A DNA stretch of 64,000 bases from an uncultured SAR86 cluster bacterium. Its GTDB lineage: Bacteria > Pseudomonadota > Gammaproteobacteria > Magnimaribacterales > D2472. The position numbers and the translations under genes were made by a program. The stretch is taken from contig CACJML010000001.1 of NCBI GenBank assembly GCA_902594515.1, forward strand, positions 146,977-210,976, written 5' to 3'. The notes beneath the pieces are model-generated. The model searched no databases. It saw nothing but the letters and a program-made list of their open reading frames with translations, and was not told the DNA's origin. Numbering within the stretch: position 1 is the stretch's first letter; each line of letters opens with the position of its first letter. Positions 1-64,000 of the stretch are shown piece after piece.

Positions 1-685
<685 letters not shown>

Positions 686-747
686 GTAACCTTAAGAAAG
701 GTTGCTTCTATCAAGTTTTGTAGTGCTCTAAAAATTACATACCAGTT

Positions 748-866
748 TGCCTGATGACAATAGCAGTTTGGTACCACCTGATCCCATCTCGAACTCAGAA
801 GTGAAACGAACTAACGCCAATGGTAGTGCAGGGCTTCCCTGTGTGAGAGTAGGAAATCGTCAGGCT
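748..866 (+). rRNA. rrf: 5S rRNA
   Basis: TGCCTGATGAC...GTCAGGC terminal stem; internal CCACCTGATCCCATCTCGAACTCAGAAGTGAAAC and GGTAGT...GTGAGAGTAGG motifs; ~60 nt after 23S. Confidence 0.97.
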
Positions 867-877
867 TTTTATTTAGG

Positions 878-912
878 AAGAGCTTTCAGTGATCTGAAAG
901 CTCTTTTTTTTT
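878..912 (+). terminator. Rho-independent terminator of the rRNA operon
   Basis: Perfect 12-bp inverted repeat AAGAGCTTTCAG-TGAT-CTGAAAGCTCTT followed by a T run, just after 5S. Confidence 0.9.
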
Positions 913-929
913 GTTATAAAATTATCTTC

Positions 930-1361
930 ATGGAACTTCAAGAAATCTCAGATCGTATGGAAATTGAGAAGCTTGTTACAAACTATGCTTCTGCCGTTGA
1001 CCAAAAACAATTCCAAAGGTTTAGAGATTTTTTTACACCTGATTGCTTCATTGACTACACAAAGGTTGGAGGAATAAGCGGTACTTTAGAAGAAATAATT
1101 TCTTATTTAGAGTCAGCGCTTAAACACTTTCCCAATTATCAACATATGATCTCAAATATTTCTATTGATTTTGATGAAAGCAATAATTCAGCTATTGGCA
1201 AGGTCATGTGCTTCAACCCAATGGAGGATAAGAAGGGAAAAGTATTCTTTTTGGGGATGTGGTACAACGATAAATATCAGCGAACCAAGGATGGTTGGAA
1301 AATATCAGAAAGAATTGAAGAAAGTTCGTGGTCATTAAACGCACCCATCAATACGAAATAA
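930..1361 (+). CDS. SnoaL-like / NTF2-fold protein (143 aa)
   Basis: Real start is ATG 930; the track ORF from 747 runs through 5S rRNA. Pattern DRMEIEKLVTNYASAVD...FTPDCFIDY...QHMISN...YNDKYQRTKDGWKISER is typical of SnoaL_4 proteins. Confidence 0.8.
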   Translation: MELQEISDRMEIEKLVTNYASAVDQKQFQRFRDFFTPDCFIDYTKVGGISGTLEEIISYLESALKHFPNYQHMISNISIDFDESNNSAIGKVMCFNPMEDKKGKVFFLGMWYNDKYQRTKDGWKISERIEESSWSLNAPINTK

Positions 1362-1370
1362 GGATTTAAA

Positions 1371-1964
1371 TTGATAATAGGTTTAACAGGCGGCATCGGA
1401 TCAGGGAAATCAGCTGCAGGAAATATTTTTAGAAAGCATGAGATTACCGTAATTGATGCTGATCAAGCATCAAGGGAAGTTTTTGAGAAAGATCCTATAG
1501 CAAAATCTGAAGCGATTGATTTGTTAGGTCAAGAAATAGTTCAAAGTGATGGAAGTCTTAGTAGAGAAAAAATTAGAGACTTAGTATTCAATGATTATGA
1601 CCTTAAAAGTAATTTAGAAAAAATTGTCCATCCAGCTGTTAGAAAAGTGATTAGTAACGAAATCCAAAAATCTGAGTCAATCTATACGATAATTGAGGTA
1701 CCTTTAATTTTCGAAACTGATTCAGCCTCTAACTATCAACGAATTCTGGTGATTGATTGTAAGCCTGAGATTTCCTTAAATAGGGCAGCATCAAGAGATA
1801 ATGTCCCTGACATTGAGATAAAAAAAATTATGCTCTCGCAATGCAGCAGAAATGAGAGGTTAAGTATCGCCAATGATGTAATCACCAATAATGACAGCCT
1901 GCAAGACTTAGAAGTAAAGATTTCAACCATCCATAACTTTTACTTAGAGTTATGTAATGAGTAA
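1371..1964 (+). CDS. coaE: Dephospho-CoA kinase
   Basis: [14 protein letters not shown]-loop, [21 protein letters not shown] motifs. Confidence 0.96.
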
Positions 1965-2130
1965 CCAATTTTCATGCCCACAATGTAAAGGGGAAGCAGA
2001 TATCAGCAAGAAAAATATATTTCGCCCATTTTGCTCAGAAAGGTGCAAGCTTATAGATCTAGGTGAGTGGGCTAATGAGGAAAAAGTTATACAAAGACCA
2101 ATACACTCTGAAGATTTTTCTGAAGATTAA
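1957..2130 (+). CDS. yacG: DNA gyrase inhibitor YacG (57 aa, not in the ORF track)
   Basis: Translated by hand: [57 protein letters not shown]; CPxC...RPFCSxRCxxIDLGxWA zinc motif; follows coaE. Confidence 0.95.
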
Positions 2131-2675
2131 GTAAACATTGAAATACCAGCGATTCCCTGAGCTCCATGTTTTCGAGCAATTTCTAAGTCCAGAATGTTCA
2201 TACCTCCCAGAGCAAAGACTTTAGAGGAGCATTGAACTGCTAATTTTGAAAAGTTTTTCCAGCCCAATTTTGGATTGAATTTATCAATCAAGACTGGACT
2301 TACCAAAACAAAATCAAGGCTCATGAAATTTGCTTTATTAATTTCTTCAATATTATGGCAAGAAGCAGAAATAACAGATTGGGGTTTTAATTTTTCTAAG
2401 CTCTCATTTTTAACTCTTTTTAATTCAACAGAATTCATATGCAGACCAAATGAAATATCTTTTTGACTAGCGAAATCATTTGCTTTTGCATTAATAGAAA
2501 TTGATGCGTTAGACAGTTTTCTAAGCCTGTTTGCAAACTCTAGTTTTGTTGCAAAGGAAGCATTAGTATCTCTAACTATAATCAGATCTGGTTTGTTTCT
2601 TATTGAAAAAGACTTGATATAGTCTTGAGGGTCAAGATCATCTAACTCATCTGGAGTGATCGCAATAAGTCTCAC
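2127..2675 (-). CDS. Thiamine-phosphate-synthase-like (ThiE/TenI) domain protein, resembling the C-terminal domain of MutT-TenI fusions
   Basis: GLHMNS..., [43 protein letters not shown]. Probable start GTG 2675 overlapping the secA stop (GTGA); track start is TTG 2687. Confidence 0.8.
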
Positions 2676-5359
2676 TTTCCACAACAATGCTTAAATTTCT
2701 TTCCTGAGCCACAATGACATGGATCATTTCTACCAAGCTTTGGTGCATTTCTTTGGATGGTTTGAGGTACTTTAGGCTCTTGTGGTTGTGAAGAAATATT
2801 TTGATCTATTGTGGGTTGTTGAAGGGTTGGTTGATTTTCCGAGCTTAAAGATTGTTGCTTTTTTTGTTCTTCTAAAGCTCTTTCTTTTAATTCATTAATT
2901 TCTTCTTCAGAAACTAATTCAAGACTAAAGAGTACTTTAACTGTTTCTGTATTTATTGTTTGAAGCATTTCTTCAAACATTTCATATGCTTCTCGTTTGT
3001 ATTCATTTTTTGGATTTTTTTGTGCGTAAGCCCTCAACCCAATGTTTTGTCGCAAATGATCCATTTCAGCAAGATGATCCTTCCAGTGATTATCCAAAAC
3101 CTGAAGCATGACTTGTTTTTCAAGCATTTTAAGGTTGTCACCAATATGTGCATATTTTGATTTGTAGAATTTAGATGCCTCATCAGCAACATAGAAAGCT
3201 ATATCTTTAGGCAATATTGATCGATCGCTTTTAACCTTACCTGCAAGACTTAAGTTGAGTTTGAAATTTGATCTAAGTTCTTCTTCAAGCTCCTCTAATT
3301 TCCATTGAGTTTCAACAGATTCAGGAGGTACGGCATCGTAGGATATTGCAGTAAATTCATCTTCGATTAATTCGTTTATGCTATTGGATATTTCATCTTC
3401 AAAAAGAAGTTGATCTCTTAGCTGGTATACAGCTTGCCTTTGATCATTTGCAACATCATCATATTCAAGCAAGTTTTTTCTGAGATCAAAGTTACGGTTT
3501 TCAATTCTTTTCTGCGCATTTTCAATGCCTCTTGAAAGCATTTTATGCTCAATATGATCATCACCCATACCGATTCTCTCAAACAAACCCCTACGACTGT
3601 CAGATATGAAGAGCCTTAACAAGTCATCTTCTAACGAAAGGAAAAACTTTGAGTAACCAGGATCACCTTGTCTTCCAGCTCTACCTCTCAACTGGTTATC
3701 AATCCTTCTTGATTCATGTCTTTCAGTTCCTAAAATATGTAAGCCTCCTGCATCAAGCACGGTCTGATTCTGTGATACCCAATTGGAATCTTTTTCACCT
3801 TCAGTTTTCCCACCCAAGACAATATCAGTACCTCGCCCAGCCATATTTGTAGCAATTGTGACTGCGCCAGGCACTCCTGCATTTGCAATGATTTCAGCTT
3901 CTTTTGCATGTTGTTTAGCATTAAGAACCTGATGTTGAATCCCTTTTTTTGTTAGGAGCGAGGATACTATCTCTGAAGATTCGACTGATGCAGTACCCAC
4001 AAGAACAGGTGCTTTTTTTGAGCGTATAGTCTCAATTTCTTCAATTAAGGCTTTGTATTTTGCCTCCTTAGTTAAAAAAACTAAATCATCACAATCCTCA
4101 CGAACCATATCTTTATGAGTTGGAATGATAACAACATCAAGCCCATATATTTCACTAAACTCTCTAGCCTCGGTATCTGCGGTCCCTGTCATCCCAGACA
4201 ATGTTTTAAAGAGTCTAAAAAAATTCTGAAAAGTTGTAGAGGCTAATGTTTGTGATTCTCGTTGAACCGTTACATTTTCTTTGGCCTCAAGAGCTTGATG
4301 AACACCTTCGCTAATTCTTCTCCCAGGCATTGTTCTCCCAGTGTGCTCATCAATGAGCAACACTTCATTGTTCCTAACCAAATAATGAACGTTTTTATTA
4401 AATAAATAATTAGCTTTCAGGGTTGCCTGAACATACCTCATAATTTTGAGATTGGCAGCTGAGTAAAGATTTTCATCTTCATTGAGCATTCCAATTTGCT
4501 CGAGGTACTTCTCAACTTTGATATACCCATCATCCGTAAGATCGACAGAGCGCATTTTTTCATCAATTAGATAATCGCCTTTTTCATTTTCATCAAGGGG
4601 CTCTTCCTCAGTTTCTTCCCTGGACTGACGTTTAAGGATAGGGATAATCTTCTTTATTTTTTCATAATACTCTGGACTTTCACTGGATGGGCCTGAAATG
4701 ATAAGAGGAGTTCTGGCTTCATCGATAAGAATAGAATCAACTTCATCAACAATTGCAAAATCAAGTGAGCATTGAACTTTGTCTTCCGCTCGTAAAGCCA
4801 TATTATCTCGAAGGTAGTCAAAGCCAAGTTCATTGTTGGTTGCATAAATTACATCACTCTCATAGGCTTGTTTTTTTTCTTGAATTTCCTGATTGGAATA
4901 AATAACACCAACAGACATGCCTAAGAACTCATATACAGGCTTCATCCACTCCGAATCTCTTTGCGCAAGATAGTCATTCACGGTAACAAGGATGACCTTG
5001 TTATTATTGAGGTAGTTTAAGTAAGCAGGGAGGGTGCCTACCAAGGTTTTTCCTTCACCTGTTTTCATTTCACTGATTTTCCCTTGAGCAAGAGCAATGC
5101 CTCCAAGAAACTGGGAGTCAAAATGTCTTAGACCAATGGTCCTCACTCCAGCCTCTCTTACTGCAGCAAATGCATGGGCTGTTAATAAGTCAAGGCTTTC
5201 AGAGTAATTTTTGATGATTAGAGATTTAAGCGATAAAAACTCATCATCATTAAGTTCTTTATAGGTGGGCTCAACTTCGTTTGCTAGTTGAACAATTTTA
5301 TTTATTTTATTGAGATACCTTTGGTTGCTAGAACTAAATATTCTCTGAAAGATACTCAT
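2672..5359 (-). CDS. secA: Preprotein translocase ATPase SecA
   Basis: MKTGEGKT Walker A, DEVDSILIDEARTPLIISG, TNMAGRGTDI, QLRGRAGRQGDPG, C-terminal GRNDPCHCGSGKKFKHCC. Confidence 0.99.
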   Translation of the reverse strand: MSIFQRIFSSSNQRYLNKINKIVQLANEVEPTYKELNDDEFLSLKSLIIKNYSESLDLLTAHAFAAVREAGVRTIGLRHFDSQFLGGIALAQGKISEMKTGEGKTLVGTLPAYLNYLNNNKVILVTVNDYLAQRDSEWMKPVYEFLGMSVGVIYSNQEIQEKKQAYESDVIYATNNELGFDYLRDNMALRAEDKVQCSLDFAIVDEVDSILIDEARTPLIISGPSSESPEYYEKIKKIIPILKRQSREETEEEPLDENEKGDYLIDEKMRSVDLTDDGYIKVEKYLEQIGMLNEDENLYSAANLKIMRYVQATLKANYLFNKNVHYLVRNNEVLLIDEHTGRTMPGRRISEGVHQALEAKENVTVQRESQTLASTTFQNFFRLFKTLSGMTGTADTEAREFSEIYGLDVVIIPTHKDMVREDCDDLVFLTKEAKYKALIEEIETIRSKKAPVLVGTASVESSEIVSSLLTKKGIQHQVLNAKQHAKEAEIIANAGVPGAVTIATNMAGRGTDIVLGGKTEGEKDSNWVSQNQTVLDAGGLHILGTERHESRRIDNQLRGRAGRQGDPGYSKFFLSLEDDLLRLFISDSRRGLFERIGMGDDHIEHKMLSRGIENAQKRIENRNFDLRKNLLEYDDVANDQRQAVYQLRDQLLFEDEISNSINELIEDEFTAISYDAVPPESVETQWKLEELEEELRSNFKLNLSLAGKVKSDRSILPKDIAFYVADEASKFYKSKYAHIGDNLKMLEKQVMLQVLDNHWKDHLAEMDHLRQNIGLRAYAQKNPKNEYKREAYEMFEEMLQTINTETVKVLFSLELVSEEEINELKERALEEQKKQQSLSSENQPTLQQPTIDQNISSQPQEPKVPQTIQRNAPKLGRNDPCHCGSGKKFKHCCGK

Positions 5360-5367
5360 CGCAGGGA

Positions 5368-6282
5368 CTATGTATTTTCGAATGGCGGCTTTGAATAGGA
5401 TATTGGTGCAGTAGCAATATCCTCAAAGGTAACTATTTCCCAGGCATCCTCAGAATCAAGAATTTTCCTTAACAGCTCATTATTTAAAGAATGTCCTGAT
5501 TTATATCCAGTAAATTGTCCAATTAGGTTATGCCCTAACAAGTATAGGTCACCAATAGCATCCAACATTTTGTGTTTTACAAACTCATCATCAAAACGAA
5601 GCCCTTCTTCATTTACAATCCCGTCTTCTCCAATTGCAATCGCATTAGCCACGCTTGCTCCCAGAGCTAAATCTTGAGATTGTAGGTAATCCAAATCTTT
5701 TGTTGATCCAAAAGTTCTTGCTCTACAAACCTCTTTAACGAAGGATGTTGAGGAAAAGTCTATTGAGGATCTTGATGCATACTTATTAATGGTTGGGTCA
5801 TCAAATTCAATTGTAAAACTCACTTTAAAGCCATCAAAAGGCTTGATTGCTGCAAAGGAATCTCCTCGTTCAACTTTCACCTCTTTTTTTACTTTAATAA
5901 ATTTTTTTATCTTTTCTTGTTGGGTGATTCCAGCTGATTGAATTAAAAACACAAAAGGGCCAGCACTTCCATCCATAATAGGAATCTCAGGACCATTAAC
6001 TTTAATGATACAGTTATCAACACCTAATCCTGCTATAGCCGATAGCAGATGTTCAATGGTAGCTATTCTTGATCCTTCTTTATAAAGGGTTGTCGAAAGT
6101 GTGGTATCACCAACGTGCTCAAAAATAGCTGGAATTTCTACATTTGGCTCAAGATCTGATCTAATGAAATTAATGCCTGAATCAACTGGAGCAGGGAGCA
6201 GTTCTAAAATAACTTTCTTGCCACTATGCAGCCCAACTCCCATCGCTTTAATTGGATTTGTTATAGTTCTTTGTTGAAGCAT
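5368..6282 (-). CDS. lpxC: UDP-3-O-acyl-GlcNAc deacetylase
   Basis: [15 protein letters not shown] and [10 protein letters not shown] zinc motifs, SGHSLN. Confidence 0.98.
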
Positions 6283-6287
6283 GAGAT

Positions 6288-7013
6288 TTATGAACAGCTT
6301 TTATGTTTTTTGATTTCAAATAATACCACCCCTGAAGCCACAGATACATTCAAACTATTTATTAATTCACTATCACTGAGATTAACAACATTATTGCAAG
6401 TATCGAGCGTTTTCTGTCGAATACCTGTTTCCTCTGATCCCACGATAAGTGCTAAGGGAGTATTGAAATCCATCGTAGTATAGATTTTTTCACTGTGCTC
6501 ACTCGTTCCAATGATTTCTATACCTTGATCTTTTAAGAACTTAATTATATTTATCAAATTTGAAACCATAAAAATTTTTCCAATCTCAGTCCCACCACAT
6601 GAAACTTTTCTGACGGTTGAAGTAATAGGAGAGCATTGATGTTTATTAATAATAATTGCATCGACATTAGCTGCAATTGCTGAGCGGATACATGCTCCAA
6701 GATTTCTTGGATCAATAATATTATCGATTATGAATAGTGTAGGATTCTCAGGAGCTGATGATTCAATAAATTCCTTTAAATCCTTATTCCCTAATTTAGG
6801 TTGAGTAGTTATTTTTGCTATTGGATATTGTTTAATTTTTTTATTTATCTCAACATCGATACTTAATCCTTTTGCAACAGATACAAGACTGGATAACCTT
6901 TCATCATTTCGGCTATCAGGGATATAAATCTTTTTGATGATTTCAGGCGAATGCTTTAAAAGCGCATCCACAACATGAAAACCTTCACGTTTTTCTTCTT
7001 CTTTTAAGTTCAT
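6288..7013 (-). CDS. rlmB: 23S rRNA (Gm2251) 2'-O-methyltransferase, TrmH/SpoU family
   Basis: [38 protein letters not shown] motifs; downstream of rnr as in other gammaproteobacteria. Confidence 0.9.
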
Positions 7014-8424
7014 TTTTCAGGAGCGTCATTTTACCCTCAAATGGAGAAACTGCTACTATCTTTACCTTAATAGAGTCACCAAACCTATATCTTCTGCCAG
7101 ACTTTATTCCATATAAATATGTTTGATCTTTTGATAATTGATAACGATCTCTTTTTAAGTCTGCAACGTGCAGTAACCCTGAAACTAAAAATTTTTCTAG
7201 GGTAATGAATAATCCAAACTCTGTTACTCCAGAAATCACCCCCTCAAATGCCTCACCTAAATGTCTTTTTAAGTAATCAAAAATTAAAATTTGATTAACT
7301 TTTCTTGAAGCATTTTCTGCTCGATGTTCAAGTTTAGATGAAATTTCACAGATCTCTTGGTCATTTTTTTTATAACTTGAATAATCATTATCATCTTCAA
7401 TGCAACTTTTAATCATTCTGTGAGTGAGTAAATCCGGATACCTTCTTATTGGAGAGGTAAAGTGACAATATTGATCTAGCTGAAGTCCAAAATGACCTAA
7501 ATTTTCGGTTGAATATTCAGCGCGTTTCATTGTTTGGAGAATGAGGGATTGCTTTAATTGATCCTTGGCAGATATTTTTTCAGAGATACTATTGATTTGA
7601 GATGCCGGATCTCGAGGATTTTGTAACTGCACGTCAGCACCTAAGATTTTTTTCAGCGTTTCAAGTTTTAATTGGTCAGGCTCCTCATGAACTCGGAATG
7701 GAGCATATCCAAACCTATTATTCAATAAATCAGCAGCACATTCGTTTGCTAGCAGCATACATTCTTCGATCATTTGGTTGGCAAAAATATTTTTTCTGAA
7801 ACTAATTGCTTTAGAAGTACCATCATCATTAATTTTTATTAAGTGTTCTTTTGAGTGAATTCTTACTGCACCTCTTTTTTCTTTAATTGCAATTCTTTTA
7901 TGCGCTAAGCTTTTTAGATTCTTGAGTGAATCAATTACTGCGTCTGAGAGCGAGGATTTAAAACTATTATTTTCTACCTCTGTGTAAGTTAATCTTGCAT
8001 GTGAATGGATAATAGCCGAAAAAAAATTATATTTTTTTAGGCAACAATCTTTATCAAGATTAATTTTTACAACAAGCGAGGGTCGATCTTCATTTGGCTT
8101 CAGTGAACATAAATTATTAGATAGGATTTCAGGTAACATTGGAATGACAAAATTAGGAAAATAGATTGATGTTCCTCTGTTTATAGCCTCCTTATCAATG
8201 CTTGATCCAGGTTTTACATAAAGTGAGACGTCAGCTATGGCAACGTACAGATCATAACCATCATTGTGTTCAATACAGAAGACAGCATCATCAAAATCTT
8301 TTGCATCTTCACCATCAATGGTTACAAAAGCAATATTAGAAAGATTTTTCCTAATTAGATTATCCAGATTAATTTTTAATGATGCAGACTCTTGCTTTAC
8401 AATAGATGGCCACGAGGTTGGCAA
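6985..8424 (-). CDS. rnr: RNase R / RNB-family exoribonuclease, short form (RNB + S1 only); start uncertain, homology and open frame extend to ~8500
   Basis: TIDGEDAKDFDDAV catalytic motif, IEECMLLAN, HFGL...YCHFTSPIRRYPDLLTHR, S1 domain (FEGVISGVTEFGLFI); adjacent to rlmB. Confidence 0.88.
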   Translation of the reverse strand: MPTSWPSIVKQESASLKINLDNLIRKNLSNIAFVTIDGEDAKDFDDAVFCIEHNDGYDLYVAIADVSLYVKPGSSIDKEAINRGTSIYFPNFVIPMLPEILSNNLCSLKPNEDRPSLVVKINLDKDCCLKKYNFFSAIIHSHARLTYTEVENNSFKSSLSDAVIDSLKNLKSLAHKRIAIKEKRGAVRIHSKEHLIKINDDGTSKAISFRKNIFANQMIEECMLLANECAADLLNNRFGYAPFRVHEEPDQLKLETLKKILGADVQLQNPRDPASQINSISEKISAKDQLKQSLILQTMKRAEYSTENLGHFGLQLDQYCHFTSPIRRYPDLLTHRMIKSCIEDDNDYSSYKKNDQEICEISSKLEHRAENASRKVNQILIFDYLKRHLGEAFEGVISGVTEFGLFITLEKFLVSGLLHVADLKRDRYQLSKDQTYLYGIKSGRRYRFGDSIKVKIVAVSPFEGKMTLLKNELKRRRKT

Positions 8425-8540
8425 AGAGTTTTCTTGAACGACATGCTCAATAGCTTCTTCAAGAGTGATGGATGATGTATTTTTTTTTAGATTGATAAGG
8501 CATTATATTTGAATAATGTCTTAATCAAAATATAACGCTA

Positions 8541-11126
8541 GTGAAAAAATTTTTAATTGCATTTTTTTTATTTCAATTCATATTTATTAGAGCGGAGACC
8601 CTAATAGATGAAGTCATCGTAGTAGGCTCTTATCTTAAATCAACAGAATCAGACCTTTCTCCAATTAGCATCATTGATAAAGATTTAATCGATGATCTAA
8701 GCATCTCTTCAATTGCAGAAATTTCTAAATATATTACCTCTTCCTCAGGATCTCATTTTCAGGCAAATACCTTAGGAGGAGTTGACCAAGGAATGGCATC
8801 GATCACCTTGAGAGGGCTTGACCATGCTTCTACCTTAGTATTAATAAATTCAAAAAGGCATACGTTCGCTGGCACCCCCTCTAATCAGGGAGAGGGGTAT
8901 ATTGATGTAAATATTATCCCTGAGATTGCGATTAACAGAGTTGAGATTTTAAAGGAAGGTGCAACTTCTATTTATGGATCTGATGCTGTTGCTGGGGTTA
9001 TCAATTTTTCCTTGTTAAGAAAATTTGAAGGACTAAATTTAGATTTTAGCTATCAAGAAACTGATAATTATGATCAATCTGAATCCTCCTTGGGGGTTTT
9101 ATATGGATGGAGTTCTAGCAAGGTTAATTTTGTGCTTGGATTTAATCATTTGGATAGAAATCCACTATCCGCATCTGAAATTCCCGGAATTGCAGAGCTT
9201 GCGCTCAGTGGCCTAGGCAAGACTTTTAAAGTTAAGGAAGATGCATTTGTTACCTCAGGTCCATACTCTGGAAATTATTCTAAAGATGACCTTATTCCTG
9301 ACCCAAGATGTGAAACTAATGGGGGAATTCTTAGTGGAGGTAGGTGTAGATTTTTATACGGGAATCGTTTCAATGTTGTTAATGATGAAACGCATAATAA
9401 GCTTTATTCATCCATAACACATGAAAGTGAAAGATTTGATTTTAATTCAACAGTGATTTTCTCAAGTGTTGATGTTAATGATAATCCCCAGTCCCCTTCA
9501 TATCCAGCTCTTCCTTTTCTAAGTCGACCAATTGAAGCTGACCAGGCAGGCAATCCCTTTGGAGTGCAAGTCACTTGGTATGGCAGGCCACTTGGCTCAG
9601 AGTTTGCCTCTCCACACTCGCCAAAAGATATTTCTCAGTATCACCTAAGTAATGAGTTTGTATTTGAATTAGATGCATCATCAAGCTTAGAGATTTCGCT
9701 AACTAACAGCATGCATTCAAATGATCATAAAAGACCAGATATCATAGACTCTAGATTCTTAAATGCTATTAATGGACAGGGCGGTTCAAGTGGCAACGAA
9801 TTGTGGAATATTTTTGATTCACAAGAGTTGTCTATTGATTTGATTAATTATGTTAGCGGTTTTGAAAAATCAAAAAAGGAGGCCTCCCTTGATGTATTAG
9901 ATTTGGTTTTCACAAGGACGCTTGATGATAGTGAGTTTGCGTTAGGTCTCCAATATGCTGAAGAGTCCTTGGAGATAAAATATAACGAAATTGCCAGAGT
10001 TGAATTTGATAAAGATGGAAAACTTTTAAAAACAGCAGATCTATTTTTTTTAGGTGGTGGAAAAAATGTTGATTCCAGCCGATCAAAGCAAGCCATCTTT
10101 TTTGAAGCTAACCATAGCATTTCTGAATTTACAGACCTTAGATTTGCAGCTAGGTATGAAGAAGTAAAAAATGATTCCTCATTTGATCCAAAAATCTCAA
10201 TTCGTCATCGGTTATCTAATAATGTTTTACTAAGGGCATCATCAAGTACAGCATTTGCTATGCCTTCAATGGCACAAATGTATTCGAGCGAAATTAACTT
10301 AGGCAGCGTAAGGGACACTGGGAATGTGTTTGTGAGACAAGCTCAGCTAGGTAATCCAGACTTGAAGCCAGCAACCTCAGACAACCAAAATTTTGGGTTG
10401 ATTTATAAAGCTAATAATTTTGACCTGGCGGTGGATTATTGGACTATCGATTATAAAAATAGAGTGGAGATTGAGGATGCCCAAGCCATGCTCAATCAAG
10501 ATCCTAATGGGTCTTCAATTACAAGAACTGAGAGTGGCGACTTAATTGGTGTTACAACTCAATATTTTAATGAAGATCAAACTGATCTAAAGGGTATTGA
10601 TTTAAGCGTTAACTCAATCTTTAATTTTAAAAATCTTGGAGAACTTTCCCTAAACCTTGAAGCAACTCATCTTATTGAATTTATGACCCCTGAACTACAG
10701 AACCAATCACAAAGTTCCTCTATGATAAATAGGGTCGGTAAATTTAATTACGATTCACCTACTCATGCTCTACCAAGAAATAGAGTGAATCTTTTTATTA
10801 ATTGGTATGTTGATGGTTATGAGCATGTTCTTAATACAAGATACATAGATAGCTACAAAACCCGCAGATCCATAAATAATCTTGCTCAATCATTAGGTTA
10901 TGACAATACGATTGATTCATTCTTGGTATTTGACTGGTGTCTTAAATCAAGTACTCAGGGTAAGGAAAGGATTCTTGGAGGCAGCATGGAGGTAGGTTTT
11001 TGTATAGTCAATCTATTAGATGAAAAACCACCTCGTTTATATGATGCACCGGATTTCAGTTTTGATACTAGGGTACATGATCCTCGAGGAAGAATTTTCC
11101 AAATATCTTTTAACTACCGAATATAA
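8541..11126 (+). CDS. TonB-dependent outer-membrane receptor
   Basis: Signal peptide, TonB box DEVIVVGS, plug motifs LRGL...TLVLINSKR and IPEIAINRVEILKEGATSIYGSDAVAGVINF, GNPDLKP, C-terminal beta strand DPRGRIFQISFNYRI. Confidence 0.95.
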   Translation: MKKFLIAFFLFQFIFIRAETLIDEVIVVGSYLKSTESDLSPISIIDKDLIDDLSISSIAEISKYITSSSGSHFQANTLGGVDQGMASITLRGLDHASTLVLINSKRHTFAGTPSNQGEGYIDVNIIPEIAINRVEILKEGATSIYGSDAVAGVINFSLLRKFEGLNLDFSYQETDNYDQSESSLGVLYGWSSSKVNFVLGFNHLDRNPLSASEIPGIAELALSGLGKTFKVKEDAFVTSGPYSGNYSKDDLIPDPRCETNGGILSGGRCRFLYGNRFNVVNDETHNKLYSSITHESERFDFNSTVIFSSVDVNDNPQSPSYPALPFLSRPIEADQAGNPFGVQVTWYGRPLGSEFASPHSPKDISQYHLSNEFVFELDASSSLEISLTNSMHSNDHKRPDIIDSRFLNAINGQGGSSGNELWNIFDSQELSIDLINYVSGFEKSKKEASLDVLDLVFTRTLDDSEFALGLQYAEESLEIKYNEIARVEFDKDGKLLKTADLFFLGGGKNVDSSRSKQAIFFEANHSISEFTDLRFAARYEEVKNDSSFDPKISIRHRLSNNVLLRASSSTAFAMPSMAQMYSSEINLGSVRDTGNVFVRQAQLGNPDLKPATSDNQNFGLIYKANNFDLAVDYWTIDYKNRVEIEDAQAMLNQDPNGSSITRTESGDLIGVTTQYFNEDQTDLKGIDLSVNSIFNFKNLGELSLNLEATHLIEFMTPELQNQSQSSSMINRVGKFNYDSPTHALPRNRVNLFINWYVDGYEHVLNTRYIDSYKTRRSINNLAQSLGYDNTIDSFLVFDWCLKSSTQGKERILGGSMEVGFCIVNLLDEKPPRLYDAPDFSFDTRVHDPRGRIFQISFNYRI

Positions 11127-11152
11127 AAAAAAGCCCATTATTCAATGAGCTT
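11125..11152 (-). terminator. Intrinsic terminator, best formed on the minus strand, possibly bidirectional
   Basis: Minus-strand AAGCUCAUU-GAAU-AAUGGGCUU is 9 bp with one G.U, followed by a U tract. On the plus strand the same position is a C-A mismatch. Confidence 0.8.
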
Positions 11153-11209
11153 TTTAAAAAAGAACACATGTAGTAGAAAAAGTAGGGGGGAAAAGAATAT
11201 CTACTACAC
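11126..11209 (-). ncRNA. Candidate sigma54-dependent small RNA (~84 nt)
   Basis: Lies between a perfect -24/-12 promoter and a terminator; 5' stem GUGUAGUAGA/UCUACUACAU enclosing a 22-nt loop UAUUCUUUUCCCCCCUACUUUU; no ORF. Confidence 0.6.
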
Positions 11210-11218
11210 AGATATATA

Positions 11219-11235
11219 TGCAATATTAGTGCCAA
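11219..11235 (-). promoter_or_regulatory. sigma54 (RpoN) -24/-12 promoter
   Basis: Minus strand reads TTGGCAC-TAATA-TTGCA, an exact TGGCAC-N5-TTGCW with GG-N10-GC spacing; predicted +1 ~11207-11209. Confidence 0.75.
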
Positions 11236-11258
11236 TTAGTATTTTTTAAATCAGGAGA

Positions 11259-11335
<77 letters not shown>

Positions 11336-11357
11336 ACGGTTGCATATTATATATATT

Positions 11358-11915
11358 TTATTGCTCAGGAAAAGAGCAACCTATACCCCCAATTCCACAA
11401 TAACCATTTGGATTTTTTTGTAGGTACTGTTGGTGATATTCTTCAGCCAAATAATAATCATTCAATACTTTTAATTCAGTCGTTATCGGCCCAAATCCTG
11501 CTTTTGATATTTCTAGTTGATAGGTCTCTAAAGTTGCTTTAGCTAAATTGAGATCTTCTTCATTATTTGTATAGATCACGGAACGATACTGACTGCCAAT
11601 ATCATTTCCCTGTCGCATGCCTTGGGTTGGATCATGCATTTCCCAAAAGCTGATCAAAATTTCTTTTAATGAAATCTCTAAAGGATCAAATACTACCTTA
11701 ACCACTTCAGCATGGCCGGTGCTGCCAGAACAAACTTCTTCATACGATGGATTAATTGAGGTACCACCTGCATATCCTACTGAAGTAAGCCTGACACCTT
11801 GCAAATTCCAAAGCCGCCTTTCGACACCCCAAAAACATCCTGCACCCAGAATAATTTCTTTATGGCCTTCTGGGGTGGGTGAGTCTAAATCTAAATTAAA
11901 GATTGAATGAATCAT
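11358..11915 (-). CDS. msrA: Peptide methionine sulfoxide reductase A
   Basis: GAGCFWGVE active site, GHAEVV, QGNDIGSQYRS, AEEYHQQYL..NPNGYC; start ATG 11915 overlaps the birA stop (ATGA). Confidence 0.96.
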   Translation of the reverse strand: MIHSIFNLDLDSPTPEGHKEIILGAGCFWGVERRLWNLQGVRLTSVGYAGGTSINPSYEEVCSGSTGHAEVVKVVFDPLEISLKEILISFWEMHDPTQGMRQGNDIGSQYRSVIYTNNEEDLNLAKATLETYQLEISKAGFGPITTELKVLNDYYLAEEYHQQYLQKNPNGYCGIGGIGCSFPEQ

Positions 11916-12661
11916 ATTGATGCATAATCTACCGAACACTCGCCAGAATTGAAAGTTAAAATTCCATTCTCATTGCTAAGAAGCATTTCACCGTTGTGAT
12001 TGATGCCCTCAAAAATTCCTTCTACCTTGTCAGAATCATTCAAATTAAGAGTAATTTTCTTATGCATATGCACACAATGCTTTTCCCACTCTGATTGCCA
12101 GTCCTTAAAGCCTTCTTTACCTAAAGCTATTTTTTCAAAAGCACTCGCAATTTTGATAATAATTTTGCTTCGATCAACTTCATTATCAATTTCTTTTAGG
12201 CCAATCCATGAATCATTTGCTACATCAGATTCAATATTAATGCCGATGCCAACAATGAAATTGTTAATCTGATTATCTTGATCAATTTCTACTAATATTC
12301 CACCGGCTTTACGATGGTTAAGAATTAGATCATTTGGCCACTTTAAAAGCACATTGATGTCTTTTGAAACTTCTTGAATTGCTTTTTTTACAATTAATCC
12401 AGTTACTAAACTCAAAGCAGGTATTGTGTCAGAGACTGCGAATCTTAAGGACATATAAATATTGCCTATTTTTGGGCTGTTCCAAGCATTACCTCGCCTT
12501 CCTCTGCCTGCTGATTGCTTCTCAGCAACTACCAAATCAAGTATTTTTTTGCTTTGAAGCGATTTTATGAATGTATTGGTTGAGTCAACATCATTAAGAA
12601 CTACTAAATTTGTAATCTCAGAGTTAAGTTTGCCTTGCAATTCAAGTGAATTAAATTTCAT
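11912..12661 (-). CDS. birA: Biotin--protein ligase (no N-terminal HTH)
   Basis: STNT, QSAGRGRRGNAW, KWPNDL...KAGGILVE, GIGIN motifs, C-terminal SH3-like segment. Confidence 0.94.
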   Translation of the reverse strand: MKFNSLELQGKLNSEITNLVVLNDVDSTNTFIKSLQSKKILDLVVAEKQSAGRGRRGNAWNSPKIGNIYMSLRFAVSDTIPALSLVTGLIVKKAIQEVSKDINVLLKWPNDLILNHRKAGGILVEIDQDNQINNFIVGIGINIESDVANDSWIGLKEIDNEVDRSKIIIKIASAFEKIALGKEGFKDWQSEWEKHCVHMHKKITLNLNDSDKVEGIFEGINHNGEMLLSNENGILTFNSGECSVDYASI

Positions 12662-12678
12662 CAATTTAGGATTTTATG

Positions 12679-12707
12679 TTGACTTAAGGGCATTCTAGAA
12701 CAAAAAT
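12679..12707 (+). promoter_or_regulatory. Possible sigma70 promoter for tRNA-Tyr
   Basis: TTGACT-17 nt-AAAAAT, 15 nt before the tRNA; the -10 element is weak. Confidence 0.4.
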
Positions 12708-12722
12708 ACCATCCTTTGCATT

Positions 12723-12807
12723 GGAGGGGTTGGGGAGCGGTCAAACCCAGCAGACTGTAAATCTGCCGCCTCGTGCTTCGGAGGTTCGAATCCTCCCCCC
12801 TCCACCA
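12723..12807 (+). tRNA. tRNA-Tyr (GUA)
   Basis: 85 nt, GGAGGGG...CCCCTCC-A-CCA, anticodon loop CTGTAAA, long variable arm. Confidence 0.97.
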
Positions 12808-12841
12808 TCTAAAAACCCCCAATTTGAATACCAAAAAAAGG

Positions 12842-12878
12842 TTGAGTTTCTTGTTTTTTAAGGGGATAATACGCCACC
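12842..12878 (+). promoter_or_regulatory. sigma70 promoter with GC-rich discriminator upstream of tRNA-Thr-tuf
   Basis: TTGAGT-17 nt-GATAAT followed by ACGCCACC. Confidence 0.65.
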
Positions 12879-12902
12879 TTAAATTTGGATGTTATAAATC
12901 GG

Positions 12903-12977
<75 letters not shown>

Positions 12978-13016
12978 AATTTATGATTTAACTAAATATT
13001 ATTCAGAGAGGCACTA

Positions 13017-14207
13017 ATGGCTAGAGAAAAATATGAAAGAACCCTCCCGCACGTAAATGTGGGTACGATTGGTCACGTTGACCATGGTAAAACTACTTTA
13101 ACAGCTGCATTAACTAAGGTTTGTGCAGAAACATACGGTGGTGATGCAGTTGCATTTGACGGTATTGATAATGCTCCTGAAGAAAGAGAAAGAGGAATTA
13201 CGATTGCTACTTCTCACGTAGAGTACGTATCAACTAACAGGCACTATGCTCACGTTGATTGTCCAGGTCACGCCGACTATGTAAAAAACATGATCACAGG
13301 TGCTGCTCAGATGGATGGTGCTATATTGGTTGTAAGTGCTGCTGATGGCCCAATGCCACAAACTAGAGAGCACATTCTACTTGCAAGACAGGTAGGCGTT
13401 CCAAAAATTGTTGTTTTCTTAAACAAAGCTGATCAGGTTGATGATCCAGAGCTTCAAGAGCTAGTTGAGCTAGAAATTAGAGAGCTACTTAATGAATATG
13501 AGTTCCCTGGTGACGATACTCCAATCATTACTGGTAGTGCATTAAAAGCTCTTGAAGGTGATACATCTGAAATCGGTGTATCTGCTGTACAAAAACTTGT
13601 AGAAGAGCTAGATGTTTATGTTCCAGAACCAGAAAGAGACATTGATAAGCCTTTCCTAATGCCTATTGAGGATGTATTTACTATCTCAGGTAGAGGAACT
13701 GTTGTAACAGGTCGTATTGAAAGCGGTATTGTAAAAACTGGTGATGCATTAGAGATCGTTGGTATTAATGATACAACTACCACAACTTGTACAGGTGTCG
13801 AGATGTTCAGAAAGTCACTTGATGAAGGTCGTGCTGGTGAGAACTGTGGTGTACTTCTTAGAGGTATTGAAAGAGATGCTGTTGAGAGAGGTCAAGTTCT
13901 TGCTCAACCAGGATCAATCACCCCTCATACAGAATTTGAAGCTGAGATTTATGTACTATCTAAAGAAGAGGGTGGAAGACATACACCTTTCTTCAGTAAT
14001 TACAGACCTCAGTTCTACTTTAGGACTACTGATGTTACCGGAGCATGTGCGCTGCCGGACGGTGTCGAGATGGTAATGCCTGGCGATAATGTCAAGATGA
14101 CCGTTTCCCTTATTGCACCGATTGCTATGGACGAAGGTCTTAAGTTCGCTATCCGTGAAGGTGGTAGAACAGTAGGCGCAGGCGTAGTATCAAAAATTAT
14201 AAAGTAA
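13017..14207 (+). CDS. tuf: Elongation factor Tu
   Basis: [33 protein letters not shown]. Confidence 0.99.
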
Positions 14208-14217
14208 GGAATTAATT

Positions 14218-14250
14218 ACAGAAGTGCCGAGCATGTCTCGGCTTTTCTGT
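14218..14250 (+). terminator. Stem-loop between tuf and tRNA-Trp (terminator or processing signal)
   Basis: ACAGAAG-T-GCCGAG-CATGT-CTCGGC-TTTTCTGT. Confidence 0.55.
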
Positions 14251-14269
14251 CTGTGTAGATTGGAGAAAT

Positions 14270-14345
14270 AGGCCAGTAGCTCAATTGGTAGAGCGACGGT
14301 CTCCAAAACCGTAGGTTGGGGGTTCAAGTCCCTCCTGGCCTGCCA
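14270..14345 (+). tRNA. tRNA-Trp (CCA)
   Basis: 76 nt, AGGCCAG...CTGGCCT-G-CCA, anticodon loop CTCCAAA; conserved position before secE. Confidence 0.97.
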
Positions 14346-14370
14346 GTATAAAGGTGGAGTGTATTAATTG

Positions 14371-14736
14371 ATGGCAACAAAACAAAAAACAGGAAACCTT
14401 ATAGATAGGCTCAAGTGGGTTCTATCTTTGTCTGTTTTTACATTGGCAATTGTTGGTAACTCATATTATTCAGCAATTCCATTTCTTTATAGAGTGCTTG
14501 GTGTAGTTGGTCTTTTTATCCTTGGGCTTGTCATTTTGGCGTTAACTGATTTTGGTAGCAATGCCATTAAACTGATGCGGGAATCAAGAACAGAGCTAAG
14601 AAGGGTCGTTTGGCCATCTAGACCGGAAACTACTCAAACCTTTCTAATTGTATTTGGCTCAATTGTTGTTCTATGTCTGGTTTTTTGGGGTCTGGAGTCC
14701 TTATTAAGCTGGCTTACTAAATTGGTGCTTGGATAA
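14371..14736 (+). CDS. secE: Preprotein translocase subunit SecE
   Basis: Three hydrophobic segments, [13 protein letters not shown] motif; between tRNA-Trp and nusG. Confidence 0.95.
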
Positions 14737-15263
14737 TGGATTGGTATGTAGTACAGGCCTATTCAGGCTACGAACTAAAGGTTAAAGCTGCCCTCGAGGA
14801 GCGGATTGCTTTGGCAAATCTGAAGTCTCAATTTGGCGAGATACTCATTCCAACTGAACAAGTAGTCGAGCTTAAAAGTGGGACCAAAAAGAAAACAGAA
14901 AGGAAATTTTTTCCAGGCTACATATTGATTGAGATGGAAATGAATGATGATACTTGGCAGCTCGTTAAGCATACTCCGCGAATAAGTACATTTGTTGGTG
15001 GCACTAAAGAAAAACCCATGCCCATTTCAAAGGCTGAAGTGGATGGAATCATCAATAGAATAGAGGTCGGCGAAGAAGCGCCGAGACCAAAAACATTATT
15101 TGAGCCAGGTGAAGTGGTCAGAGTTTGTGATGGACCATTTAATGACTTTAATGGAGTTGTAGAAGAAGTTGATTATGAAAATAGTCAAGTAAAGGTGTCG
15201 GTTCAAATTCTTGGTAGATCAACACCGGTCCAATTAGATTTTATACAAATTGAGAAAACATAA
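14736..15263 (+). CDS. nusG: Transcription termination/antitermination factor NusG
   Basis: [24 protein letters not shown] motif [14 protein letters not shown]. Confidence 0.98.
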
Positions 15264-15697
15264 TGGCTAAGAATAAAAAAATAGCAACGGTCTTAAAACT
15301 TCAAATACCTGCAGGCGGAGCTAATCCAAGTCCTCCAGTTGGACCAGCGCTAGGTCAAGCAAACGTAAACATTATGGATTTTTGTAATGCTTTTAATGCA
15401 GAAACACAAAATGCTGAAAAGGGAGTACCACTTCCTGTTGTTATTAATGTATATGAAGATAAATCATTTAGTTTCGATATTAAATCGCCTCCAGCAGCAG
15501 TTCTAATAAGAAAAGCCCTGAACATTCCAAAAGGTAGCGGTGTACCAAATTTAGAAAAAGTTGGAAAAATTACACGTGCTCAATTGGAAGAAATTGCCAA
15601 GGTAAAGGAGAAAGACCTTAATGCAAATTCAATGGATCAGGCTGTAAAAATTATTGCTGGTACTGCTAGAAGTATGGGCGTAGAGGTAGATATTTAA
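15263..15697 (+). CDS. rplK: 50S ribosomal protein L11
   Basis: [29 protein letters not shown]. Confidence 0.98.
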
Positions 15698-16380
15698 TGA
15701 GCAAGAAATCTGTAAAAATTAACGAGTTAGTTGATATCGAAAAGTTATACTCTTTTGAGGAAGCTTTAGGCGTCTTCCAAGAAGTTAAATCTAATAAGTT
15801 TGATGAATCTGTTGATATAGCAATTAATTTAGGCATTGATGCTGGTAAATCAGATCAAAATGTTAGGGGTTCTGTAACTTTGCCTAATTCTTTGGGTAAG
15901 CAAGTAACTGTTGCAGCTTTTGCTGATGGTGATCAAGCAAATGAAGCAAAGGAAGCGGGTGCAGAATTCATTGGCATGGATGATTTGGCTGAACAATTCA
16001 AGAAAGGTGAAGTAGCTGTTGATGTTGTTGTGGCAACACAGGCCTCAATGAAAGTGGTAGGCCAGTTAGGTCAGGTGCTTGGGCCTAAGGGACTAATGCC
16101 GAATCCTAAAAGCGGGACTGTTACGGACAAGATTGGTGAAGCAGTTAAAAACGCAAAATCTGGACAAGTAAGATTTAAAACTGACAAGGGAGGAACGATC
16201 CATGGATGTATTGGTAAAGTTTCATATTCCCCAACTCAGCTTGAAGAAAATACTAAAGTTTTAATTGATGAGGTTAAAAAACTTAAACCTGCCTCTGCCA
16301 AAGGTGTTTACATAAAGAATGTATCACTCAGCAGCACAATGGGGCCCGGTGTTAAGTTAGATACTTCAAATATTTTATAA
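15697..16380 (+). CDS. rplA: 50S ribosomal protein L1
   Basis: KFDESVD, LGPKGLMPNPKSGTV, SSTMGPGV. Confidence 0.98.
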   Translation: MSKKSVKINELVDIEKLYSFEEALGVFQEVKSNKFDESVDIAINLGIDAGKSDQNVRGSVTLPNSLGKQVTVAAFADGDQANEAKEAGAEFIGMDDLAEQFKKGEVAVDVVVATQASMKVVGQLGQVLGPKGLMPNPKSGTVTDKIGEAVKNAKSGQVRFKTDKGGTIHGCIGKVSYSPTQLEENTKVLIDEVKKLKPASAKGVYIKNVSLSSTMGPGVKLDTSNIL

Positions 16381-16421
16381 GTTTAGAGCTTGAAAAAGCT
16401 CTGATAGTTGCGTTGTATACG

Positions 16422-16525
16422 CAGCCGTCAAAGACCGTAGGTGCGAAAGCTTAATTTCCTACGTAGGTGGTGTGCATTTCGTTTATGCGATTTGTCACCT
16501 TACAGCCGAAAGGCATAAAAGGAGA
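16422..16525 (+). promoter_or_regulatory. L10 (rplJ) leader, autoregulatory RNA
   Basis: AAGACCGTAGGTG-CGAAAGC-TTAA-TTTCCTACGTAGG core resembling the L10/L12-binding leader, plus downstream helices and a GCC-GAAA-GGC hairpin before the SD (AAGGAG). Confidence 0.75.
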
Positions 16526-16531
16526 ATTGCT

Positions 16532-17062
16532 GTGGCTTTAACAAGAGAAGAAAAAGAGAGAATTGTTTCAGAAGTTAAAGAGGTTGCTGGTAAAGCTTCA
16601 TCTTTAGTTGTGTCTGATGCAAGAGGACTTAAAGTCTCTGAACTTTCTGAAATAAGAAAGCAGGGGACGGAAGCAGGCATTCACATTCAAATTATCAAAA
16701 ATTCATTGGCTAAACTTGCCTTTGAAGGAACTGACTTTGGGTGTACAAGTGAGACCTTACAAGGACCCTCACTGTTTGCTTTTTCTTTTGACGAACCAGG
16801 CGCAGCAGCCAAGCTTTTAAAAACTTACGCTAAAAATTTTGAGGCGCTAGAGATTAAAGCTTTGTCTGTTGAAGGTCAGCTTTTAGGTGCTGAGCAAATT
16901 GATGTATTGGCAAAACTTCCAGGTAGAGAAGAAGCTATCACTTTAATTGCTGCAGTTCTGCAAGCCCCTATCTCAAAGTTTGCGACACTTCTTAATGAGG
17001 TTCCAAGCAAACTGGCGAGAGTGCTTCAAGCAGTTCATGACAAAAAACAGGCGTCAGCCTAA
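16532..17062 (+). CDS. rplJ: 50S ribosomal protein L10
   Basis: GTG start after AAGGAG; MALTREEKERIV, RGLKVSEL..., IKNSLAKLA, LAKLPGREE. Confidence 0.96.
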   Translation: MALTREEKERIVSEVKEVAGKASSLVVSDARGLKVSELSEIRKQGTEAGIHIQIIKNSLAKLAFEGTDFGCTSETLQGPSLFAFSFDEPGAAAKLLKTYAKNFEALEIKALSVEGQLLGAEQIDVLAKLPGREEAITLIAAVLQAPISKFATLLNEVPSKLARVLQAVHDKKQASA

Positions 17063-17080
17063 ATTAAAGGAGAAAATATA

Positions 17081-17464
17081 ATGGCAACTTCAAAAGACGA
17101 TATTCTAAAGGCAATCGAAGAGATGTCAGTAATGGATCTTGTTGAGCTTATTTCGGCCATCGAAGAAAAGTTTGGTGTTACTGCTGCTGCAGCAGTTGCA
17201 GCTGCCCCGGCAGCCGCGGCTGGAGATGCAGGTGGTGATGCTGCTGAAGAAAAAGATGAGTTCGACATTGTTCTTTCTGCTGCTGGTGATCAAAAAGTTC
17301 AAGTGATCAAGGCGGTTAGAGCTATTACTGGATTAGGCCTTAAAGAAGCTAAAGATCTAGTTGATGGAGCACCAAATACTCTCAAAGAGGGTGTGAAAAA
17401 AGAGGAAGCTGAAGAGATGGTTAAGCAGCTTACCGAAGCAGGTGCAACAGCAGAACTTAAGTAA
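17081..17464 (+). CDS. rplL: 50S ribosomal protein L7/L12
   Basis: [19 protein letters not shown], Ala-rich hinge, [11 protein letters not shown]. Confidence 0.98.
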
Positions 17465-17489
17465 CACATAAAATTTACAAGGGCAGCAT

Positions 17490-20400
17490 ATGTCATATAG
17501 CTATACAGAAAAGAGAAGGATTAGGAAAAACTTTGGCAGATTACCTAAGGTAATGAGATTGCCTAAGCTTATAGAGACTCAGTTAAATTCTTATGCTGAG
17601 TTTTTACAAAGCGATGTGCCTGCAGACAAAAGAAATAAACAAGGTCTGGAGGAAGTTTTCCAAACTCTTTTTCCTATCACTAGCGTATCTGGCAACGCTG
17701 CACTTGAATATGTATCTTATGAATTAGGCAATCCTGCATATACTGTTCAGGAATGTTTGATCCAAGGATTAAGTTACTCTGCTCCTCTAAGAATCAAGGT
17801 TAGGCTTGTGATCTATGATCGCGAGACTAATTTTGAAAAAGTTAAAGATGTAAAAGAGGGTGAAGTTTTTATGGGTGAAGTCCCATTAATGACAAATGAT
17901 GGCTCTTTCATTGTTAACGGCACAGAGAGAGTAGTAGTTAACCAATTGCATAGATCACCTGGCGTTTTTTATGACCATGATAGAGGCAAGACACACTCAT
18001 CAGGAAAGGTGCTTTACTCAGCACGAATTATTCCTTACAGAGGTTCTTGGCTAGATTTTGAGTTTGATGCTAAAGATATTTTATTCTGCCGAATAGATAG
18101 AAGGCGTAAAATTCCCGCAACAATTATTCTAAGAGCTCTCGAAATGAGTTCAGAAGAGATTTTACATAGCTTTTATGATGTTGATGAGTATGAAATAACC
18201 AAAGATGAGGTTTCTACCAAATTAATACCTTCTAGGTTAAGAGGGGAAACTTTATCAGTAGACCTTAAAGTGAGAACCAAGGTCATTGTTGAAGCTAATA
18301 AAAGAATTACCGCACGTCATATAAGAGAATTAGAATCTTCAAAGATAGATGTTTTAAAGCTCTCTAAAGACTATCTCATTAATAAAGTAACCGCCAAAGA
18401 TGTTATTGACTCAGAAACTGGTGAGGTCTTGTTACCAGCTAACTCAGTTATTGATACATCTACACTTGAGCTTCTGGAAAAGCACAATATAAGCCAGCTT
18501 ACATGCCTGTACATAAATGAACTAGAAAGAGGTCCATACATTTCAAACACATTAAGAAATGATCCTACCTCTAATAGGTTGGAGGCGTTGGTAGAAATTT
18601 ACAGGATGATGCGTCCAGGCGAGCCCCCTACAAGAGATTCTGCTGAGCAACTTTTTCAAAATTTATTCTTTAACGCCGAAAGATATGATCTATCTGATGT
18701 TGGAAGAATGAAATTTAATCGAAGACTTAATATCACAGAAGACAAAGAAAATCCTGGCATCCTTGATACTGAAGATATATTAAATGTGATGAAAGGCATT
18801 GTTAATATCCGTGACGGTCATGACATAGTTGATGATATTGATCATCTAGGAAACAGAAGAGTTAGATCTGTGGGTGAGATGACTGCAAATCAGTTCAGAG
18901 TTGGATTAATAAGGGTTGAGAGAGCGGTTAGAGAAAGACTTAGTATGGCTGAAGCCGATGAATTAGGACCTCAAGATCTTATCAATGCAAAACCGGTAAC
19001 CGCGGCAATCAAAGAATTTTTTGGTTCAAGTCAGTTATCTCAATTTATGGATCAAAATAACCCCCTTTCAGAGATTACTCATAAAAGAAGAGTATCTGCC
19101 CTGGGGCCTGGTGGATTAACTAGGGAGAGAGCTGGATTTGAGGTTAGGGATGTTCACCCTACTCATTATGGGAGACTTTGTCCTATTGAGACTCCAGAAG
19201 GACCTAACATTGGGCTAATTAATTCGTTTGCATGTTATGCACGAACAAATGATTATGGGTTTATTGAAACCCCGTTCCGTAAAGTAGTTAAAGGTAAAGT
19301 CACTGATGAAATAATTTATCTCTCAGCGATTGATGAGGCTGAGCATGTTATAGCCCAAGCAAATGCTGCTCTGGACAAATCAAATAAATTTATGGATGAC
19401 CTGATTCCTGTCAGATTCAACGGAGAATCAAGTCTTATGTCATCTGAAAGAATTGACTTAATGGATGTAGCACCACAACAAGTTGTATCTGTTGCTGCAT
19501 CATTAATTCCTTTCTTAGAACATGATGATGCAAATAGAGCTCTTATGGGTTCAAACATGCAACGACAAGCAGTACCGGTTCTAAAGCCAGAAAAACCACT
19601 TGTTGGTACAGGGTTTGAAACTGTAGTTGCAGGTGATTCAGGTGTATGTGTTGTTGCAAATAACAATGGCGTGGTTGAAAGCGTCGATGCTGGTCGTATT
19701 GTTGTTAGGGTAACTGATGCAAAATCAAATGATTCTGTTGATATCTATAATCTAATTAAATATACCCGGTCAAATCAAAACACATGCATCAATCAGCGTC
19801 CGCTAGTCTCTGTCGGGGATAAGGTAGTTGCTGGAGATATTCTTGCAGACGGCCCTTCTGTTGATAATGGTGAGCTAGCGCTTGGTCAAAATATAAGAAT
19901 TGCTTTCATGCCATGGAATGGCTACAACTTTGAGGATTCAATATTGTTATCGGAAAAAGTTGCAAGAGAAGACAGATTTACATCAATTCACATTCAAGAA
20001 TTGACCTGCATAGCAAGGGATACCAAATTAGGTTCTGAAGAAATAACTGCTGATATTCCAAATGTTGGTGAGGGTTCTTTAGGAAAGTTAGATGATTGTG
20101 GAATTGTTTACGTAGGTGCCGAAGTAAAAGCTGGTGATATATTGGTCGGTAAAATTACTCCTAAAGGTGAGACACAGCTCTCGCCCGAAGAAAAACTACT
20201 TCGAGCTATATTTGGTGAGAAGGCTTCAGATGTAAAAGATTCTTCACTTCGAGTTCCTTCAAGCACAAATGGAACAGTTATAGGAGTAGAAGTCTTTACT
20301 CGAGATGGCGTTGAAAAGGATGAGAGAACAAAGTCCATTGAAGCTGACCATTTAGCAGACGCGCAAAAAGATTCTGATGACGAAATCAGAATTGTTAATC

Positions 20401-21557
20401 AGGCAACAAAAATCAGATTAGTTGACTTAATTAAAGGTAATAAAGTTGTTAAAGGAACCGGTTTAAAGAAAGGCTCAAAGCCAGATGCTTCTGATCTTTC
20501 AGAGTTAGAGCTTGATTCATTATTATCAGTAAGAACTGATAATGAAAATGCGAACACAAAAATCGAAGATGCTGAAAAGCAATTGAAGAAACATCTCAAA
20601 GACATTAAAGAAAAGTTCGAAGAGAGAAAGCAAAAAATTACTCGCGGGCACGATTTAGCACCAGGTGTTATCAAGATTGTTAAAGTTTACATGGCAATCA
20701 AAAGACGCATTCAGCCAGGAGATAAGATGGCTGGTCGTCATGGTAATAAAGGGGTCATTTCCGAGATTATGCCAATCGAAGACATGCCATATGATGAGCA
20801 GGGTAATTCTGTTGATGTAGTTTTAAATCCTCTGGGCGTACCCTCTAGGATGAATGTTGGTCAGGTTCTAGAAACACATTTAGGTGCTGCAGCAAAAGGC
20901 ATTGGAGAAAAAATTAATCTCATGATGAAAGAGAATGCTAAAGCTGATGAGCTTAAAAAATATTTAGACAAACTATACAACAGTGATGCAACTATCAAGG
21001 AAGACTTAAACTCATTATCAAACAATGAAATTATGACGCTTGCTGGAAATCTTAGAGATGGAATGCCAGTTGCCACACCAGTGTTTGATGGTGCTAAAGA
21101 ATCACAAATTAAATCGCTTCTTACCGAAGCTGGTTTAGATGAGTCAGGTCAGATAACTCTTTATGACGGAAGAACAGGCAGGAAGTTTGAAAGACCGGTA
21201 ACTGTAGGTTATATGTATATGATTAAACTGAATCACCTCGTTGATGACAAAATGCATGCCAGATCTACTGGTTCATATAGTCTTGTTACTCAGCAACCTC
21301 TTGGTGGCAAAGCTCAGTTTGGTGGCCAAAGATTTGGTGAGATGGAGGTATGGGCGCTCGAAGCTTATGGAGCTGCTTACACACTTCAGGAAATGCTTAC
21401 AGTTAAATCGGACGATGTTGCTGGTAGAACGAAGATGTATAAAAACATCGTGGATGGAAATTATGCTATGGATGCAAATGTACCTGAGTCATTTAATGTT
21501 CTGAGTAAAGAGATAAAGTCCTTAGGAATAAACATTGAACTTGATTCAGAAAACTAG
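17490..21557 (+). CDS. rpoB: RNA polymerase beta subunit
   Basis: [51 protein letters not shown]. Confidence 0.99.
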
Positions 21558-21566
21558 GAGAAAATT

Positions 21567-24500
21567 TTGAGAGATTTATTAAACTTATTAAAGTCTAACC
21601 AAGAAGATTTTTCTTCTATTAGTGCAGGTCTAGCTTCACCTCAAATGGTGAGATCATGGTCATTTGGTGAGGTCAAAAAACCAGAAACTATTAACTATAG
21701 AACATTTAAGCCAGAACGTGATGGTTTATTTTGTGCAAAGATTTTTGGTCCAGTTAAAGACTACGAGTGCGTTTGCGGAAAATATAAGAGAATGAAGCAT
21801 AGAGGTGTAGTTTGCGAAAAATGTGGAGTGGAAGTCACGCTTGCAAAAGTTAGGCGAGACAGAATGGGACATATTGAATTAGCAGCGCCTGTTGCTCACA
21901 TCTGGTTCCTCAAATCATTACCATCAAGAATTGGCTTGCTGCTAGATTTAACTCTAAGAGAAATAGAAAGAGTTCTTTATTTTGAAAGCTACATCATTAC
22001 TGATCCAGGCCTTACAGATCTAGAGAAATGCCAGATTCTAACAGAAGAAGAATATATTGAAGCATTTGATGAATACGGTGATGAATTCACAGCTGGTATG
22101 GGAGCTGAGGCTGTTCAACAGCTTCTTCAAGAAATAGATTTAGATGAAGAAATTAAGATAATAAGAGAAGAAGTACCTCAAACAAACTCTGAAACTAAGC
22201 TAAAGAAACTTTCTAAGCGTTTAAAACTGCTTGAGGCCTTCAAAGACTCTGGTAACAAACCCGAATGGATGATTATGAACGCATTGCCAGTTCTTCCACC
22301 TGATTTAAGGCCACTTGTTCCTTTAGAAGGTGGGCGATTTGCAACTTCTGATTTAAATGATTTATACCGTAGGGTAATTAATAGAAACAATAGATTAAGA
22401 AGACTCCTTGAGCTTGGTGCTCCTGACATTATTGTAAGGAACGAAAAAAGAATGCTTCAAGAGAGTGTAGATGCTCTTCTAGATAATGGAAGAAGAGGCA
22501 GAGTCATTACTGGTACTAACAAAAGACCACTCAAATCATTGGCTGATATGATCAAAGGTAAGGGTGGAAGATTTAGACAAAACCTCCTAGGTAAGCGAGT
22601 TGACTATTCTGGTAGGTCTGTAATCGTTGCTGGTCCTAATTTGAAACTTCATCAATGTGGCTTACCAAAGAAAATGGCCCTTGAGCTATTTAAGCCATAT
22701 GTCTACGGCAAGCTTGAGCAGAGAGAGCTAGCTACAACTATTAAAGCTGCTAAAAAGTTGGTTGAAAGAGAAACTCCAGAAGTTTGGGAGATACTCGAAG
22801 AAGTCATTAGAGAACATCCTGTTCTTCTTAACAGGGCTCCAACTCTCCATAGGCTAGGTATCCAAGCTTTTGAACCATTATTGGTTGAGGGAAAAGCTAT
22901 ACAACTTCATCCATTAGTATGTGTTGCTTTTAATGCTGATTTTGATGGTGACCAAATGGCGGTTCATGTTCCATTAACAATTGAAGCTCAACTTGAGGCT
23001 AGGGCTTTAATGATGTCAACAAATAATATTTTATCTCCTGCGAATGGAGAGCCAATTATCAACCCATCTCAAGATGTTGTATTAGGTCTTTACTATATGA
23101 CTAGAGAAAAAATTGGTGCTACAGGATCTGGAAGGGTGTTTAGTAATCCAGATGAAGTTCTTAGAGCTTATGAATCTGAAACCATAGATCTGCATGCAAA
23201 GATTAAAGTAAGAATTACAAATGCTGACAAAGGAAAGTTTCTTGAAGAGACAACAGTTGGAAGGGTTTTGATCTGGAGGATTACACCTATTGAAGTTGGC
23301 TTCGATAATGTCAATAAGACATTGGATAAAAAACTCATTTCAAAATTAATTGATATCTCTTATCGAAAGGCGGGATTGAAATCGACTGTAATTTTTGCTG
23401 ATCAGTTAATGTATCTTGGATTTGATTATTCAACTCGATCTGGTTCATCTATTGGTGTGGATGATTTTGTTATTCCAGAAGAAAAGCCTTCAATTATTGA
23501 TTCAGCTGAGAAAGAAGTAAAAGAAATTGAGAGTCAGTTTTCTTCAGGCCTTGTAACCCAGGGTGAGCGATACAATAAAGTTATCGATATTTGGTCGCGC
23601 GCAAATGAAAAGGTTGCTAAGGCAATGATGGCTAAGATTAGTACTGATGTTGCTGTGGATGAGGATGGAAAAGAAGCCGAGCAACCATCATTTAACTCTG
23701 TATTTATTTACGCTGATTCTGGAGCTAGAGGCTCGCCTGCACAGATTAGGCAGTTATCAGGAATGAGAGGCCTTATGTCAAAGCCTGATGGATCAATTAT
23801 AGAAACTCCAATTACTGCAAACTTTAGAGAGGGCTTATCAGTTCTTCAATACTTCATTTCAACTCATGGAGCTCGTAAGGGCCTAGCTGACACCGCATTG
23901 AAAACTGCGAACTCTGGATACCTTACTAGAAGGCTTTGTGATGTTGCAATGGACTCTGTTGTAATCGAAGAAGATTGTGGAACTGATCAATCAATTGTAA
24001 TTTCATCGATAATAGATGGAGGTGAAATTATTCAGCCTCTTACTGAAAGAATTCTCGGTAGGGTCATAGCTGAAAAACTTACTGATAAAGATGGAAAAGA
24101 AATTTTCCCAGCTGGACACATGATCGATGAAGATTCTATTCCGGTTATTGATGATCTCAATCTAAGCTCTTTAAAAGTAAGATCTCCAATGACTTGTGAA
24201 TCAAAATATGGAGTCTGCTCTAAATGTTATGGGCGTGATCTTGCAAGAGGTCATTTAGTTCATAGGGGAGAAGCAGTTGGAGTTGTTGCTGCCCAATCTA
24301 TTGGTGAGCCCGGAACTCAATTGACAATGAGAACATTCCATATCGGTGGTGCTGCATCAAGCTCTTCAGAAGATAATGCTGTAATTATAGAAAATAATGG
24401 CGTAATTAATTTTTCTGATGATATCAAAACAGTCACAAATAAAGATAAAAATGAAGTTGTTATCTCTAGAAATACTCTAGTTACTTTAAGCGATGATCAG

Positions 24501-25748
24501 GGGAAGCTTGTTGAAAAACATAAAATCCCTTATGGATCTACCTTATTTGTAAAAGATGGTGCAACTGTTGAGCCAGGAACAAAGGTTGCTGGATGGGATC
24601 CATATACTCGCCCAATTATTTCTGAAGTTAAAGGAAAGATTAAATTCACAGACATAGTTGATGGAGTAACTGTTAGAGCTAAAACAGATGAGCTTACCGG
24701 AATGAGCAGTGTGGAAGTAATTGAAACTTCAGAAAGACCCTCTGCAGGAAAAGAACTAGCCCCTTCAATATCAGTAGTTGATGGTCGAGGTAAAGTTCTA
24801 ACTATTGGTGATCATAAGGCTCCTGCAAATTACACGATGCCTGCCAAGGCATTAATTAACCTCAAGGATGGAGGCTCTATTTCTGCTGGTGAGGTTTTAG
24901 CTAGGATTCCCTTAGAGGGCTCGAAGACAAAAGATATTACCGGTGGCTTACCAAGAGTTGCAGATTTATTTGAGGCCAGAAAACCTAAAGATGCAGCGGT
25001 TCTTGCAGAAGAGTCAGGTCTTGTTTCTTTTGGTAAGGAGACCAAAGGCAAAGTAAGGCTTGTAATTACTCCAGATGGCGCGACTAAAAAAGCTCATAAC
25101 GTAGAAATGCTTATACCAAAACATAGGATTCTTACCGTTTTTGAAGGAGAGCAGGTTGAGAAGGGAGATATTATTTCTGATGGACCTTTAAGTCCACATG
25201 ACATACTTAGACTGCGAGGAATTCCTGAGCTCACCAATTTCATAGTTAATGAGATTCAAGATGTTTATAGGCTTCAAGGAGTTTCTATAAATGATAAACA
25301 CATTGAGACTATTTTGAGGCAGATGCTCAGAAAGGCTTTAATACTTGATGGCGGAGAAACAAAATTCATCCAAGGAGATCAAGTTGAATACTCTGACTTA
25401 GTTGAAGAAAATGAAAAAGCTAAAGATGCTGGCAAGCAAGAGGCTACTTTCGAAAGAGTCCTTCTTGGAATTACAAAAGCGTCTCTAACAACCAATTCAT
25501 TCATCTCAGCTGCTTCTTTCCAAGAAACAACACGTGTTCTAACAGAAGCATCGGTGACTGGTAAGAAAGATGTATTAAGAGGATTAAAAGAGAATGTTGT
25601 TGTTGGTAGGTTAATTCCTGCAGGTACTGGTATGGAGTACCACGATAAGATGCAAAACAAAAAAACCTCAACAGAAGAAGAGTCAATGCTTACTGCTGAT
25701 GAAATCGAAGCAGCATTAAGACAAGAACTTCAAGAAACTGAGGAATAA
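21567..25748 (+). CDS. rpoC: RNA polymerase beta' subunit
   Basis: [10 protein letters not shown] catalytic motif, N-terminal zinc cluster, [16 protein letters not shown]. Confidence 0.99.
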
Positions 25749-25750
25749 TA

Positions 25751-25786
25751 TTGACCATGTACTCACTCATATATACAATCGCGCAC
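25751..25786 (+). promoter_or_regulatory. sigma70 promoter of the str genes
   Basis: TTGACC-17 nt-TACAAT then discriminator CGCGCAC. Confidence 0.85.
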
Positions 25787-25797
25787 AGTAAATAATT

Positions 25798-26642
<845 letters not shown>

Positions 26643-26656
26643 AACGAGACCAAGTT

Positions 26657-28750
26657 ATGGCTAGAACCACTGAGTTAAATAAGTATAGAAATATTGGTAT
26701 ATGTGCCCACGTGGACGCAGGTAAAACGACAACTACTGAGAGGGTGCTATTTTATACAGGTCTTTCTCATAAGATCGGTGAGGTTCATGACGGTGCGGCT
26801 ACTATGGACTGGATGGAGCAAGAACAAGAAAGAGGTATTACCATCACCTCTGCTGCAACAACTTGCTTTTGGTCTGGAATGGAGCAGCAATATCCAGAAC
26901 ATAGAGTTAACATTATTGATACACCAGGACACGTTGACTTTACTATTGAAGTTGAGAGATCTTTAAGGGTTCTGGATGGAGCGGTCGTAGTATTTTGTGG
27001 AACATCAGGAGTCGAGCCTCAATCTGAAACAGTTTGGAGGCAAGCTAATCGATATAAAGTTCCAAGAATTGTATTTGTAAACAAAATGGATAGAGCTGGT
27101 GCAGACTTTGAAAGAGTTGTTGATCAAATTCGTGACAGATTAAAAGCTACCGTTGTTCCACTTCAACTGAATATCGGTAGTGAGGAAGAATTTAAGGGTG
27201 TTGTCGACTTAATAAATATGAGGGCCATCTATTGGAACGAATCTGATCAGGGACTTACATTTGATTCCAAGGAAATACCGGAAGAATTAGTTGCTAGGTG
27301 CAATGAATTGCGTGAAGAAATGGTAGAAAATGCTGCTGAAGCAAATGAAGAACTTATGGATGCTTACTTAGAGTCTGGTGAGCTCACCATAGAACAGATT
27401 AAAGAAGGTCTTAGAATTAGAACAATAGGTAACGAGATTGTGCCTGCTCTTTGCGGAAGCGCTTTTAAGAACAAGGGCGTACAAGCGGTATTAGATGCGG
27501 TTATTGATTTCTTACCAGCACCGGATGAGGTTGAAGCTATAAAGGGTACACTTCCTGGAGATGAAGAAGTAGAGGCTTCAAGACAGTCATCTGATGAAGA
27601 GCCTTTCTCAGCTCTTGCATTCAAAATTGCTACAGATCCATTTGTTGGAACACTTACATTTATTAGGGTTTATTCAGGTGTTGTGTCTGTGGGCGACTCA
27701 GTCATTAACTCAACAAAAGGCAAAAAAGAACGTATCGGAAGAATGGTGCAGATGCATTCAAATAATAGAAATGAGCTAAAAGAGATCAGAGCTGGTGATA
27801 TTGCAGCATGTATTGGTCTTAAGGATATTACAACAGGTGATACGCTATGCGACGGGTCAAATGAGATTGTATTAGAGAGAATGGACTTCCCTGAACCAGT
27901 TATTTCCGTAGCCGTTGAACCAAAATCTAAAGCTGACCAAGAAAAAATGTCTATTGCTCTTGGAAAGCTAGCCCAAGAGGATCCATCATTTAGAGTTAAC
28001 ACTGACGAGGAATCTGGGCAAACTATTATTTCCGGAATGGGTGAGCTTCATCTTGATGTATTGGTAGATAGAATGAAAAGGGAGTTTTCAGTTGAAGCAA
28101 ACATTGGTAAGCCTCAAGTAGCCTATAGAGAAACAATTAGAGAAGCCGTAGAGATTGAGGGTAAATTTGTTAGACAAAGTGGAGGTCGAGGACAGTATGG
28201 CCATGTTTGGTTGAAATTAGAGCCTCTGGGGCTCGATGATGAGTACGAATTTGTTGATGAGATTGTTGGGGGTGTTATACCTAAAGAATATATACCATCG
28301 GTTAACAAAGGCATTCAGGAGCAAATGCAGAATGGTGTTGTTGCCGGATATCCATTGCTTGCTTTAAAAGCAACCTTATATGATGGTTCTTTTCATGATG
28401 TAGATTCAAGTGAGATGGCTTTCAAGATTGCTGGATCAATGGCATTAAAAGAAGGTGCTTTAAAGGCAAAGCCTGTTCTGTTAGAGCCTGTGATGAAGGT
28501 TGAGGTTGTTACCCCAGAAGAACATATGGGTGATGTGGTTGGTGACTTGAACAGAAGACGAGGAATTATTCAGGGTATGGACGAGATTCCTGCAGGAAAA
28601 GTTGTCAGGTCAGAAGTACCTCTTTCAGAGATGTTTGGTTATGCAACGGATGTTCGCTCACAAACTCAAGGAAGAGCTAGTTTTTCAATGGAATTTCTAA
28701 AGTATGCTGAGGTTCCAAACAACATTGCAGAACAACTAAAAACTGCATAA
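26657..28750 (+). CDS. fusA: Elongation factor G
   Basis: [32 protein letters not shown]. Confidence 0.99.
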
Positions 28751-28768
28751 ATAAACAACAATTTAAAG

Positions 28769-28798
28769 TTGACATATAGCCCTTAGGAAGCCTAGAAT
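28769..28798 (+). promoter_or_regulatory. sigma70 promoter of the S10 genes
   Basis: TTGACA-18 nt-TAGAAT; leader to the rpsJ ATG is only ~25 nt. Confidence 0.8.
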
Positions 28799-28830
28799 AC
28801 GCAACCTTTGCTATATTAGAAAGAGATTGT

Positions 28831-29142
28831 ATGGAAGACCAGAATATAAGAATACGCTTAAAAGCTTTTGATTATAGGCTGATTGATGCATCTGCAAAAC
28901 TTATTTCAGAAACCGCAAAGAAGACTGGAGCTGTAGTCAAAGGACCAATTCCTTTGCCAGTTAAAAAAGAGAGAACTACAGTACTGATTTCACCGCACAA
29001 AGATAAAGATGCAAGGGATCAGTATGAGATTAGAACATATAAAAGGTTGATGGATATTGTTCAACCTACTGATAAAACGGTTGATGCTCTAATGAAGCTT
29101 GACCTTTCATCAGGAGTAGATGTTCAAATTAGCTTAGGCTAA
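28831..29142 (+). CDS. rpsJ: 30S ribosomal protein S10
   Basis: [28 protein letters not shown]. Confidence 0.98.
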
Positions 29143-29154
29143 TTTGAAATTTTT

Positions 29155-29193
29155 AACGCAATAGCGGCCATAGAGGGTAAAGCCCCGTAGAAA
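29155..29193 (+). promoter_or_regulatory. 23S rRNA helix 19-20 mimic upstream of rplC (putative L4-binding regulatory RNA)
   Basis: AACGC-AATA-GCG-GCCATAG-AGGGTAAAGCCCC-GTAG, closely matching 23S domain I (...GCGGCCATAG-N-GGGTGA-N-AGCCCCGTA), directly before SD AAAGGAG. Confidence 0.7.
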
Positions 29194-29203
29194 GGAGATT
29201 AAA

Positions 29204-29836
29204 TTGAGCATAGGCTTAATTGGAAAAAAAGCTGGCATGTCACGTCTTTTTCAAGAAGACGGCACTTCAATTCCTGTAACTATTGTTTCAGTTGCAGGTA
29301 ACTTCGTCACCGATATTAAGACTTCTGATAGAGATGGCTACAGTTCTGTAGTGATATCTAAGCAATTTTTTAAGAAAAAGAAACTCAAAAAATCGCAAGC
29401 TGAATATTTCAAAAAACATAATGTTAACCCAGGAAAGCTACATGAGTTCCGTACATCTAATATTGACGATCTTAAAGTAGGTTTACATGTTGATGCCTCT
29501 GTATTTGAAGCTGGCCAAAAAGTTGATGTTACTGGTACATCAAAGGGTAAAGGTTATGCAGGTGTTATAAAACGGCATAACTTTAGAATGCAAGATGCCA
29601 CACATGGTAATTCATTATCACATAGAGCTCACGGATCCACTGGTCAATGTCAAACACCTGGGAGGGTTTGGAAGGGTAAGAAAATGTCAGGACAAATGGG
29701 TAACGTACAAAAAACTGTTCAGAACTTAGAAGTTGTTCAAACTGATATTGAAAATAACTTAATTTATATTAAAGGAGCTGTTCCTGGTCCAACTGGGTCG
29801 ACATTAAAGCTTTCTCATTCGGTTAAAACATCATGA
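29204..29836 (+). CDS. rplC: 50S ribosomal protein L3
   Basis: TTG start after AAGGAG; GKKAGMS, GTSKGKGYAG, THGNSLSHR, GKKMSGQMG. Confidence 0.98.
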   Translation: MSIGLIGKKAGMSRLFQEDGTSIPVTIVSVAGNFVTDIKTSDRDGYSSVVISKQFFKKKKLKKSQAEYFKKHNVNPGKLHEFRTSNIDDLKVGLHVDASVFEAGQKVDVTGTSKGKGYAGVIKRHNFRMQDATHGNSLSHRAHGSTGQCQTPGRVWKGKKMSGQMGNVQKTVQNLEVVQTDIENNLIYIKGAVPGPTGSTLKLSHSVKTS

Positions 29837-30444
29837 AGCTTAATTTAGTTAATAGTGAATCAAAAACTGATATTAGTCTTCCGGAGTCAGTTTTTGGAAA
29901 GGATTTTAATGAAGATTTGGTTCACCAAGCAGTAGTTACTTTCTTGGCAGGCGCAAGACAGGGGTCGCACAAGCAAAAAACTAGATCTGAAGTTCGCGGT
30001 GGTGGTAAGAAACCTTATAGACAAAAAGGAACAGGAAGAGCAAGAGCAGGTACTATTAGAAGTCCAATATGGCGTGGAGGCGGTGTTCCTTTTGCTGCAG
30101 TACCTAGAGATTACTCTAAGAAGATTAATAAGAAAATGTATAGAGCTGCTATTCGCTCAATACTTTCTGAGCTTTATAGACAAGACAGAATAATTGGTTT
30201 GGCTAAGCCTACATTAGAGGCTCCTAAAACAAAGGTGATGGCAAAAATTATAAAAGATGCCGGTCTTGATAGCGTACTGATCATCCTTGATGAAATGGAT
30301 ACCAATATATACCTATCAGCAAGGAATATACCTCATGTAGAGGTAGTGACTGTGAAAGAAATTAATCCCGTTGTGCTTCTAAGGTCTGACAAGGTTGCAA
30401 TCACACCCGAAGCACTTTCATTAATAGAGGCTTGGGTAAAATGA
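29833..30444 (+). CDS. rplD: 50S ribosomal protein L4
   Basis: KTRSEVRGGGKKPYRQKGTGRARAG. Confidence 0.98.
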   Translation: MKLNLVNSESKTDISLPESVFGKDFNEDLVHQAVVTFLAGARQGSHKQKTRSEVRGGGKKPYRQKGTGRARAGTIRSPIWRGGGVPFAAVPRDYSKKINKKMYRAAIRSILSELYRQDRIIGLAKPTLEAPKTKVMAKIIKDAGLDSVLIILDEMDTNIYLSARNIPHVEVVTVKEINPVVLLRSDKVAITPEALSLIEAWVK

Positions 30445-30737
30445 ATCAAGAAAAAATCCTTACATTAATTGATTCTCCTTACATTACTGAGAAGGCATCA
30501 AAGCTTGCATCTGAGAAAAATCAGGTTGTATTTAAAGTAAATATTAATGCTAATAAATTAGAAATTAAGAAAGCTGTTGAAAAACTTTTTAATGTAGAAG
30601 TGAAATCAGTTACCACTTCAATAGTTAAAGGCAAAAATAAAAGAAATAGGTTTGGCACCTATAAAAAATCTAACTTTAAAAAAGCGTTTGTCTCATTAAA
30701 AGAAGGTTCAGAAATTCAGTTTGAGGGTGTTAACTAA
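30441..30737 (+). CDS. rplW: 50S ribosomal protein L23
   Basis: ATG 30441 overlaps the rplD stop; [28 protein letters not shown]. Confidence 0.97.
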
Positions 30738-31564
30738 TGGCAATCATTAAAGCAAAACCAACAAGTGCTGGAAGAAGATTTGTTGTTTCTGTTAAGTCAG
30801 ATCTTTATAAAGGTAAGCCTCATAAGCCATTGCTTGATAAAAAATCAAAAAATGGTGGCCGAAATAATAATGGCAGGATTACCGTTCGTCATCAGGGCGG
30901 AGGACATAAACAACATTACAGAATTGTAGATTTTAAGAGAGCAAAGTTTGATGTCCCTGCGACAGTTCTAAGAATTGAATACGATCCCAATCGATCAGCT
31001 CATATCGCATTAATTCAATATATTGATGGTGAAAAATCTTATATTATTGCGCCATCTAAATTAAAGGTTGGGGCCTCAATTTCATCATCTGAAAAAACTG
31101 AAATCGCTCCAGGTAATAGCATGCCTTTAAGCAACATACCTCTTGGTACAAATGTTCATTGTGTTGAGATGAAGCCAGGAAAAGGAGCTCAAATTGCAAG
31201 ATCAGCTGGAACCTCTGCAAGAGTTGTAGCAAAAGAAGGTATCTATACAACCTTGAGACTGCAGTCAGGTGAAATGAGAAAGATCCTCTCTGAGTGCCGT
31301 GCAACAATCGGGGTTGTCTCAAATCAAGAAAACAACTTAAGATCTTTGGGAAAAGCTGGTGCCAAGAGATGGAGAGGAGTTCGACCAACTGTTAGAGGTG
31401 TTGCTATGAACCCTATTGATCACCCTCATGGCGGTGGTGAAGGGAGAACATCTGGGGGTAGACATCCTTCAACTCCATGGGGTGTTCCTACTAAAGGTTA
31501 TAAAACTAGAAAAAATACTAGGTCTGATAACTTAATTGTACGAAGAAGAGCTAAGAGGAAATAG
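30737..31564 (+). CDS. rplB: 50S ribosomal protein L2
   Basis: [34 protein letters not shown]. Confidence 0.99.
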
Positions 31565-31566
31565 TC

Positions 31567-31839
31567 ATGCCACGATCGCTAAAAAAAGGACCCTTTATTG
31601 ATATCTCGCTTCAAAAGAAAGTGGATCAAGCAATTGCTGAAAACAGCAAGAAACCAATTAAAACTTGGTCAAGACGGTCAATGATTTCTCCGTCAATGGT
31701 TGGGTTAACAATTTCTGTTCATAACGGAAGACAGCACGTGCCAGTCTTCATAAATGAAGATATGGTTGGCCATAAACTGGGAGAGTTTGCAATAACACGA
31801 ACATTTAAACTTCATTCAGGTGATAGGAAAGCTCAATAA
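31567..31839 (+). CDS. rpsS: 30S ribosomal protein S19
   Basis: [22 protein letters not shown]. Confidence 0.98.
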
Positions 31840-32177
31840 TGGATACAAGAGCATATTTAAAAGGATCAAGACTTTCACCTCAGAAAGCAGGATTAGTCGC
31901 TAATGAGATTAGGGGTAAATCTGTCCAAGATGCAATGGACTTTTTAACATTCAGCAAGCAAAAGGCTGCATCTGTTATTAAAAAGTTGCTTGAGTCAGCA
32001 ATTGCAAATGCCGAAAACAATAACAAGCTTGATATTGATACATTGGAAGTCAAATCCATTATGGTCAATCAAGGAATGAGGCTTAAAAGAATGAGGCCCA
32101 GAGCAAGAGGGAGGGCTGATAGGATCATAAAGCCAACCTGTCACATTGAAATTATCTTATCGGATCAGGAGAAATAA
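31839..32177 (+). CDS. rplV: 50S ribosomal protein L22
   Basis: [26 protein letters not shown]. Confidence 0.98.
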
Positions 32178-32827
32178 TGGGTCAAAAAGTTCATCCAACA
32201 GGTTTTCGTCTTGGTGTTGTAAAAAAACATAATGCCAATTGGTACGCCAAAGGAAAGACCTTTAAAGAAAATCTAATTGAAGACTTGAAAGTAAGAGATT
32301 TTTTAAAGAATAAGCTTAGGTTTTCGTCAGTAAGTAAAGTTGAGATTGACAGATCAGCTCAAAATTTTACTGTTTCAATTCATACATCTAGGCCCGGAAT
32401 CATTATTGGGAAAAAGGGAGAAGAGATTGAAAACATCAAAAGATCTATAGAAAAAATTGTAAATCGCCCTGCGCAAGTTCAAATAAAAGAAGTAAGAAAA
32501 CCTGATCTTGACGCAACCATTCTTGCTGAAGGTATTGCACAACAGCTCGAAAGAAGGGTGCAGTTCAGAAGAGCTATGAAGAGGGCAGTCCAGAGTGCGC
32601 TTAGACAAGGAGCTAAAGGGGTGAGAACTGAGGTCTCTGGTCGACTAGGAGGAGCTGAGATAGCAAGAACGGAATGGTATCGAGAAGGCAGGGTGCCTTT
32701 GCATACTCTTAGAGCCGATGTGGACTATGGAACTGCAGAAGCTGCGACTACATATGGAATTATTGGTGTCAAAGTTTGGGTTTATCGTGGAGAAATCATG
32801 GAAGACCCATTTAAAGCGGAATTATAG
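32177..32827 (+). CDS. rpsC: 30S ribosomal protein S3
   Basis: [37 protein letters not shown]. Confidence 0.98.
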
Positions 32828-32837
32828 GTATTAGAAA

Positions 32838-33242
32838 ATGTTACAACCAAAGCAAACAAAATTCAGAAAAATGCATAAAGGTCGTAATAGAGGCCTTGCT
32901 CAAAGTGGCAACACCGTTGCTTTCGGTAAATATGGCTTAAAGGCTTCTACTCGTGGCAGGATTACTGCCAGACAAATTGAAGCCGCAAGGCGAGCCATGA
33001 CACGTTATATCAAACGTGGAGGAAATATTTGGATCAGGATTTTCCCTGACAAACCGATAACTAAAAAGCCTCTTGAAACTCGAATGGGTAAAGGAAAGGG
33101 TAACGTTGAGTACTGGGTTGCTCTAGTTCAGCCTGGAAAGATGTTATATGAAATGTCAGGGGTTGAAGAAGAAACAGCTAGAGAAGCATTTAGATTGGCT
33201 GCTGCAAAGCTCCCAGTAAAAACTACTTTTGTACAGAAATAA
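32838..33242 (+). CDS. rplP: 50S ribosomal protein L16
   Basis: [18 protein letters not shown]. Confidence 0.98.
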
Positions 33243-33245
33243 ATT

Positions 33246-33467
33246 ATGGCTAAAGCTAAAGAAAAATACATTGAAACCTTAAGATCACAAAAAGTTGATC
33301 AGCTTGAAAAAATGCTTCTTGATGAGAGAGAAGCTCAGTTTTCTAACAGGATTAAGCACAAGACAGGCCAGTTGAATGAGAGTCATTTGTTGAGAGAGTC
33401 AAAAACAAAAATTGCTCAAATCAAAACTGTTATTAATGAAAAAAATAATGAGGAAACAAAATCATGA
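33246..33467 (+). CDS. rpmC: 50S ribosomal protein L29
   Basis: [10 protein letters not shown]...[11 protein letters not shown]; position after rplP. Confidence 0.92.
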
Positions 33468-33766
33468 GCTCGAATGCAAGACTCTTATCTGGTGTTGTTG
33501 TTAGTGATAAAGCAGATAAAACAATTACAGTTAAGGTAGAGAGAAAGGTTAAACATCCTAAGTACGGAAAGATTATTAAACGATCTACTAAGATTCATGC
33601 TCATGATGAAAGCAATTCAGCAAAGATGGGCGATGTTGTCACCGTCCAAGAATGTAAGCCTTATTCAAAAAATAAAACCTGGTTACTAATTGATTCGGTG
33701 ATTGCCGGTAATGATAAAGCTGTTGAAGTTGAAGAAACTCAATCAAATGAGGAGTCTTCATCATGA
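33464..33766 (+). CDS. rpsQ: 30S ribosomal protein S17
   Basis: [23 protein letters not shown]; acidic C-terminal tail. Confidence 0.97.
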
Positions 33767-34131
33767 TTCAGATGCAATCAATCCTTAACATTGCTGACAA
33801 CAGCGGAGCCAGAAGCGTTATGTGCATCAAGGTACTTGGAGGCTCAAAGCGAAGATATGCAAGAATTGGGGATATAGTTAAAGTTGCTGTTAAGGAAGCA
33901 ATTCCTCAAGGTAAAGTTAAAAAAGGCCAAGTCGTAAATGCCCTGATTGTTCGAACAAAAAAAGGCGTCAGACGAAGAGATGGTTCATTGATCAAATTTG
34001 ATGAAAATGCTGCTGTTTTACTTAATCAGCAACAAGCACCTATAGGCACTAGGGTCTTTGGTCCTGTGACGAGAGAGCTCCGTTCAGGGAATTTTATGAA
34101 AATATTATCTTTAGCACCTGAGGTTTTATAG
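33763..34131 (+). CDS. rplN: 50S ribosomal protein L14
   Basis: [31 protein letters not shown]. Confidence 0.99.
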
Positions 34132-34133
34132 AC

Positions 34134-34460
34134 ATGTCTTCACTACATACAAAAACTAAGTTTATAAGCGGTGATGAGGTAGTAGTAATTGCTGGAAAAG
34201 ATTTGGGTAAAAGAGGCACTCTACAAAAAATCCTTAAAGGTAATAAAGCTATTGTAACCGGCTTAAACTTAGTAAAAAAACATACCAAACCTAACCCTCA
34301 AATGGGTATTACCGGAGGTATTGTCGAACAAGAAGCAGCGATTGCTATTTCAAATTTAGCTATTTGGAATCCAAAAAAGAAAAAAGCTGATCGTATTGGA
34401 TATGAAATTAAAGACGATGTTAAAACAAGAATTTTTAAATCAGACAACTCGAAAATATAA
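34134..34460 (+). CDS. rplX: 50S ribosomal protein L24
   Basis: KOW motif [24 protein letters not shown]. Confidence 0.97.
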
Positions 34461-34462
34461 AC

Positions 34463-34999
34463 ATGAACTTAAAAGAAACCTTTAACAAAGAGATAGTACC
34501 TCAACTTAAAGAAACTCTTGGATTAGATAATGTTATGGCTGTTCCAAGGGTAACAAAAATTGTTGTAAATATGGGCGTTGGTGAGGCTGCAATTGATAAG
34601 AAGCATCTTGAGTCTGCCCAGAATGATTTGCAGGCAATAACTGGACAGAAGCCAGTTGTTACCAAGGCAAGAAAATCTGTTGCTAGCTTTAAAATTAGAG
34701 ACGGCTGGCCTATAGGTTGCAAAGTAACTTTGCGCGGCAAACGTATGTATGATTTTTTAGAAAGACTTATACATATTGCTATTCCAAGAGAAAGGGATTT
34801 CAGAGGATTAAATCCAAAATCATTTGATGGGCAAGGGAACTACAGCATGGGAATCAAAGAGCAAATTATTTTTCCCGAAATTAATTATGATCACATTGAC
34901 AAAATAAGGGGCATGGATATTTGCATTAACACTTCTGCAAAAAATAAAGATGAAGCAAAAGCTCTATTGGAAGCCCTTCAATTTCCATTTAAGAAATAG
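34463..34999 (+). CDS. rplE: 50S ribosomal protein L5
   Basis: [31 protein letters not shown]. Confidence 0.98.
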
Positions 35000-35007
35000 G
35001 AATTTTT

Positions 35008-35313
35008 ATGACAAGAAAATCAATAATAGCAAGAGAAAATAAAAGGCTTAAGACAGTTAAGAAATATGCTGCAAAAAGAGCTGCGTTAAAGAAGGCTTTC
35101 TTAGACCAAAATAATTCTTACGAAGATAGAATGGCTGCTTTTGCAAAATTACAAAAATTACCTCGGGACGCAAGTCCATCAAGGGGAGTTAGAAGGTGCT
35201 CAATCACTGGTAGGCCACATGCGGTCTATAGGAAGTTTGGGTTAAGCAGAATAAAACTTCGGGAAGCCGCTATGCGTGGTGATGTTCCGGGTTTAGTTAA
35301 GTCAAGTTGGTAA
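35008..35313 (+). CDS. rpsN: 30S ribosomal protein S14 (long, non-zinc form)
   Basis: [26 protein letters not shown]; 101 aa. Confidence 0.97.
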
Positions 35314-35317
35314 TAAT

Positions 35318-35713
35318 ATGAGTTTTCAAGATCCAATATCCGATTGTTTAACAAGAATTAGAAACGGCTTAATGAGAGGCAAAAAATCTGTGGACGTGCC
35401 TTTTTCAAAATTCAAATCTGAATTAGTCAATGTTTTAGTTAATGAAGGTTTTTTAATTGGGAGTGAAAAAAAATCAGTGAACGGTAAAGATTTTATTGAT
35501 GTAAAGCTCAAATATATTAATGAAGAGCCTGCCATAAAAGAGCTTAAGAGAATAAGTAAGCCAAGTCTTAGACGTTACTCTGGTCCTAATGATCTGGGTG
35601 CAGTAAAAAGTGGTCTTGGGGTGTATATCCTAACTACTAATAAAGGATTGCTAACTGATAAACAAGCCAAAGCATCTAATGTGGGTGGCGAAATAATTTG
35701 TGAAGTATTTTAA
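35318..35713 (+). CDS. rpsH: 30S ribosomal protein S8
   Basis: DPISDCLTRIRN, RISKPSLR, GGEIICEV. Confidence 0.98.
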   Translation: MSFQDPISDCLTRIRNGLMRGKKSVDVPFSKFKSELVNVLVNEGFLIGSEKKSVNGKDFIDVKLKYINEEPAIKELKRISKPSLRRYSGPNDLGAVKSGLGVYILTTNKGLLTDKQAKASNVGGEIICEVF

Positions 35714-35715
35714 TT

Positions 35716-36258
35716 ATGTCTAGAGTTGCAAAAAGTCCAATTTCAATCCTTCAAGGTGCAGAAGTATCTTTGCTGGATTCTAAAATTGAAGTCTCAGGTC
35801 CTAAAGGTAAAGATGAATTTTCTTTTCCAGAAACTGTATCTATTGAACAAAGTGATTCAGAGCTCTTAGTTAAATATGATGAAGAATCGACTAGCTCCAC
35901 TGCGCTTGCGGGCACAACTCGCTCTATAGTAAACAACATGATTATTGGGGTTACTGAGGGTTTTCAAAAGAAACTAGAGCTTGTCGGCGTTGGTTACAGG
36001 GCAAAGGTAAGTGGTAAATCCATTGATCTTACTTTAGGATTTTCACATCCAGTTAAGTACGATCTTCCTGACGCAGTAAGTGCGGAGACACCATCTAACA
36101 CAGAGATTGTCCTAAGCAGTCATAACAAGCAAATCTTAGGACAAGTTGCTGCAGAAATTAGAGCATTTAGACCACCTGAGCCCTACAAGGGTAAAGGAGT
36201 TAAATATGCAGATGAAAGAATAAAACGCAAAGAAGCTAAGAAGGCTGCAGGAGCATAA
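35716..36258 (+). CDS. rplF: 50S ribosomal protein L6
   Basis: GVGYRA, LGFSHPV, RPPEPYKGKGVKY. Confidence 0.98.
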   Translation: MSRVAKSPISILQGAEVSLLDSKIEVSGPKGKDEFSFPETVSIEQSDSELLVKYDEESTSSTALAGTTRSIVNNMIIGVTEGFQKKLELVGVGYRAKVSGKSIDLTLGFSHPVKYDLPDAVSAETPSNTEIVLSSHNKQILGQVAAEIRAFRPPEPYKGKGVKYADERIKRKEAKKAAGA

Positions 36259-36260
36259 AC

Positions 36261-36605
36261 ATGTCAAAAGTAGTATCAAGACTTAGAAGAGCAGCTAAAA
36301 CAAGGATTAAAGTAGCAGGTCAAGAAAAGCCTAGGCTATCTGTTTACAAATCCAATAGTAATCTTTACGCACAAATTGTTGAGCCAAGAGGAAGTAAAGT
36401 TCTTGTAACGGCTTCAACTAATGAAAAAGATAATAAATTAGATAAATCAAATGTTGAAACAGCAAAAGTTGTAGGCAAATTAGTTGCCGAGCGTGCACTT
36501 GAAGCTGGTATCAAAAGTGTTGTTTTTGATAGGTCGGGATATTTATATCACGGCAAAATTAAAGCAATTGCAGAATCAGCCAGAGAAGCTGGCTTGGAGT
36601 TTTAA
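36261..36605 (+). CDS. rplR: 50S ribosomal protein L18
   Basis: [27 protein letters not shown]. Confidence 0.97.
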
Positions 36606-36606
36606 T

Positions 36607-37107
36607 ATGGATCAAAACTTAGCTGTCCAACAACAAGACGTACTTGAAGAAAAGCTCGTACAAGTAAATAGAGTCGCAAAAGTTGTAAAAGGTGGAAGAA
36701 TATTTGGTTTTACTGCATTAACGGTAGTTGGCGATGGAAAAGGAAAAGTTGGCTTTGGAAGAGGTAAAGCTAAAGAAGTGCCTATAGCAATTCAAAAAGC
36801 CATGGAGAACGCAAGAAGAAATATGGTGGATGTAAGCCTAAATGGAACCACTTTATGGTATCCAATTAAAGCCAAGCATGGTTCCGCAAAAGTTTATATG
36901 CAACCTGCCTCAGAAGGTACAGGTATTATTGCGGGTGGCGCAATGAGGGCCGTTCTAGAATTAGTTGGAGTTCAAAATGTTCTTGCAAAATGTTATGGAT
37001 CAACTAATCCGGTTAATGTGGTTAGGGCAACAGTCAATGCACTTAAGTCAATGGAATCCCCTGAATCAGTAGCCTCCAGGAGAGGCAAGACCGTGGAGGA
37101 AATCTAG
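36607..37107 (+). CDS. rpsE: 30S ribosomal protein S5
   Basis: Start ATG 36607; [31 protein letters not shown]. Confidence 0.98.
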
Positions 37108-37307
37108 TGGCTGACAAAAAAATAACTATCAAGCTTATTAAGAGTGGAATTGGGAGAATTAAATCTCATAAGCAATGCATCAAAGGTTTGGGATTTAGAA
37201 AACTCAATCAGGTAATTGAGGTAGAGGATACTCCAAGCGTAAGGGGCATGATAAATAAAATTAGAGATATGGTTGTGGAAATATCACCAGAGGCTAAAAA
37301 TGGTTAA
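37107..37307 (+). CDS. rpmD: 50S ribosomal protein L30
   Basis: IKLIKSGIGR, LGFRKLNQ, SVRGMINK. Confidence 0.95.
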   Translation: MADKKITIKLIKSGIGRIKSHKQCIKGLGFRKLNQVIEVEDTPSVRGMINKIRDMVVEISPEAKNG

Positions 37308-37725
37308 ATTAAATACTTTAAGCTCAAAAGGGACTACGCAGAACAGAAAAAGAGTTGGCAGAGGTATTGGATCTGGCCAAGGGAAAACTGCTGGTAGAGG
37401 TCACAAGGGCCAAAAATCAAGATCTGGTGGTTCAATTGCTCGTGGCTTTGAAGGTGGTCAAATGCCACTACAACAAAGAGTACCCAAGTTTGGTTTCTCT
37501 TCTCGTGTAAATAATAGCTTAAAACAATTGAATCTTAGAGATCTTAAGGATTTATCAGAAGTTTCTTTGGAGACATTAAAAGAAAATAAGTTTATTTCAA
37601 AGTCCGTGACCAAAGTAAAAGTATTTGGGAAGTATGACTTAGACAAAGCAATAAACTTTTCGGGCGTTTCATTGACTAAAGGAGCACTTGAATCTATTGA
37701 AAAAGCCGGAGGCAAGGTAAGTTAG
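37300..37725 (+). CDS. rplO: 50S ribosomal protein L15
   Basis: Start ATG 37300; [31 protein letters not shown]. Confidence 0.98.
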
Positions 37726-37727
37726 AC

Positions 37728-39020
37728 GTGGCTGATTCAAATAACATGAGCGATTTATGGAAAAGGCTTAGATTCGTCCTAATTGGTATCATCGTTTATC
37801 GCATTGGTACTCACATTCCCATACCAGGCATTGATCCTCAAAGGCTTTCATCTTTATTTGATCAAAATCAGGGAACCATCTTAGAGTTATTTAATTTATT
37901 TTCGGGGGGTGCTCTTGAAAGAATGAGCATCTTTGCCTTAAACGTTGTTCCTTACATTTCGGCTGCAATTATCATGCAGCTTTTTTCAAACTCTATCCCT
38001 TATTTAATCGAGCTCAAAAAAGACGGTCAAGCTGGCAGAAATGCAATTACTCAGTACACAAGATATGGAACAGTGCTATTAGCATTTATTCAAGCTTCAG
38101 CCTTAGCAGTCACACTTAGCTCTGGTGGCCTAGCTTACAATCCTGGTACAGCTTTTTTTGTATCAGCTGTCTTTAGTGTGGTTGCTGGAACAATTTTCTT
38201 GATGTGGTTAGGCGAGCAAATATCAGAAAGAGGCATTGGTAATGGAATCTCAATTATCATTGCTACAAGTATTCTTACAGGAATACCTAGCGCAATAGGT
38301 CAAGCTCTTGAGCAAGCCCGTCAAGGTGATTTGAATATACTCATGCTTTTAAGCATAGGTGTTTTAGCAATGGTTGTTATTGCTGTTGTCGTCTTTATTG
38401 AAAGAGGCCAAAGACGAATTACTGTAAATTATGCTCAAAGACAGCAGGGCAGAAAGCTAATGCAAGCTCAAGCTAGCCATCTTCCTTTTAAAGTAAACAT
38501 GGCAGGGGTAATACCTGCAATTTTTGCCAGTACCTTTTTACTGTTTCCAGCCTCATTATCAACATGGTTTGGTCAAGGTGAAAACTTTGGATTCTTACAA
38601 TCAATTTCATTGGCTTTAAATCCCGGGCAGCCTCTATATGTTCTTACTTTCGCTGCATTGATAATTTCATTTTGTTTCATTTGGCTCGCATTAACTTTCA
38701 ATACTAGAGAGGTATCTGACAATTTAAAAAGATCAGGTGCGTATATTCCAGGTATTAGGCCAGGCGAACAAACTGCTGGATATATAGACAATGTATTAGC
38801 AAGACTAACCGTATTTGGAAGCATTTATTTAACATTAATATGTTTATTGCCTTTAGCACTTATCAACTTTGCAGGAGTGTCTTTTTATCTTGGAGGAACA
38901 TCGGTTCTAATTATTGTGGTTGTGCTAATGGATTTCATGTCACAAGTTCAATCTCATATGATGTCCTCTCAATATTCATCCTTACTTAAGAAGGCAAACC
39001 TTAAAAACTATAGAAGATAA
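37728..39020 (+). CDS. secY: Preprotein translocase subunit SecY
   Basis: [39 protein letters not shown]; ~10 hydrophobic segments. Confidence 0.99.
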
Positions 39021-39022
39021 TT

Positions 39023-39139
39023 ATGAAAGTAAGAGCATCAGTTAAAAAGATTTGCAGAGATTGCAAATTAGTTAGAAGAAAAGGAGTTTTGTATGTTATT
39101 TGCAAAACAGAACCTAAGCACAAACAAAAACAAGGATAA
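39023..39139 (+). CDS. rpmJ: 50S ribosomal protein L36 (38 aa, zinc-ribbon form; not in the ORF track)
   Basis: Translated by hand: [38 protein letters not shown]. Confidence 0.97.
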
Positions 39140-39142
39140 TTT

Positions 39143-39499
39143 ATGGCAAGGATAGCAGGTGTAAATGTTCCAGAAAATAAGCATTTAGAGATAGCCTTAA
39201 CTCATATTTATGGTGTTGGAAGAAAAACAGCCCAAGATATTTGTGGTAAAGCTGGAATCGAGTATACGAAAAAAATATCAGACATTACCGAAGAGGATGT
39301 TGAAAAAATTCGAACAGAGGTCGCTAACTATACGGTTGAAGGCGATTTAAGAAGAGAAGTTAGTACCAACATTAAAAGGTTAATGGACCTTGGAACGTAT
39401 CGAGGCATTCGCCATAGAAGAAAATTGCCAACAAGAGGTCAAAGAACCAAAACTAATGCAAGGACCCGAAAAGGGCCAAAAAAACCAATGAGGGCTTAA
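39143..39499 (+). CDS. rpsM: 30S ribosomal protein S13
   Basis: [27 protein letters not shown]. Confidence 0.99.
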
Positions 39500-39502
39500 T
39501 TA

Positions 39503-39880
39503 ATGGCTATAAAAGGGAAAAAAGCAAAGAAAGTTATATCTGAGGGGATAGCTCATATTCACTCTTCGTTTAACAACACGATTATTACCATAACAGATAA
39601 GCAAGGTAACGCTGTTTGTTGGGCTACTTCTGGTGGATCGGGTTTCAGGGGTTCAAGAAAAAGCACCCCATTCGCAGCTCAGATTGCTGCAGAGAAGGCT
39701 GGAAATGCTGCAAAAGAGTTTGGAATGATGAGTTTAGATGTTAAAGTGCGTGGTCCTGGGTCAGGCAGAGAGTCAGCAATTAGGTCTCTTAATGCCTGTG
39801 GATTAAAAATAAGGAGTATTACTGATGTGACTCCACTGCCTCATAATGGATGCAGACCACCCAAGAAGAGAAGAGTTTAA
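39503..39880 (+). CDS. rpsK: 30S ribosomal protein S11
   Basis: [28 protein letters not shown]. Confidence 0.99.
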
Positions 39881-39889
39881 GGAGTAATT

Positions 39890-40510
39890 ATGGCTAGATA
39901 TCGAGGTCCATCACTCAGACTTTCCAGGCGGGAAGGAACTGATTTAATGCTTAAAAGTGGCGTAAGAGCTATTGAATCTAAGTGCAATATGGAAACCGCA
40001 CCTGGAGTTCATGGTCTCAGAAGAGGCAGGTTATCTGACTACGGGTTACAGCTTAGAGAAAAACAGAAAGTTAGAAGAATGTATGGAGTTCTTGAAAAAC
40101 AATTTAGGAATTATTATAAAAAGGCTGCTAAAGCCAAGGGTAATACTGGTGAGAACTTATTATCTTATTTAGAACAACGCCTTGATAATGTTGTTTATCG
40201 GATGGGTTTCGCGTCTACTCGAGCCGAAGCAAGACAATTGGTCAGCCATAAAGCTTTTCATGTAAATGGTAAGACAGTCAACATACCTTCATATCAAGTA
40301 CAACCAGATGACACAATTGAGGTTAGGGAGAAATCAAGATCTCAAACTCGAATTAAGTCTGCATTAGAGTTGAGCGCCCAAAGAGAAGTGTGCGAATGGC
40401 TTGATGTAGATAACAATGCTTTTAAGGGGGTATTTAAATCTGTACCTGATAGAACAGATTTAAGTGCTGAAATTAACGAAAATCTCATCGTTGAGCTTTA
40501 CTCCAAATAA
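39890..40510 (+). CDS. rpsD: 30S ribosomal protein S4
   Basis: [26 protein letters not shown]. Confidence 0.99.
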
Positions 40511-40522
40511 GAGGAAAAAATT

Positions 40523-41488
40523 ATGCAAACATCAGTTATTGATTTATTAGTACCAACCGAAATTCAGGTTGAGGACATCAATGAAACAACTTCAAAGATA
40601 ACACTTGAGCCTCTAGAAAGAGGTTTTGGTCATACACTAGGTAATGCCTTAAGAAGAATATTGCTATCTTCTATGCCTGGCGCAGCCATCACAGATGTAA
40701 AGATTGAAGGCATCTCACATGAATACTCAACAATTGAAGGCATCAGAGAGGATGTTATTGATATTCTTTTAAATCTAAAAGATATGCCAGTTAATTTACT
40801 AGAAGGAACTTCTGCTGAAATAAAGCTTGATATGGCTGGTCCTTCTGAGGTAACAGCATCATCCTTTGAGGTGCCGGGTAATGTTGAACTGGTTAACCCA
40901 GATCATCATGTGGCATCTTTGGTAGATAAGGTTAACCTAACACTTACAGCTACTGTTAAAACTGGTAGAGGGTATGAGCCAGCTGATCTGCGAGGAGAGG
41001 AAGAGACTCAGGTTGGAGCACTTAAAGTTGATGCCTCCTTTAGTCCTGTAAAAAGAGTTGCTTATTCAGTAGAAAATGCTCGTTTTGAGAAGAGAACTGA
41101 CTTAGATAAGTTAATTGTTGAGCTTGAAACTGATGGCACTTTAAATCCTAAAGAAGCAATTGAACACTCAGCTACAATAATGCAGCAACAATTGGCAGCT
41201 TTTGTGAATCTTGATGCTATTGCAGAACAAGAAGCCAAAAAAGAGCAAAATGATTTTGATCCACTACTTATGAGATCAATCGAAGAGCTTGAATTGACCG
41301 TTAGATCAACAAACTGTTTAAAAGCTGAGAGCATTTTCTTAATTGGAGACTTAATACAAAGAAGTGAATTCGACTTACTTAAGACCCCTAACCTTGGAAA
41401 AAAATCTCTTAACGAAATTAAAGATGTTCTTGCATCAAAAGGGTTTGCACTTGGCACAACAATTGATAATTGGCCACCTATGGGGTAA
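40523..41488 (+). CDS. rpoA: RNA polymerase alpha subunit
   Basis: [23 protein letters not shown], alpha-[14 protein letters not shown]...PNLGKKSL. Confidence 0.99.
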
Positions 41489-41493
41489 CTCAA

Positions 41494-41907
41494 ATGAGAC
41501 ATAGAAAATCAGGTAGAAAGCTAAACAGAAACTCATCACATAGAAAGGCTCTCTTTAAGAACCTTTCCATAGCTTTTATAAAACAAGAGCTTATAAAAAC
41601 CACGCTACCGAAAGCAAAAGAGCTTCGACGACATCTTGAGCCATTAATCACTATGGCTAAAGAAGATACTGTTGCCAACCGTAGACATGTTTTTTCAAAA
41701 CTTCGTGATGATGAGGCTGTAGCAAAGCTTTTTACAGAAATATCTGTTAAATCAAAAGATAGGCCTGGTGGTTACTTGCGTATTATTAAGGCAGGCTTTA
41801 GACCTGGTGATAAGGCTGATATGGCTTATGTAGAATGGGTCGATAGAGCAGGAACTGCAGATCCAATAGATGATACTCCTGAGCTAAAAGAAGACTCTGC
41901 TGCCTAA
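41494..41907 (+). CDS. rplQ: 50S ribosomal protein L17
   Basis: Start ATG 41494 [12 protein letters not shown]; [16 protein letters not shown]. Confidence 0.98.
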
Positions 41908-44717
41908 ATCATTTTCTTTAAGAAGCTTCCGGTATAGGATTTTTTTATACTTGATATCTTTTTAGGCGTACCTTGTGCAATAACTTCTCCACCCTCGCTT
42001 CCACCTTCAGGCCCCATATCAATTATCCAGTCACAGTTTTTAACAACATCAAGGTTATGTTCAATAACTAAAACTGTGTTCCCTTGATCAGATAATCTTT
42101 TAAGCACTTGAAGTAAAAGATCTATATCTTGGAAATGGAGCCCAGTAGTTGGTTCGTCAAGTATGAAAAGAGTTTTTCCAGTACTTCTTTTTGATAATTC
42201 TTTTGCAAGTTTTATCCTTTGTGCCTCGCCTCCAGAAAGCGTGGTTGCTGACTGACCCAGTGTAATGTAAGTGAGTCCAACATCAGCGAGGGTCTGAAGT
42301 TTTTTCTTTATGGGTGGAATTGCATCAAAGAACTCTAGTGCTTCCTCAACGGTCATATTGAGTACTTCAGCTATATTTTTGCCTTTATATTTAACCTCAA
42401 GTGTCTGATCATTATATCTTTGGTTATTGCAGGTATCGCACGTAACGTATACATCAGCTAGGAAATGCATTTCAACTTTGATCATTCCATCTCCCTGACA
42501 AGTCTCGCACCTTCCACCTTTCACATTGAAGCTAAATCTACCTGGTTTATAGCCCCTTGATCGTGCTTCTTCAGATTGTGAGAACAAATCTCTTATGTAA
42601 GAAAATAAGCCTGTATAGGTTGCAGGGTTTGATCTGGGAGTTCTTCCAATTGGAGCCTGATCAATTGCTATTACTTTGTCTAAATGCTCTAGCCCTTCTA
42701 TTCCATCACATTTAATTTCTTTTCTTAGCTTAGATTTATTTAAAATGAAGCTCGACATTGGCATCAGAGTTTGATTTATTAAAGATGATTTACCTGATCC
42801 TGAAACCCCAGTAATACAAGTAAAAATACCTATTGGAATATCTACATCAATATTTTTCAAATTATTTTCATGCGCATTTTTTATAGTAATAAAGGAAGAG
42901 GGCTTTTTATTTGAAGCCGGAAAAGAAATCTTTTTTTTCCCACTGAGAAATTGACCAGTAAGAGATTTTTTATTCTTTTCAATCTCATCTACTGAGCCTT
43001 CAGCACAAACTGTTCCACCATGAATGCCTGCACCAGGACCAATATCAATTACATGATCAGCAGCCCTAATAGCCTCTTCATCATGCTCAACAACAAGTAC
43101 TGTATTACCAAGATACTTTAAGTTTTGTAGCGTTTTAATTAATCGAGCGTTATCTCTTTGATGAAGCCCAATTGAAGGCTCATCAAGCACATAGGTAACA
43201 CCTACAAGACCCGAACCTATTTGGCTGGCAAGTCTTATTCTTTGTGATTCTCCTCCGGATAATGATTCGGCACTCCTATCAAGTGTTAAGTAATTCAAAC
43301 CAACATCCAATAAAAAAGAAAGTCGATCATTAATTTCTTTTAGGATTTTTTCAGCAATTTTTTGTTGGGCACCAGAAAGTTTGGTCTTGCCAATAAAGTC
43401 TAAGGCATCCGAAATTTTATAAGTTGTAATTTCACTAATTGATTTTTTATTTACAAATACATTACGAGACTCTTTCTTTAGCCTTGATCCATTACAAGAA
43501 TTGCAATGACTGTCACTAAGCAACTTTGCAAGCTCATTCTTTTGGTAGTCTGAGTCAGTTTCTCTAAATCTTCTTTCAGTGTTTGGAAGCACTCCTTCAA
43601 ATCTATGCTTTCTAACTATTTTGCTACCGCTTCTAAAACGCTTTGAGAAATCTATTTTTTCCTTTGACCCATTAAGAATAATATCTTTGGTTTCCTCGTT
43701 AAGCTCACACCAAGGATCATTCAAACTAAATCCATAAAACTGACTTAAACACTTAAGCTGATGATAGTAGAACCTATTCCTTTTATTCCATCCTTTTATG
43801 GCTCCACCATTAATTGATAGCTCCTCATCATTAATTATTTTCTTTTCATCAAAGTATTGAATAACTCCCAATCCATCACATTTCTCACAAGCTCCAAATG
43901 GATTGTTAAATGAAAACATTCTAGGTTCTAATTCTGGAACCGAATACCCGCATTTTGAGCATGCAAAATTAGATGAAAATGAAACAATTTCATTCTCGTC
44001 AATAAATTCTATCTCAACAATTCCTTCTGAGAGATTTAATGCTGTCTCTAGAGATTCAGCTAGCCTCAATCTAAGATCGTCTTCATCTTTAAGTATTAAT
44101 CTATCAACAACAGCACTTATGTTATGTTTTTGATTTTTATTGAGACTAGGAAATTCTTCTAGTGGTAAAACTAAATCATTTATTTTTGCTCTTACAAATC
44201 CCTCTTTTTTAAGATCTTCATAAACGCCTAAATGCTCACCTTTTTTACCTCTGATTACCGGAGCAAGGACCATGACTTTTTTACCAATATTATTGGTCAA
44301 TATTTCGTTACACATCTCAGTAATTGATTTAGATGCAAGCACTTCATTATGGTCTGGACAAATAGGAGTACCAATCCTTGCAAAAAGTAAACGAAGATAA
44401 TCATAGATTTCAGTAACAGTTCCAACAGTTGACCTGGGATTATGAGAGGTAGACTTTTGCTCTATTGATATGGCAGGCGATAAACCATCAATCTGATCAA
44501 CATCAGGTTTTTCCATCATTGATAGAAACTGTCTTGCATAGGCAGATAGCGATTCTACATAACGTCTTTGACCTTCAGCATAGATTGTGTCGAATGCCAA
44601 AGAAGATTTACCTGAACCAGACAGGCCAGTGATGACCACCAACTTTTCTCTAGGAATATCAACCGAAATATTTTTCAGGTTATGTGTGCGTGCACCTTTT
44701 ACAGAAATTTTTGTCAT
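41904..44717 (-). CDS. uvrA: Excinuclease ABC subunit A
   Basis: Two Walker A motifs ([18 protein letters not shown]), zinc fingers, LSGGESQR and [11 protein letters not shown] signatures. Confidence 0.99.
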
Positions 44718-44783
44718 TTAATTAAAGATTCTTACTCAGAGAATTTTATTTCGAGTTAAACTATTAAATTATACGAGGTAATT

Positions 44784-45221
44784 ATGAGTAGAGGAGTAAA
44801 TAAAGTTATTTTAGTTGGAAATTTAGGTCAAAAACCTGAAATTAGATATACCAAAGATTCAAAACCAATTGCATCATTTTCAATTGCTACTTCTGAGTCA
44901 TGGAAAGACAAGACCACAGGAGATATGGTGGAAAAGACTGAGTGGCATAACGTAACTTTTTTTGGACGCATTGCTGAGGTAGCAGAACAATATCTAGATA
45001 AAGGCTCCAAGGTATTTGTTGAAGGTAAGCTTCAGACTGATAAATGGGAAGATGAGAACGGAAATAAACGCTCAGCTACAAAAATAATTGGAAACAATAT
45101 GCAAATGTTGGATTCTAGAGGGTCGAATAACTCGAGTTCATTCGATGAGAGTTCTTCAGTCCAAAATGAAGCCCCTGCTTCACAAGAAGGCTCTTTCTCG
45201 GAAGAAGATATACCATTCTAA
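44784..45221 (+). CDS. ssb: Single-stranded DNA-binding protein
   Basis: [21 protein letters not shown], acidic EEDIPF tail. Confidence 0.98.
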
Positions 45222-45224
45222 ATT

Positions 45225-46079
45225 TTGGACTTTAAACATATTTCATATGAGAGGGTAGAGAATATTGCCCTCATTACTCTTAACCGGCCAGAAAAACTCA
45301 ATGCATTTACTTTAAGAATGATGCATGAACTTTGTAGTGCATTCGATCAGGTTGATGCTGATGATCAAGTAAAGGCAGCATTGATTACAGGAGCCGGCAG
45401 AGCCTTTTGTGCAGGGGCAGACCTATCAAGTGGCGAAGATACTTTTGTAGATAAATTTGATACTCAAGATTCTCATCCAGAAGACTACAACAAGGATGCT
45501 GGCGGCATACTTACTTTGCGAATGTTTAGATCTTTAAAACCAATAATTACTGCATGCAATGGGGCATCAGTGGGTGTTGGAGCAACAATGCAGCTGGCCG
45601 CAGATATTCGACTTGCATCGACAAAGGCAAGGTTTGGATTTGTCTTTTTAAACAGAGGCATAGTGAACGACGCAAGCAGTTCATGGTTTCTTCCTAAAAT
45701 TGTAGGAATTTCCAAGGCACTTGAGTTGTGCTACTCCGGCAGAATCATCGATGCTCAAGAAGCTAGTGACATCGGTCTTGTAAGTCATATTTTCGAACAT
45801 GAAGAAATGCTAGAACAATCAATAGATTTTTGTAGGAATCTCACACAGGGTTCTGCTCCTGTTTCTGTAGCTGTAGCGAGAAGGCTTTTCTGGAGTTCGT
45901 TGGGAGATGATGGGCCAGAAAGATCACATGAGCTCGAAAGTCAGTTCATTAGCTCAAGAGGGAAGTCCGGTGATGCCAAGGAAGGAGTGAAGTCATTTCT
46001 TGAAAAAAGAGATGCAGAGTTTCCAAATAAAGTCTCAAAAGACTTGCCAAATGATTTTGAAAAAAAAATAGAAAATTAG
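45225..46079 (+). CDS. Crotonase-superfamily enoyl-CoA hydratase/isomerase
   Basis: ITLNRPEKLNA, RAFCAGADL, KPIITACNG, SSWFLPKIVG; TTG start 3 nt after ssb. Confidence 0.88.
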   Translation: MDFKHISYERVENIALITLNRPEKLNAFTLRMMHELCSAFDQVDADDQVKAALITGAGRAFCAGADLSSGEDTFVDKFDTQDSHPEDYNKDAGGILTLRMFRSLKPIITACNGASVGVGATMQLAADIRLASTKARFGFVFLNRGIVNDASSSWFLPKIVGISKALELCYSGRIIDAQEASDIGLVSHIFEHEEMLEQSIDFCRNLTQGSAPVSVAVARRLFWSSLGDDGPERSHELESQFISSRGKSGDAKEGVKSFLEKRDAEFPNKVSKDLPNDFEKKIEN

Positions 46080-46080
46080 A

Positions 46081-47289
46081 TTAATACTTACTGAATACCA
46101 AGCAAGCATTTGTTCCTCCAAAACCAAATGAGTTACTCATTACAGTATTCAGAGTTTGATTTATTGTTTCAGTTACAACATTTAACCCAGCTGCTTCATC
46201 TACCAATTCATTAATATTAATTGAAGGTGCAATAAAATTGTTATTCATCATAATTAGTGAGTAGATCGCCTCTTGTGCGCCGGTAGCACCTAATGAGTGA
46301 CCGGTCATAGATTTGGTTGATGAAATCTTTATCTGCTCGCCTCCGAATACAGATTTAATGGCATTTAGCTCAGCAATATCGCCAACAGGCGTACTGGTTC
46401 CATGAGCATTAATATAATCGGGAGCACTAGAAAGAGTTTTAATTGCTTCTGACATACACCTTTCAGCACCTTCACCTGACGGAGCCACCATATCAAAACC
46501 ATCAGAATTTGCAGAGTAGCCTGAAAGCTCTGCGATTATATTAGCTCCTCTTTGTTTAGCATGATCTTCGCTTTCTAGAATCAGCATGCCTGATCCTCCA
46601 GCGATTACAAATCCATCTCTATTTTTATCAAAGGGCCTAGATGCAATTTCAGGAGAATCATTATATTTTGACGAAAGCGCACCCATTGCATCAAATAATG
46701 AAGACGAGGTCCAATGATCATCTTCAGCTCCGCCAGCGATAATCACATCCTGTTTATCCATACTTATAAGCTCTGCAGCGTGTCCAATACAATGCGCGCT
46801 TGTAGAGCACGCCGATGAAATTGAATAGTTAACTCCTTGAGTTTTTAATGCAGTTCCCATGCATGCGGAGACAGTGCTTCCCATGGTTTTTGTAACCGCA
46901 TATGGACCAATTCTTTTTGGACTCTTCTCTCTTGCAACGTCCGAAGCAATAATTTGAGCTTCTGGTGATGCACCCCCAGATCCAGCTACTATTCCAACCC
47001 TTGTAGGATTAAGTTCTTCCAATTTTATGCCAGAGTGAGTTAGGGCTTCTTTTGCAGAAAGATAACCAAAAGCTGCTGCTTTAGACATGAATCTCATCAG
47101 TTTTCTATCAATTAATTCGGCAAGATCAATATTTACTGACCCAGACACGTGACTTCTCATGCCTAAATCAGAATATTCCTGTTTGAACTTGATGCCAGAA
47201 ACTCCATTTAAGAGGCTATCCTTTACCTTGTCTATGCCGTTACCAATAGCGGAAAGAATACCCATACCAGTAACGACAACTTTCTTCAT
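46081..47289 (-). CDS. fabB: Beta-ketoacyl-ACP synthase I
   Basis: SISSACSTSAHCIG (catalytic Cys), YINAHGTSTPVGD, STKSMTGHSLGA, SNSFGFGGTN; follows fabA. Confidence 0.96.
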   Translation of the reverse strand: MKKVVVTGMGILSAIGNGIDKVKDSLLNGVSGIKFKQEYSDLGMRSHVSGSVNIDLAELIDRKLMRFMSKAAAFGYLSAKEALTHSGIKLEELNPTRVGIVAGSGGASPEAQIIASDVAREKSPKRIGPYAVTKTMGSTVSACMGTALKTQGVNYSISSACSTSAHCIGHAAELISMDKQDVIIAGGAEDDHWTSSSLFDAMGALSSKYNDSPEIASRPFDKNRDGFVIAGGSGMLILESEDHAKQRGANIIAELSGYSANSDGFDMVAPSGEGAERCMSEAIKTLSSAPDYINAHGTSTPVGDIAELNAIKSVFGGEQIKISSTKSMTGHSLGATGAQEAIYSLIMMNNNFIAPSININELVDEAAGLNVVTETINQTLNTVMSNSFGFGGTNACLVFSKY

Positions 47290-47292
47290 TTT

Positions 47293-47814
47293 CTAGAATT
47301 CACTTGTATCTTTAAATAAACCAACTCTTAAACCTTTTGCGCTGTAAACATGTTTCCCATCGACAAACATATCACCATCACCAAAGCCAACAACCGCCCC
47401 TCGATTGACAACTCTTTTCATATCAATCTTGTACTCAACTAACTTTGCCTTTGGAGTTACTTGACCAAAAAATTTAACTTTATCAACACCTAAAGCCCTT
47501 CCGTAGCCAGGTAACTTTAGCCAACACAAATAAAAACCCACCAATTGCCACATAGCGTCTAAACCAAGACATCCGGGCATGACAGGATCCTCTTTAAAGT
47601 GGCAGTCAAAAAACCATAATTTAGGATTTATATTTAAACTTGCCTTTATATGACCATTATCATAAACACCACCACTATCGAATATGCTTTCAATCTCATC
47701 AAACATAAGCATTTGATCTGAGGGAAGCCGTCCGTTTCCAATTCCAAATAACTCACCATCTCCACATGCAATGAGGTCTTTCTTGGAATACTGATTCTGG
47801 GGGATAAATGTCAT
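47293..47814 (-). CDS. fabA: 3-hydroxydecanoyl-ACP dehydratase/isomerase
   Basis: GELFG, QMLMFDEI, WFFDCHFKEDPVMPGCLGLDAMWQL. Confidence 0.97.
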   Translation of the reverse strand: MTFIPQNQYSKKDLIACGDGELFGIGNGRLPSDQMLMFDEIESIFDSGGVYDNGHIKASLNINPKLWFFDCHFKEDPVMPGCLGLDAMWQLVGFYLCWLKLPGYGRALGVDKVKFFGQVTPKAKLVEYKIDMKRVVNRGAVVGFGDGDMFVDGKHVYSAKGLRVGLFKDTSEF

Positions 47815-48782
47815 TTTGAACGTCCGTTCGCAAATTCCAATAATAACATCAATTCATTTTTTGAAGAATGAGAACTTAAATTCTCTACTGCATTGATGGC
47901 TTTTTTTGTTTCTCTATCAATTAGTCTCAATGTTCTTTTTAGTGGATTTTTTTGAATATTCTTACGCAGTTGATCAAAAGTTTTTTTCGACACCTTTTTT
48001 TTGCCAAAATACTTATTAAGTATTTTCTTATCTTCTTTGGAAGCATCTTCCAAAATCTCTAAGTATGGAAGAGTAAACTTTCCTTCAAGATAGTCTTTTA
48101 AATGTTCTTTTCCAATATTTTTATCAAGCTGATAATCTAATAAATCATCCTTTAGTTGAAACACTATTCCCAATATACGCCCATATTTTGCAAGCAAACT
48201 AATATTTTTTTTTGAATAACCACCAATAATACCTCCTGTAACTGATGCTGCTTCAAATAGCCTGCCGGTCTTTAGATAGGCAATTTTCAACAAAGACTTT
48301 TGACTAGGCACGATTTTTTTTGTGAATGAATCAAGCTGTAATATTTCACCCATTGAAATATCATTTGTTGCAGAAGACAATTCCTTTAAAACAAGATTAT
48401 TATCGAGAGAAACCATCAACATAAAAGCTTTTGAATAGATGTAATCTCCTATAAGGACACTGTGCGAGTTTGACCATTTCTTGTTAACAGTTCTAATTCC
48501 TCTTCTTAATTTAGCATCGTCAACAACGTCGTCATGCACCAAGGTTGCTGTATGAAGAAGTTCAATGATTGATGCGAGTTTAACTCTTTTATTGATGGAA
48601 ATTTTTTTGTTTTTGTTGCTTGAGCTACTAAGTGCAATAAGAGCTCTAAGTTTTTTACCTTCTGAACTAAAAATGTAATCGTATAAGCTGTTTACGCTTT
48701 TCTCGTCAGCAACGGAGTTAACAAGTATCTGCTTAACTTTATCAAGCTCTTTTTCTCTAGTTTTAGACAGAAGAAGTTTCAT
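47811..48782 (-). CDS. ispB: Polyprenyl (octaprenyl) diphosphate synthase
   Basis: GKKLRA, ELLHTATLVHDDVVD, FQLKDDLLD; divergent from rplU as for ispB. Confidence 0.92.
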   Translation of the reverse strand: MKLLLSKTREKELDKVKQILVNSVADEKSVNSLYDYIFSSEGKKLRALIALSSSSNKNKKISINKRVKLASIIELLHTATLVHDDVVDDAKLRRGIRTVNKKWSNSHSVLIGDYIYSKAFMLMVSLDNNLVLKELSSATNDISMGEILQLDSFTKKIVPSQKSLLKIAYLKTGRLFEAASVTGGIIGGYSKKNISLLAKYGRILGIVFQLKDDLLDYQLDKNIGKEHLKDYLEGKFTLPYLEILEDASKEDKKILNKYFGKKKVSKKTFDQLRKNIQKNPLKRTLRLIDRETKKAINAVENLSSHSSKNELMLLLEFANGRSK

Positions 48783-48812
48783 AGAATGGTGGCATCAAAT
48801 TATACATAACTA

Positions 48813-48841
48813 TTGATAAATTCAGCATAAAAGCGTATATT
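48813..48841 (+). promoter_or_regulatory. sigma70 promoter of rplU-rpmA-obgE
   Basis: TTGATA-17 nt-TATATT followed by TTGCGACC. Confidence 0.7.
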
Positions 48842-48871
48842 TTGCGACCACCTCTTATAGGTATTTAAAAA

Positions 48872-49186
48872 ATGTATGCAGTAGTAGAACTCAGCGGAAA
48901 ACAGCATAAGGTTGAAGTTGATCAAACCCTAGATATTGACCTTCAGAAAGCAGAAAAAGGTTCAAAGATAACCTTTGAAAATGTTTTGCTGCTTGCTGAT
49001 GGCGACAATGTTCAAATTGGCCAACCTTATTTAGAAAATGCATCTGTAACTGCTGAGGTCATGGATATCGTTAAGGGTGAAAAACTTTCTATCCTAAGAT
49101 TTAGAAGAAGAAAGCACAGCATGAGAAAGATTGGTCACAGGCAAAAATTTACTAAGATCCAAATTAAAGAGATTAAGGCAGGTTAA
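48872..49186 (+). CDS. rplU: 50S ribosomal protein L21
   Basis: [21 protein letters not shown]. Confidence 0.98.
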
Positions 49187-49188
49187 CT

Positions 49189-49446
49189 ATGGCACATAAG
49201 AAAGCAGGTGGTTCCAGTAAAAATGGTCGCGATTCCCAATCCAAGCGCTTAGGAGTAAAGCGTTTTGGAGGACAGTTTGTAAAATCAGGTGAGATCCTGA
49301 TTAGGCAAAGAGGTACCAACACTCACCCTGGAGAAAATGTTGGTATTGGCAAGGATCATACTTTGTTTGCTACTTCCGAAGGCATAGTTTCTTTTACCTA
49401 TAAAGGCCCAAAACAAAGAAAGACTGTTAACGTCACTCCTCAGTAG
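49189..49446 (+). CDS. rpmA: 50S ribosomal protein L27
   Basis: [21 protein letters not shown]. Confidence 0.99.
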
Positions 49447-49447
49447 A

Positions 49448-50452
49448 ATGAACTTCATTGATGAGGCTCTGCTTGAAGTCAGGGCCGGTAATGGTGGTTC
49501 CGGATGTCTTAGCTTTCGTCGTGAAAAATACATTCCCCGTGGCGGACCTGATGGTGGGGATGGTGGTAAAGGTGGGAGTGTAATTATAAAAGTAGATCAA
49601 GGCATGAATACCTTGGTTGACTATCAAAACAAAAAAGTCTTTGCAGCAAAAAATGGTACATCAGGCTCAGGTAGAAATAGGTCGGGTCAAGACGGAGATA
49701 ACCTTATTATTTCAGTTCCTCTGGGTACCGTCATCATTGATGATTCCTCAAATACGACTATCTTCGATTGCTCAGACCCTAGTAAAGATTATTTGATAGC
49801 AAAAGGAGGTGACGGCGGACTAGGTAATGCTCGTTTTAAAAGTTCCACTAATCAAGCGCCAAGAAAAATAACTCCAGGATATGAGGGGGATTCGATTACG
49901 ATAAGATTGGAATTACGATCTTTTGCTGACGTTGGTTTAGTTGGATTTCCTAATGCAGGAAAATCTACTTTCTTAAATTCTGTCTCAGCTGCTAAACCTA
50001 AAATAGGGGATTATCCTTTCACTACACTTAAACCAAACCTAGGGACAATCAAGTATTTTGATAAATCATATGTAATTGCAGATATCCCTGGTTTAATTGA
50101 AGGCGCATCTACTGGCTTAGGTCTTGGTATTAAATTTCTAAAACATATCTCAAGAACAAAAAGTCTGATCATTTTTTTAGATCCTAAAAATCCTAAAATT
50201 GGAATGCTTGATCAATTTAAAATCCTTACCAACGAGCTTCTAACGTTTGATAAAGCACTCATCGAAAAGAAAATTTGGATAGTGATCAATAAAAATGATC
50301 TGTTAGACGAAAATGGAAATGCTGAAGCTGAATCATTAAAGGGTCAATTAAATGATCTTGAAATTAACTATCAGGATTTATTAACTATTTCAGGATATAC
50401 CAGAAATAATATCGATGAGTTGTTCAACTCTTTATTTAAAGAAAAAAATTAA
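49448..50452 (+). CDS. obgE: GTPase ObgE/CgtA (no C-terminal extension)
   Basis: Gly-rich Obg fold GGPDGGDGG, GFPNAGKST, DYPFTT, DIPG, NKND. Confidence 0.97.
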   Translation: MNFIDEALLEVRAGNGGSGCLSFRREKYIPRGGPDGGDGGKGGSVIIKVDQGMNTLVDYQNKKVFAAKNGTSGSGRNRSGQDGDNLIISVPLGTVIIDDSSNTTIFDCSDPSKDYLIAKGGDGGLGNARFKSSTNQAPRKITPGYEGDSITIRLELRSFADVGLVGFPNAGKSTFLNSVSAAKPKIGDYPFTTLKPNLGTIKYFDKSYVIADIPGLIEGASTGLGLGIKFLKHISRTKSLIIFLDPKNPKIGMLDQFKILTNELLTFDKALIEKKIWIVINKNDLLDENGNAEAESLKGQLNDLEINYQDLLTISGYTRNNIDELFNSLFKEKN

Positions 50453-50453
50453 C

Positions 50454-50714
50454 TTATATTGATCGAACTGCTTTAACCAATCTGCTCTTGGTTCGAGCAG
50501 CAGCATTTTTATGAATGACTTTCTTTGACGCAGTTGCGTCAAGTACTTTTTCAGCTTCTTTAAGAAGGCTTGAAGCAAGCTCTTTATCATTTTGAATGAT
50601 TGCATTTCTTACAGCTTTAACTGCAGTTCTAGCTCGTGCTCTTTGAGCATGTTTGAGCTTATACCTAGCATCATTCTGCCTAGCTCTTTTTATTGATTGT
50701 TTTGTATTCGCCAT
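50454..50714 (-). CDS. rpsT: 30S ribosomal protein S20
   Basis: MANTKQSIKRARQ, IHKNAAARTKSRL. Confidence 0.98.
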   Translation of the reverse strand: MANTKQSIKRARQNDARYKLKHAQRARARTAVKAVRNAIIQNDKELASSLLKEAEKVLDATASKKVIHKNAAARTKSRLVKAVRSI

Positions 50715-50732
50715 AAAATGAAACGCTAGTTT

Positions 50733-50761
50733 AATGATCTTAGGTAAGTATGTCTAGAAAT
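50733..50761 (-). promoter_or_regulatory. Possible sigma70 promoter of rpsT
   Basis: Minus strand TAGACA-17 nt-TAAACT upstream of the ATG; coordinates approximate. Confidence 0.5.
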
Positions 50762-50811
50762 TAAAGAAGATATTTGCGCTAGTTTTTTAACTTATCTATT
50801 TAAACCTATGA

Positions 50812-51163
50812 TGGTGGAGGCGGCGGGAATTGAACCCGCGTCCGTTAGTTCTTCAACCTAACTTCTACATGCTTAGCTTTTTCTTTGTGTTTCGTATCAA
50901 TGATCCGAAAAGCAGGATATTTAATACTAGCCTAAATAAAATTTTAGATTTTAATCGTTAAGGCACCGAAAAAAATCCTAGACTATGAAATTTCCCAGTA
51001 CTTCAAACCATAGTCAATTTTTGTACTGGTTAGCCAATTAAGCGGCTAATGCGTAGTTGTCGTTTTCTGCAACTAAATTTTTTGTGATACGTTTTACAAG
51101 AGTTATCACGATCTTGGCATGCGCTTTGGAATCCAATAAAAACGTCGAACCCAATTCGCCCCC
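50812..51163 (-). ncRNA. ssrA: tmRNA, one-piece, 352 nt; tag (A)AENDNYALAA encoded at 51038-51070
   Basis: 5' GGGGGCG pairs with 3' CGCCTCC-A-CCA including G3.U70; T-arm GCGGGTTCAATTCCCGC; resume context TAGTT-GCA, tag ORF ending TAA; TATAAT upstream at 51176-51181. Confidence 0.97.
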
Positions 51164-51189
51164 ATGGGGTGCAAGATTATATATGAATT

Positions 51190-51651
51190 TTATAATTTAT
51201 TAGAATTTTTAAGAATTCTGCTTTTTTGTCTTTCCCAATCTCTTTTTTTGATGTCTTCTCTTTGATCAAACTTTTTCTTTCCCTTACCAATAGCAATGTC
51301 GCACTTAACTTTATTATTTTTCCAATAAAGCTTAGTTAGGACGCATGTTTCCCCTTTTTTACTAACCGCATCACTAATTGAAAAGATTTCTTTTTTATGC
51401 AGAAGCAGTTTTCTTGATCGAGTAATGTCAACTTGATCTTGAATAGATCCAGGTGCATCAATCTTTAGGCCAATTAACCAAGCCTCATCATCTTTCAGCG
51501 TCACATAAGTATCTTTTGCATCAACCTTTCCCATTCTCAAACTTTTAACTTCCCAACCCTCAAGCGCAATACCTGCTTGAAATGTCTCATTCAAGGAAAA
51601 GTTCCTTCGAGCATTTTTATTTAATACAATTGTATGATCGGGTTTAGTCAT
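51190..51651 (-). CDS. smpB: SsrA-binding protein
   Basis: NKNARRNF, AGIALEGWEVKSLR, RSRKLLLHKKEI, GKGKKKFDQRE. Confidence 0.97.
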   Translation of the reverse strand: MTKPDHTIVLNKNARRNFSLNETFQAGIALEGWEVKSLRMGKVDAKDTYVTLKDDEAWLIGLKIDAPGSIQDQVDITRSRKLLLHKKEIFSISDAVSKKGETCVLTKLYWKNNKVKCDIAIGKGKKKFDQREDIKKRDWERQKSRILKNSNKL

Positions 51652-51689
51652 ATCCGTTAATAATACTACCTATCTTCGTTAATTTATAA

Positions 51690-52130
51690 ATGGAAAACAT
51701 AAAGAAAAAAAACTTTTATATTTATCTAGGTCTGTCACTTTTTATTTTTTTAGCTATTGCTCCATGGATTTTGACGCATGAACTGTCTTCATTTTTATTA
51801 AGATCATTTAATGCATATCTAGCAATAGTAATAAGCTTTATTGCTGGAAGTTTGTGGTGGAGAGATAATCTCAAAAAAGACATTCATCTAGAGGCTATTG
51901 TTATATCCATGCTTGCCTTCTTAGGAATTATGATTTTTGAATTCAGTCAAGGCATAGCAATTATTTTGCAAATTGTCTTGATAAATTTTTTATTAAGATT
52001 TGAGCTAAAAGTCATTAATGAGGATGAAAATATCATGAGTTACATTGAGACTAGAAAGCTAGCTACTTATATAATTACAATATTGTGTGTAATGCAGATA
52101 GCCTACTTATTTAATCCTTACGTAAATTAA
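51690..52130 (+). CDS. Small integral membrane protein, DUF3429-like
   Basis: 4-5 hydrophobic helices; AYLAIVISFIAGSLW and YIETRKLAT resemble DUF3429 motifs (recognised by eye). Confidence 0.55.
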   Translation: MENIKKKNFYIYLGLSLFIFLAIAPWILTHELSSFLLRSFNAYLAIVISFIAGSLWWRDNLKKDIHLEAIVISMLAFLGIMIFEFSQGIAIILQIVLINFLLRFELKVINEDENIMSYIETRKLATYIITILCVMQIAYLFNPYVN

Positions 52131-52133
52131 AAA

Positions 52134-53492
52134 ATGAATAAAAATACAATAACCTGGATCGGCAAATGGACTTTTATTTTGGCAGCTGCAGGGTCCGCAG
52201 TTGGCCTAGGGAATATATGGGGCTTTCCCTATAAAGCAGGAACTAATGGCGGGGGTGCATTTGTTCTAATCTATCTTGGCTGCATTCTTATGATAGGTTT
52301 ACCCATAATGATGGCAGAAATAATTATAGGAAGGCGTGCCAGAAAAAGCCCGGTTAATGCTATGAAAAATGGAGCTATTGAATCAGGTGTTAGTCCTAAG
52401 TGGCAGATTGTTGGATGGGGTGGATTACTATCTGGGATTCTGATTCTCTCTTTTTATAGTGTTTTGGCAGGAATATGCCTAAATTATATTGGTATTTCAG
52501 CAGGTGCAAATTCAGCCATGTCATCGGTAGAAGAGTTTTCAAGAGCTACTGCATCAGCCACTAATTTACTTTTTTGGCACACAGTCTTTATTAGCTTAAA
52601 CATTTTAATCATCGCTTACGGCGTTATTTCAGGCATTGAAAGGGTAATTAACTTCATGATGCCGATTTTATTTATTTTAATTATCATTATGGTGCTGAAT
52701 GCCATGATAAATGGTGACTTTATGCGAGGCTTGAGTTTTATGTTTGCACCAGATTTTTCTCAGGTCACACCAGCTACCTTTCTTAGTGCCATGGGCCAAG
52801 CCTTTTTTAGTCTGAGTTTGGGAATGGGATCAATCATGTGTTACGGATCATATATGCCAGATGATGAAAATATATTTAAGACTTCAATGACCGTTGCAGG
52901 ATTGGATACTCTGATTGCAGTTATGGCAGGTTTGGCAATATTTCCAATTATCTTTGCTTATGGACTAGATGCGGCATCAGGACCAAATCTTGTATTTGTA
53001 AGTATGTTGTCAGCCTTTTCAGATATGCCATTTGGTAATTTATTAGGCCCCATATTTTTTATACTACTTTCAATTGCTGCACTGAGTAGTTCAATTTCAT
53101 TGTTAGAACCTAGTGTTGCCTATTTTGATGAGGAAAAAATTGTTTCAAGGCCAGTAGCTGCGATTTCACTTGGTTTAATTGCATGGTTTTTAGGTATCGG
53201 AAGCCTATTAAGCTTTAATCTCTGGTCAGAAAAAACTTTCATAGCTGGATTTGATTTTTTAGGCTCAATGGACTTTATTACGAATCAACTTTTAATGCCA
53301 TTAGGAGGGATGTTAGTGGCAATCTTTGCTGGTTGGTTCCTTAGTTCAAAAATTGTTGTTGAGGAGCTTTCAACAGGACAAGAGAAAGTATTTAATATTT
53401 GGAAGTTTTTTATAAAGTTTATTTCGCCTGTTCTGGTAGCTGCTGTTTTTATAAATCAATTAATTCCATTTTTTCAGAATCTGCTAAGTTGA
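52134..53492 (+). CDS. Sodium-dependent transporter, NSS/SNF (LeuT-like) family
   Basis: AAAGSAVGLGNIWGFPY, GGGAF, GQAFFSLSLG, AALSSSISLLE. Confidence 0.95.
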   Translation: MNKNTITWIGKWTFILAAAGSAVGLGNIWGFPYKAGTNGGGAFVLIYLGCILMIGLPIMMAEIIIGRRARKSPVNAMKNGAIESGVSPKWQIVGWGGLLSGILILSFYSVLAGICLNYIGISAGANSAMSSVEEFSRATASATNLLFWHTVFISLNILIIAYGVISGIERVINFMMPILFILIIIMVLNAMINGDFMRGLSFMFAPDFSQVTPATFLSAMGQAFFSLSLGMGSIMCYGSYMPDDENIFKTSMTVAGLDTLIAVMAGLAIFPIIFAYGLDAASGPNLVFVSMLSAFSDMPFGNLLGPIFFILLSIAALSSSISLLEPSVAYFDEEKIVSRPVAAISLGLIAWFLGIGSLLSFNLWSEKTFIAGFDFLGSMDFITNQLLMPLGGMLVAIFAGWFLSSKIVVEELSTGQEKVFNIWKFFIKFISPVLVAAVFINQLIPFFQNLLS

Positions 53493-53905
53493 TAAAAAAA
53501 ATCTTTAAAGAGGTTGAGGTTAGTCATTCTCGTAGTGAAGTATTAAATCTTATTTTTGCATATGAAAATTACTCACTTTTTATACCAGGGTGTATTTCGT
53601 CCACAAAAAAGGAAATCTCTAAATCAAAAACTCAAGGAAATTTAGTTTTTAGTTTCTTGAATAAAAATTATATTTTTCAATCATTAAATGAAGAAATTGA
53701 TGATGGTTTAAAGATGAATCAAGTTTCCGGACCGTTCAAATCTTTTAGATCCTTTTGGAGGGTTACATCAGTTAACAACAAAACTTTAATTAATTTTTCA
53801 GCTGAGTTTGAAACAAATTATGTTTTAGGATTAATTGCAACAGATAAAAGAATTAATTCCATAGCTGATAAGATTATTGCAGCATTTTTAGCAAGGCTTT
53901 CATGA
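53489..53905 (+). CDS. ratA: RatA/PasT (Coq10-like START-domain protein)
   Basis: Probable TTG start overlapping the transporter stop; YENYSLFIPGC, SGPFKSF...W; conserved position before ratB-bamE. Confidence 0.75.
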   Translation: MIKKIFKEVEVSHSRSEVLNLIFAYENYSLFIPGCISSTKKEISKSKTQGNLVFSFLNKNYIFQSLNEEIDDGLKMNQVSGPFKSFRSFWRVTSVNNKTLINFSAEFETNYVLGLIATDKRINSIADKIIAAFLARLS

Positions 53906-54183
53906 AAATTTTTCTCTCTTACATAAATCATTCAAAAACACACCTTAAGGAATTTGAAGTTGCAGAGGGATCTACTGTTCAGGATTTGCTAGAACATAAT
54001 GAAGTTAGGCATCTTGTAAAGCAACAAAATCATGATTATAAGATAGGTGTAAATGGAGAGATATTGGATGGAAAGTTCTTCCCAAAACCTGATAAATACC
54101 GATTGAACGAGGGTGAAAGGATTGAATTCTATATGCCTTTAAAAGTAGATCCAAAAGAAAATAGAAAAAAAAGGTCTCGCTAA
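53902..54183 (+). CDS. ratB: RatB/PasI (RnfH-like ubiquitin-fold protein)
   Basis: GSTVQDLL, KIGVNG, RIEFYMPLKVDPKENRKKR. Confidence 0.82.
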   Translation: MKIFLSYINHSKTHLKEFEVAEGSTVQDLLEHNEVRHLVKQQNHDYKIGVNGEILDGKFFPKPDKYRLNEGERIEFYMPLKVDPKENRKKRSR

Positions 54184-54191
54184 ATGCTTTA

Positions 54192-54515
54192 CTATGACTC
54201 CGAAAGATTCCAGCTATCGAGATTACCATTTTCACTAAAGATTAAAGTTAGTTTTTTTTCACCAAAATTTCTATCACCAATCTTTATCGAGTAATAATAA
54301 TCCCACCTCTTAGCATTTAGCGGAGAGTTTGCTAGTGGCGTGCCTAGTAAATATCTAACTTGATCTTTTGTGAGCCCAGGCTTTAGCCTTTCAATATCAT
54401 CTGCCTCAACAATATTGCCTTGCAATATTGGAACTTTGTAAGGACTCAAATTCGAGCAGTTAACTACGAAAACAGCAAAATACAAACTTAAGATTATCTT
54501 TGAAAATTGCTTCAT
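54192..54515 (-). CDS. bamE: Outer-membrane assembly lipoprotein BamE
   Basis: Lipobox VVNC, ILQGN, GLTKDQVRYLLGTP, RWDYYY; divergent from fur. Confidence 0.95.
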   Translation of the reverse strand: MKQFSKIILSLYFAVFVVNCSNLSPYKVPILQGNIVEADDIERLKPGLTKDQVRYLLGTPLANSPLNAKRWDYYYSIKIGDRNFGEKKLTLIFSENGNLDSWNLSES

Positions 54516-54561
54516 TTTTTTGTTTGTTTATACTTGAATTGAATTATTTTACTTGAGTTTG

Positions 54562-54969
54562 ATGACCAAAGAAAACAATGAACTAAAAAAGGCTGGATTA
54601 AAAGCAACCCTTCCTAGAATAAGAATTCTTGAGGTTTTAGAAGGGAGTGCTGAAAACCACTTATCCGCAGAGGATATCTATAAAAACTTAATTTCTAATG
54701 GAGAAGATGTAGGGCTTGCCACTGTATACAGAGTGCTAACACAATTTGAATCTGCTGGCATTGTAATGCGTCATAACTTTGAGAGCGGTCATTCAGTTTA
54801 TGAAATTACGCCAGATGATCATCATGATCACATGGTTTGTCTTGAAACCGGAGATGTTATTGAGTTTCATGATGAAATCATTGAGAGGCAACAAGAAAAA
54901 ATTGTTTCTGAAATGGGTTATGAAATCGTTGATCACTCAATGGTTCTTTACGTTAAACCAAAAAAATAG
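54562..54969 (+). CDS. fur: Ferric uptake regulator
   Basis: LKKAGLKATLPR, HLSAED, GLATVYRVL, HHDHMVC. Confidence 0.97.
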   Translation: MTKENNELKKAGLKATLPRIRILEVLEGSAENHLSAEDIYKNLISNGEDVGLATVYRVLTQFESAGIVMRHNFESGHSVYEITPDDHHDHMVCLETGDVIEFHDEIIERQQEKIVSEMGYEIVDHSMVLYVKPKK

Positions 54970-54982
54970 ATAACTTAAATTT

Positions 54983-55010
54983 CTTGAACTCCTTACCCTA
55001 GTCCTTATAT
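54983..55010 (+). promoter_or_regulatory. Possible sigma32 heat-shock promoter for grpE-dnaK-dnaJ
   Basis: CTTGAA-14 nt-CCTTATAT versus consensus CTTGAA-N13-17-CCCCATNT. Confidence 0.5.
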
Positions 55011-55028
55011 AGAAGATAGGGTGGAGTG

Positions 55029-55556
55029 ATGTCAAAAAAGAAAGATAAAGAAATTAAAACTGAAGATAAAACTGAAGAAGTTTGCCATGATGATGTAGCT
55101 TCGGTTGAATCAGACCATCCATCAAATCAAGCTCTCATAGCAGAATTGGAAGATAAGCTTTTGCGATCAAGGGCCGAGATTGAAAACCTTAGCCGTAGGC
55201 ATTTAGTGGATTTGGAAAAAGCTCACAAGTATGGGGTTGAAAATTTATTGTCCGAATTGTTGCCTGTTATTGATAACCTTGAGCATGCTATTAACAATTT
55301 CGGTGATGACAGTCGATCTGAAGATCGAGAAGGCATTGAATTAACCTTAAAGTCTTTTGAGTCTGCACTTGATAAATTCAACATGATACCCATAAACCCT
55401 TTAGGAGAGGAATTTAACCCGGTAATGCATGAAGCTGTAAGCATCCAGCCTGATAAAGACCTTGAGGATAATCAAATCTCAAATGTCTTACAGCGTGGGT
55501 GGCAAGTGCATGAAAGAGTTGTAAGACCTGCGAGGGTAATAGTGGTTAAAAATTAG
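55029..55556 (+). CDS. grpE: Nucleotide exchange factor GrpE
   Basis: [32 protein letters not shown]...RPARV. Confidence 0.97.
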
Positions 55557-55564
55557 GAAAAAGT

Positions 55565-57478
55565 ATGTCAAAAATTATAGGAATAGACTTAGGTACAACA
55601 AACAGCTGTTTAGCAGTAGTTGAAGGTGGAAGCCCAAAGGTTATAGAAAATAATGAAGGTGGTAGAACAACTCCTTCTGTTATTGCCTACACAGATGGAA
55701 ATGAGGTTTTGGTTGGGACACCTGCTAAAAGACAAGCTGTAACAAATCCCGAAAATACAATCTATGCAATTAAGCGTTTAATAGGAAGAAGATTTAGTGA
55801 TGATGTTGTTAAGAAAGATATCGATATGGTGCCCTATAAAATTATCGAAGCTGAAAATGGCGATGCCTGGGTTAAATCAGGTGATAAAGAGCTAGCACCC
55901 CCACAAGTCTCAGCTGAAATTTTAAAGAAATTAAAGAAGAGTGCTGAAGATTATCTTGGACATGAAGTAAAGGAGGCTGTGATTACTGTTCCAGCTTACT
56001 TTAATGATTCTCAAAGGCAGGCCACTAAAGATGCTGGAAAGATTGCTGGCTTAGACGTTAAAAGAATTATTAATGAACCTACTGCGGCGGCATTAGCATA
56101 TGGATTAGATAAGAAGAAAGGCGACTCAACCGTAGCTGTTTATGACCTTGGTGGAGGTACCTTTGATATCTCAATCATTGAAATTTCTGAAGTTGATGGT
56201 GAACATCAGTTCGAGGTTTTGTCCACAAATGGAGATACCTTCTTGGGTGGTGAGGACTTTGATCTAAAACTGATAGATTTTTTTGTTGAAGAATTCAAAA
56301 ATGAATCTGGATTTGATTTAAAAAGTGATCCATTAGCTCTGCAAAGACTTAAAGAGGCAGCTGAAAAGGCCAAGATTGAACTATCATCAAGCGAGCAAAC
56401 CGAAGTTAATTTACCTTACATTACTGCCGATGCTTCAGGGCCTAAACATTTTGTGCAAAAAATAACACGAGCTAAATTAGAAGGATTAGTTGAAGATCTT
56501 GTTGAAAAAAGCTTAAAACCTATGCAATTGGCTTTGGACGATGCAAAACTTAGCATAAATGATATAGATGAGGTGTTACTGGTCGGTGGCCAAACAAGAA
56601 TGCCTCTTGTGCAAGAGAAAGTAAAAAACTTTTTTGGAAAAGAAGCCAAGAAAGATTTAAATCCTGATGAGGCTGTTGCGCTTGGAGCAGCAATTCAAGG
56701 GTCTGTTCTTTCTGGAGACACTAAAGATGTTCTGTTATTGGATGTGACTCCATTAACCTTAGGTATTGAAACTTTAGGAGGTGTAGCGACGCCACTGATA
56801 GAGAAAAATACAACTATTCCAACACAAAAATCACAAGTTTTCTCAACTGCTGAGGATAATCAGTCTGCAGTCACTGTTCATGTTATTCAAGGTGAGAGAA
56901 AACAAGCATCAGAAAATAAATCTTTGGGGCAGTTTAATCTTGAGGATATTCCGCCTGCGCAAAGAGGCATGCCGCAAATTGAAGTTACTTTTGATTTAGA
57001 TGCAAATGGAATTCTAAATGTGTCTGCAAAGGACAAGAAAACAGGAAAAGAGCAATCCATTGTGATTAAAGCTTCCAGTGGACTTTCAGATGAAGATATA
57101 GAAAAAATGGTGAAAGATGCAGAAGCTAATGCCGAAGAAGATAAAAAATTTGAAGGTCTTGTGCAAGCAAAAAATAATGCTGACATGTTAGTTCATGCAA
57201 CAAGAAAAACTGTTGATGAGTCTGGTGATAAATTAAGTGACGATGAAAAAGAATCCATTGAAAAGGCAGTTACAGACTTAGAGAATGCCATCAAAGAGGA
57301 AAACATTGAATCCATTGAAGCTTCAACAAAATCACTAAATGAAGTTCTAACACCTTTATCTGAAAAGCTTTACCAACCAGGTGAAGATCAAGGCACGTCT
57401 GAAGAACCTAATAATTCTGATGATGAAAATACTGTAGAAGCAGAGTTTGAAGAAGTAAAAGAAGAAGATTCCAAATAA
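55565..57478 (+). CDS. dnaK: Chaperone DnaK
   Basis: [40 protein letters not shown] tail. Confidence 0.99.
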
Positions 57479-57481
57479 GCC

Positions 57482-58585
57482 ATGTCAAAACGGGACTACT
57501 ACGAAGTTCTTGGGGTCTCGAGGTCTGCTTCAAAGCAGGAACTAAAGAAAGCTTTTAAAAAGCTTGCAATGAAGTATCATCCAGACCGAAATCCTGATGA
57601 TCAAGCCGCTGCTGAGAAATTCAAAGAAGCTGCAGAAGCATATGAAGTTTTATCTGACGCCGAAAAAAAAGCTGCATATGATCAGTTTGGTCATAGTGGT
57701 GTTTCTGGTATGGGTGGAGGTGCTGGTTTCCAAGACTTTGATTTCGGTGATATCTTCGGTGATATCTTTGGGGATGTTTTTGGTGGTAGGTCACGTTCTA
57801 GGAGGCGATCAAGACGAGGAGATGATCTTCAATATCAACTAGACCTTTCTCTAAAGGATGCAATTTTTGGTATAAAAAAAGAAATCGATATTCCAAGGTT
57901 ATCTGTTTGTACCACTTGCGATGGCACCGGTGCAAAACCAGGTACGCAACCTGTTACTTGCAGACAATGCAACGGAGTTGGCCAAATCAGAATGCAGCAG
58001 GGGTTTTTTTCTGTTCAACAAACATGCCCAAGCTGTAACGGTAGCGGAACTATTATCGAAGAGCATTGTCAGTCGTGTCACGGCAAAGGCTTAACTCAAT
58101 CAACTAAAAAGCTGTCTGTGACGATACCAGCCGGTGTAGATCATGGAGATAAAGTAAGACTATCTGGAGAAGGTAATGCTATTTCAGGAGGACAAAATGG
58201 CGATCTGTACGTAGTTATAAATGTGCTTCCAAATAAAATTTTTGAAAGAAATAATATGGACTTATATTTTGAAGCCCCCATTTCATTTGAAACAGCTATT
58301 CTTGGTGGCTCAATAGAGGTGCCTACATTAGAATCAAAAATTTCTCTTAAAATACCTCCATCAACGCAAACAGGAAAGATCTTTAAAGTATCTGGTAAAG
58401 GAGCTACTTCTGTTCAAAGATCAGGAAGGGGCGATCTTCTATGCAGGGTTGTTGTTGAAACTCCAATAAATTTAAGTAAGCAGCAAAAAGAATTATTGTC
58501 ACAAATCGCCTCTGAAAATAATGAATCTAACTATCCTATTCAATCATCCTTCAAAAGCGCTGCTGAAGATTTTCTAAAAGAATAA
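57482..58585 (+). CDS. dnaJ: Chaperone DnaJ
   Basis: J domain HPD, G/F region, four CxxCxGxG repeats. Confidence 0.99.
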
Positions 58586-59256
58586 TGTTAATAGCTTTGA
58601 GCGGGTTCTCTGGAAAAATGGGTGAGAGCATAAGAGAATTAGCCGTTCATTCCTATGAAGTAGTTGATTTCAAATCAGCTGATCTTCAAAAAAATAAACC
58701 TGATGCCACCATCGATTTCTCTTCTCCTGATCAATCACTAAAAGTTGTTAATAGCTGTCTAGAGTTAAAAATTCCATTAGTTATAGGCACAACTGGTCTT
58801 AATTCCAATCATTTAGCTGAAATTTCTGACGCTTCAAACAAAATTCCAATTTGTCTCGATGCAAATTTTTCTCCCGGAGTTCATAAACTGATATCAAACA
58901 TACAGGCATTTCTTACAAGTGCACAGGAAAAAATTACTGGCATAACCATAAATGAAATTCATCATACTAATAAAATGGATGCCCCATCTGGAACAGCATT
59001 AATGATCCAAAAAAATATTCAAGAAAGATTCTCAGATTTAAATCTTAACTTTAATATGCATTCTGAAAGAAAAGGCGATGTTTACGGAATACATCAAGTT
59101 TCATTGCTATGCAATGAATCAATTGTTTGCACATTTGAGCACAAAGCTGAAAATAGAAGTATTTTTGCCGATGGAGCAATAAAAGCTGCAAAGCTGCTTA
59201 TAAATAAAAAACCAAATTTGTATTCAATCAAGGATTTTTTACCTGATTTGCTTTAA
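58585..59256 (+). CDS. dapB: 4-hydroxy-tetrahydrodipicolinate reductase
   Basis: GFSGKMG, IDFS, LVIGTTG, EIHHTNKMDAPSGTA, FADGA. Confidence 0.95.
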   Translation: MLIALSGFSGKMGESIRELAVHSYEVVDFKSADLQKNKPDATIDFSSPDQSLKVVNSCLELKIPLVIGTTGLNSNHLAEISDASNKIPICLDANFSPGVHKLISNIQAFLTSAQEKITGITINEIHHTNKMDAPSGTALMIQKNIQERFSDLNLNFNMHSERKGDVYGIHQVSLLCNESIVCTFEHKAENRSIFADGAIKAAKLLINKKPNLYSIKDFLPDLL

Positions 59257-59284
59257 ATAGTGCACAAATTTAATTAGAATACGA

Positions 59285-59378
59285 CCACTTTTAATCACGA
59301 AAGCGAGTTATTCCAACAAACTGGGTGCTCTTATGAGTTTTTTGTTGGTACGCTGGAGAATTTAACCCGGAGGTATAT
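59285..59378 (+). promoter_or_regulatory. rpsB (S2/t44-type) 5' leader RNA
   Basis: Stems AGCG/CGCT and CCAACAAA/TTTGTTGG, GGGTG bulge complementary to TAACCC, TGGAG element; TAGAAT -10 at 59275-59280. Confidence 0.7.
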
Positions 59379-60320
59379 ATGAGCATTGTTTCTATTCAGG
59401 ATCTGCTTAATGCAGGCGTTCATTTCGGTCATCAATCTAGGTTTTGGAATCCAAAAATGGAAGGCTTCATTTTTGATACCAGAAAAAAGATTAGCATAAT
59501 AAATTTAGAAATGACTAAAGAGTATCTTAGTACTGCAGCATCTAAGGCAGAAGAAATATGCTCTAGGGGAAATAGAATTCTATTTGTTGGTACAAAAAGA
59601 TCGGCTGCAAAGACAATTAAGGAGGAAGCATCAGCATTAGGCTTACCTTACATAGACAAACGTTGGTTGGGCGGCACCCTAACAAATTGGAAAACGATTA
59701 GGGGATCAGTAAGAAGACTGTTAGACATTGAGGAAATGATTGCTTCTGGAAGAATCAATAAGCTTTCAAAAAAAGAAGCCCTGGACATAACTAAAGAACA
59801 TGAAAAACTTTCTGCCAGTGTAGGCGGTATAAAAGACATGAAAGGGCTTCCCGATGCTCTTTTTGTTGTAGATGTAAATTATGAAAAAATTGCAGTTACA
59901 GAGGCTAAAAAGATGGGCATTCCAATTATTGCACTGGTAGACACCAACTCTAATCCTGAGGGTATTGATTACGTTATTCCAGGTAATGATGATGCGATAC
60001 GCTCAATTAAATTAATTACCAAAGTTATTGCTGATTCATGTGCAACTGGCCTGTCTAACTCTAAAGGAGGTGTTATTACTGGAGAAGAGGAAGATGTGCC
60101 TGTAGTAACTGTAAGGAAATCAAATACAACATCTGGAAAGGTTGCTAATTTAGTGTCGTCTGCAGATGCTGAGGAGCCAACACCTATAGAAGATGAGCCC
60201 AAAGAAGAAATTATTGATGAATCAGTCGATTCTGACGATGTTAAACAAGAAACTGAAACAACCGATGACCCAGAGCCAAGTGAAAACCAAGAGGAAAGTG
60301 ATCCAGAGGTAAAAGAATAA
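59379..60320 (+). CDS. rpsB: 30S ribosomal protein S2 with long acidic C-terminal tail
   Basis: AGVHFGHQ, WLGGTLTN, DTNSNP, PGNDDAIRS. Confidence 0.98.
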   Translation: MSIVSIQDLLNAGVHFGHQSRFWNPKMEGFIFDTRKKISIINLEMTKEYLSTAASKAEEICSRGNRILFVGTKRSAAKTIKEEASALGLPYIDKRWLGGTLTNWKTIRGSVRRLLDIEEMIASGRINKLSKKEALDITKEHEKLSASVGGIKDMKGLPDALFVVDVNYEKIAVTEAKKMGIPIIALVDTNSNPEGIDYVIPGNDDAIRSIKLITKVIADSCATGLSNSKGGVITGEEEDVPVVTVRKSNTTSGKVANLVSSADAEEPTPIEDEPKEEIIDESVDSDDVKQETETTDDPEPSENQEESDPEVKE

Positions 60321-61168
60321 TGACAATTTCAGCAGCCCAAGTAAAGGAATTAAGAGATATATCAGGCGTTGGTATGATGGAGTGTAAAAAAGCACTTACC
60401 GAAACTGATGGCGATGTTGAAAAAGCGCTTGATCTTTTAAGATCTAATAGTGCCTTAAAAGCTGAGAAAAAGTCCTCTAGAACTGCTGCAGACGGGCTGA
60501 TTGTTATAGCTCAAACATCTGAGTACTCTGCATTGGTTGAAATAAATTCTGAAACCGATTTCGCTGCAAAAGATTCAAAATTTTTAGAATTTTGCAATGA
60601 AGTTAAGAACCACCTCGAAGAAAATAAGGTTGAGTCAGTAGAAGCTCTTAATAAAGATTTTAATGAAAAAAGAGAGGCTTTAGTGCAAGCAATAGGAGAA
60701 AATATTCAGATTAGAAGATTAGACTTGCTAGAGAATGTTGGGTCTGTGGGTACGTACCTTCATTCCGACTCAAAGCTTGGAGCCTTAGTTTCTATTAATG
60801 TAGATAATTTTGACTTAGCAAAAGACCTAGCGATGCATGCAGCTGCCTCTAATCCTTCTTGCATTACTCATGATGATATAGATAAAGATATTTTGGAACG
60901 AGAAAAAGCTATTTATAAAAAGCAAGCTGAAGATTCAGGTAAAGATGAGAAAATCATGGAAAAGATGGTTGAAGGTAAAGTCAGAAGATTTCTTGAGGAG
61001 GTATCCTTTGTATCCCAACCATTTGTGAAAAATACTGATCAAAAAATTCAAGAACTCCTTGATGATAGTGGTGCAGCAATAGTAATGATGTCTAGGTTCA
61101 AAGTGGGTGATGGAATAGAGGTCGAAAAGAAAGATTTTGCATCAGAGGTGGCAGAACAACTTAAGTAA
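60320..61168 (+). CDS. tsf: Elongation factor Ts
   Basis: VKELRDISGVGMMECKKAL, EINSETDF, AMHAAA. Confidence 0.98.
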   Translation: MTISAAQVKELRDISGVGMMECKKALTETDGDVEKALDLLRSNSALKAEKKSSRTAADGLIVIAQTSEYSALVEINSETDFAAKDSKFLEFCNEVKNHLEENKVESVEALNKDFNEKREALVQAIGENIQIRRLDLLENVGSVGTYLHSDSKLGALVSINVDNFDLAKDLAMHAAASNPSCITHDDIDKDILEREKAIYKKQAEDSGKDEKIMEKMVEGKVRRFLEEVSFVSQPFVKNTDQKIQELLDDSGAAIVMMSRFKVGDGIEVEKKDFASEVAEQLK

Positions 61169-61885
61169 ATGTCTAAGCTTCAATACAAAAGATTGCTTGT
61201 GAAATTCAGTGGTGAAGCTGTTGCAGGGGATGATGTTCATGGCATTGATCCAAAAATTCTCGATCATATGGCAAATTCTGTTAAGGGTGTTCATGAGCTT
61301 GGCGCAGAAATTGGTATCGTCATTGGTGGCGGTAACCTTTTCAGGGGTGAAAAATTAAGCAAAGCTGGAATGGACAGAGTGGCAGGTGATCACATGGGCA
61401 TGCTTGCAACAGTAATGAATGGAATTGCTCTAAGAGATGCTTTGGAGAGAGCTGGAGTAAAAACAAGAGTTATGTCAGCTATTTCCATGTCAGGTTTGGT
61501 CGAACACTATGACAGGAGGCTTGCAATTCAGCTTCTTAGTGATGGATATGTTGTTATCTTTACTGCAGGAACAGGAAATCCATTCTTTACCACTGATACT
61601 GCTGGATGTCTTCGTGCAATTGAAACTCAATCAAGCTTGATGTTAAAGGCAACAAGGGTAGACGGAGTTTATTCTGCTGATCCAGAAACTAATAAAGATG
61701 CAGTTTTATATGACTCATTATCTTTTGATGAAGCTATTCAACAAAACCTGAAGATCATGGACGCAACTGCCCTAACTCTTGCAAGAGACCACTCATTACC
61801 AATAAAAGTTTTTGACTTCAGCAAAGAAAATGCCTTACTTGACATTGCTTGCGGTAAATCAATTGGCACATTAATATCATCATGA
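61169..61885 (+). CDS. pyrH: Uridylate kinase
   Basis: KFSGEA, GGGNLFRG, GTGNPFFTTD, VDGVYSADP. Confidence 0.98.
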   Translation: MSKLQYKRLLVKFSGEAVAGDDVHGIDPKILDHMANSVKGVHELGAEIGIVIGGGNLFRGEKLSKAGMDRVAGDHMGMLATVMNGIALRDALERAGVKTRVMSAISMSGLVEHYDRRLAIQLLSDGYVVIFTAGTGNPFFTTDTAGCLRAIETQSSLMLKATRVDGVYSADPETNKDAVLYDSLSFDEAIQQNLKIMDATALTLARDHSLPIKVFDFSKENALLDIACGKSIGTLISS

Positions 61886-62439
61886 TGGACAGCATCCTTT
61901 CAGATATTAAAACCAAAATGCAAAGATCGCTTGAAGCACTTGCATATGAATTTAATAAAATTAGAACAGGAAGAGCCAATCCAAGTATCCTTGACAGTAT
62001 AAAAGTAGATTATTACGGCAACCCAACACCTATAAATCAAACCGCTAATATCTCAGTAGAAGAGGGAAGAACACTTTCCATATCTCCATGGGATAAAAGC
62101 ATGATTGGTGAAATAGAAAAAGCAATTCTTAGATCGGATTTAGGTTTAAATCCAAATTCATCAGGCGATTTAATAAGAATTACAATGCCAGCACTAACTG
62201 AAGAAACACGACAGGACTACATCAAGCAAGCACGCAATGAAGCAGAAAACTCTCGAATCTCAATTCGCAATATAAGAAGAGATGCAAATAATTCAGCAAA
62301 AGACCTTCAAAAAGAAAATGAAATTTCTGAAGACGAACTTAAACGTATCGAAACTGAGGTTCAAAAAACGACAGATCATTTTATAGGATTGATTGAAGAA
62401 GAATTGAAGAATAAAGAGGCTGATCTAGCCGAGATCTAA
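61882..62439 (+). CDS. frr: Ribosome recycling factor
   Basis: IRTGRANPSILD, YYGNPTP, LTEETR, IRNIRRD. Confidence 0.98.
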   Translation: MMDSILSDIKTKMQRSLEALAYEFNKIRTGRANPSILDSIKVDYYGNPTPINQTANISVEEGRTLSISPWDKSMIGEIEKAILRSDLGLNPNSSGDLIRITMPALTEETRQDYIKQARNEAENSRISIRNIRRDANNSAKDLQKENEISEDELKRIETEVQKTTDHFIGLIEEELKNKEADLAEI

Positions 62440-62444
62440 CTACT

Positions 62445-63161
62445 ATGGCATCTGCCAACCCAGCAAATAATCCAAAAAATGTTGGGATCATTATGGATGG
62501 AAATGGCCGCTGGGCAAAACAACATTCATTGATTACAAATCGTGGACATGAAAAAGGTGTGGCAGTTGTCAAAGAAGTGGTTAAAGAGGCAGTTCGTCAA
62601 AAAATTCAATCCCTAACTTTGTATGCTTTTAGTACAGAGAACTGGTCAAGGCCAAAAAAGGAAATTTCTGGTATTAAACGCTTAATAATTGAGGCAATTC
62701 ACGAACAAGTTCCTGAGTTAGCTGAACAAAAAGTTAAACTTAATTTTTTTGGTGACATAGAAACTTTTGGGAAAAAAGTCCATACAAGTATTCTTAAGGC
62801 TGAAAAAGATACTTCTTTTACAAAACCAGCTCTCAATTTAAATATTGCTTTAGGTTATGGGGGTAGGTCGGACATAATTAACGGCATAAGGTCAATTGTG
62901 GATGAGGCAAAAAAAACTAAGAAAGAATTACAAATTGATGAAACTAGTTTTTTTAATTACCTAAGTGCACCAATTAATGATCTTGATGTTTTAATTCGAA
63001 CTGGCGGTGATCACAGAATTAGTAATTTTCTTTTGTATCACATTGCATACACTGAACTAATTTTTGTTGATAAGCTTTGGCCAGATTTTAGTTCAAACGA
63101 TTTTCAGGATTGTTTGAATTCTTTTAAAAAAAGGAATAGACGTTTTGGAAAAAGAGTTTAG
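62445..63161 (+). CDS. uppS: Undecaprenyl diphosphate synthase
   Basis: IIMDGNGRWA, YAFSTENWSRP, IRTGGDHRISNFLL. Confidence 0.97.
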   Translation: MASANPANNPKNVGIIMDGNGRWAKQHSLITNRGHEKGVAVVKEVVKEAVRQKIQSLTLYAFSTENWSRPKKEISGIKRLIIEAIHEQVPELAEQKVKLNFFGDIETFGKKVHTSILKAEKDTSFTKPALNLNIALGYGGRSDIINGIRSIVDEAKKTKKELQIDETSFFNYLSAPINDLDVLIRTGGDHRISNFLLYHIAYTELIFVDKLWPDFSSNDFQDCLNSFKKRNRRFGKRV

Positions 63162-63945
63162 TAAGAATCTAATTTCAAGGGTTCCTATAGCCCTTTTGAT
63201 GGCAGCTGTAATTATTTTAGCCCTAGCTTACGGAAACTCTCCTCTTATAAATATATTTATTCTAGCTATTACCATTCTTGCAGCTTTTGAGCTGCTGAAC
63301 TTCATTGGGCGCAGTGTATTTAATATTCTATTTTTAATATCAGCATTGGTTGGGATCCTATTCCTTCAAGAAAACATAAAGGTATTATTGGCAATATTTG
63401 GTTTCTATTTATGGACTGTAACCACGATCATTATGGCATTTGGACAGTTACCTAAATTAAAAATATTTATGCCTTACATGATGATAATTTTCTTATCCAT
63501 ATTTTTGTCCTCTGGAATATTAATCAGTTCAAGTCAATCACTTCCAATCGATGGAAATCTTCTTTTGTTTGTAGTTATCTTAAATACTGCACTTATTGAT
63601 ATAGGTGCCTATTTATCTGGAAACTTATTTGGTAAAAATAAGATTTTTCCTTTAATAAGTCCAAACAAGACTGCAGAGGGTCTTATTGGCGGCTCAGTAC
63701 TTTCAATAATTTTTATCTCCTCTATGTTTATACTCAACTTTATTCCTCAATTAGTTTTTCTTGCTATTTTGGCTAGCATTCCTTTTGCATTTGTTGGTGA
63801 TTTATTTGAAAGCTATTTAAAAAGAGTTTCAGATGTAAAAGATTCAAGTTCATTATTGCTTGGACACGGTGGCTTTTTAGACAGAATCGACTCTCACCTT
63901 CCTGCATTCACAACTGTTGCAGGCATATTGTTTTTATCACTATGA
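63145..63945 (+). CDS. cdsA: Phosphatidate cytidylyltransferase
   Basis: DIGAYLSG, SPNKTAEG, GDLFESYLKR...KDS..LLGHGGFLDRIDS. Confidence 0.96.
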   Translation: MEKEFSKNLISRVPIALLMAAVIILALAYGNSPLINIFILAITILAAFELLNFIGRSVFNILFLISALVGILFLQENIKVLLAIFGFYLWTVTTIIMAFGQLPKLKIFMPYMMIIFLSIFLSSGILISSSQSLPIDGNLLLFVVILNTALIDIGAYLSGNLFGKNKIFPLISPNKTAEGLIGGSVLSIIFISSMFILNFIPQLVFLAILASIPFAFVGDLFESYLKRVSDVKDSSSLLLGHGGFLDRIDSHLPAFTTVAGILFLSL

Positions 63946-64000
63946 GAGGTGTATTTATTTTAGGTGGAACAGGGAGTATTGGCTCCAGCGCCCTGAGTGT
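63942..64000 (+). CDS. dxr: 1-deoxy-D-xylulose 5-phosphate reductoisomerase (partial, runs off the window)
   Basis: MRGVFILGGTGSIGSSALS, matching the ILGSTGSIG N-terminal motif; conserved position after cdsA. Confidence 0.8.
   Translation, partial: MRGVFILGGTGSIGSSALS

Follow-up and report, generated by a model that had tools for sequence, protein, structure and literature searches.

A conserved small RNA gene with a sigma-54-type promoter, convergent with a TonB-dependent receptor gene in SAR86 bacteria

Introduction

Does the short interval between a TonB-dependent receptor gene and a tRNA-Thr gene in an uncultured SAR86 bacterium contain a small RNA (sRNA) gene with a promoter of its own, or just the end of a neighbouring transcript? 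The question arises in a group with streamlined genomes and very few transcription factors, about whose gene regulation almost nothing is known, to our knowledge. SAR86 bacteria (Magnimaribacterales) are among the most abundant bacteria of the surface ocean, have small genomes, and possess a transporter pool dominated by TonB-dependent transporters (PMC3358033, PMC11582366). The interval lies in a 64-kb stretch of DNA, analysed as a whole and called here the window, for which a sigma-54-dependent sRNA of about 84 nt with a C/U-rich loop had been proposed. The original prediction added the caveat that the hairpin could simply end the upstream birA-msrA-tRNA-Thr transcript, the RNA then being a tRNA trailer. 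The evidence assembled below makes the element a new family within a known type of sRNA, with a sigma-54-type promoter and a putative C-rich seed; the existence of the gene is directly documented, and the mechanism is proposed.

Promoter and Structure of the RNA

The complete sRNA gene of this SAR86-type (Magnimaribacterales) gammaproteobacterium occupies positions 11125–11235 of the minus strand, and all features of the original prediction are present there on that strand. The promoter, TTGGCAC-TAATA-TTGCA (TTGGCACTAATATTGCA, 11235–11219, minus, read from the sequence), has its -24 GG doublet at 11233–11232 and its -12 GC doublet at 11221–11220 with the spacing GG-N10-GC. It matches the sigma-54 consensus TGGCAC-N5-TTGCW exactly at 11234–11219, and the 64-kb window has no second exact match; 0.06 are expected by chance, and six of 100 shuffles contained one. 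A pattern scan of positions 10900–11500 revealed no sigma-70-like promoter, and TTGGCA as a -35 element is ruled out because any TATA-like hexamer is 11–12 nt away. From sigma-54 promoters transcription starts some 12 nt past the -12 C, which puts the predicted start, and probably the exact 5′ end of the sRNA, at about 11208 (11207–11209, minus; 12 nt after the C of GC). The start was expected on the first base of the stem; it does fall within the stem, but on the second base.

Folding of positions 11212–11120 gives a minimum free energy (MFE) of -22.8 kcal/mol (z = -6.3; 0/200 shuffles fold as well), and the MFE and centroid structures concur for the hairpin. Chance is excluded by this z-score taken together with the single occurrence of the consensus against 0.06 expected. 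The hairpin (11168–11209, minus) has a 10-bp stem, GUGUAGUAGA/UCUACUACAU, in which 11209–11200 pair with 11177–11168, and a 22-nt loop, UAUUCUUUUCCCCCCUACUUUU (11199–11178, minus, from folding), containing the conserved C-rich motif AUUCUUUUCCCCCCUA (11183–11198, minus) that is shared by the short and long forms described below. It is followed by a U-rich single-stranded linker of 12 nt, GUGUUCUUUUUU (11156–11167, minus), unpaired in the MFE structure and conserved in short forms, and by an intrinsic terminator (11125–11155, minus). The terminator consists of a 12-bp stem (11155–11144 with 11139–11128), a GAAU loop and an 8-U run (11132–11125), the first five bases of which form the 3′ end of the stem; a pattern scan called it on the minus strand alone. 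The stem-loop with its U tract agrees with the earlier description, but folding extends the stem from the 9 bp given there to 12 bp.

The interval had also been described as free of open reading frames, which needs correction, as a mechanical TTG frame of 41 aa is present at 11110–11235 (minus). A small peptide was nevertheless rejected, since the frame begins inside the promoter, has no Pfam match and is not conservable, the C and U runs differing in length among relatives.

Distribution and Conservation

The same unit was found again in about 100 marine SAR86-type contigs representing many SAR86 lineages, in the order TTGGCA(C/T)-N5-TTGC(A/T), structured RNA from about 12 nt after the GC, exposed UUUCCCCCUA motif, and terminator. 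Two forms exist, a short one of about 84 nt (that of the window) and a long one of about 120 nt, which most SAR86 lineages with the gene have. A metagenome pattern scan gave 125 matches, 79 of them from this family; these comprise 63 unique sequences, and every one is on an AT-rich contig. The promoter, as TGGCA(C/T)-N5-TTGC(A/T), is retained in every member, an invariance that, like that of the C run, is partly by construction because most members came from a search demanding both.

An unbiased promoter test was based on 21 contigs fetched by receptor protein identity alone, together with the window, L002, L081 and L083 (25 contigs, 11 distinct sequences; L082 duplicates the sequence of L081). 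All of the 21 carry the sRNA preceded by TGGCAC-N5-TTGC(A/T). Across the 11 distinct sequences of these 25 contigs, none selected for the promoter, the sole invariant block upstream of the RNA is TTGGCA(C/T)-N4-ATTGC(A/T); eleven of eleven consensus positions agree with sigma-54 and are the same in every lineage, against a variable spacer and variable flanks. Measured from TTGC, a structural anchor near the 5′ end of the RNA follows at exactly 12 nt in 91 of the 98 members; for the long form this anchor is the first G of helix P1, and for the short form, with a stem beginning 2 nt earlier, it is GTAGTAG. A perfect sigma-54-type motif was also seen ahead of a protein gene in another gammaproteobacterial locus (L099).

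Conservation of the -24/-12 motif and of the stem in relatives had been set beforehand as a test, and both are kept. The close relatives L081, L082 and L083, reached via the receptor protein (86–92% identical), retain promoter, hairpin and loop, and their terminators show compensatory changes. L002, reached via msrA alone, has TTGGCAC-AAGAA-TTGCA and, downstream of it, a longer RNA that contains the CUUUCCCCCUA motif twice and has a terminator. The sRNA-carrying loci L083, L227 and L240 belong to assemblies GCA_902585895.1, GCA_902546485.1 and GCA_014381325.1, respectively. The short-form stem is retained in 10/10 relatives with one AU-to-UA swap. In the terminator, GCUCAUU/AAUGGGC is replaced by GCCCAUA/UAUGGGC in relatives, and one pair changes from AU to UA in four of the 10 short-form sequences.

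The long form displays the C-rich motif twice, once in the loop of a P2 hairpin inside a three-way junction and once in a single-stranded stretch before the terminator, so that the C run is exposed here as it is in the hairpin loop of the window. Homology links the short-form hairpin to the P2 loop together with the 5′ strand of P1, and UUCUUU(U)CCCCC(C)UA is common to both forms. Among 53 long-form sequences, P1 is 97% paired with two-sided changes in four of 13 pairs (AU to GC 11 times, CG to UA seven times), and the terminator has two-sided changes in six pairs; in L230–L238 the P2 helix has changed from UUCU/AGAA to UACU/AGUA. The whole structure has 91% of cells paired compared to 23–46% with slid partner columns, and its covariation score was reached by none of 500 shuffles. 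The compensatory base changes support the reality of the helices. The longer, two-motif form had not been noticed in the original prediction.

Neither form matched a family in Rfam 15, in agreement with the earlier impression that the RNA belongs to no known family. The whole window was scanned at the gathering threshold, the window interval also at E up to 10, where STnc340 scored best with 19.9 bits (threshold, 80), and seven loci of the long form with an E limit of 1; each time no family matched the sRNA, Qrr, GlmY/GlmZ, CrcZ, sX13, RsaE and IMES included. A covariance model of the long form, which detects short forms weakly (E 0.03–0.3), found no extra copies elsewhere in the window or in SAR86 lineages lacking the locus, and the viral contigs scanned had no family member. 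The non-coding RNA described by Dupont et al. (2012) comes from a region of sugar metabolism and, compared by location alone, is another locus.

The element has what characterizes an sRNA with an intrinsic terminator, i.e., its own promoter, no conserved reading frame, a stable structure, a GC-rich hairpin with a U tract, and conservation across species. It is almost certainly a genuine, conserved small non-coding RNA gene with no earlier catalogue entry; its independence of the tRNA and its structural conservation are evident from the relatives.

Genomic Context and Possible Action in cis

The upstream neighbour in the window is tRNA-Thr(UGU) (11259–11335, minus; ARAGORN and Rfam), which is not part of the sRNA. 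Among lineages the distance from tRNA-Thr to the promoter ranges from the 23 nt of the window to more than 1 kb, about 110 nt being inserted in L083, and other genes may intervene. In many lineages a gene other than a tRNA lies upstream, and the promoter stays with the RNA. The caveat that the RNA might be a tRNA trailer, or the terminator of a birA-msrA-tRNA transcript, is therefore rejected for the family, as is a trailer of the 3′ETS type, on the grounds of these insertions, the other upstream genes and the RNA's own promoter.

The downstream neighbour is constant. Convergent with the sRNA is a plus-strand gene (8541–11126) encoding a TonB-dependent receptor of 861 aa (Pfam Plug and TonB_dep_Rec_b-barrel; no specific NCBIfam family at cutoff), a linkage that the original prediction did not mention. 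Its stop codon (11124–11126) overlaps the last bases of the sRNA U tract, so that the sRNA hairpin sits directly behind the receptor gene and, with an A run on one side and a T run on the other, can also end the receptor transcript. The sRNA converges with the 3′ end of an orthologous receptor gene in 76/76 loci with enough sequence (receptor end to promoter start, 107–178 nt), despite receptor C-terminal identity falling to 44% across these loci.

Such invariable linkage makes a cis-antisense reading possible, if unlikely: the sRNA would be mainly a partner of the convergent receptor transcript in the manner of GadY, and the duplex would direct processing or a change in stability. The affected RNA could be the receptor mRNA or a transcript of the receptor and the downstream gene; in another variant the receptor 3′ UTR would titrate the sRNA. 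Read-through of the shared hairpin would add to the receptor message a stretch perfectly complementary to the sRNA, in which UAGGGGGAA occurs twice. GadY of Escherichia coli has the same layout, as a small RNA convergent with the 3′ end of gadX and abutting or overlapping it. In several SAR86 lineages the next gene past the sRNA is co-directional with the receptor, the sRNA lying, in some, in the spacer between two co-directional genes. The last receptor codons overlap the 3′ hairpins of the sRNA in the L109-type variant, and in the long form L103 a scan of positions 5600–6100 called a terminator for the sRNA strand but not for that of the receptor.

The short-form hairpin, however, that of the window included, should stop transcription on both strands on account of its flanking A and T runs, which would limit the overlap to the shared hairpin, and the linkage itself may reflect a lack of room for insertions, the gap between the genes being just 0–30 nt. 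A pure antisense RNA needs neither a conserved, repeated loop motif, superfluous for this mode of action, nor a helix maintained by covariation, and SAR86 lineages without the sRNA retain the receptor gene in the opposite orientation. GadY also depends on sigma-S, in contrast to the sigma-54-type promoter of the SAR86 sRNA.

The C-rich Motif: Possible Seed or Protein-binding Site

The reading preferred here, with a probability of about 0.6, comprises a sigma-54-type promoter, an sRNA with a C-rich seed, and a terminator shared with the receptor gene. Transcription would start near 11208 when an enhancer-binding protein activates sigma-54 RNA polymerase. The product of about 84 nt would form a single hairpin, with the conserved UUCUUUUCCCCCCUA motif exposed in its loop, and would end at the intrinsic terminator shared back to back with the convergent receptor gene. 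As a seed, the motif would pair with G-rich sequence, for instance UAGGGGGAA, at or close to the ribosome-binding sites of target mRNAs, altering their translation or stability.

C-rich-loop sRNAs have G-rich target sites in or near ribosome-binding sites, and seed pairing is proposed to work here as it does in them. Among these, sX13 of Xanthomonas (PMC3771888), RsaE/RoxS of Firmicutes and 6C of Actinobacteria (PMC6486639) resemble the SAR86 sRNA in having repeated runs of four to six C in hairpin loops; in these systems the C-rich loops bind mRNA targets, as is reported for 6C (PMC6486639). The SAR86 sRNA most plausibly works like this type, although it is unrelated to it in sequence and fold, has no Rfam match and has a sigma-54-type promoter. 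Its motif differs as well in reaching into flanking U and A bases (UUUCCCCCUAA), and the sequence searched yielded no G-rich target. The same anti-SD-like motif resembles the 3′ tail of 16S rRNA, CCUCCUUA.

Searches for a G-rich partner of the loop near start codons found none, either in the window or across roughly 1 Mb of AT-rich SAR86 sequence, which amounts to a small part of any one genome. Matches to AGGGGGRA in the window were confined to the complement of the sRNA itself and the antisense strand of tRNA-Tyr, G runs near start codons showed nothing consistent in 0.9–1.0 Mb of AT-rich SAR86 loci, and the 5′ regions of the receptor genes lack a G run. By RNAduplex the best trans interaction of the loop with the whole window is about -22 kcal/mol, no better than the -21 to -27 kcal/mol of shuffled loops. 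Action in trans through the C-rich seed is put at a little under an even chance, both the pairing by the C motif and the targets proposed for it being presumed.

The exposed motif might, alternatively, titrate a regulator that binds C-rich RNA. CrcZ and GlmY are sigma-54-driven sRNAs that act as protein decoys. CrcZ/CrcY (Pseudomonas, sigma-54 and CbrB) and GlmY (enterobacteria, sigma-54 and GlrR; PMC3045617) likewise have repeated exposed motifs, and tie a nutritional signal to post-transcriptional control. They sequester proteins (Hfq/Crc and RapZ, respectively), which is not seen for the SAR86 sRNA; CrcZ is far longer and has A-rich motifs, and the activator genes of CrcZ and GlmY are adjacent, while none is found beside the SAR86 sRNA. 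A CrcZ/CsrB-like decoy with repeated UUUCCCCCUAA motifs would suit the long form, in which the same 11–13 nt occur twice (in a loop and in single strand), the conservation beyond the C run into U and A bases, and the lack of an mRNA target in the sequence searched. It is improbable, as known decoys have 5–20 motif copies compared to one or two here, with a single copy in the short form, as no candidate binding protein is encoded nearby, and as the failed target search spanned a small part of a genome.

Probable Sigma-54 Dependence

For the preferred reading, dependence of sRNA transcription on sigma-54 is likely, judging from the promoter. A parallel is provided by the Qrr sRNAs of Vibrio (sigma-54 and LuxO), which also have about 85–120 nt, a terminator, the canonical promoter TGGCAC-N5-TTGCA and several sequence variants within one clade. 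Rfam scans gave no sequence or structure match between the two, the seed conserved in the SAR86 sRNA consists of a run of C, and each locus showed a single copy; luxO adjoins qrr1, whereas the SAR86 sRNA has no adjacent activator gene.

Pfam scans of 25 window ORFs found no rpoN, enhancer-binding protein or hfq in the 64-kb window. With RpoN of E. coli and the central domain of NtrC as queries, tblastn detected neither rpoN nor an enhancer-binding protein in the fetched SAR86 loci, the matches over all loci being in unrelated GC-rich organisms alone, and the literature searched, the SAR86 isolate paper among it, is silent on a SAR86 rpoN or activator. No upstream activator site is conserved across lineages, the sequence beyond -24 is unrelated between them, and in the window the tRNA gene ends just 23 nt ahead of the promoter. 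An activator without a DNA-binding domain, or one with lineage-specific sites, may be compatible with these data.

That TTGGCA-N6-TTGCA is the site of another factor or a different class of promoter, the RNA arising from another start, as a tRNA-Thr trailer or as a plain terminator, would fit the absence of rpoN from the SAR86 loci searched, the lack of a conserved activator site and the absence of a terminator between tRNA-Thr and the hairpin in the window, but is very improbable given the eleven invariant consensus positions, the fixed 12-nt distance to the RNA structure, the lack of a sigma-70-like site, and the many lineages in which a divergent protein gene upstream makes a trailer origin impossible.

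Significance

The sRNA family merits an Rfam entry, and would enlarge the short lists of sigma-54-driven sRNAs and of C-rich-seed sRNAs. As a transporter-tied RNA with a sigma-54-type promoter it offers a testable entry to SAR86 regulation, and its counts in existing metatranscriptomes can report the signal to which its activator would respond. Rather doubtful, but of wider consequence, is a dual role in which the sigma-54-gated RNA would control a regulon of G-rich leaders in trans and be coupled to the receptor through the shared or overlapping 3′ end. If true, such a dual cis/trans sRNA would link a nutrient signal to outer-membrane uptake in an abundant ocean heterotroph.

Promoter and fold of the small RNA

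The sRNA is encoded by a genuine gene that is conserved, yields a structured RNA and has a promoter of its own. This sigma-54-type promoter, TTGGCAC-TAATA-TTGCA (GG-N10-GC, minus strand, 11235-11219), is present in the sequence as the original prediction described it, and it is the lone exact consensus in the 64 kb: TGGCAC-N5-TTGCW occurs a single time, with 0.06 occurrences expected from dinucleotide-preserving shuffles. Permitting one mismatch raises the count to four, where 2.3 would be expected, so that among the window matches only the exact site stands out. No sigma-70-type promoter was called by a consensus scan within 10900-11500. The +1 is predicted from the 12-nt spacing to lie at about 11208.

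Folding of 11212-11120 on the minus strand yields a 10-bp stem (11209-11200 with 11177-11168) enclosing a 22-nt loop, UAUUCUUUUCCCCCCUACUUUU, followed by a 12-nt U-rich linker and a 12-bp terminator with a U tract. The minimum free energy is -22.8 kcal/mol (z = -6.3), equalled by none of 200 shuffles, and hairpin, loop, linker and terminator were found where they had first been placed. The terminator was called on the minus strand only (consensus scan, 10900-11500); it is bordered by A and T runs and, judged from these, can serve both the sRNA and the receptor gene.

Locus and organism

Upstream of the sRNA on the minus strand are birA (11912-12664), msrA (11358-11939) and tRNA-Thr(UGU) (11259-11335). 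Convergent with it on the plus strand is a TonB-dependent receptor gene (8541-11126, 861 aa), absent from the original prediction, whose stop codon (11124-11126) overlaps the final bases of the sRNA U tract; the protein reached no specific NCBIfam family. The closest msrA relatives belong to SAR86 MAGs and SAGs (59-66% identity) and have the gene order tuf-tRNA-birA-msrA-tRNA-Thr in common with the window, and NCBI names receptor orthologues of long-form lineages 'SAR86 cluster bacterium'. Because of this similarity and synteny, the window is best assigned to a SAR86-type (Magnimaribacterales) gammaproteobacterium. Elsewhere it holds an ordinary one-piece tmRNA adjoining smpB (50812-51163, minus strand; tag AENDNYALAA) and an equally ordinary Fur-family regulator gene upstream of grpE-dnaK-dnaJ (54553-54969), Fur being among the few regulators visible there.

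Relatives found without use of the RNA

Comparison with relatives, suggested by the original prediction, found the -24/-12 motif and hairpin kept in three loci reached via receptor homologues of 86-92% identity (L081, L082 and L083). All three retain TTGGCAT-N5-TTGCATAT together with a nearly unchanged hairpin and loop, and the terminator stem GCUCAUU/AAUGGGC of the window is replaced by GCCCAUA/UAUGGGC, a compensatory change. The earlier caveat that the RNA could be a tRNA trailer is countered by L083, in which about 110 nt are inserted between tRNA-Thr and promoter, so the promoter travels with the hairpin and not with the tRNA. A fourth locus, L002, reached through msrA only, has TTGGCAC-AAGAA-TTGCA; the RNA that follows is longer, contains the CUUUCCCCCUA motif twice, closes with a terminator and faces the 3' end of the convergent receptor. 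The carrier loci L083, L227 and L240 belong to assemblies GCA_902585895.1, GCA_902546485.1 and GCA_014381325.1.

The sRNA is absent at this locus in SAR86 lineages L001, L003, L006, L010, L084-L093 and L214-L218. In most of the sRNA-less lineages the receptor is reversed, running in the same direction as an RNB-family gene, and amidohydrolase, ADH, second receptor and MerC genes separate it from tRNA-Thr. When window positions 6985-11126 are set against L214-L216, L218 and L084-L093, the receptor is inverted in the sRNA carriers; that of the sRNA-less lineages is codirectional with RNB/SpoU/LpxC/SecA and preceded by MerC and the second receptor. Receptor inversion and the disappearance of about 7 kb of gene content accompany gain or loss of the sRNA.

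All 76 family loci with sufficient sequence have an orthologous receptor gene convergent with the sRNA; it stops 107-178 nt from the start of the promoter, and its product is 44% to 100% identical to the window receptor at the C-terminus. Upstream, the surroundings differ greatly: some loci have tRNA-Thr at distances between 23 nt and more than 1 kb, others have divergent protein genes there instead, and the tRNA-to-sRNA space behaves like an insertion hot spot. Lineage-specific cargo downstream of tRNA-Thr includes a PhyH-family gene and secreted proteins. Between tRNA-Thr and promoter, a small hydrophobic ORF of about 35-43 codons was seen in L002 (2580-2690; MKNDSNLEKDFKIARYIYISIYIGLIVLLLVFF), L125, L196, L206, L202 and L010 (7561-7692).

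Census and structure of the family

A metagenome scan with TTGGCAY-N5-TTGCAT-N{10,40}-TTTCCCCC matched at least 120 stretches. At least 79 of at least 125 pattern matches form one family, with 63 unique sequences among the matches listed; the listed members are all on AT-rich contigs, and the other listed matches are unrelated sigma-54-type sites of other organisms. The short form, as in the window, has at least 10 unique sequences, and the long form (about 120 nt) at least 53, in four sub-types differing chiefly in the 3' part.

The long form is closed by P1, a 13-14-bp helix at the base of a three-way junction, within which P2 (UUCU/AGAA) displays the loop UUUCCCCCUAAU and P3 is UGAAU/AUUCA; after P3 come a second, single-stranded motif copy, UUUCCCCCUAAGAAUG, and an 11-bp terminator. 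Sequence by sequence, z-scores are -2.4 to -9.0. In an alignment of 53 sequences P1 is paired in 97%, with both-side changes in 4 of 13 pairs (AU to GC 11 times, CG to UA seven times), and the terminator has both-side changes at six pairs. Total pairing is 91%, compared with 23-46% when partners are shifted by one to three columns, and the covariation score of 0.167 was reached by none of 500 shuffles (0.131 ± 0.005). A compensatory change of P2 to UACU/AGUA occurs in independently fetched contigs. The short form is nearly invariant: among 10 unique sequences a single pair switches in the stem and a single pair in the terminator. Common to both forms are the 5' end (U)GUGUA..AGUA and the motif AUUCUUU(U)CCCCC(C)UA.

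Rfam 15 has no family that matches the short or the long form, in agreement with the first impression that the RNA was not a known one. A long-form covariance model detected short forms weakly and found no further copies in sRNA-less SAR86 lineages or elsewhere in the window; viral contigs of IMG/VR held no family member. Dupont et al. (2012; PMC3358033, Figure 5) assign an abundant metatranscriptomic ncRNA, taken from Shi et al. (2009), to a sugar-metabolism region of SAR86; by its genomic location it is a different locus. The present RNA is a new family, absent from Rfam 15 and the literature searched, of a kind already known: an sRNA with a sigma-54-type promoter and a C-rich seed.

Recognition of the promoter

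Since the metagenome pattern demanded the promoter, a separate, promoter-independent test was made on contigs chosen solely for receptor protein identity, with three proteins of 79-90% identity to a long-form receptor as entry points. All 21 contigs so fetched bear the sRNA and TGGCAC-N5-TTGC(A/T), three with the TTGCT variant. Together with the window, L002, L081 and L083 (L082, identical to L081 in this stretch, was left out), they give 25 contigs and 11 distinct sequences, in which TTGGCA....ATTGC is the sole invariant block upstream of the sRNA, the spacer and flanks being unconserved. Long forms were anchored at the initial G of P1 and short forms at GTAGTAG, 2 nt after their stem begins; in 91 of 98 members this structural anchor lies 12 nt from TTGC. 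Sigma-54 promoters have their +1 at that distance.

No conserved upstream activator site was found by comparing family loci upstream of the promoter, no gene for rpoN, an enhancer-binding protein or hfq in the 64-kb window or the SAR86 loci compared, and no statement on these three in SAR86 in the literature searched. With rpoN assumed to be present, recognition by sigma-54 is the most economical reading of the 11-position consensus match, which is invariant across lineages and lies at the right distance from the RNA 5' end.

Mode of action

The candidate seed is the C-rich motif UUCUUUUCCCCCUAA, which resembles the 16S anti-SD tail (CCUCCUUA vs CCCCCUAA). By analogy with sX13, RsaE/RoxS and 6C, it would pair with G-rich mRNA sites. 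The only occurrences of AGGGGGRA in the window are the complement of the sRNA itself and a site antisense to tRNA-Tyr, and duplex energies of the loop with the window are no better than those of shuffled loops; AT-rich loci totalling about 1 Mb show no pattern of G runs near start codons, and receptor 5' regions contain no G run.

A GadY-like cis-antisense role on the receptor, replacing or added to such pairing, is a serious rival, favoured by an unvarying tail-to-tail layout with one receptor gene. In the long-form locus L103 the terminator scan gave a call for the sRNA strand and none for the receptor strand, so receptor transcripts may read through and carry the sRNA complement; in L109-type variants the last receptor codons overlap the sRNA 3' hairpins. 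Action of the sRNA as a protein decoy is a weaker rival to mRNA pairing.

Other sigma-54-type units

The promoter motif also occurs outside the family. AT-rich viral contigs (L243, L245-L248, L250 and L258-L260 from IMG/VR; L141 and L155 from the metagenome, 122-kb contig) share an unrelated conserved element in which TTGGCA(C/T)-N5-TTGC precedes a pair of C5/G5 hairpins and a AAAAGGCGGCGGTGGTCTAAA block that is likewise conserved; the element may represent a small sigma-54-driven transcript carried by phages. L141 has four sigma-54-type motifs. In L108 (about 10269-10949) and L179, from an organism of 55% GC, a sigma-54-type motif and C-rich leader adjoin an NtrC-like enhancer-binding protein gene, so the search pattern also catches classical sigma-54 units. 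A gene for a 91-aa secreted protein in L099 (2331-2649) and L191 has a perfect TTGGCAT-N5-TTGCAT in front of it, 27 nt ahead of its Shine-Dalgarno sequence and ATG. The L099 contig is AT-rich, abundant, marine and gammaproteobacterial; should it belong to SAR86, the clade would have a sigma-54-type promoter besides that of the sRNA.

Follow-up and report, generated by a model that had tools for sequence, protein, structure and literature searches.

The 61-nt spacer between rpsJ and rplC in the DNA analysed here (the window, a stretch of 64,000 nt) reproduces at the mRNA level the core of the H18/H19/H20 three-way junction of 23S rRNA, and this copy lies directly beside the Shine-Dalgarno (SD) sequence of rplC. 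The element is not peculiar to the genome of the window, as it occurs in one SAR86 subclade and in the Pseudomonadaceae. Judged from its structure and position, it is probably a feedback switch for ribosomal-protein synthesis, of which no prior description was found. A sequence-only reading of the window had proposed such a role; those parts of it that lend themselves to computational analysis were supported, and it is the best available explanation of the element.

The rpsJ-rplC spacer and its 23S rRNA counterpart

The window comes from a SAR86-cluster gammaproteobacterium, the S10 protein encoded being 100% identical to that of the SAR86 single-cell genome AH-287-C22 and 96% identical to that of a complete SAR86 chromosome. 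All features described below are on the + strand. The rpsJ ORF (S10/NusE; 28831..29142, Pfam Ribosomal_S10) ends with a TAA stop codon at 29140-29142 and is followed by the spacer (29143-29203) and by rplC (L3; 29204..29836), an ORF with a UUG start, which is the gene proposed to be directly controlled. The start of the next ORF, rplD (29833..30444, Pfam Ribosomal_L4), which encodes the favoured ligand L4, overlaps the rplC stop by 4 nt. The gene for the candidate alternative or auxiliary ligand L24, rplX (34134..34460), was named by its conserved place between rplN and rplE and lies 12 genes 3′ of the spacer, within the same gap-free chain of ORFs. This chain runs for 13 kb and 29 genes, from rpsJ (28831) to rplQ (41907). 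The spacer had been called unusually long for the operon, and indeed all other junctions from rpsJ to rplQ overlap or measure at most 12 nt. That is, it is the sole gap of more than 12 nt, and the sole sizeable non-coding stretch, in the S10-spc-alpha chain. Its sequence, which had been given correctly, reads UUUGAAAUUUU-UAA-CGC(AAUA)GCG-GCCAUAGA-GGG(UAAAGC)CCC-GUA-GAA-AGGAG-AUUAAA-UUG.

Read from its 5′ side, the mimic begins with a U-tract (29150..29153), which is proposed to form the 5′ side of a weak closing helix resembling H18, by pairing with GAAA at 29190-29193. The tract is of low complexity and is missing in one lineage (L098). In SAR86 the tract can form 3-7 weak U-A/U-G pairs with the A-rich stretch and with the leading G residues of the SD, a pairing that L098 lacks. 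Next comes the 5′ junction strand UAA (29154..29156), equivalent to gAA in 23S rRNA (G298-A300 in E. coli) and in agreement with the Rfam LSU consensus; its AA is invariant in 17 SAR86 spacers and in the Pseudomonadaceae. The H19 mimic, CGC-AAUA-GCG (29157..29166), has 3 bp (CGC at 29157-59, GCG at 29164-66) and a free AAUA loop (29160-63). Its stem is 100% paired in SAR86, with one double change from C-G to U-A (L010), and its loop occurs in 11 forms of 3-5 nt. The H19-H20 linker GCCAUAGA (29167..29174) contains an internal C-G pair and corresponds to GCCAUAGU in the organism's own 23S rRNA and to GCGAUACA (G317-A324) in that of E. coli; it agrees with the Rfam LSU consensus aCcAuAga and is invariant in SAR86 save for one A to G change (L096). 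The linker is followed by the H20 mimic, GGG-U(AA)AGC-CCC (29175..29186; GGG at 29175-77, loop UAAAGC at 29178-83, CCC at 29184-86), whose 23S counterpart is GGG-U-GAY-AGC-CCC. In SAR86 no change is seen in the stem, in the U that opens the loop or in the AGC that ends it, and the middle of the loop may be any 2-4 nt. GUA (29187..29189), the 3′ junction strand, is the counterpart of E. coli G338-A340; it is invariant in SAR86, and either GUA or GUG in the Pseudomonadaceae.

The rplC SD, AGGAG (29193..29197), lies 3 nt 3′ of this GUA. The mimic had been described as abutting the SD, and this arrangement is general: AGGAG starts 0-4 nt past GUA in 17/17 SAR86 variants, and directly abuts it in L098. 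Moreover, rplC starts with UUG in every mimic-bearing SAR86 lineage, and with AUG or GUG in the lineages that have no such spacer. Of the architecture put forward by the sequence-only reading, an H19-H20 mimic with H19 shrunk to a 3-bp hairpin, the small CGC/GCG stem is seen in the spacer, and both hairpins and the linker are copied; the copy is wider than was proposed, however, as it also takes in AA on the 5′ side and, probably, a short closing helix resembling H18.

The window carries only the 3′ end of a 23S gene (model positions 2245-2925), and complete SAR86 23S sequences were taken from two contigs with complete rRNA operons, which came from a metagenome scan with the neighbouring CoaE protein. 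In one of them (L093) the 3′ 870 nt of the 23S gene are 100% identical to positions 1-870 of the window, and this contig therefore stands in for the organism's own 23S rRNA. Its H18-H20 region reads GUAGAA-CAUUCUGGAAAGUUUG-GCCAUAGU-AGGUGAUAGCCCU-GUA-UAU, that of E. coli (nt 295-343) GUGGAA-GCGUCUGGAAAGGCGC-GCGAUACA-GGGUGACAGCCCC-GUA-CAC, and the Rfam bacterial LSU consensus gccgAA-cggccUGGAAaggccg-aCcAuAga-gGGUGAuAGuCCc-GUA-ggc, with the structure (((,,,<<<<<______>>>>>,,<___>,<<<_______>>>,,,))). All three junction strands of the consensus (AA / CcAuAg / GUA) and both hairpins are matched by the spacer in the right order. What has been kept from 23S rRNA is the AA strand, a shortened H19, the linker with its internal C-G pair, H20 with the first-loop U and last-loop AGC, and GUA. 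The conserved 23S loops, UGGAAA in H19 and GAY in the middle of H20, are not retained in SAR86 spacers, and any protein contact needing those loops would consequently be lost.

The resemblance to 23S rRNA was measured with a covariance model, R1, built from 10 SAR86 spacer cores and including no rRNA sequence. When three rRNA operons were scanned with all filters off, the three best matches of R1 were all H19-H20: E. coli 23S nt 309-340 (19.5 bits, E 2.6e-9) and nt 292-334 of both SAR86 23S genes (17.8 bits, E 2.6e-8). These scores of 17.8-19.5 bits exceed chance, for which the background is 7.9 bits (best non-self match in the whole window, both strands) to 12.7 bits (best match in 382 kb of other loci). 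The sequence-only reading also quoted its string from E. coli 23S correctly (nt 312-341). Its description of the spacer as a near-verbatim rRNA fragment is somewhat overstated with respect to the organism's own 23S rRNA (L093), with which the spacer shares 23/29 of the positions aligned outside the H19 hairpin; the H20 stem is GGG/CCC in the spacer and AGG/CCU in 23S. A BLAST comparison of the spacer with 23S rRNA returned only the 8-mer GGCCAUAG, which is not significant alone, and the thermodynamic fold of the isolated spacer was no better than that of shuffled sequences (z +0.92). The signal therefore resides in the arrangement of junction nucleotides and short stems, and not in raw identity or stability. 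Constrained folds of the SAR86 spacers gave no consistent SD-sequestering helix, and many of them paired the linker CC with the SD GG.

Conservation in SAR86 and the Pseudomonadaceae counterpart

Among 80 species-level loci found with S10, the element was seen in the ten with an S10 that shares at least 87% identity with that of the window, all of them SAR86 or marine gammaproteobacteria. Other SAR86 lineages have rpsJ-rplC spacers of 0-7 nt and no element, nor was it found in any other gamma- or alphaproteobacterium sampled. Further lineages came from look-ups with six L3 variants, which brought the number of distinct SAR86 spacers to 17. Over these 17 the core UAACG..CGGCC(A/G)UAGAGGGU..AGCCCCGUA is nearly invariant (L110 has AAACG). 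At four-fold sites of the flanking genes, by comparison, only 1/64 is invariant (codons for invariant amino acids, 13 lineages), and the mean pairwise identity is 0.41-0.48. Silent sites are thus saturated while the core has hardly changed, from which it follows that the element is under strong purifying selection. Covariation within SAR86 is weak, since the stems hardly vary: the single double change (C-G to U-A, in L010) among seven pairs was equalled in 38/500 shuffles. In a combined SAR86 and Pseudomonadaceae alignment 98.4% of pair cells are standard compared to 89.6% in shuffles (0/500), a figure that is biased, as the alignment was fitted to the model R2 described below, and that reflects mostly one between-clade change. 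In the same alignment the closing stub is UA, GC, UG or GU and 95% of its cells pair, with G-C in the Pseudomonadaceae and U-A/U-G/G-U in SAR86. A motif scan of viral contigs found nothing.

A similar spacer in Pseudomonas, which the sequence-only reading had mentioned, exists and is homologous. The search query was a P. aeruginosa S10 sequence; an identical protein was present in the database, and near-identical neighbours are named P. aeruginosa. In 6.2-6.6 Mb genomes with that S10 the rpsJ-rplC spacer is 82 nt long and reads UGCCUUCGGCA-UUGGUC-GUG-UAA-CGCUC(UGAAAU)GGGCG-GCCAUAGC-GGG(UGAAAGC)CCC-GUA-CAC-UCAAGAGG-UUUACAAC-AUG. The R1 model, which contains no Pseudomonas sequence, matches it with 38 bits (E 1.6e-20). 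Two more Pseudomonadaceae S10 variants led to 20 further genomes of 3.3-6.7 Mb, all with the element, and to 16 distinct Pseudomonadaceae spacers in total. In these spacers H19 has its full size, 5 bp and a 6-nt loop as in 23S rRNA, the loop being UGAAAU or UGUGUU, that is, without the UGGAAA of 23S. A GUG/CAC stub corresponds to E. coli G295-G297/C341-C343, and the SD, GAGG, lies 4-6 nt past CAC.

A second covariance model, R2, was built from Pseudomonadaceae spacers only. Its alignment to E. coli 23S nt 292-344 is free of gaps over 53 nt (40.8 bits), and it scores 31.5 bits on SAR86 23S rRNA and 28 bits on the window at 29148-29193, where it places the UUU/GAA of the SAR86 spacer on the GUG/CAC stub. 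The next-best match in 150 kb reached 11.2 bits. R2 recovers all SAR86 variants, and gave no match in the S10 operon of E. coli, with its 32-nt spacer, or in the other proteobacteria sampled. The two models, each built from the rpsJ-rplC spacers of one clade, thus both select the 23S junction, and the motif is conserved in relatives, as the sequence-only reading would have it, with a near-invariant core in 17 SAR86 and 16 Pseudomonadaceae spacers. On this sequence evidence the SAR86 element is a miniaturised member of a family that it shares with the Pseudomonadaceae.

In the predicted minimum-energy and centroid folds of the Pseudomonadaceae spacers the junction is closed by GUCGUGU/ACAUGAC, a helix that includes the rplC AUG. 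Six or seven of its seven pairs are possible in 16/16 spacers, with no compensatory changes, and the helix and the rRNA-like GUG/CAC stub are mutually exclusive. A closing helix containing the AUG would fit repression, though not by simple steric occlusion.

A candidate operator for uL4

We lean, with slightly more confidence than doubt, towards the mimic being an autogenous translational operator for uL4, possibly assisted by uL24, that would act by occluding the rplC SD. L4 cross-links to 23S nt 320-325, which are AUACAG in E. coli and lie inside the linker copied by the spacer. The minimal L4 fragment selected in vitro is 23S nt 295-343, almost exactly the extent of the Pseudomonadaceae element. 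The H18/H19/H20 three-way junction of E. coli (23S nt 281-359) is reported to bind specifically only uL4 and uL24 (Geffroy et al. 2019, PMC6426284), which agrees with the two ligands originally suggested for the copy. Each protein contacts two of the three junction strands, uL24 both of those on the H18 side and uL4 only one of them (PMC6426284). For the isolated 23S fragment the same group later reported a Kd of 0.67 uM for uL4 and of 16.6 uM for uL24, with strong cooperativity (PMC13351717). Autogenous repression of the E. coli S10 operon by uL4 is established, and the 23S site competes with the S10 leader for this protein (PMC10931766, PMC3616713).

The proposed sequence of events would be as follows. 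When rRNA is limiting, free uL4 would bind the junction mimic in the rpsJ-rplC spacer, and uL24 may strengthen this binding cooperatively. The protein bound beside the SD, 0-4 nt past GUA, together with the weak UUG start, would then keep the 30S subunit off rplC, and repression would spread by translational coupling from rplC to rplD and the tightly packed genes beyond. rpsJ, being 5′ of the operator and having its own promoter and a short leader, would lie beyond its direct reach. We infer the binding of uL4, the repression of rplC, the sparing of rpsJ and the coupling from the arrangement of the sequence. As an observation that speaks against an operator, related SAR86 lineages manage without the element, with spacers of only 0-7 nt.

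The promoter-like site of rpsJ, TTGACA-18 nt-TAGAAT (28769..28798), would give a leader of about 25-30 nt in the window and matches the consensus at 11/12 positions, and its TTGACA and TAGAATACGC are invariant in 13 SAR86 lineages. The sequence-only reading had considered the rpsJ leader to be short and devoid of an E. coli-type element. The leader length predicted behind this conserved promoter is indeed about 25-65 nt, and no Rfam leader matched (28700-29300, E up to 10). This position of rpsJ, 5′ of the mimic, with a promoter of its own and a short leader, suggests that S10/NusE would escape direct repression. Across the rpsJ stop codon lies a terminator-like hairpin, P0 (29123..29148), with an 11-bp stem followed by AUUUUU. 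P0 is kept, through G-U or compensating changes, in the window type and in L003/L004, L010, L013 and L014, and is absent in L011/12 and L015-18, which retain the mimic; these make up about half of the SAR86 mimic lineages. In the Pseudomonadaceae a hairpin at or just past the rpsJ stop is always present, with differing sequences. P0 was rejected as an attenuator in the core mechanism, both for its absence from those lineages and because it is located 5′ of the mimic, so that the mimic cannot control it. It is therefore accessory, and perhaps stabilises the rpsJ portion of the message at its 3′ end. No terminator-like site was found 3′ of the mimic.

The ligand and the function can each be read in another way. 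An operator read by uL24 alone, which would repress rplC and, via the unbroken coupled chain, uL24's own gene rplX, appears to us distinctly improbable. It would account for the invariance of both H18-side strands of the mimic, AA and GUA, both of which are contacted by uL24, the protein with more contacts to the fragment than uL4 (PMC6426284), and rplX does belong to the same gap-free gene chain. As both proteins contact this junction and both genes belong to this chain, the sequence alone cannot separate uL4 from uL24. However, the affinity of the isolated E. coli fragment for uL24 is about 25-fold lower than for uL4 (PMC13351717), rplX lies 12 genes further on whereas rplD is next to rplC, and no uL24-operated leader was found in the literature and Rfam families searched, uL4 being the established repressor (PMC3616713, PMC10931766). 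L3 itself binds 23S domain VI; L3, S10, L23 and L2 were rejected as ligands because only uL4 and uL24 are reported as binding the site that is copied (PMC6426284).

The element might instead be functional without any feedback, as a processing or stability determinant that parts rpsJ from rplC (with P0 protecting the rpsJ mRNA), as a cis site that recruits nascent uL4/uL24 for assembly, or as a translation enhancer for the weak UUG start. We regard such roles as unlikely, even though the hairpin at the rpsJ stop accompanies the element in the Pseudomonadaceae and in several SAR86 lineages, and the mimic starts 0-14 nt past the rpsJ stop, so that terminating ribosomes must unfold it. They leave unexplained why a protein-binding rRNA junction should be copied strand for strand and why the SD should be held within 0-4 nt of the copy, and about half of the SAR86 lineages with the mimic lack P0. 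Finally, the likeness to 23S rRNA could be coincidental and the conservation due to a DNA-level signal, either an internal promoter or a boxA-like NusB/NusE site (UUUUUAAC). The mimic does adjoin the gene for NusE, TTGAAA at 29144-49 could be a -35 element, and UUUAAC in the spacer resembles part of the rrn boxA. Neither the U-tract nor TTGAAA is conserved, however, both being absent in L098 and L110. The internal promoter (TTGAAA at 29144) was also rejected for want of an acceptable -10 element after it, the promoter scan reporting none there, and the boxA-like site was discarded on account of the U-tract missing in L098 and L110, its AA being explained by the rRNA junction. Built independently, each from one clade, R1 and R2 converge on one 23S site with scores far above the background; a coincidental likeness is close to refuted by these scans and seems to us extremely improbable. 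The uL4 operator remains the account that we prefer.

Relation to known systems and significance

The mimic and the 23S H18/H19/H20 junction (E. coli nt 281-359, core about 292-344) share one order of parts: a short closing helix, where it forms, then AA, a hairpin, the G(C)CAUAG(A) linker and its internal C-G pair, a GGG-U..AGC-CCC hairpin and GUA. The mimic differs in being located in an mRNA beside an SD and, in SAR86, in having H19 cut to 3 bp and H18 reduced to a few A-U/G-U pairs or none. With the E. coli-type S10 leader it has in common the operon and probably the ligand, L4 binding to that leader being competed by the same 23S site (PMC10931766), and the translational repression of the leader, which spreads by coupling, is also what is proposed for the mimic. 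The E. coli leader, however, lies 5′ of rpsJ, has five hairpins and NusA-dependent termination, and bears no obvious secondary-structure likeness to 23S rRNA (PMC3616713); within it, hairpins HD-HE-HG include HE as an attenuator followed by a U run, and HG overlaps the rpsJ start (PMC3616713). The mimic, by contrast, is 3′ of rpsJ, comprises 36-53 nt, is an overt rRNA copy and has no downstream terminator, and rpsJ would be outside its control. The HD-HE-HG architecture was seen in neither the rpsJ leader nor the spacer, with no Rfam match at E up to 10. By position, by architecture and by the lack of an attenuator, the element is thus outside the E. coli-type S10 leader family.

A candidate L4 r-leader of Archaeoglobi (Eckert and Weinberg 2020, PMC7247131) is situated directly 5′ of rplC-rplD, in another lineage and with no Rfam match to the spacers. 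A conserved structure 5′ of rplC in cyanobacteria (PMC12873609) is similarly placed, again in another lineage. A similar principle is reported for the L20 and S15 leaders (PMC7247131), in which an rRNA site is copied near a translation start and mRNA and rRNA compete for the protein; here the proteins and sites are others, and a whole three-way junction that binds two proteins is copied. Several traits of rRNA-mimicking operators are seen in the element: it is 5′ of ribosomal-protein genes that include that of the presumed ligand, resembles rRNA beyond chance, abuts the SD and is conserved. By these traits it appears to belong to this class, with a new structure and a new position in the operon. 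In Rfam 15 no family was found on the spacer, either in a gathering scan of the whole window or at E up to 10 for 28700-29300 and the Pseudomonas locus, so that the comparison with r-leader families, which the sequence-only reading had recommended, matched neither the SAR86 nor the Pseudomonas spacer. Known r-leaders were likewise not detected in the window at 14300-42000 with E up to 1, and the literature searched, which covered few subscription journals, yielded no description of an rpsJ-rplC element.

Conservation of the E. coli-type S10 leader is reported not to extend to Pseudomonas (PMC10931766, PMC3616713), and a 2024 review still describes uL4 control of this operon as not conserved there (PMC10931766). 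The element is a concrete candidate for what controls the S10 operon beyond Enterobacterales, Vibrio and Pasteurellaceae, one that is directly testable in a tractable model (P. aeruginosa-type genomes) and is also found in a very abundant marine group. It is an unusually literal rRNA mimic, its Pseudomonadaceae form being collinear with the rRNA fragment that nucleates the 50S subunit. The SAR86 form may be viewed as a natural minimisation, in which the loops, most of H19 and H18 are dispensable, and which provides a ready-made deletion series for the interaction of uL4 and uL24 with RNA. The placement of the element 3′ of rpsJ would uncouple S10/NusE from L4 feedback, an operon logic unlike that of E. 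coli.

A bolder proposal, which we put forward tentatively and hold to be doubtful as a whole, is that the element may be the missing S10-operon feedback sensor of those gammaproteobacteria, Pseudomonas included, that have no E. coli-type leader, with joint cooperative binding of uL4 and uL24 gating the genes from rplC to rplQ and S10/NusE being exempt. If this were true, a minimal core of 36 nt would be the sole such sensor for the 28 genes rplC-rplQ in the streamlined SAR86, and it would act as a surrogate of the earliest 50S assembly nucleus, as formed by uL4 and uL24 on 23S nt 281-359.

rplC start codon, rpsJ promoter and the hairpin at the rpsJ stop codon

UUG is the start codon of rplC (window 29204) in all 17 SAR86 lineages that bear the 23S rRNA mimic in the rpsJ-rplC spacer, and SAR86 lineages without the spacer start the gene with AUG or GUG (loci compared: L019-L023 and L033-L039). 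Upstream of rpsJ, alignment of 13 SAR86 lineages revealed an invariant promoter, TTGACA-18-TAGAATACGC, followed by an equally invariant AC.UUU (window 28769-28830), and the short rpsJ leader 3′ of this promoter often carries a small UGC..GCA hairpin-like motif. A hairpin overlaps the rpsJ stop codon or lies immediately 3′ of it (window 29123-29153; 1510-1526 in the Pseudomonadaceae locus L135). That of the window is terminator-like, with AUUUUU; Pseudomonadaceae have hairpins of differing sequence at the same position, and about half of the SAR86 lineages carrying the mimic lack one.

A predicted alternative helix at the rplC start of Pseudomonadaceae

The 5′ flank of the mimic in the Pseudomonadaceae spacers is an invariant GUCGUGU (loci L133-L160; L135 1527-1600). 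It is complementary to ACAUGAC, the motif that holds the rplC start codon, with 6-7 of the 7 pairs possible in 16 distinct spacers, and the resulting helix is predicted in both the MFE and the centroid folds. This pairing and the rRNA-like GUG/CAC stub, the counterpart of H18, are mutually exclusive.

Gene order, rRNA operons and other RNAs

In the window rpsJ directly follows fusA, with no tuf gene in between (26657-28831); in the Pseudomonadaceae loci tuf lies upstream of rpsJ. In SAR86 a short spacer of about 172 nt separates the 16S and 23S rRNA genes (L094 2259-2431; L093 1087-1259), and neither contig showed a tRNA gene there. Upstream of a 92%-identical CoaE, contig L091 (1-5205) lacks the rRNA operon that the window, L093 and L094 have, so synteny is not the same in this close relative. 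Window 16362-16554, which covers the rplA-rplJ spacer and the beginning of rplJ and is probably the L10-leader region, matched Rfam Arrc08 (Actinobacillus sRNA 08) with 43.5 bits (E 6e-9), the gathering score being far higher (219), and gave no match to the Rfam L10 leader. A tmRNA gene lies on the minus strand at 50812-51163 (Rfam, 183 bits).

Long rpsJ-rplC spacers in other proteobacteria

Spacers of 83-626 nt occur in five other gammaproteobacterial MAGs (L024, L032, L040, L041 and L045) and contain GC-rich hairpins or a stem resembling a terminator; the mimic was matched by none of the five. Sphingomonadales-type alphaproteobacteria (L051, L053, L055 and L056; about 2812-3010) have spacers of 74-198 nt with a common 3′ end consisting of a GC hairpin and a tail, AAGCCC...GGGCCUCUGA..GGAAAGGA.UGAUC AUG. 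This common end is unrelated to the covariance models built from SAR86 (R1) and Pseudomonadaceae (R2) spacers and may represent another rplC leader.
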